This document shows positions 1 through 24,000 of a stretch of DNA of 24,000 nt, one piece after another. The stretch is from contig NZ_JBNNWE010000002.1 in the NCBI RefSeq assembly GCF_050280905.1, positions 99,593 through 123,592 of the forward strand. The letters run 5' to 3'. The DNA is from Pseudomonas sp. NPDC086278 (GTDB taxonomy: Bacteria > Pseudomonadota > Gammaproteobacteria > Pseudomonadales > Pseudomonadaceae). Position 1 is the stretch's first letter; every line of letters begins with the position of its first letter. The position numbers were made by a program, and so were the translations under genes. The notes under the pieces were generated by a model that saw only the letters and a program-made list of their open reading frames with translations, ran no database searches and had not been told where the DNA came from.

Positions 1-53
1 CGCGTTTTACTGAAAAGCGAGCTGCCAGCGGGCGGCTTGCGCAATGAAGCCGA

Positions 54-1163
54 TCACTCGGTGAACGCAATGCTCTCGACCACTTCCAGGTCGTAACCTG
101 TCAAACCCGCGTATTTCAGCGGAGGCCCCAGATGTCGCAACTTGCCGACACCGAGGTCTTGCAGAATTTGGGCCCCGGTACCCACTTCAGAATAGATGCG
201 CGACTGCGAGCGGCTGAACTGACGGGGAGCCTGAGTCAACTGTGGCACCCGCTCAAGCAATGCCTGAGAAGATTCATGATTGGCCAGTACGACGACGACG
301 CCTCGACCTTCTGCGGCCACTCGTTGTAACGCGGCCCATAACGTCCAGTTGGAAGGGCCGCTGTAGTCGGCGCCCACCAGATCGCGCAATGGGTCGATCA
401 CGTGGACGCGTACCAGTGTCGGCTCATCCCGCTGCAGAGTGCCCATGACCATCGCCATGTGGACGCCGCCTTCGATCCGGTCCTCGAAAGTAATCAGGCG
501 GAAGGTGCCATGCACAGTGGGCAATTCCCGCTCGCCGATGCGGACCACGGTGTGTTCAGTGCTGAGGCGGTAGTGAATCAGGTCGGCGATGGTGCCGATC
601 TTTATGCCGTGCCGTCGTGCGAACACCTCCAGGTCCGGTCGGCGAGCCATGGTGCCGTCGTCGTTCATGACTTCGACGATCACCGATGCCGGCGTGAAGC
701 CGGCCAGGCGGGCCAGGTCGCACCCTGCTTCGGTGTGACCGGCACGGGTTAACACGCCGCCTTCCTTGGCGCGCAACGGAAAGATGTGGCCCGGTTGTAC
801 CAGATCTGCAGGACCTGCTTCAGCGGCGACTGCTGCCGCGACAGTGCGCGCCCGGTCGGCAGCCGAGATGCCGGTGGTCACACCGATTGCGGCTTCGATA
901 GAGACGGTGAAGGCGGTGCTAAAGACGCTGCCATTGCTGGGCACCATTTGCTCCAGCCCCAGCCGTTGACAGTGCTCATCAGTCAACGTGAGGCAGATCA
1001 GGCCACGGGCCTCACGGGCCATGAAGCTGATGGCCTCGGCGGTGCAACAGTCAGCGGCCAGCAGCAGGTCGCCTTCGTTTTCCCGGTCTTCGTCATCAAC
1101 CAAGAGCACCATTTTGCCGAGACGATAGTCTTCGATGATTTCTTCGATACTGTTGAAGGCCAT
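54..1163 (-). CDS. ribBA: 3,4-dihydroxy-2-butanone-4-phosphate synthase fused to a degenerate GTP cyclohydrolase II-like domain (RibBA paralogue)
   Basis: 369-aa ORF with an ATG start. The N-terminal half carries DHBP synthase hallmarks ([26 protein letters not shown]). The C-terminal half is GCHII-like, but the segment where RibA has its zinc Cys triad reads [13 protein letters not shown] and the whole C-terminal half has no Cys. It is not flanked by other rib genes. Confidence 0.9.
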
Positions 1164-1196
1164 GTTGGAGTCTCTTTACTGGATGGGTGTATATTC

Positions 1197-1212
1197 TGGT
1201 ATACCATAATAC
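1197..1212. promoter_or_regulatory. Candidate GntR-family operator, copy 1 (TGGTATACCATAATAC; perfect 10-bp palindrome TGGTATACCA at 1197-1206)
   Basis: It lies in the 70-nt divergent intergenic region between ribBA (start 1163) and the DUF1330 gene (start 1234). The 16-mer is identical to 6943-6958. The GT..AC palindromic core fits the general GntR-family operator architecture. Confidence 0.5.
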
Positions 1213-1233
1213 AAAGCCAACCAAGAGGTCACT

Positions 1234-1530
1234 ATGAAAGCGTACTGGATTGCTCATGTAGACATCACCGACACCGACCAATACAGCCAATATACACAGC
1301 GGGCGCCAGCAGCTTTTGCGCTGTACGGCGGACGAATATTGGCGCGGGGCGGACGTAGCGAGGCGATGGAAGGGCGGCAGGCACCGCAACGCAGCGTGGT
1401 GATCGAATTCGATTCTTACGAGCAAGCGGTGGCGTGTTACCGCTCAGAGCAGTATCAAGAGGCGAGAGGCTACCGCGAGGGCGTGGCTCGGGCCGAAATT
1501 ATCATTGTTGAAGGCGTGGCGCCTTGCTGA
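1234..1530 (+). CDS. DUF1330 domain protein
   Basis: 98-aa ORF with SD AAGAGG 5 nt upstream of the ATG. The translation (MKAYWIAHVDITD...VVIEFDSYEQAVACYRSEQYQEA) matches the DUF1330 pattern as I recall it. Third codon positions are GC-rich. Confidence 0.85.
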   Translation: MKAYWIAHVDITDTDQYSQYTQRAPAAFALYGGRILARGGRSEAMEGRQAPQRSVVIEFDSYEQAVACYRSEQYQEARGYREGVARAEIIIVEGVAPC

Positions 1531-1533
1531 ACG

Positions 1534-2852
<1,319 letters not shown>

Positions 2853-2882
2853 GGGGTCCGCTCTGAATGTGGCTGTCCATGC

Positions 2883-2919
2883 AAAAAGAGCACCGCGATC
2901 ATCTCGATCATCCGTGCTC
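2883..2919 (-). terminator. Candidate weak intrinsic terminator or attenuator between the CMD gene and the GntR gene
   Basis: On the minus strand, GAGCAC (2919-2914) pairs with GTGCTC (2893-2888) around a 20-nt loop and is followed by T5 (2887-2883). It starts 7 nt after the CMD stop. The stem is short and the loop is long. Confidence 0.3.
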
Positions 2920-2926
2920 GTTCAGA

Positions 2927-3331
2927 TCAAACAGCCGAGGGTTGACTGGAGGCCTCGGCATCGGCTTCGGTGAAGGCTTCACGGGCAAGCCGGAAACTGT
3001 CTACGGCCGCGGGAACGCCGCAATAAATACCGACCTGAAGCAGGATTTCGCGTATTTGTTCACGAGTCAGACCGTTACGCAAGGCTCCGCGCACATGCAG
3101 CTTCAGCTCGTGAGGCCTGTTGAGGGCCGAAATCATGGCCAAGTTTATCATGCTGCGTTCTTTAAGCGACAAACCCTCCCGACCCCACACATGACCCCAG
3201 CAGTACTCCGTGACCATTTCCTGCAACGGCCGATTGAAGTCGTCGGCGTTCTCGATCGAACGATTGACGTAGGTCTCGCCTAGCACCTGTTTGCGAATTT
3301 TCAGGCCTTTTTCATAGGTGTCGTTGTTCAT
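2927..3331 (-). CDS. Carboxymuconolactone decarboxylase (CMD/AhpD-like, PcaC-like) family protein
   Basis: The ORF is open from 3400. I place the start at the ATG at 3331 (MNNDTYEKGLKIRKQVLGE...) because GAGGA lies 5 nt upstream and the upstream extension runs into the REP element. The translation has the CMD-family pattern (WGRE.LSLKERSMI.LA...EL..H...A..NGLT..QI.E.LLQ...Y.G.P). Confidence 0.85.
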   Translation of the reverse strand: MNNDTYEKGLKIRKQVLGETYVNRSIENADDFNRPLQEMVTEYCWGHVWGREGLSLKERSMINLAMISALNRPHELKLHVRGALRNGLTREQIREILLQVGIYCGVPAAVDSFRLAREAFTEADAEASSQPSAV

Positions 3332-3350
3332 TTCATCCTCGCTCAGCATT

Positions 3351-3445
3351 CCTTGTGGGAGCGAGCACGCTCGCGGAAGCGGTGTCTCAGTCAGCATCAA
3401 TGTCGACTGTGCGACCGGATCGCGGGCAAGCCCGCTCCCACAGGG
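3351..3445. repeat. REP doublet (REPIN-like): two inverted Pseudomonas REP units
   Basis: CCTTGTGGGAGCGAGCACGCTCGCG (3351-3375) faces the reverse complement of CCCTGTGGGAGCGGGCTTGCCCGCG (3445-3421). Each unit has its own internal palindrome (GCGAGC..GCTCGC and GCGGGC..GCCCGC). It lies in the 130-nt gap between the flavin reductase and CMD genes. Confidence 0.75.
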
Positions 3446-3461
3446 TTTTGCGTGAAACTGT

Positions 3462-3947
3462 TCAGGCTAAAGTGGGCAGAGGGCCCAATTTTCCTTTGTG
3501 GTAGATCATCGGTGTAACGGGCTGCTCGGGAAGAATCAGATTCTTGACCGCACCGACGATAATCGCGTGATCACCGCCGTCGTACTCGCGCCACAATTCG
3601 CACTCGATGATTGCCGTGGCTTTGCCCAGTAACGGATTGCCCAGCGCGCTCAAGTGCCATTCGATGCCTTTGGCCTTTTCCTTGCCTTTGCTGGCAAATG
3701 CATAGGCTTCCGCCGTTTGGTCGGCGGACAGCAGGTGAATCGCGAACTGTTTGCTGTCACGCAGGACCGGGTAGGTGTCCGAGGCATAGTTGGGGCAGAA
3801 CAACACCAGTGCCGGATCAATCGACAGCGCGCTGAACGCACTGGCGGTGATGCCGACGATGCCACCTTCCGGGTCCAGCGTGGTGACAACCGTTACCCCG
3901 GAAGGGAACGAGCTCATGACGTCTTTGTAAATGCCGGGTTCGATCAT
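3462..3947 (-). CDS. Flavin reductase family protein (FMN-binding split-barrel, HpaC/RutF-like)
   Basis: 161-aa ORF. The translation has the Flavin_Reduct pattern (FPSGVTVVTT....G..G.TASAF.S.S.DP.LV.....). Confidence 0.9.
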   Translation of the reverse strand: MIEPGIYKDVMSSFPSGVTVVTTLDPEGGIVGITASAFSALSIDPALVLFCPNYASDTYPVLRDSKQFAIHLLSADQTAEAYAFASKGKEKAKGIEWHLSALGNPLLGKATAIIECELWREYDGGDHAIIVGAVKNLILPEQPVTPMIYHKGKLGPLPTLA

Positions 3948-3959
3948 GGAAGAGGTCTC

Positions 3960-5441
3960 TTAGCGCATCACGAAAGGATCAGGCATTGGAGCCTGAGAGA
4001 GGTTGATCCACACCGTTTTGAGTTCGGTGTAGGCCAGCACCGAATCGATGCCGCTCTCACGTCCATAGCCGCTGTTCTTGAAACCGCCAATCGGCGCCAT
4101 CGCCGATACGGCGCGGTAGGTATTGACCCAGATAATGCCCGAGCGTACGTCGCGGGCCAGTCGATGGGCGCGCCCGAGATCGCGAGTCCAGATACCGGCA
4201 GCCAGACCGAACTGAGAGTCGTTGGCGATTGCCAGTGCTTCGGCTTCATCCTTGAAACGTATGACTGAGGCCACAGGACCGAACACTTCTTCCTGCATGA
4301 TCTTCATCGAGTTGCTGTCGCACTCGAACAATGTCGGCTCGTAGAACCAGCCTTCACCCAAATTCTGTGGGCGCTTGCCGCCCATGCGCAGACGCGCACC
4401 TTCGGCGATGGCATCGGCGACCAGACCTTCGACCACGGCCAGTTGCTGCGCGGTAGCCATCGGCCCCATCTCGCTGCTGTCTTCCTGGGGGTTGCCGATG
4501 CGGATGCGCTTGGCGCGCTCGACCAGACGCTCGACGAATTCATCGTAGATTTCGTCTTGGACCAGCAGGCGCGAACCAGAGACGCAACTTTGCCCGGAAG
4601 CCGCATAGATCCCGGCAATAGCACCGTTGATGGCGCTGTCGAGGTCAGCGTCGGAAAAAATGATATTGGGCGATTTGCCACCCAGTTCCAGCGACAACTT
4701 GGCGAAATTTTCAGCGCTGCTGCGCACCACATGGCGCGCCGTTGCTGCACCGCCGGTGAAGGCGATTTTGCGCACCAGTGGATGGCGGGTGAGGGCAGCG
4801 CCAGTGCTTGGGCCGTAACCGGTGACGACGTTGACAACACCCGGTGGAATACCCGCTTCCAGCGCCAGGCGCGCCAGCTCGAGAATAGTCGCCGAGGCAT
4901 GTTCCGACGGTTTGATCACAATGGTATTGCCTGCCGCCAAGGCCGGGGCCAGTTTTATCGCGGTCAGGTAAAGCGGGCTGTTCCATGGAATGATCGCCGC
5001 GACCACGCCCATGGCTTCGTGCACCGTGTAGGCAAACAGGTCGGGCTTGTCCAGCGGCAAGGTGCCGCCTTCAAGCTTGTCCGCGAGGCCCGCGGTGTAG
5101 TGGAAGAACTCGGGAAGATAGTTGACCTGGCCACGGGTTTCGCGGATCAGCTTGCCGTTGTCGCGGCTTTCCAGCTGTGCCAGTTGCTCTTTGTTTTCTG
5201 CGATTAGATCGCCCAGGCGTCGCAGTAATTTGCCCCGTGCGGTGGCGGTCAATCCGCGCCAGGCCGGGCTATCGAACGCGGTCTGCGCAGCATTGACCGC
5301 GCGCTCGACGTCCGCTTCGTCGGCATCGGGCAGCTCAGCCCAAGGTTCGGCCAAGGCAGGATTCAGGCTTTGGAAGGTCTTGCCGCAGAGGGCATCGACC
5401 CATTCACCGCCGATGCACATCTGGAAGCGTGCGAGTGTCAT
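3960..5441 (-). CDS. NAD(P)-dependent aldehyde dehydrogenase
   Basis: 493-aa ORF with the catalytic Glu motif ELGGKSP, the catalytic Cys motif GQSCVSGSR and the cofactor motif FTGG. Its start overlaps the stop of the upstream hydrolase by 4 nt (ATGA). Confidence 0.95.
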   Translation of the reverse strand: MTLARFQMCIGGEWVDALCGKTFQSLNPALAEPWAELPDADEADVERAVNAAQTAFDSPAWRGLTATARGKLLRRLGDLIAENKEQLAQLESRDNGKLIRETRGQVNYLPEFFHYTAGLADKLEGGTLPLDKPDLFAYTVHEAMGVVAAIIPWNSPLYLTAIKLAPALAAGNTIVIKPSEHASATILELARLALEAGIPPGVVNVVTGYGPSTGAALTRHPLVRKIAFTGGAATARHVVRSSAENFAKLSLELGGKSPNIIFSDADLDSAINGAIAGIYAASGQSCVSGSRLLVQDEIYDEFVERLVERAKRIRIGNPQEDSSEMGPMATAQQLAVVEGLVADAIAEGARLRMGGKRPQNLGEGWFYEPTLFECDSNSMKIMQEEVFGPVASVIRFKDEAEALAIANDSQFGLAAGIWTRDLGRAHRLARDVRSGIIWVNTYRAVSAMAPIGGFKNSGYGRESGIDSVLAYTELKTVWINLSQAPMPDPFVMR

Positions 5442-6271
5442 GCAACGATCCCCTTGATCTGGTTTTGTTCGGAGTACGCGTTGTCGAGAAACGCCAGGAG
5501 CATCTGGTTCACCAGTCGCGGCGATTCTACCGGCATCATATGCCGCTGCTCGGCGAGCACCGCAACGGTGGCGCCGGGAATTCGTTCGGCTAACTGCATG
5601 GCCATTTGCGGTGTTGAACCCGGGTCCAGCTCACCTGTGGCGATCAGCGTTGGCACGTGAATGCAACCCAGGTCATCAGCGCGGTACATGTCCTGGGTCG
5701 CGAACAGCTCATAGGTGGTCAAGTAACCCTGCGGGTCATTGTTGGCCAAGGTTTGGCGCAAGGCCGCGATCTGTGCAGGGTTGGCTGCCTGGTATTCACG
5801 ACTGAACCAACGCGACAGCGCCGCTTCGGCATTGGCGTCTGGCCCATGCTCCGCTGCCTGACTGGTGCGAGCGATCACACCGGCTCGCTGCTCGGGGCTG
5901 CGATTGAACACGCTGTTGAGCACCACCAGGCCCCGCAGGCGCTCCGGGTAATGCAAAGCAAATGCCCGTGCAACAAGCCCGCCCATGGAAAAACCGATCA
6001 CCGTCGCCTGAGGCAGTTGCAGGTGGTCGAGTAGCTCCCGCAGTTGATCGGCATAGCCGAGCAACGGGGTTCCGCTTTCCGGAAGTGGACTGGCTCCGTG
6101 GCCGAGCATGTCATAGGCAATCACCCGATATTGCGAAGACAGGCCAACGACTTGCCCGCCCCACATTTCTTTGTTCAGGCCCACGCCGTGGATCAGGACC
6201 ACGGGTTGGCCTTGGCCGGTCGCTATATAACTGGTGCCAGCCTGGGTGTGTTCAGCGGTGAGCCGAATCAT
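5438..6271 (-). CDS. Alpha/beta hydrolase (3-oxoadipate enol-lactonase/PcaD-like or RutD-like)
   Basis: 277-aa ORF with the nucleophile elbow GFSMGG and an HG oxyanion motif (VLIHGVG). SD AGGAG lies 6 nt upstream of the ATG. Confidence 0.9.
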   Translation of the reverse strand: MIRLTAEHTQAGTSYIATGQGQPVVLIHGVGLNKEMWGGQVVGLSSQYRVIAYDMLGHGASPLPESGTPLLGYADQLRELLDHLQLPQATVIGFSMGGLVARAFALHYPERLRGLVVLNSVFNRSPEQRAGVIARTSQAAEHGPDANAEAALSRWFSREYQAANPAQIAALRQTLANNDPQGYLTTYELFATQDMYRADDLGCIHVPTLIATGELDPGSTPQMAMQLAERIPGATVAVLAEQRHMMPVESPRLVNQMLLAFLDNAYSEQNQIKGIVA

Positions 6272-6313
6272 GGAACGCTCCTGCAGCTTTTTTTGTCGCT
6301 GCTCTCAGCGGAA

Positions 6314-6904
6314 TCACTGGGCCTTTTCGGCAGCCAGTTCTTCCAGATCGATGTAACGATTGCCAATGCGCGGGTGCAGTCGGCCGCCGTCGGCACAGCC
6401 CAGCACCACGACAATTTCGTCGGCGCGCGGTGCATCTTCGATCTTCATTTCCAGGGTGATGTAGTGCGAGCGCAGACCTTCATCGTCCTTGTGCATCATT
6501 GGAATCTGAATGGATGTGCCCGGGCCGCCGCGCTTGTTGGTGAAGCTCAGGTAGCTCTTGGCTTTCACCGCTTCGCGGTAATGATTGCCGAAACGCAAGG
6601 TATGGATGACCGCAGAGGCATGTTCGATTTCACCGTCGGCGCCCACTACGGCGGCTTTGCCGTAAGCCTCGATTTTTTCGGCGCCGCCGATGATCCCGAC
6701 CAGACGCTCAACCATCAGCGCGCCGAGGTCCGAGCAATTGGCGCGGATTTGCGGCTTCAGGTCTTCAACAAAACCATTCCCCAGCCATGGGTTTTTCATC
6801 ACGACGGCCAGACCGACCATGGTCACCGGGGTATCGGTGGCCTTGCCGCCTTCTATAAAGGTTTCTTCGACGTAGCTGACGATCTTGCGGATTTCGAAAC
6901 TCAT
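6314..6904 (-). CDS. Amino acid synthesis family protein (AA_synth / DUF1185), function unknown
   Basis: 196-aa ORF. It is the first gene of the minus-strand string. The translation (MSFEIRKIV.YVEET..EGGK......) resembles the PF06684-type family as I recall it. Confidence 0.8.
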   Translation of the reverse strand: MSFEIRKIVSYVEETFIEGGKATDTPVTMVGLAVVMKNPWLGNGFVEDLKPQIRANCSDLGALMVERLVGIIGGAEKIEAYGKAAVVGADGEIEHASAVIHTLRFGNHYREAVKAKSYLSFTNKRGGPGTSIQIPMMHKDDEGLRSHYITLEMKIEDAPRADEIVVVLGCADGGRLHPRIGNRYIDLEELAAEKAQ

Positions 6905-6942
6905 GAGCTGCTCCGTGTGAGGTAAAGTGTCTCTGCGTCTGA

Positions 6943-6958
6943 TGGTATACCATAATAC
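6943..6958. promoter_or_regulatory. Candidate GntR-family operator, copy 2 (TGGTATACCATAATAC)
   Basis: The 16-mer is identical to 1197-1212. The palindrome (6943-6952) lies 38 nt upstream of the AA_synth start codon at 6904. On the minus strand the element reads GTATTATGGTATACCA, which contains a -10-like TATTAT. Confidence 0.5.
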
Positions 6959-6995
6959 CGTTAGCGCAAGGGTCAGATTTGAAATGTCGCGGTAA

Positions 6996-7295
6996 GGCGA
7001 CGAAACGAAGGGGTGCAGCGATTTGCAGTGCTATAGGGACGGCTTGCCATTTATTGAAGGCGACCGCGTGGAGCTGCAATAACTGCTCAACGTGATCATG
7101 AATGCGCTCGAAGCGATGGGTGCTGTTGAACTGGCTGAACGCCAATTGCAGATCAGCGCGGTGTTGAACGATGAGGGCGGCGTGCTGGTGAGCGGCAGCG
7201 ATGCGGGGGGATTAGCTGCGGAACACATCGAGCAGGTATTGGGGGCGTTCGTTCGCGGACCTGGTCCGAGAAGTAGGTGGTCTTGTTGCCAATGA
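6996..7295 (+). pseudogene. Relic of a sensor histidine kinase (HATPase_c N-box region only, with an in-frame stop)
   Basis: The frame reads ...GLPFIEGDRVELQ*LLNVIMNALEAMG...VLVSGSDAGGLAAEHIEQV. This matches the common kinase pattern GDR.QLQQVL.NL..NA.EAM...V.D.G.G. A TAA at 7080-7082 replaces the second Q. There is no HisKA or sensor region upstream and the G-boxes are degraded. Confidence 0.55.
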
Positions 7296-7404
7296 AGGTG
7301 CTGACGGGCTCGTCGCGGCTATCGTCCCGCGCCACGTAAGCCGCCTGCGTTGACTACCTGGGTGCAGTCCGGCAAGGCAAGCCTGGGCTGTTATTGGCCG
7401 GGCA

Positions 7405-7644
7405 CTATAAAAGCCACGTATTCACCACCCGCCGATCCAGCTCTTCCCAATCCGCCATGCCCAGCACCCGCGTGGTGTTCAAGCCGCGCAAGTAACCGCG
7501 CAACTGATGGGCGGTGGCCCGGGCAAGCTCCGGCTCAGGCGTCTCTTCGGCCAACAGTACACTTTCGTACTGGATCAGGTAGTCGGCGACCCGGTCACGG
7601 AACTCGGGCAAAACGGCATCGCGGATCAGGTCAAACGTTCTCAA
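7405..7644 (-). CDS. Hypothetical small protein (79 aa)
   Basis: TTG start with GAGGA 6 nt upstream. Third codon positions are strongly GC-rich in this frame. I recognise no family. Confidence 0.45.
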   Translation of the reverse strand: MRTFDLIRDAVLPEFRDRVADYLIQYESVLLAEETPEPELARATAHQLRGYLRGLNTTRVLGMADWEELDRRVVNTWLL

Positions 7645-7802
7645 GGAGAGTCCTCATCAGTCTGTTACAGGGTTGATCGAGTGTTCAGGCGCGTGCACGG
7701 CGCACAACTATTGCTAGACGTAATAGTGACCATCACCAAACGCAAGTTCTACTTGGTGGGCAATTCCCTGAAAATCGCCGCCATCGAACGGCGACTCAAG
7801 AA

Positions 7803-8195
7803 ATGTGCGCGATGAATACATTAACCCGATTGGCCATTTTCAGGATGACCCCGATGCACTCTTTATCAGTATCGGCGATGGCAGTTGCCTCGTTGTTGCT
7901 CGCCGGTTGCGCCTCCGCGCCAAACGCCCCGACCCTGACATTGCAGACCAGCAAGACGCCGGCTCAATACGCGGACTGCGTTGTACCGAAACTGCAAGGC
8001 AGCGCGTTGAATCCGACCGTCTCGCAGACTCAGCGCAGCTATCGGATTGTGGTGCCGAGCAAAATTTCGGCAAACAACGTGCTCGAAGCCTATAAGGCCG
8101 GGAGCGGCGGCAAAGTGTTCATCTACGAGCGGCATTTGCTGGCGTCGAACTTTTTGCCCTCAAGTTTTGAACGCGCCGCGCAGGATTGCATCTGA
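7803..8195 (+). CDS. Putative lipoprotein of unknown function
   Basis: It has a signal peptide with the lipobox LLAGC (…AMAVASLLLAGCASAPN). The start is ambiguous: ATG at 7803, 7812, 7845 or 7854. AGGA lies 8 nt before 7854. Two intrinsic terminators follow the gene. Confidence 0.7.
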   Translation: MCAMNTLTRLAIFRMTPMHSLSVSAMAVASLLLAGCASAPNAPTLTLQTSKTPAQYADCVVPKLQGSALNPTVSQTQRSYRIVVPSKISANNVLEAYKAGSGGKVFIYERHLLASNFLPSSFERAAQDCI

Positions 8196-8227
8196 CACAC
8201 AGACGTAAACGTTTTTACAGAGCTCCT

Positions 8228-8255
8228 TTGGTTGGCCGCAACCAACCAATTTTTT
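8228..8255 (+). terminator. Intrinsic terminator 1
   Basis: TTGGTTGG (8228-8235) pairs with CCAACCAA (8242-8249) around a 6-nt loop and is followed by T6. Confidence 0.6.
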
Positions 8256-8256
8256 G

Positions 8257-8290
8257 CCCCGCACCGCGATCGGTTGCGGGGTTTTTTTTT
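8257..8290 (+). terminator. Intrinsic terminator 2
   Basis: CCCCGCACCG pairs with CGGTTGCGGGG to give a 10-bp GC-rich stem with one bulge and a 4-nt loop. T9 (8282-8290) follows. Confidence 0.8.
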
Positions 8291-8439
8291 GCATGACCCG
8301 CTGTCCGTCTCCTGGTTGGGACCAAAGCGAATAAAACTATTGAAAAAAACCGCTATAAGCTTTAAACGAGAAGCTCATTGGCACGTTGCTCGCATTCAGT
8401 AAGTGGGTATCGCCAGGTTTTTTGGCTCAGGGAGCGCTG

Positions 8440-11352
8440 ATGAGTGTTCGTCCATTGACCGACTCTTCGCGGCAATCAAACGACTGCGACGTTGACGCAG
8501 CTCAATTGAAAGGGAATTCGGATACCGCCGGCAAGGCTTGCGCGGGGGCCGGGGACACCATCGAACAATTGCTGGATTCAGCGCGCCAATGGGGCCACAC
8601 CACCGCATGGGTGGTTTACCGCGCCGGTGAGCAAATGCACTTGATCGGGCAGGGCGACCCGCGAGTGAAGTGGCCTTCAAGCGTTGCAAATGAAGAATTC
8701 GAAGTCTTTTGCCTGGACCGGAACCTTCACCGCTGGCCGACCGGTCGGGGCGAGAGCGTGCTGGGATGGCTTCTCGCGCCAGCCAGCGATGCTACACAAC
8801 CCGCGCTCGCCGAGTTTGCCCAGTGCCTGGGCATTCAACTGCAAACCAATACCCTGGCCCGCGCGCAGATCACTCAACGTGTTCTGTATGAAATTACTTA
8901 TCTGGCGAGTTCGACCCGCGACCGGTCAGTGTTTCTGGTCGGGGTTCACCAACTGCTGGCGAGCCTGATCGACGCCGAGAACTTCTATCTCGCGCTGTAT
9001 GACCCGCACACTGGAAAGATCGATTACCCGTATTACGTCGACATCATCGACGTCGATGCCGTGGAGTCCGAGCACTACGAATACCTTGACCTCTCGTACC
9101 TGTCGTTGACCGGCCAGGTGTTAACCACGGGCCAGCCGTTGCTGATCGACGCCGCCGGCATTATCGCGGCGCATGAGGAGAACCGTTTCCATTGCGTGGG
9201 TGATCGTCCCGAGTTCTGGATGGGGGCCCCGTTGAAGAATGCCTCGGATGATGTATTCGGCATGCTGGCGATGCAGGTCTACGACGTTTCCCGTATTTAC
9301 AGCGCTGAAGACCGCGCGCTGTTTCTGGTGGTGGCCCGCCACGTGGCCATGGCACTGGACCGGATTCTGCACCGCGAGGACCTCGAACGGACGGTGATGC
9401 GCCGCACCCTGGAACTGTCGGCGCTCAACGATGCATTGAGGCAGGAAGTGGCGGAGCGTCAGCGCGCCGAACACTTGCAGAGCGCGCTGTTCCAGATTGC
9501 TGAGTTATCGAGCCAGCCTGGGGACATGGCTGAGTTGTTCAAAACCTTGCATGGCATTGTTGGTGAGCTGCTGTTCGCGCGGAACTTCTACATTGCGCTG
9601 TTCGACGACACGACCGCTGAGGTGACCTTTCCCTATTATGTCGACGAGCGCCAGACCACGTGCCCGGCCGCGCGGCGTGGGCGCCGGGGCTTGACCGAGT
9701 ACGTTATCCGTCAGCGTCGGCCGTGCCTGATTGACGTCGACGAGGCGGACCGACTGTCTGCCCACGGTGAAGTCGAACTGGCCGAGGAGTCGGTCCGGTC
9801 CTACTCGTGGCTGGGCATTCCATTGTTCGATGGCGACGTGGTCCGTGGCGTGCTGGCGGTGCAGAGCTATACCTCGCAGGTGCAATACACCCTGCGTGAT
9901 CAGGAACTGCTGACCTTCGTGTCGCGGCATATCGACACCGCGTTGTCGCGACGCACGGCCGCCGAAGCCATCCATGCCGCCAACCTCAAGCTGGAAGCCC
10001 GGGTGCAGAACCGCACCCGCGAACTCGACCACGCCAATGCCAAGTTGCAACACGAAAACTCCCACGATGCGCTGACCGGGTTGCCGAATCGGACCTACCT
10101 GCAACAGCGCCTCAATCAGGCCTGGTCGCGGTTCGGCAGCGAAGGCGGGCATCTGGCGGTGATGTTCATCGACCTGGACCGTTTCAAGATGGTCAACGAC
10201 AGCCTCGGCCATCATTTTGGCGACCTGCTGTTGATGCAGGCCGCCCACCGTCTACGCGGTTGCCTGCGCGACACCGACATGCTGGCGCGCCTGGGCGGCG
10301 ATGAGTTTTCGGTGCTGGCCCCGGAAGCACCGCTGGACGTGGTGATCGACATCGCCGAACGGATCCTGGTGGCGTTTGACCTGCCGTTCTTCATCAATGG
10401 CCATGAAGTCTTTTCGTCCTGCAGCATCGGTATTGTCAGCGCCGACAGCCAGTTCCACCACGAGCCCGCCGACTTGCTGCGCGATGCCGATGCGGCGATG
10501 TACCGGGTCAAGAGTGCCGGGCGCGACAGCTACGCGGTGTTCAATCAGGAAGTGCGCCGGGAAGTTTCGGACCAGGTCGAGCGTGAAGGGGCCTTGCGCA
10601 ACGCGCTCAAACGCACCGACGAACTGGTGCCGTATTTTCAGCCGATTGTCAGTGTCGAGACCGGTGAATTGTTGGCCTTTGAAGCGCTGATCCGCTGGCA
10701 TCAGCCGGGTGGCCGGGTGATTGCGCCGGGCGAGTTTCTGCCGGATGTCGAGGGCCTGCGTCTGATCGGTCGACTGGACCTGTACATGCTGACCAGCATT
10801 GCCGTGATCCTCGCCGAGCCTGAACACGCCAATTGGCCCCCGGTGCACGTCAACTGCTCCAGCTACAGCATGACGCGCCCGGATTTCGCCAGTGATGTGC
10901 TGGCACTGCTGACGCGTTATCAGGTAGCGCCGTCGCGGATCTGCCTGGAGCTGACCGAAGGTGCGCTGGTGGCCGAGCCGGCGATTGCCCGGCTGACCAT
11001 GCAGCAACTGGCCGATAACGGCATGTCGGTGGTGCTCGATGACTTCGGTGCAGGGTTTTCATCCCTGAGCTACGTGCATCAATACCGTTTCAGCGGCTTG
11101 AAGATCGACAAGTCGTTCATCCTCGAACTGACCACCAGTGCGCGCAGTCGCGCGATTGTCCGGGCGATTGTGCGGATGGCCGAATCGCTGGACCTGAGTG
11201 TGGTGGCCGAAGGCGTCGAGGATCAAGCGACGCTGGACTTGCTGCGCGAAATGGGCGCAGGGCAGGCCCAGGGCTACTATTTTGCCAAGCCCATGGGGCT
11301 GGAGGCGTTGCTCGCGAGTTCACTGTTCGGTCGGGTCGAAGCAGCTCGGTGA
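8440..11352 (+). CDS. GAF-GAF-GGDEF-EAL c-di-GMP metabolising protein
   Basis: The ATG at 8440 has GGGAG 5 nt upstream; the track start at 8386 is a TTG extension. Two GAF-like modules are present. The GGDEF motif is intact (RLGGDEF) and has an RxxD I-site (RDTD) 5 residues upstream. The EAL signature residues are intact (EALIRW, ELTE, DDFGAGFSS, KIDKSF, AEGVED, QGYYF). Confidence 0.9.
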   Translation: MSVRPLTDSSRQSNDCDVDAAQLKGNSDTAGKACAGAGDTIEQLLDSARQWGHTTAWVVYRAGEQMHLIGQGDPRVKWPSSVANEEFEVFCLDRNLHRWPTGRGESVLGWLLAPASDATQPALAEFAQCLGIQLQTNTLARAQITQRVLYEITYLASSTRDRSVFLVGVHQLLASLIDAENFYLALYDPHTGKIDYPYYVDIIDVDAVESEHYEYLDLSYLSLTGQVLTTGQPLLIDAAGIIAAHEENRFHCVGDRPEFWMGAPLKNASDDVFGMLAMQVYDVSRIYSAEDRALFLVVARHVAMALDRILHREDLERTVMRRTLELSALNDALRQEVAERQRAEHLQSALFQIAELSSQPGDMAELFKTLHGIVGELLFARNFYIALFDDTTAEVTFPYYVDERQTTCPAARRGRRGLTEYVIRQRRPCLIDVDEADRLSAHGEVELAEESVRSYSWLGIPLFDGDVVRGVLAVQSYTSQVQYTLRDQELLTFVSRHIDTALSRRTAAEAIHAANLKLEARVQNRTRELDHANAKLQHENSHDALTGLPNRTYLQQRLNQAWSRFGSEGGHLAVMFIDLDRFKMVNDSLGHHFGDLLLMQAAHRLRGCLRDTDMLARLGGDEFSVLAPEAPLDVVIDIAERILVAFDLPFFINGHEVFSSCSIGIVSADSQFHHEPADLLRDADAAMYRVKSAGRDSYAVFNQEVRREVSDQVEREGALRNALKRTDELVPYFQPIVSVETGELLAFEALIRWHQPGGRVIAPGEFLPDVEGLRLIGRLDLYMLTSIAVILAEPEHANWPPVHVNCSSYSMTRPDFASDVLALLTRYQVAPSRICLELTEGALVAEPAIARLTMQQLADNGMSVVLDDFGAGFSSLSYVHQYRFSGLKIDKSFILELTTSARSRAIVRAIVRMAESLDLSVVAEGVEDQATLDLLREMGAGQAQGYYFAKPMGLEALLASSLFGRVEAAR

Positions 11353-11444
11353 GCGTATAAGTTGAAATTCGAGGCGTTGCTCGACAGAATCGCGCCCCGA
11401 CCTGGCCAATGGCGCCGGGCATTCGCGGTAAAAAGGAACGGTGG

Positions 11445-12140
11445 TTGAACCAACAGACATTGTCCATGCGTCTGGAACGCGTGGCGGCGCATGTGCCCGC
11501 AGGTGCGCGGCTGGCCGATATCGGCTCGGATCACGGTTACCTGCCGGTCGCGTTGATGCGCCGTGGTGCCATCACCGCGGCGGTGGCCGGCGAGGTGGCA
11601 TTGACGCCGTTTCACGCCGCCGAACGCACCGTCCGCGAGAATGGCCAGGCGCTGCGAATCGCCGTGCGCCTGGCCAATGGGCTGGCGGCAATCGAACCGG
11701 AAGACCAGATCACCGCGATCAGCGTCTGCGGCATGGGCGGCGAGACTATCCGCGACATCCTCGACCGCGGCAAGGCGCGCCTGAGCGGTAAGGAACGGTT
11801 GATCCTGCAACCGAATGGCGGCGAGCAGCCACTGCGCCAATGGCTGATGGAAAACGGTTACCGCATTCTCTGCGAGGAGTTGTTGCGGGAGAACCGCTTC
11901 GACTACGAAATCATCGTCGCCGAACGCGCCGGGCCGGTGCTGTACACCGCCGAAGAGTTGTACTTCGGCCCGCTGCAAATGCAGGCGCGCAGCCCGGCGT
12001 TCCTGCTCAAGTGGCAGCGCATATTGCGCGAGAAGCAGAAAACACTGAGCAACTTCGCCCGAGCGCGGCAAGCCGTGCCTGAAGAGAAGTTGCAGGAAAT
12101 CGCCCGGCAGGCCCGGTGGATTACCGAGCTGCTGGCTTGA
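11445..12140 (+). CDS. trmK: tRNA (adenine22-N1)-methyltransferase TrmK family (SAM-dependent)
   Basis: It has the SAM-binding motif ADIGSDHGYLP, CGMGGETI and the typical C-terminal coiled region. I prefer the TTG start at 11445 because AAGGAA lies 6 nt upstream and it gives MNQQTLSMRLERV.... The alternative starts at 11409 and 11466 lack an SD. Confidence 0.8.
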   Translation: MNQQTLSMRLERVAAHVPAGARLADIGSDHGYLPVALMRRGAITAAVAGEVALTPFHAAERTVRENGQALRIAVRLANGLAAIEPEDQITAISVCGMGGETIRDILDRGKARLSGKERLILQPNGGEQPLRQWLMENGYRILCEELLRENRFDYEIIVAERAGPVLYTAEELYFGPLQMQARSPAFLLKWQRILREKQKTLSNFARARQAVPEEKLQEIARQARWITELLA

Positions 12141-12218
12141 ATCCGGTTTGCACTGAAAGTCGCCGAGCGCCCGGCAGGCAAGGCGAAAACAGCTGGGTGA
12201 GGGGCGGTCTGCGCCAGA

Positions 12219-12380
12219 TCAGCCCTCAGAGGACAGGGTTGAGTCGTCACTGGCTTGCGCCGCGAGTTTCAATCGGTCAGCTTTGCTGATGTATTTGGAC
12301 TTGTTGGCCGGTGCCAATTTGGCGCTGGCTTTTTTGGCGTGAGCTTTTAGTAACTGCGTTATTTTTTTACGACGGTTCAT
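12219..12380 (-). CDS. Small lysine-rich protein (53 aa), DUF2986-like
   Basis: Hand translation gives MNRRKKITQLLKAHAKKASAKLAPANKSKYISKADRLKLAAQASDDSTLSSEG*. The ORF is below the track length cutoff. It has an ATG start with a weak SD (AGAAAG). It resembles the MNRRKK...KYISKA small-protein family I recall as DUF2986. Confidence 0.5.
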   Translation of the reverse strand: MNRRKKITQLLKAHAKKASAKLAPANKSKYISKADRLKLAAQASDDSTLSSEG

Positions 12381-12497
12381 GTCTTTCTACCCAGCTTGTC
12401 AATTCTTGAATGGTATCAGCTAGAGTATAAAGCCAGATCGGTGGCGCGCTCTCGCTGCGTACCGGTTGGTATATCAAGACACATGGAGACCTCGCAC

Positions 12498-13109
12498 ATG
12501 AGTGCTACTGCTTCGATCTGGTTTTTTGTCGTGCCATTCGCGATTGCCGCGGCCATTCCCGGCCCCGCTCAGGGGGCGCTTTTGGGGCAAGTGGTGTCGC
12601 GCGGCGCAAGGTCAACAATGCCCTTCATCGCGGGCATGGTGCTGGGCAATGCTGCCTGGCTGTTGGTCGCCACCCTCGGCCTGGCCGCACTGGCGCTGCA
12701 ATTCGAGCAGGCATTCATCGCCGTGAAATGGCTCGGTGTTGCCTTCATTCTGTTCATCGCCTGGAACTTATGGTCGAAAAACACCGAGCACCCTCAAGAG
12801 CCTCCGCAGCGCTCAACCAGCCGAGGCATTCTGGCAGGCGCCATTCTGACACTGAGTAATCCGAAGGCCGTGGTGTTTTTCGGCGCGGTGTTGCCGCATG
12901 CCTTTGATCTAACGGCGCTGTCCTGGCCGCAAGTGATCTTCATCACTGCACTCGGCATCGGGATCGATCTCGCCATCCAATTGGCTTATCTGGTGACCGC
13001 ATCGCAAATCAAACGCGCCATCCAGTCGCCGAAAGCCATGCAACGTCTGAACAGAACGTCAGCCGGGGTCATGACGGGGTGCGCGGGCTGGATGGCCGTT
13101 TCGCGCTGA
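12498..13109 (+). CDS. LysE/RhtB family amino-acid exporter
   Basis: The ATG at 12498 has GGAG 9 nt upstream. The N-terminal PGP motif and the NPKA motif are present, and the hydrophobic profile suggests about 6 TM segments. The track ORF start at 12396 adds a non-hydrophobic 34-aa extension. Confidence 0.85.
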   Translation: MSATASIWFFVVPFAIAAAIPGPAQGALLGQVVSRGARSTMPFIAGMVLGNAAWLLVATLGLAALALQFEQAFIAVKWLGVAFILFIAWNLWSKNTEHPQEPPQRSTSRGILAGAILTLSNPKAVVFFGAVLPHAFDLTALSWPQVIFITALGIGIDLAIQLAYLVTASQIKRAIQSPKAMQRLNRTSAGVMTGCAGWMAVSR

Positions 13110-13161
13110 TCGCTTTGCCCTGCGTACAACCGGCCGGTGTTCTTCGACTTGATCCTCCTTA

Positions 13162-14394
13162 TCAGGGCGACGGGATTTCATTTTGATGCTGATCATATCG
13201 GGCCGACTGACGTTTTCGGTCATCTGCCCGCGGCCCCACAACAGCGAAAATAACCAGTCCTGCCAGGTATAAACCTGCCCCTACGACCCAGACAGTTCCC
13301 GGCTGCGAGGAGCGGGTGGCGAAATAGGTCGTGCTGGCCAGGACGGGCGCGATCACCGTCACCAGGCCGGTAATTGCCCCCATCAACCCCTGCAGGCGAC
13401 CCTGCTGCTGGTCGGATACCGCTGAACTGATCAAGGATTGTATAGCCGGCCCAGCCAGTCCTCCCATGCAAAAAAGCGGGGTCAACGCGAAGGCGACCCA
13501 GCCACTCGTTGCCATTGCGATGAGAAAAAAAGCGCAGCTATCGGCCAATATCCCCAGTATCAGTACTCGCTTTTCACCGAAACGGCTTACGAGCGGCCCG
13601 GCTAGAAATGCTTGAGCCAGCGCATGAAACAAGCCAAAGCACGTCAGCGAAATGCCGACCGTGACGGCTGACCACGCAAATGTATCCTCGCCGTAAACCA
13701 CCCAGATCGTTCCAGCGATCTCGCCGACAAGCGTTATCAGTGCAAACACTATCAACAAGGGTGACAGCGAAGGAAACTGTCCTGCCCAGCGCAGGGCCGC
13801 CAGTGGGTTGAGCAGAGGCGTCGCCTCTCTCTCTTCGCTTGCAGGCTTCGTTTCTCGCAGGACCCATGCGGTCCAGAGCAAATTGGCGAGCGCGAGCCCC
13901 GCTGCGGCAACAAACGGAAGGCGAACCCAATAGCCGCCCAGAATCCCGCCCATCGTAGGCCCGAGGATGTAACCCACCCCGATGCAGGCCCCTAACTGAC
14001 CGAAACGGCGAGCGCGTTGGGTATCGGGAGTTACATCCACAATGACCGCCGAGACAACCGCGGTGCTCGCTCCCGCTATACCCGCCACAGCACGAGCCAG
14101 TAGCAGTAGTTCATAGGACGGGGCAAAAACGAGAAAGGTGTAGGACAGCATCTGGGCCGCCAGCGACATCAAGAGAATCGGACGGCGCCCGTATCGGTCA
14201 GAGAGAGACCCCATCAACGGAGCCGTCAAAAACTGCATGAGTGGATACACCGCAATGAATACTCCCAGCGCCCAGCCGGTAGTCCCGTCCATGCCAACAT
14301 CCCGCAGCAGCGATGGCATGATCGGAAGTGTCAACGCGATACCCATGGCATCCAGAATGGCGGTGATGAACACGGCGGACAAAGTCAGTTTCAT
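13162..14394 (-). CDS. tetA: Tet(A)-like (TCR/Tet family) MFS efflux pump
   Basis: The translation is collinear with class A/B/G tetracycline efflux pumps as I recall them (LDA.GIAL..P..P.LLRD, LSDR.GRRP.LL.SL, GPLVSRFGE.R). I prefer the ATG at 14394 (MKLTLSAV...) because AGGG lies 6 nt upstream. The ATG at 14409 has no SD and sits 6 nt from an operator palindrome. Confidence 0.9.
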   Translation of the reverse strand: MKLTLSAVFITAILDAMGIALTLPIMPSLLRDVGMDGTTGWALGVFIAVYPLMQFLTAPLMGSLSDRYGRRPILLMSLAAQMLSYTFLVFAPSYELLLLARAVAGIAGASTAVVSAVIVDVTPDTQRARRFGQLGACIGVGYILGPTMGGILGGYWVRLPFVAAAGLALANLLWTAWVLRETKPASEEREATPLLNPLAALRWAGQFPSLSPLLIVFALITLVGEIAGTIWVVYGEDTFAWSAVTVGISLTCFGLFHALAQAFLAGPLVSRFGEKRVLILGILADSCAFFLIAMATSGWVAFALTPLFCMGGLAGPAIQSLISSAVSDQQQGRLQGLMGAITGLVTVIAPVLASTTYFATRSSQPGTVWVVGAGLYLAGLVIFAVVGPRADDRKRQSARYDQHQNEIPSP

Positions 14395-14415
14395 GGAAAG
14401 CCCTGGCATGCTAAT

Positions 14416-14428
14416 TTATCGGCGATAA
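14416..14428. promoter_or_regulatory. tetO-like operator palindrome A (TTATCGGCGATAA)
   Basis: A 13-bp palindrome with a central base, located in the compact divergent tetA-tetR intergenic region. Confidence 0.6.
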
Positions 14429-14434
14429 GCAACT

Positions 14435-14447
14435 TTATCAGTGATAA
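14435..14447. promoter_or_regulatory. tetO-like operator palindrome B (TTATCAGTGATAA)
   Basis: A 13-bp palindrome. Its core TATCAGTGATA is identical to the core of the classical Tn10 tetO (TCCCTATCAGTGATAGAGA). Confidence 0.7.
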
Positions 14448-14467
14448 GTAATGGAGACAACTTGCAC

Positions 14468-15076
14468 ATGAGCCTGGATTGCGAACGGATCGTGGACGAA
14501 GCATTGAGTTTGCTTGATGAGGTAGGGTTGGACGCACTGTCTACCCGGGCATTGGCTCAACGCCTTGGGGTTAAGCAGCCAGCGTTGTATTGGCACTTCA
14601 AGAGCCGGCGCAAGCTGCTCGATGCCATGAATGACCGCATCCTGATGCTGGCGCACAAAAATCGCGCCCCACGCGAGGACGACACTTGGGATGCGTTTCT
14701 TTGGCGGGTTGCCAATAGTTTTCGCGATGCTCTGCTCAGTCGTCGCGACGGTGCAAGAATTCATGCGGGTACCGAAGCGACGTTAGACGACCTGGAACCC
14801 TCGGAGCGACAACTGAGGTTTTTGGTCGACGCCGGTTTCTCAGCGACACAAGCACTTGATGTGCTCGTAGCGATTAGCCGCTACACCGTAGGTTGCGTGC
14901 TCGAAGAGCAAGCCGAGTCAGAGCGTGCACCCGACCCGAGTCTGGACGAGGGGGCTGCCCATTACCCGCTGCTATCGGTGGCGCTGGAACACTATCGGCG
15001 CCAAGGCCACACTGCCGCGTTTGAACATGGACTGAACATGCTGATTCGCGGCGCGGGTCCTACTGGACAGGCTTGA
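14468..15076 (+). CDS. tetR: Tetracycline-repressor-type TetR family regulator
   Basis: Hallmarks of true TetR proteins are present: LLDEVGLDALSTRALAQRLGVKQPALYWHF, SFRDALLSRRDGARIHAGT, QLRFLVDAGFS and YTVGCVLEEQA. I prefer the ATG at 14468 with GGAG upstream. The track GTG at 14441 lies inside operator B. Confidence 0.9.
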   Translation: MSLDCERIVDEALSLLDEVGLDALSTRALAQRLGVKQPALYWHFKSRRKLLDAMNDRILMLAHKNRAPREDDTWDAFLWRVANSFRDALLSRRDGARIHAGTEATLDDLEPSERQLRFLVDAGFSATQALDVLVAISRYTVGCVLEEQAESERAPDPSLDEGAAHYPLLSVALEHYRRQGHTAAFEHGLNMLIRGAGPTGQA

Positions 15077-15173
15077 AACGGCTCAGCGTTTTCAACGACG
15101 TTATTCTGCATTAGCTGTCTCTCACCAACAGGCAGCAATGGGGCGGATGGCGACGGTCTGGCCTGGACCGAGC

Positions 15174-15183
15174 TATCGCGATA
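15174..15183. promoter_or_regulatory. Palindrome TATCGCGATA, a possible third TetR-type site upstream of the ABC exporter
   Basis: It has the same TATCG/CGATA half-sites as operator A but lacks the central base. It lies 68 nt upstream of the ABC exporter start. Confidence 0.3.
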
Positions 15184-15251
15184 CTTGCGACAAGCCATGA
15201 ATGACGTTCAATGGCAGAATCCCCCTCAACTTGATCGTTTTGGAGACCCCC

Positions 15252-17111
15252 ATGCTTCGTGCATTTGAACGAAGGCTCGACCCCTTTCCTCCGGACGAGA
15301 TCCCGCCGCCACCCGATGGCCTGGCTCGATTTCTGTGGGCCTGCACGCGGGGCGCCCGAGGTTACATCCTCGCACTTGCGCTGCTCAGTGCCGGTGTGTC
15401 GATTTACGAAGCCTGGCTGTTTTCTTTTCTCGGGCAGGTCGTGGACCTGCTTTCGACCTGGCAGGCAGGCGGTGATGCGGCTGAGCAGGAGAGTCGCGTG
15501 TTGTGGGGCATGGGCATCGTAATGGTGGCCAGCGTCGGGCTAGTGGCGTTGCGCACCATGGTGCAGCACCAGATATTGGCGATCAACCTGCCGTTGCGGC
15601 TGCGCTGGGACTTCCATCGCCTGATGCTGCGACAAAGCCTTTCGTTTTTTTCCGATGAGTTTTCCGGACGCGTCACCACCAAGGTGATGCAGACGGCGCT
15701 AGCCGTGCGCGACGTGTTATTCACCCTTATCGAGATCGCACCGGGCATCGGAGTGTATTTCATCGCGATCATCGCGCTGGCCGGCGGCTTCGCACTGAAA
15801 CTGATGCTTCCGTTCGTGGCCTGGGTCGTATTGTTCGGGCTGGCCATGCTGTACTTCGTGCCGCGCCTGGGGAAAGTCGGGCAGGAGCAGGCCAATGCGC
15901 GATCGATGATGACCGGGCGAATCTCAGACGCCTACACCAACATCACGACGGTGAAGCTGTTTTCCCACTCCAATCGAGAAGCGCACTTCGCGCGTGCAGC
16001 GATGGAGGATTTCAAGCAGACCGGCTTTCGCCAGATGCGCCTGGTCAGCCAGTTCGAGATCGTCAACCAGGCATTGGTCGTGGCGTTGATCATGGCCGCG
16101 GGTGGTTATGCCCTGTGGCTATGGCACCAGGGCGAGGTGGGTGCAGGTGCCGTGGCGGCGATCACTGCCATGGCGTTGCGTATCAATGGCATGTCGCACT
16201 GGATCATGTGGCAAATGACCTCGCTGTTCGAAAGTATCGGCACCGTCCAGGATGGCATGGCGACCCTTATCCAGGGCGCCAAGGTGCAGGATGTGCCGGG
16301 CGCGGGTGTGCTAGTGACGTCCGGCGGCGCGGTAACTTTCGATAATGTGCGCTTCAACTACAATGGCGAACGCCAAGTGCTCGATGGCCTGAGCCTGAGC
16401 ATCCGCCCGGGCGAAAAAATCGGCCTGGTTGGCCGCTCCGGCGCCGGCAAATCCACGCTGATCAACCTGCTGCTGCGCTTTTATGACGTCGACAGCGGGG
16501 TGATTCGCATCGACGGCCAAAACATCGCACAAGTGACGCAAGAAAGCCTGCGCGGCTCCATCGGCATGGTCACCCAGGATACTTCCCTGCTGCACCGTTC
16601 CATTCGCGACAACATCGCCTACGGCCGGCCCGACGCGACCGACGCGCAAATCCGCAGCGCCGCGGCCAGTGCCCAGGCCGATGAATTCATCAGTCAACTG
16701 AGCGACCGGCAAGGCCATACCGGCTACGACACCCTTGTGGGGGAGCGCGGCATAAAGCTGTCGGGCGGCCAGCGCCAACGCGTCGCGATTGCCCGGGTGA
16801 TGCTCAAGAACGCCCCGATCCTGCTGCTTGACGAGGCCACCAGCGCGCTGGACTCGGAAGTCGAAGTGGCCATTCAGGAAAGCCTCGATGAAATGATGCA
16901 GGGCAAGACCGTCATCGCCATTGCTCATCGGCTGTCTACGATTGCGGCCATGGACCGGCTCATCGTCATGGATGAAGGACGCATCATTGAGCAGGGCACC
17001 CACAGCGAACTGCTCGCTAAGAACGGCGTCTATGCGCGGCTGTGGCAGCATCAAAGCGGCGGGTTCCTGGGTGAGGATAGGGGCGTGGTCGAGGCTATGG
17101 ATCAGGCGTGA
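15252..17111 (+). CDS. ABC exporter, fused permease and ATP-binding protein (MsbA/MdlB-type half transporter)
   Basis: The ATG at 15252 has GGAG 6 nt upstream. The N-terminal half is hydrophobic, with about 6 TM segments. Walker A (GRSGAGKST), signature (LSGGQRQR) and Walker B (ILLLDEATSALD) are all present. Confidence 0.9.
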   Translation: MLRAFERRLDPFPPDEIPPPPDGLARFLWACTRGARGYILALALLSAGVSIYEAWLFSFLGQVVDLLSTWQAGGDAAEQESRVLWGMGIVMVASVGLVALRTMVQHQILAINLPLRLRWDFHRLMLRQSLSFFSDEFSGRVTTKVMQTALAVRDVLFTLIEIAPGIGVYFIAIIALAGGFALKLMLPFVAWVVLFGLAMLYFVPRLGKVGQEQANARSMMTGRISDAYTNITTVKLFSHSNREAHFARAAMEDFKQTGFRQMRLVSQFEIVNQALVVALIMAAGGYALWLWHQGEVGAGAVAAITAMALRINGMSHWIMWQMTSLFESIGTVQDGMATLIQGAKVQDVPGAGVLVTSGGAVTFDNVRFNYNGERQVLDGLSLSIRPGEKIGLVGRSGAGKSTLINLLLRFYDVDSGVIRIDGQNIAQVTQESLRGSIGMVTQDTSLLHRSIRDNIAYGRPDATDAQIRSAAASAQADEFISQLSDRQGHTGYDTLVGERGIKLSGGQRQRVAIARVMLKNAPILLLDEATSALDSEVEVAIQESLDEMMQGKTVIAIAHRLSTIAAMDRLIVMDEGRIIEQGTHSELLAKNGVYARLWQHQSGGFLGEDRGVVEAMDQA

Positions 17112-17144
17112 GCGCGGTGAAGTCGAAACCAGTCGACACTCAAA

Positions 17145-18119
17145 TTATCGAGTCTGCTTTTCGCATGGCCGATGCTTGAAAAGTTCAGGAGGCAGTTCCC
17201 CTATACCCTTGAGTCGGTCTTCAAGAAAATCGCGGAGCACCCTGACTTTCGTCGAGTAACGTCGATTGGGAAGGTAAGCCATATAAATTTGATTTCCGGT
17301 CAGTGAATTAACAAACCAATATTCAGGCAGCACGATTTGCAATTCACCGCTCAAGAGCAAGTCACGCACCAGCCAGATCTCAAATTCCGCAATGCCCAGG
17401 CCGCCACAGACGGCTTCAAGCAGCAGCTCCGAGTTGTCCGATTGCAGATTGCCCTTGGGGAAAATCGAGTGCTTTACATCATCCTTTATGAAGTACCAAT
17501 GGGGATCGCTGTCGGGGTGCAGGTAGATCAGGCAGTTATGTGCTCTGAGTTCGGCGGGGGAGGCTGGATGTCCGTTGCGCGCCAGATAGTCGGGGGTGGC
17601 GCACAGCAATGAATCGTTGCGGCAGATCGGGTAGGCGACCAGGTTTTCGAGATGGTTTTCGCCCTCGTGAATATCCAGGTCAAATCCGCCGACGATCATG
17701 TCGTTGTGGTTGTCGGTCAACCGCAGATCCATTTGGATACCCGGATACATCTGCAGGAATGGCGCGATCAGCGGTGCCAGGAACCGTCTGCCGAACGCCA
17801 CCGGCGAAACAAGTTTCAAGGGGCCGCTGGGTGCAAGGTTGAGATCGCTGACGACACGCAGGGTGTCGTCCAGATCTGCGATCATCGACAATGCCCGCGC
17901 GTGATAGATCTGGCCCGCTTCCGTCAGGGCGACGATGTGCGTGGTGCGATGCAGCAAGGTCGTGCCCAGCGATTTTTCCAGCGTCGTGATCATGCGGGTC
18001 AAGGTTGAAGGGGAGACGTGCATCTCCCGGGCCGCTGCGGAAAAGGTGCCCGATTCGACCACTTTGACCAGTGCTCTCATGACCCCCAGGTGATCGATAC
18101 GTGCCGTTTCAGACGTCAT
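17145..18119 (-). CDS. LysR-family transcriptional regulator
   Basis: The start is at the ATG at 18119 (MTSETARIDHLGVMRALVKVVESGTFSAAAREMHVSPSTLTRMI...), giving a normal 324-aa LTTR. The 468-aa track ORF is an upstream read-through. The gene is visibly AT-richer than its surroundings. Confidence 0.85.
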   Translation of the reverse strand: MTSETARIDHLGVMRALVKVVESGTFSAAAREMHVSPSTLTRMITTLEKSLGTTLLHRTTHIVALTEAGQIYHARALSMIADLDDTLRVVSDLNLAPSGPLKLVSPVAFGRRFLAPLIAPFLQMYPGIQMDLRLTDNHNDMIVGGFDLDIHEGENHLENLVAYPICRNDSLLCATPDYLARNGHPASPAELRAHNCLIYLHPDSDPHWYFIKDDVKHSIFPKGNLQSDNSELLLEAVCGGLGIAEFEIWLVRDLLLSGELQIVLPEYWFVNSLTGNQIYMAYLPNRRYSTKVRVLRDFLEDRLKGIGELPPELFKHRPCEKQTR

Positions 18120-18170
18120 GGTGGAAGTGGTTGCCTTTGCGTTGTGTGCAAAACCGAATTCTGTTTCGCG

Positions 18171-18197
18171 ATATTCCATCAGTATTTGGCTGAATAT
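18171..18197. promoter_or_regulatory. Inverted repeat ATATTC-N15-GAATAT in the LysR/asparaginase divergent region
   Basis: The arms are perfect 6-bp repeats. The element lies 52 nt upstream of the LysR start and 106 nt upstream of the asparaginase start. This is a typical position for an LTTR recognition site. Confidence 0.3.
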
Positions 18198-18302
18198 AGA
18201 CTCATTTTCGATCGAAGTGCGCACGTCGTTCATCCAACCGACCACGTATTCGTCGATAGGGACGCAGATCCCTGTGGCGAACTTTGGAGTATCGAGATCA
18301 TT

Positions 18303-19322
18303 ATGGATTTTCCCGCACACGTTCCATTGGCCATTGCTACTCGAAACGAACATGTGGAGCGCATCCACTGGGGATCGGTGGCTGTCGTTGATAACGAAGG
18401 GTGTCTGCTGGCCTATGCCGGCGATCCCGGTAGCATGACGTTTTCCCGCTCCACGCTTAAGCCGTTCCAGGCCATTCCGTTCGTCCGGGATGGCGGTGTC
18501 GAGCACTTCGGCTTCTCCGATGAGCAAGTGGCCATAATGTGCGCCAGCCACTCGGGCGAAACCTCACACGTGAATGCTGTGAGTGGCATGCTCTCGAAAA
18601 TCCAGCGTGCATCCACCGACTTGGGATGTGGTTGCCATCTGCCCGATTTCTACACCGCGGACAATCTGCCGCCCCAGGGTTTTCGATACGATCAGCGCCA
18701 CCACAACTGTTCCGGCAAGCACAGCGGTTTCCTCGCCTATTGCCGTCTGCATGGCTTGTCCAGTGAAAACTATCTGTCCCCCGAACATGCCTTGCAGCGC
18801 GATATCCAAAGTGTCGTCGCAGCCTTGACAGGGGTTGCGGAAGATCAGCTCTGGACCGGAATCGACGGCTGCAATGCGCCAAACCTTGGCATGCCGTTGT
18901 CGCGCCTGGCCCTTTTGTGGGCGCGGTTGGCCAGTGCCGATGCTGGCGACGCCAGCCTCGATCCAGTACTGCAGCGGTTGTTCGATGCCATGCGCAGCCA
19001 TCCGGAAATGGTCTCGGGGACCGGTCGCGCCGACCTGGGCATTACGCTGTCCTCGAATGGTGACTGGGTCGCGAAAACCGGTGCCGATGGCGTGCAAACT
19101 ATCGGCATCCGCAGCCGTGGCTTGGGCGTGGCGGTCAAGATCAGTGACGGCGATTTCCCCAGCGTATTCGCGGTGACCATCGCGGTGCTCAAGCAACTGG
19201 GTGTGCTGGAACAGGACAGCGACATTCCGCTGCTGGCACCGTGGGCCGATCCGGTGTTGAGAAGTTACAACGGTTCGCGGGCCGGTCAATTGAAAGCCAC
19301 GGTGCAATTGAAGTTCGTCTAG
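18303..19322 (+). CDS. Asparaginase_II family protein (Rhizobium etli AnsA-type L-asparaginase)
   Basis: The ATG at 18303 gives 339 aa. Motifs shared with R. etli-type asparaginase II as I recall it are MCASHSGE, NCSGKH, DGCN.P and HPEMVSG.GR. Confidence 0.85.
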   Translation: MDFPAHVPLAIATRNEHVERIHWGSVAVVDNEGCLLAYAGDPGSMTFSRSTLKPFQAIPFVRDGGVEHFGFSDEQVAIMCASHSGETSHVNAVSGMLSKIQRASTDLGCGCHLPDFYTADNLPPQGFRYDQRHHNCSGKHSGFLAYCRLHGLSSENYLSPEHALQRDIQSVVAALTGVAEDQLWTGIDGCNAPNLGMPLSRLALLWARLASADAGDASLDPVLQRLFDAMRSHPEMVSGTGRADLGITLSSNGDWVAKTGADGVQTIGIRSRGLGVAVKISDGDFPSVFAVTIAVLKQLGVLEQDSDIPLLAPWADPVLRSYNGSRAGQLKATVQLKFV

Positions 19323-19372
19323 TCGGGGTGCCTGCCGGGCACGTGTCAGATCTATAAGGCAGACCAGAAACC

Positions 19373-20137
19373 ATGCAATCGGCTCAATCGCTCACTCAAC
19401 AAACGCCTGCCATTTCGCTGCGCGCCGTCAACAAGTTTTTCGGCAGTCAGCAAGTGTTGTTTGATGTTGACCTGGAGGTCCAGCCCGGTGAGGTGGTGGT
19501 GATCATCGGCCCGTCCGGCTCTGGCAAATCGACCCTGTGCCGTTGCATCAATCGCCTGGAAACCGTCACCAATGGCGATATCTTCCTGCACGGCGAGCGC
19601 CTGCCGGAAGAGGGCGGGGCTCTGGCAAAGATGCGCGCCAAGGTCGGAATGGTCTTCCAGAGTTTCAACCTGTTTTCCCATCGCACCGCGTTGCAGAACG
19701 TCGCAATGGGCCCACGAAAAGTCCTCGGCATGCGCGGCGTGGATGCAGACGCATGGGCCTTGCAACTGCTTGACCAGGTCGGTCTGGCACACAAGGCAAC
19801 GTCTTATCCCGCTGAGCTGTCGGGCGGCCAGCAACAGCGTGTGGCGCTGGCCCGGTCACTGGCGATGAAGCCCAGCGTGATGCTGTTCGACGAACCTACC
19901 TCGGCGCTCGATCCGGAAATGGTCAACGAGGTGCTCAAGGTCATGGTCGATCTGGCCCGCACCGGGATGACGATGGTGGTCGTCACCCATGAAATGGGCT
20001 TCGCACGCTCCGCCGCCGATCGCATCATTTTCATGGATGCCGGTCGGATCGTCGAAAGTGCGCCGCCCGAGACATTTTTCAGCGCCCCTCGCTCGGAGCG
20101 CGCCCGCGAATTTCTGTCCAAGGTCCTTGCACACTGA
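19373..20137 (+). CDS. Polar amino-acid ABC transporter ATP-binding protein (GluA/GlnQ-like)
   Basis: 254 aa with Walker A (GPSGSGKST), signature (LSGGQQQR) and Walker B ([12 protein letters not shown]). Confidence 0.9.
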
Positions 20138-20175
20138 TTCACTCAAAAACATCACAAGAACAAGAGATAACAACC

Positions 20176-21018
20176 ATGCGCTCAAATCGAATCGCTTCCC
20201 TCGGCATCTCCCTCCTGGCTACCTGCATTTTTGCCTCGTTCGCATCGGCCTCTACCGTTGAGCAGTTCCCGGCCGATTCGACCATGGCCAAGGTCCAGAA
20301 GCGCGGCAAGCTGGTCGTTGGCAGCTCGCTCAATACCCTGATGTTTTCGTCTCGCAACCCCATGACCGGCGAGGTTGAAGGTTTCGAGGCTGACCTGGCC
20401 CGAATGCTGGCGAAGAAGCTCACCGGCTCCGAAGACAACATCGAATGGGTCAGCACTACGCCGGAAAACCGCATTCCGCTGGTCGAAAACAAACGCGTCG
20501 ACATGGTCATAGCAACCATGACCGTGACCGATGAACGCAAAAAGGTCATTGGCTTCGCGGGGCCGTACTATCTCGCCGGCCAGGATTCGCTGGTCCGCGT
20601 GGATGACGATTCGATCAAAAAGACTGCCGACCTCGATGGCAAGACGGTCTGCGTTCTGAGCGGCACCACCGTAGAACGCAACCTCAAGCCATTGGCGCCT
20701 ACGGCCAAGATCGTGACGTTCAGCGATGCCTCGGCTTGCGTCGAGGGGCTGATCGACAAGCGTTTCGACGCCTATGTCGACGACGGTGCGACGCTGGTCG
20801 GCGAGTCCATGCGTCAACCCGGAAAATTGCGAGTGGTCGGGACGCCGTTCACCGAAGAGCCTTACGGCATTGCAGTCATCAAGGAGGATACGGTGTGGCG
20901 TGACTGGCTCAACAGCCAGTTGAGCGCCGCCATCAAAGATGGCCAGTGGAAGGAAATGTACGGGAAGGATCTGCAAGAGGGACTAGGCGCGCCACAGGTG
21001 CCAGTGATCGAACAGTAA
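20176..21018 (+). CDS. Amino-acid ABC transporter periplasmic substrate-binding protein (GluB-like)
   Basis: 280 aa with a signal peptide. It has the SBP_bac_3 pattern, with FAGPYYLAGQD..VR and PFT.EPYGIA motifs that resemble actinobacterial glutamate-binding GluB. Confidence 0.9.
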   Translation: MRSNRIASLGISLLATCIFASFASASTVEQFPADSTMAKVQKRGKLVVGSSLNTLMFSSRNPMTGEVEGFEADLARMLAKKLTGSEDNIEWVSTTPENRIPLVENKRVDMVIATMTVTDERKKVIGFAGPYYLAGQDSLVRVDDDSIKKTADLDGKTVCVLSGTTVERNLKPLAPTAKIVTFSDASACVEGLIDKRFDAYVDDGATLVGESMRQPGKLRVVGTPFTEEPYGIAVIKEDTVWRDWLNSQLSAAIKDGQWKEMYGKDLQEGLGAPQVPVIEQ

Positions 21019-21039
21019 AGATCGGCAGAGGTGAGCCTG

Positions 21040-21672
21040 ATGTCTTATATCGAACGCTTCCTGGGGGGCATTGCGGTCAGCGTGCAACTGACCCTGCTGT
21101 CCTTTGCCATTGCGCTCGTTCTCGGACTGCTTCTGGCAATCATGAGGGTGAGCCCTTGGCCACCCTTTCGCTGGTTTGCCAGCAGTTACGTAGAGCTCAT
21201 GAGGATGATGCCGCTGCTGGCGTTGTTGCTGCTGTTCACTTTCGGCCTGCCGAAGCTGGGCTTCATGTATTCGCTGTTCACCTCTACGGTCCTGGTTCTG
21301 GGGTTGTACAGCGCGGCCTGGATCTGCGAGGTGGTGCGGTCGGGAATCAACACCGTGCCCATCGGGCAGATCGAAGCGGCCCGCAGTATCGGCATGCGCT
21401 TCGACCAGATACTGGGCGAAGTGGTCTTGCCGCAAGCCGTGCAGTCGGTGATCGCCCCGCTGGGCAATCTGTTCATCATTCAGATCAAGGCGTCGGCCAT
21501 CGGCGCCGCGATTGGTGTGGCGGATATCACCTACACCGCGCAAAAAATCAACTTCGACACCGCCCTGGCAGTGCCGACGTTCCTCGGAGCAATGGCGGCC
21601 TATTTTCTGTTGACCCTTCCCTCGGGTCTGTTTTTCCGCTTCCTTGAGCAAAAAATGGCGGTGCTGCGATGA
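21040..21672 (+). CDS. Amino-acid ABC transporter permease (GluC-like)
   Basis: It has a His/Glu/Gln/Arg-type permease core with an EAA-like loop (IEAARSIGM). The ATG at 21040 has GAGG 9 nt upstream. The track GTG at 21031 is an alternative start. Confidence 0.85.
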   Translation: MSYIERFLGGIAVSVQLTLLSFAIALVLGLLLAIMRVSPWPPFRWFASSYVELMRMMPLLALLLLFTFGLPKLGFMYSLFTSTVLVLGLYSAAWICEVVRSGINTVPIGQIEAARSIGMRFDQILGEVVLPQAVQSVIAPLGNLFIIQIKASAIGAAIGVADITYTAQKINFDTALAVPTFLGAMAAYFLLTLPSGLFFRFLEQKMAVLR

Positions 21673-22595
21673 GCGCGGATAACCTGCTTTACGAGCCGCC
21701 GGGTCCGATTGCCAGACGGCGTAACCGGATCATTTCGGTGATGGGCGTGGTGCTGTTGTTCTGCTTGATGTTTGCGGTCGGCCATCGCCTGGAGGCGAGT
21801 GGTCAGTTCGAGGCCCAACGCTGGAAAATCTTCCTGCATCCGGGCACCTTGAAGTTCTTGTTTGACGGTCTGATGGCCACCTTGCTGGCTGCATTGATCA
21901 GCACGGTATTAGCCTTCAGCCTTGGCGTACCGCTAGCGCTGGCGCGGTTGTCGAACAGGTTCTGGGTGCGCACGCTGGCGGCAGGCTACATTGGCTGCTT
22001 CCGTGCGGTACCGCTGCTGTTGCTGATTCTGTTTACCGTCATCCTGCTGCCTTCGCTCGGGTTGCACTGGTCGGCCCTGGGCTACCTGATTTTCGGCATG
22101 GTGCTGCATCACAGCGCGATGACGGCAGAGGTGGTACGTGCGGGTATTCTTTCGTTGGGGCGCGGGCAGAAGGAGGCCGCGCTGTCCATAGGCATGCGCG
22201 ATCATCAAGCGATGATATGGGTGGTATTGCCACAGGCGCTAAAGCTGATGTTGCCAGCGTTGGTCAGTTCCGTTCTGGCGATCGTCCAGGACACGTCGCT
22301 GGGGTACATCATTCCGTACGAAGAATTGTTGCGTCGTTCACAGCAGATATCGAGTTTCGCGCCGCAGTCGCTGCTGCAATCGGCGTTTATCGTCACGGTG
22401 ATGTACGGGTTTGTCAGTGCGTTGCTGTTGGCACTGCGTCGCTGGATTGAACGTCGGCAGTCTTATGACTCGCGCGGTCAGCGAACGAAGGCGGCTATCA
22501 CGGAGGGCAGCTTTGGCGAAGTGCTTGAGACCGCGCCAGGTATGCAGTCGGGATTGCGCTCTGCGCCTGATCGACTGTCGGGGCGGAATCAATAG
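21669..22595 (+). CDS. Amino-acid ABC transporter permease with an extended N-terminus (GluD-like)
   Basis: 308 aa, with a 4-nt ATGA overlap with the previous gene. The N-terminal LYEPPGPIARRRNRIISV... lead-in followed by a TM segment is typical of GluD. An EAA-like loop (KEAALSIGM) is present. Confidence 0.85.
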   Translation: MSADNLLYEPPGPIARRRNRIISVMGVVLLFCLMFAVGHRLEASGQFEAQRWKIFLHPGTLKFLFDGLMATLLAALISTVLAFSLGVPLALARLSNRFWVRTLAAGYIGCFRAVPLLLLILFTVILLPSLGLHWSALGYLIFGMVLHHSAMTAEVVRAGILSLGRGQKEAALSIGMRDHQAMIWVVLPQALKLMLPALVSSVLAIVQDTSLGYIIPYEELLRRSQQISSFAPQSLLQSAFIVTVMYGFVSALLLALRRWIERRQSYDSRGQRTKAAITEGSFGEVLETAPGMQSGLRSAPDRLSGRNQ

Positions 22596-22627
22596 CAGGT
22601 CTTTCAAAGCCGCGAGTTTCCAAGCCC

Positions 22628-22649
22628 GACCGCTGACTTCTCAGCGGTC
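22628..22649 (+). other. Perfect 9-bp hairpin (GACCGCTGA-CTTC-TCAGCGGTC) 32 nt after the transporter operon
   Basis: The stem and tetraloop were read directly from the sequence. No U-tract follows on either strand, so this is not a canonical intrinsic terminator. Confidence 0.3.
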
Positions 22650-22787
22650 CGGAAACGATAGCGCCGAGGCCAACGACACACAAATCGGCGGATGTTCGGG
22701 CCGAGGATAGCAAACGACCCTCAGCTGCCCTTCGGGAAGGACAGCTAAGAGTCTTGGCGATCACTCGGCGCCGGTCGAACGGCTGGT

Positions 22788-23828
22788 TCAGTTAACCGGC
22801 TTGGCGTCGGGGAATTTCCACGCGCCGCTAAGAACTTCAGATTTTGGTCGATACAACCGCACGGTGTAATTCCAGCCCTTCATGGTCGGCAGGCAATTGG
22901 CAGTCTGCGCGGTACACCCACCAAACTGAATCGCGATCGAACCGTCATTCGATTTTTTCGACGTCAGATTGTTCAGCGTGTACGCATTGGCGGCGTTCTT
23001 CTCGAAGTATCCTTCTGCGTTGTAGAGGCTGACGGACCAGAAGCCATCGACGGGAACATCTTTCACCGTGAGGCGATACACGGTTTTCCCATCGTTGTTG
23101 GCCGGAGTCACGTTCAGGTAGATCGCATCCTTGTCCGGGTTGCCGCCCCAGCCGGCAGCAGTCCCCAACAAGTGGCGCACGGGATCAACGTCGGCCTGAG
23201 TGCCAAACGCCTTCCTGAAGTCGGGAATAGTTGAAGACAGCACCAGCAGTGCATCGCGGACTTTCTTCTGGCTGGCGGCATCCCACGACGGCAGCTCCAG
23301 CGTGCCGGGATTCTTTTGGCTCACGCTGACAGCGTCCTGTAACGCGTGGACCTGTTTGACGTCATCCGGGTTATTGGGGTCGACCAGCGTACGAATGGCG
23401 GTGACCACATAACGGGTGCCAACGTTTTCGCGGGTAAGGGTGTACGTGCCGGCGCCGTAGAATACATTCGGGGTGTAGTGGTCTTCGCTGATGATTTGCA
23501 GCGCCATGAAGCGTTTACCGGGATCAGGCAGTGTAATGGTTACCGGGCCCGCATCGAGGTCGAAAACCCCCGAGGTGTAAAGCGTGTCTCGATTGAGCCG
23601 TATGACCGTCTGGTGCTCAATGTCGGCCGCTTCGCGGCGATGAAGCAGCTTGCCGAGGCCACCCTGTTTCGCCAGTGAACCGATGTACAGGTCTGACTCC
23701 GCCCTCACGAAATTATCAACCGTCACTGGCGTTGCGCCTGGCTTGGTCGAAGCCTCATCGGCATAAGCGCCGGCCATGAATATGAAGGTGGTGCACGCGA
23801 GGACGTTGAAAACAGATTTCTGCTTCAT
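22788..23828 (-). CDS. Secreted DUF1254/DUF1214 domain protein
   Basis: 346 aa with a signal peptide (…FIFMAGAYADEA). SD AAAGGA lies 5 nt upstream. The pattern VDNFVRAESD...NRDTLY...GFWS.S.YN...Y matches the DUF1254 plus DUF1214 architecture as I recall it. Confidence 0.85.
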   Translation of the reverse strand: MKQKSVFNVLACTTFIFMAGAYADEASTKPGATPVTVDNFVRAESDLYIGSLAKQGGLGKLLHRREAADIEHQTVIRLNRDTLYTSGVFDLDAGPVTITLPDPGKRFMALQIISEDHYTPNVFYGAGTYTLTRENVGTRYVVTAIRTLVDPNNPDDVKQVHALQDAVSVSQKNPGTLELPSWDAASQKKVRDALLVLSSTIPDFRKAFGTQADVDPVRHLLGTAAGWGGNPDKDAIYLNVTPANNDGKTVYRLTVKDVPVDGFWSVSLYNAEGYFEKNAANAYTLNNLTSKKSNDGSIAIQFGGCTAQTANCLPTMKGWNYTVRLYRPKSEVLSGAWKFPDAKPVN

Positions 23829-24000
23829 ACGAATCCTTTCAATTTGCCGAGAGAGTTTTTTGAACGCTTATTGGCTTTGACACTATAGTCCCGGTGCGCC
23901 AATCGGAACTCCGATTGCACCATTTCCAACGGCAGCTTTGGGTCGATTACGTGCGGTCGTGAAAGGCAGCAGTCGACCCAAAACGGACGGTGGCGACAGG

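Follow-up and report, generated by a model that had tools for sequence, protein, structure and literature searches.

Why does the same AT-rich 16-mer stand, letter for letter, before two separate transcription units of one Pseudomonas locus? In the window, which is the whole 24-kb stretch of DNA that was analysed, TGGTATACCATAATAC occurs in two exact copies, at 1197-1212 and 6943-6958, both on the plus strand. The initial annotation had taken this repeat for a candidate operator of a GntR/FCD regulator encoded nearby, had found it at these two places only and had judged such a recurrence unlikely by chance. Our scan of the window agrees on both of the latter counts: with up to three mismatches allowed, the only extra matches were the opposite-strand readings of the same two places, and 100 dinucleotide shuffles gave an expectation of 0.01 exact copies compared with the 2 seen. 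From the comparative evidence set out below, we conclude that the 16-mers are very probably halves of 22-bp operators, bound by a dimer of the local TgnR-like GntR/FCD regulator of a tgn-type supercluster and most likely serving repression.

The two sites and the genes around them are as follows, in order of position. The PWM scores given for the sites are partly circular, the matrix having been built from sites of related loci that were selected by their core.

54-1163, minus strand: ribBA paralogue with a DHBP synthase and a weak GTP cyclohydrolase II domain (Pfam; NCBIfam PRK12485, 803 bits)
1191-1212, no strand: predicted operator 1, ATATTC-TGGTATACCA-TAATAC, an imperfect 22-bp palindrome in the 70-bp divergent ribBA/DUF1330 region (PWM, partly circular, 32.9 bits)
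1234-1530, plus strand: DUF1330 gene, which diverges from ribBA, with operator 1 common to both (Pfam DUF1330 1e-35)
1534-2097, minus strand: Zn-ribbon NUDIX hydrolase (Pfam NUDIX 2.3e-20, Zn_ribbon_Nudix 3.4e-12)
2100-2852, minus strand: GntR/FCD (FadR-subfamily) regulator, TgnR-like, the proposed binder (Pfam GntR 3.7e-17, FCD 4.4e-24)
2927-3400, minus strand: CMD (carboxymuconolactone-decarboxylase-family) gene (Pfam CMD 5.5e-23)
3462-3947, minus strand: flavin reductase, TgnA-like part of a two-component flavin monooxygenase (Pfam Flavin_Reduct 5.5e-42)
3960-5441, minus strand: aldehyde dehydrogenase, TgnC-like by position and family (Pfam Aldedh 3.9e-173; syntenic)
5438-6271, minus strand: alpha/beta hydrolase, TgnD-like by position and family (Pfam Abhydrolase_1 6.3e-30; syntenic in all related loci)
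6314-6904, minus strand: PF06684 (AA_synth/DUF1185) gene, TgnF-like, the first of the operon (Pfam 1.2e-69)
6937-6958, no strand: predicted operator 2, GTCTGA-TGGTATACCA-TAATAC, an imperfect 22-bp palindrome before the AA_synth-headed operon (PWM, partly circular, 34.0 bits)

Seven minus-strand genes form an unbroken run from 6904 down to 1534, in the order AA_synth, hydrolase, aldehyde dehydrogenase, flavin reductase, CMD, GntR and NUDIX, and a terminator scan within this run found nothing convincing. With the end of the GntR ORF at 2100 and the start of the NUDIX ORF at 2097, the two abut, and these genes are probably co-transcribed. The regulator gene is not a separate unit but sits within the run headed by operator 2, from which we predict that the regulator is autoregulated. 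The copy of the 16-mer in operator 1 lies upstream not only of ribBA but also, by 27 nt, of the DUF1330 gene on the plus strand, and operator 1 is predicted to serve this divergent pair. Two of the gene assignments deserve a remark. The NCBIfam matches of the flavin reductase, to reductase subunits, all fall below cutoff, and the CMD gene probably starts later than 3400, its orthologues being 129 aa long compared with a predicted product of 157 aa, of which no exact database record was found. A plasmid origin of the locus was also considered; in a plasmid collection nothing matched except AA_synth, weakly, on Sinorhizobium megaplasmids, and the locus is chromosomal Pseudomonas DNA.

The 10-nt 5' part of the 16-mer, TGGTATACCA, is a perfect palindrome (core at 1197-1206 and 6943-6952), and it is separated from the ATG of ribBA (1163) by 33 nt and from that of AA_synth (6904) by 38 nt, all of which had been described correctly from the letters alone. 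Read on the minus strand, both copies give GTATTATGGTATACCA. The DNA beyond the 16-mer shows no similarity between the copies, and their likeness ends exactly at 16 nt; as the flanks are unrelated, the two places have a short site in common rather than a duplicated segment. A symmetrised matrix of 51 unique sites reads ATATTATGGTATACCATAATAC, with G or A at the outermost position and the GG..CC of the core kept in 100%, and the full palindromic consensus obtained from it, GTATTA-TGGTATACCA-TAATAC, spans 22 bp. Each 16-mer is the better-kept half of an imperfect version of this palindrome, and the natural sites usually have one arm well kept and the other loose. The site has dyad symmetry with a GT-Nx-AC core, as in GntR (FadR/FCD) operators. 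Elsewhere in the window, nothing scored 8 bits or more with the PWM; the highest score in 200 shuffles was 15.9. A LysE-type exporter is preceded, at 12467, by a core with one mismatch; considered as a third site in the window, it was rejected as a chance match, since it scores less than 8 bits with the PWM.

To follow the sites through related genomes, species-representative genomes were scanned with the GntR protein, which yielded 80 loci, almost all from the P. fluorescens group and with regulators at least 93% identical. The exact palindrome precedes the AA_synth operon in 76 of the 80, its centre lying 45-48 nt from the ATG. The counterpart of operator 1 is found in every one of the 70 loci that have the ribBA/DUF1330 pair (centre 37-40 nt from the ribBA ATG) and is absent where the pair is absent, as in L001, L003 and L007. 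In anchored profiles, the 16-22 nt of the motif hardly vary, in contrast to the drifting flanks: to the right of the ribBA site, for instance, one finds CAAAAT, ATATAT or CGAAAT depending on the locus. The strong arm of the ribBA/DUF1330 site lies on the opposite side in loci of the P. veronii, P. grimontii and P. orientalis types; it is also flipped relative to the gene where the motif precedes the transporter. Such interchangeable arms fit a site for a symmetric dimer and argue against TATTAT as a -10 element or any directional promoter box.

Further sites were found in these relatives, just past what corresponds to the left edge of the window. They precede an ABC transporter operon (with TGGAATACCATAATAT), an NCS1 permease (with TGGTATTCCA), a second flavin reductase (with CGGTATACCA) and a luciferase-like monooxygenase. 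With up to six operator-bearing promoters, the predicted regulon of the relatives is larger than that seen in the window. In the 1.57 Mb of related loci there are 149 exact cores, compared with 0.73 expected from composition, and none of them is in a mapped gene; likewise, of 252 PWM matches of at least 12 bits (scores subject to the same circularity), 0 fall inside mapped cluster genes. Every strong copy in this DNA is at a promoter of the cluster.

More distant regulators, 62-89% identical, were traced to contigs of P. syringae, Halopseudomonas, Nitrincola, Pokkaliibacter, P. oryzihabitans, Gibbsiella and one more, giving 7 gammaproteobacterial loci. Synteny is kept, and the equivalent promoters carry the core without change; the motif is retained in Halopseudomonas, Nitrincola, Pokkaliibacter, Gibbsiella and a relative whose regulator is 62% identical. 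Two sites in this set lie in divergent BCCT-transporter/AA_synth regions. In a second approach we scanned metagenome contigs for the exact pattern GTATTATGGTATACCA and obtained 80 readable loci, 51 of which have a cluster homologue no more than 1.5 kb away. On contigs with a GC content of 0.5 or above the proportion rises to 42 of 49, and at least 3 of the remaining 7 are the same promoters, cut by the contig end or adjoining a tgnE-like gene. Most of the unlinked matches come from AT-rich contigs (GC 0.24-0.46), in which chance is expected to produce such an AT-rich word. The 16-mer is kept unchanged beside AA_synth proteins that are 54-63% identical to that of the window and adjoining GntR proteins that are 36-60% identical, and in these distant versions the site is typically in a divergent GntR/AA_synth intergenic region. 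Perfect 22-bp palindromes occur at three metagenomic loci (L130, L137 and L165). DUF1330 is clustered even in distant versions, adjoining GntR in L088, L098, L109 and L165 and AA_synth in L087. The motif is thereby conserved at orthologous promoters in the 80 Pseudomonas loci as well as in distant genera.

The GntR/FCD gene is the only regulator that always accompanies the motif, and no full-length related cluster lacks it; among those compared, the cluster has no second conserved regulator. This supports the initial proposal that the protein encoded at 2100-2852 would regulate both units. In the distant motif-linked homologues, identity to the window protein is 53-68% over the wHTH domain and 27-39% over the FCD domain. 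The distant regulators do not vary in the segment LVER...GVSR(T/S)xVRE, and ER...GVSRTxVRE lies within the Pfam GntR wHTH. One public annotation, of a protein in the same 90% cluster, reads 'GntR family transcriptional regulator, trigonelline degradation regulator'. A literature search for TgnR or for the operator sequence returned no described operator, and solved structures offered neither a close relative of the regulator nor a DNA complex.

The closest characterised operator is that of UxuR/ExuR in Enterobacteria, whose 10-bp core TGGTATACCA is identical to that of the present sites; the operator at the E. coli uxuR promoter is AAATTGGTATACCAATTT (PMC8092373). The core also fits the FadR-subfamily pattern that the initial annotation had named. 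UxuR and ExuR are also GntR/FCD regulators with a site within the core promoter. However, their operators have the flanks AAAT/ATTT where the present ones have ATTA/TAAT, and they control hexuronate genes rather than N-heterocycle/betaine catabolism. The NCBIfam Uxu regulator model matches the window regulator over the HTH only, with 32.6 bits against a cutoff of 442. With these differences, and with no hexuronate genes near the sites, the locus does not qualify as a member of the UxuR/ExuR regulon. Operators of the FadR type (TGGTNNNACCA-like) are likewise dyads that have a GT...AC core and are recognised by winged-HTH dimers, but the central spacing here is TGGT-AT-ACCA and the AT-rich arms are much longer, making a 22-bp site. 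That the system belongs to a known class, in which a FadR-subfamily regulator acts locally through a palindromic operator, is well supported; what would be new is the TgnR-type 22-bp site and the regulon map.

The position of the sites bears on how they might work. At the promoters of AA_synth and of the second flavin reductase, GTATTA is preceded at 5-6 nt by a conserved TTG, and in the window the following candidate was assigned.

6964-6969, minus strand: TTGCGC, candidate -35 box for the operon, whose TTG does not vary at this spacing among 74 unique related promoters

Distant lineages have TTGCAC, TTGCCC or TTGACA at the -35-like position. For the window operon, the arrangement would be TTGCGC (6969-6964, minus strand), a 16-nt spacer and TACCAT (6947-6942) as a -10 element inside the operator, so that spacer and -10 would both be covered by the dyad. 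TTGnnn, 16 nt and TAATAT follow one another at the transporter and NCS1 promoters, again with the dyad enclosed. As a simple sigma-70 consensus scan called no canonical promoter at either operator, these promoter assignments are hypotheses. An Rfam scan of the window gave no match, and the conservation is therefore not explained by an FMN riboswitch or another RNA.

We propose that a dimer of the local GntR/FCD protein recognises GTATTA-TGGTATACCA-TAATAC. In the window its regulon would comprise the seven-gene operon, including the regulator itself, and the divergent ribBA/DUF1330 pair; in the relatives it would also take in the ABC transporter, an NCS1 or BCCT permease, the second flavin reductase and the luciferase-like oxygenase. 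With the operator placed between a -35-like TTGnnn and the start codon, over the spacer and the likely -10, the most economical mechanism would be repression by promoter occlusion, and binding of the substrate, or of an intermediate of the pathway, to the FCD domain may lift it.

Several other readings of the 16-mer were weighed against this one. Being short, palindromic and repeated between genes, the 16-mer could belong to a dispersed repeat family, REP-like or MITE-like, with no specific regulatory role, as the initial annotation had itself allowed. The similarity of the two copies stops exactly at the 16-mer, however, and the 149 cores found where 0.73 were expected are joined by the observations that all strong copies in the 1.57 Mb are at cluster promoters, that the GC-rich metagenome matches almost all lie beside the same gene families and that no Rfam family matches the window; we consider a repeat next to impossible. 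It is also very unlikely that the 16-mer is mainly a core promoter element that answers to a common sigma factor with no repressor involved, TATTAT being the -10 box (possibly extended). The -10-like hexamers TATTAT, CATAAT and TAATAT do occur in or beside the motif on both strands, and the motif is always 30-110 nt upstream of start codons. On the other hand, its most invariant positions are the G and C of the core, unlike those of a -10 box; it is a dyad, of which perfect 22-bp versions exist; its strong arm changes sides, seen from the gene, at the transporter promoter and in some lineages; and the exact sequence is confined to one pathway. What is more, a sigma-70 -10 element has a fixed orientation and lies 16-18 nt from its -35, neither of which holds for TATTAT, and TATTAT cannot be the -10 partner of a -35-like TTG that stands just 5-6 nt before GTATTA. 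The -10-like hexamer of the initial annotation is accordingly better described as an arm of the 22-bp palindrome, and no -10 box could be demonstrated there.

The remaining alternatives accept an operator and concern the protein and the direction of control. Since E. coli UxuR has the identical 10-bp core, several FCD regulators can read that core, and the site might be bound by a regulator encoded elsewhere, whether a FadR-subfamily protein such as a UxuR/ExuR homologue or a global one. We give this little credence: the motif accompanies the local GntR gene across genera and over a GC range of 0.42-0.68, including the classic divergent regulator/operon layout, whereas no further regulator is conserved in the cluster, and both the flanks and the absence of hexuronate genes set the sites apart from those of UxuR. 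Somewhat more room, though still an improbable outcome, is left for the local GntR protein binding as an activator or dual regulator rather than as a simple repressor. The canonical promoter scan was negative and promoter placement follows from conservation patterns only, and activators do exist in such pathways, as indicated by the homarine operon, where loss of HomR abolishes growth (PMC13236597). Against activation stands the position of the operator between a -35-like TTG and the start codon, over the probable -10, in at least four promoter classes. UxuR, FadR, NanR and PdhR are FCD-type GntR regulators, and proteins of this type are commonly repressors at catabolic promoters. Repression by the local regulator is thus the reading that we retain.

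The gene content points to the pathway under control. The tgn cluster of A. baylyi ADP1, as Perchat et al. are said to have described it in 2018, encodes a PF06684 protein, a hydrolase, one or more aldehyde dehydrogenases, a flavin reductase with a luciferase-like oxygenase, and a GntR regulator; in their nomenclature TgnA/B are reportedly the flavin reductase and the luciferase-like oxygenase, TgnC/E the aldehyde dehydrogenases and TgnD the hydrolase. TgnF of A. baylyi is a PF06684/DUF1185 homologue (PMC7913881). By Pfam, the window contains the PF06684 protein, the hydrolase, an aldehyde dehydrogenase, the flavin reductase and the GntR protein of this set; it contains no tgnE-like gene and no oxygenase gene. 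A TgnB-like luciferase-like oxygenase with its own operator is present in the relatives L023, L031 and L083-L088, in DNA outside the window. The cluster is therefore probably of the trigonelline (tgn) type, with trigonelline, a plant alkaloid, as its probable substrate, the likeness to tgn/TgnR consisting in gene families, which match those of the window and its relatives together, and in the one annotation name quoted above. Compared with the A. baylyi cluster, the predicted Pseudomonas regulon adds ribBA, DUF1330, NUDIX, CMD and two transport systems. In some genera BCCT (betaine) carriers take the place of the ABC and NCS1 systems, and in two loci the cluster is flanked by genes of the N-methylglutamate pathway (methylamine utilisation), a context that agrees with an N-methylated betaine substrate releasing methylamine.

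The homarine (hom) operon was also considered as the identity of the cluster and was ruled out by its different enzyme families. [quoted passage not shown] HomR is required for growth, and the word 'GntR' is absent from that paper (PMC13236597); nothing points to HomR using the present motif.

The co-occurrence of the sites with ribBA raises a further point. It is possible, although we hold it doubtful, that the regulator also commands a flavin-provisioning module made up of the ribBA paralogue (RibB-type), the Zn-ribbon NUDIX protein and DUF1330, by which extra FMN supply would be coupled to induction of the two-component monooxygenase, a consumer of free flavin. On this doubtful reading, the near-invariant 22-bp operator, exact over regulators that are just 36% identical, would mark the coupled regulon across Proteobacteria. 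One source annotates the Zn-ribbon NUDIX protein as an ADP-ribose/FAD diphosphatase. The predicted co-regulation of ribBA, NUDIX and DUF1330 with a two-component flavin monooxygenase would be a small lead on cofactor provisioning, and it is to us the most interesting loose end of the locus.

If the proposed operator reading is correct, it would provide a concrete 22-bp operator and regulon map for TgnR-type regulators, for which our literature search found no published binding site, and a candidate operator/repressor pair that may be usable in trigonelline-type biosensors. As the 10-bp core is held in common with UxuR, specificity must reside in the flanks, which would make these sites a test case for how FadR-subfamily paralogues avoid cross-talk. 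The motif would also aid annotation of a widespread cluster for the catabolism of plant- or alga-derived N-methylpyridine betaines, in rhizosphere Pseudomonas as well as in marine bacteria.

In relatives, the ABC-transporter promoter lies at a position that corresponds to DNA beyond the window's left edge (within 13040-13160 in the related locus L023, and in equivalent regions in about 68 loci), and it consists of a block of some 75 nt that hardly varies. It contains one copy of the palindromic operator and a second element that resembles it:

TGGAATACCA, the operator of the ABC-transporter promoter, inside the conserved block of about 75 nt
TGATATTCCA, a second, weaker operator-like decamer, 15 nt downstream of TGGAATACCA

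The block also has a conserved upstream stretch, GATAnCCGGTAAGGCAAAGTGC. Within the window, the central 10-bp core recurs with one mismatch at 12467-12476 (TGGTATATCA), 22 nt 5' of a LysE-type exporter gene whose ATG is likely at 12499. We rejected this site as an operator and regard it as a chance match, because its flanks are unlike those of the operator and it scores below 8 bits with the matrix built from related operator sites.

The ribBA paralogue (54-1163) has a leader of 33 nt, and no FMN riboswitch was found at this gene. At the C-terminus of its product, the GTP cyclohydrolase II part scores only 34 bits against a TIGR00505 cutoff of 206, and the protein may be restricted to RibB activity. 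When counted from the first TTG, the CMD reading frame (2927-3400) encodes 157 aa, and no such protein is on record; the orthologues have 129 aa. The true start is probably about 28 codons downstream of that TTG, which would leave more space between this gene and the one for flavin reductase. With the annotated start, these two genes are 61 nt apart in the window (3401-3461). Many relatives carry, in this space, a tgnE-like second aldehyde dehydrogenase gene of about 1.45 kb, which the window lacks:

L001:7903-9522, region of the second aldehyde dehydrogenase in a related locus
L083:8077-9516, the same region in a second related locus
L084:8122-9588, the same region in a third related locus

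The approximately 850 nt located 5' of the operon promoter (6959-7800) contain no convincing gene. A 67-aa ORF in this stretch (7092-7295, plus strand) resembles a piece of a sensor-kinase ATPase domain, and the stretch may thus be pseudogene debris.

Three loci are on records whose titles give Gordonia sp. (L020), Leclercia tamurae (L054) and Janthinobacterium sp. (L063). Their regulators share 94-96% identity with that of Pseudomonas, and their synteny is wholly of the Pseudomonas type; these assemblies are probably mislabelled or contaminated. On a GC-rich metagenome contig (L149, GC 0.66), an exact copy of the 16-mer (971-986) lies immediately 5' of an ORF whose N-terminus, judged by eye, we take to resemble a periplasmic solute-binding protein; a possible LysR-type gene adjoins this ORF. 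This locus may represent another uptake system under the same regulon in a different lineage. In two distant loci the catabolic cluster is flanked by methylamine/N-methylglutamate-type genes:

L087:10585-16279 and L088:11425-17330, regions of these flanking genes (an ammonium transporter gene and genes of the Glu_synthase-like, GATase and Gln-synt_C types)

These neighbours are consistent with a substrate that releases methylamine.
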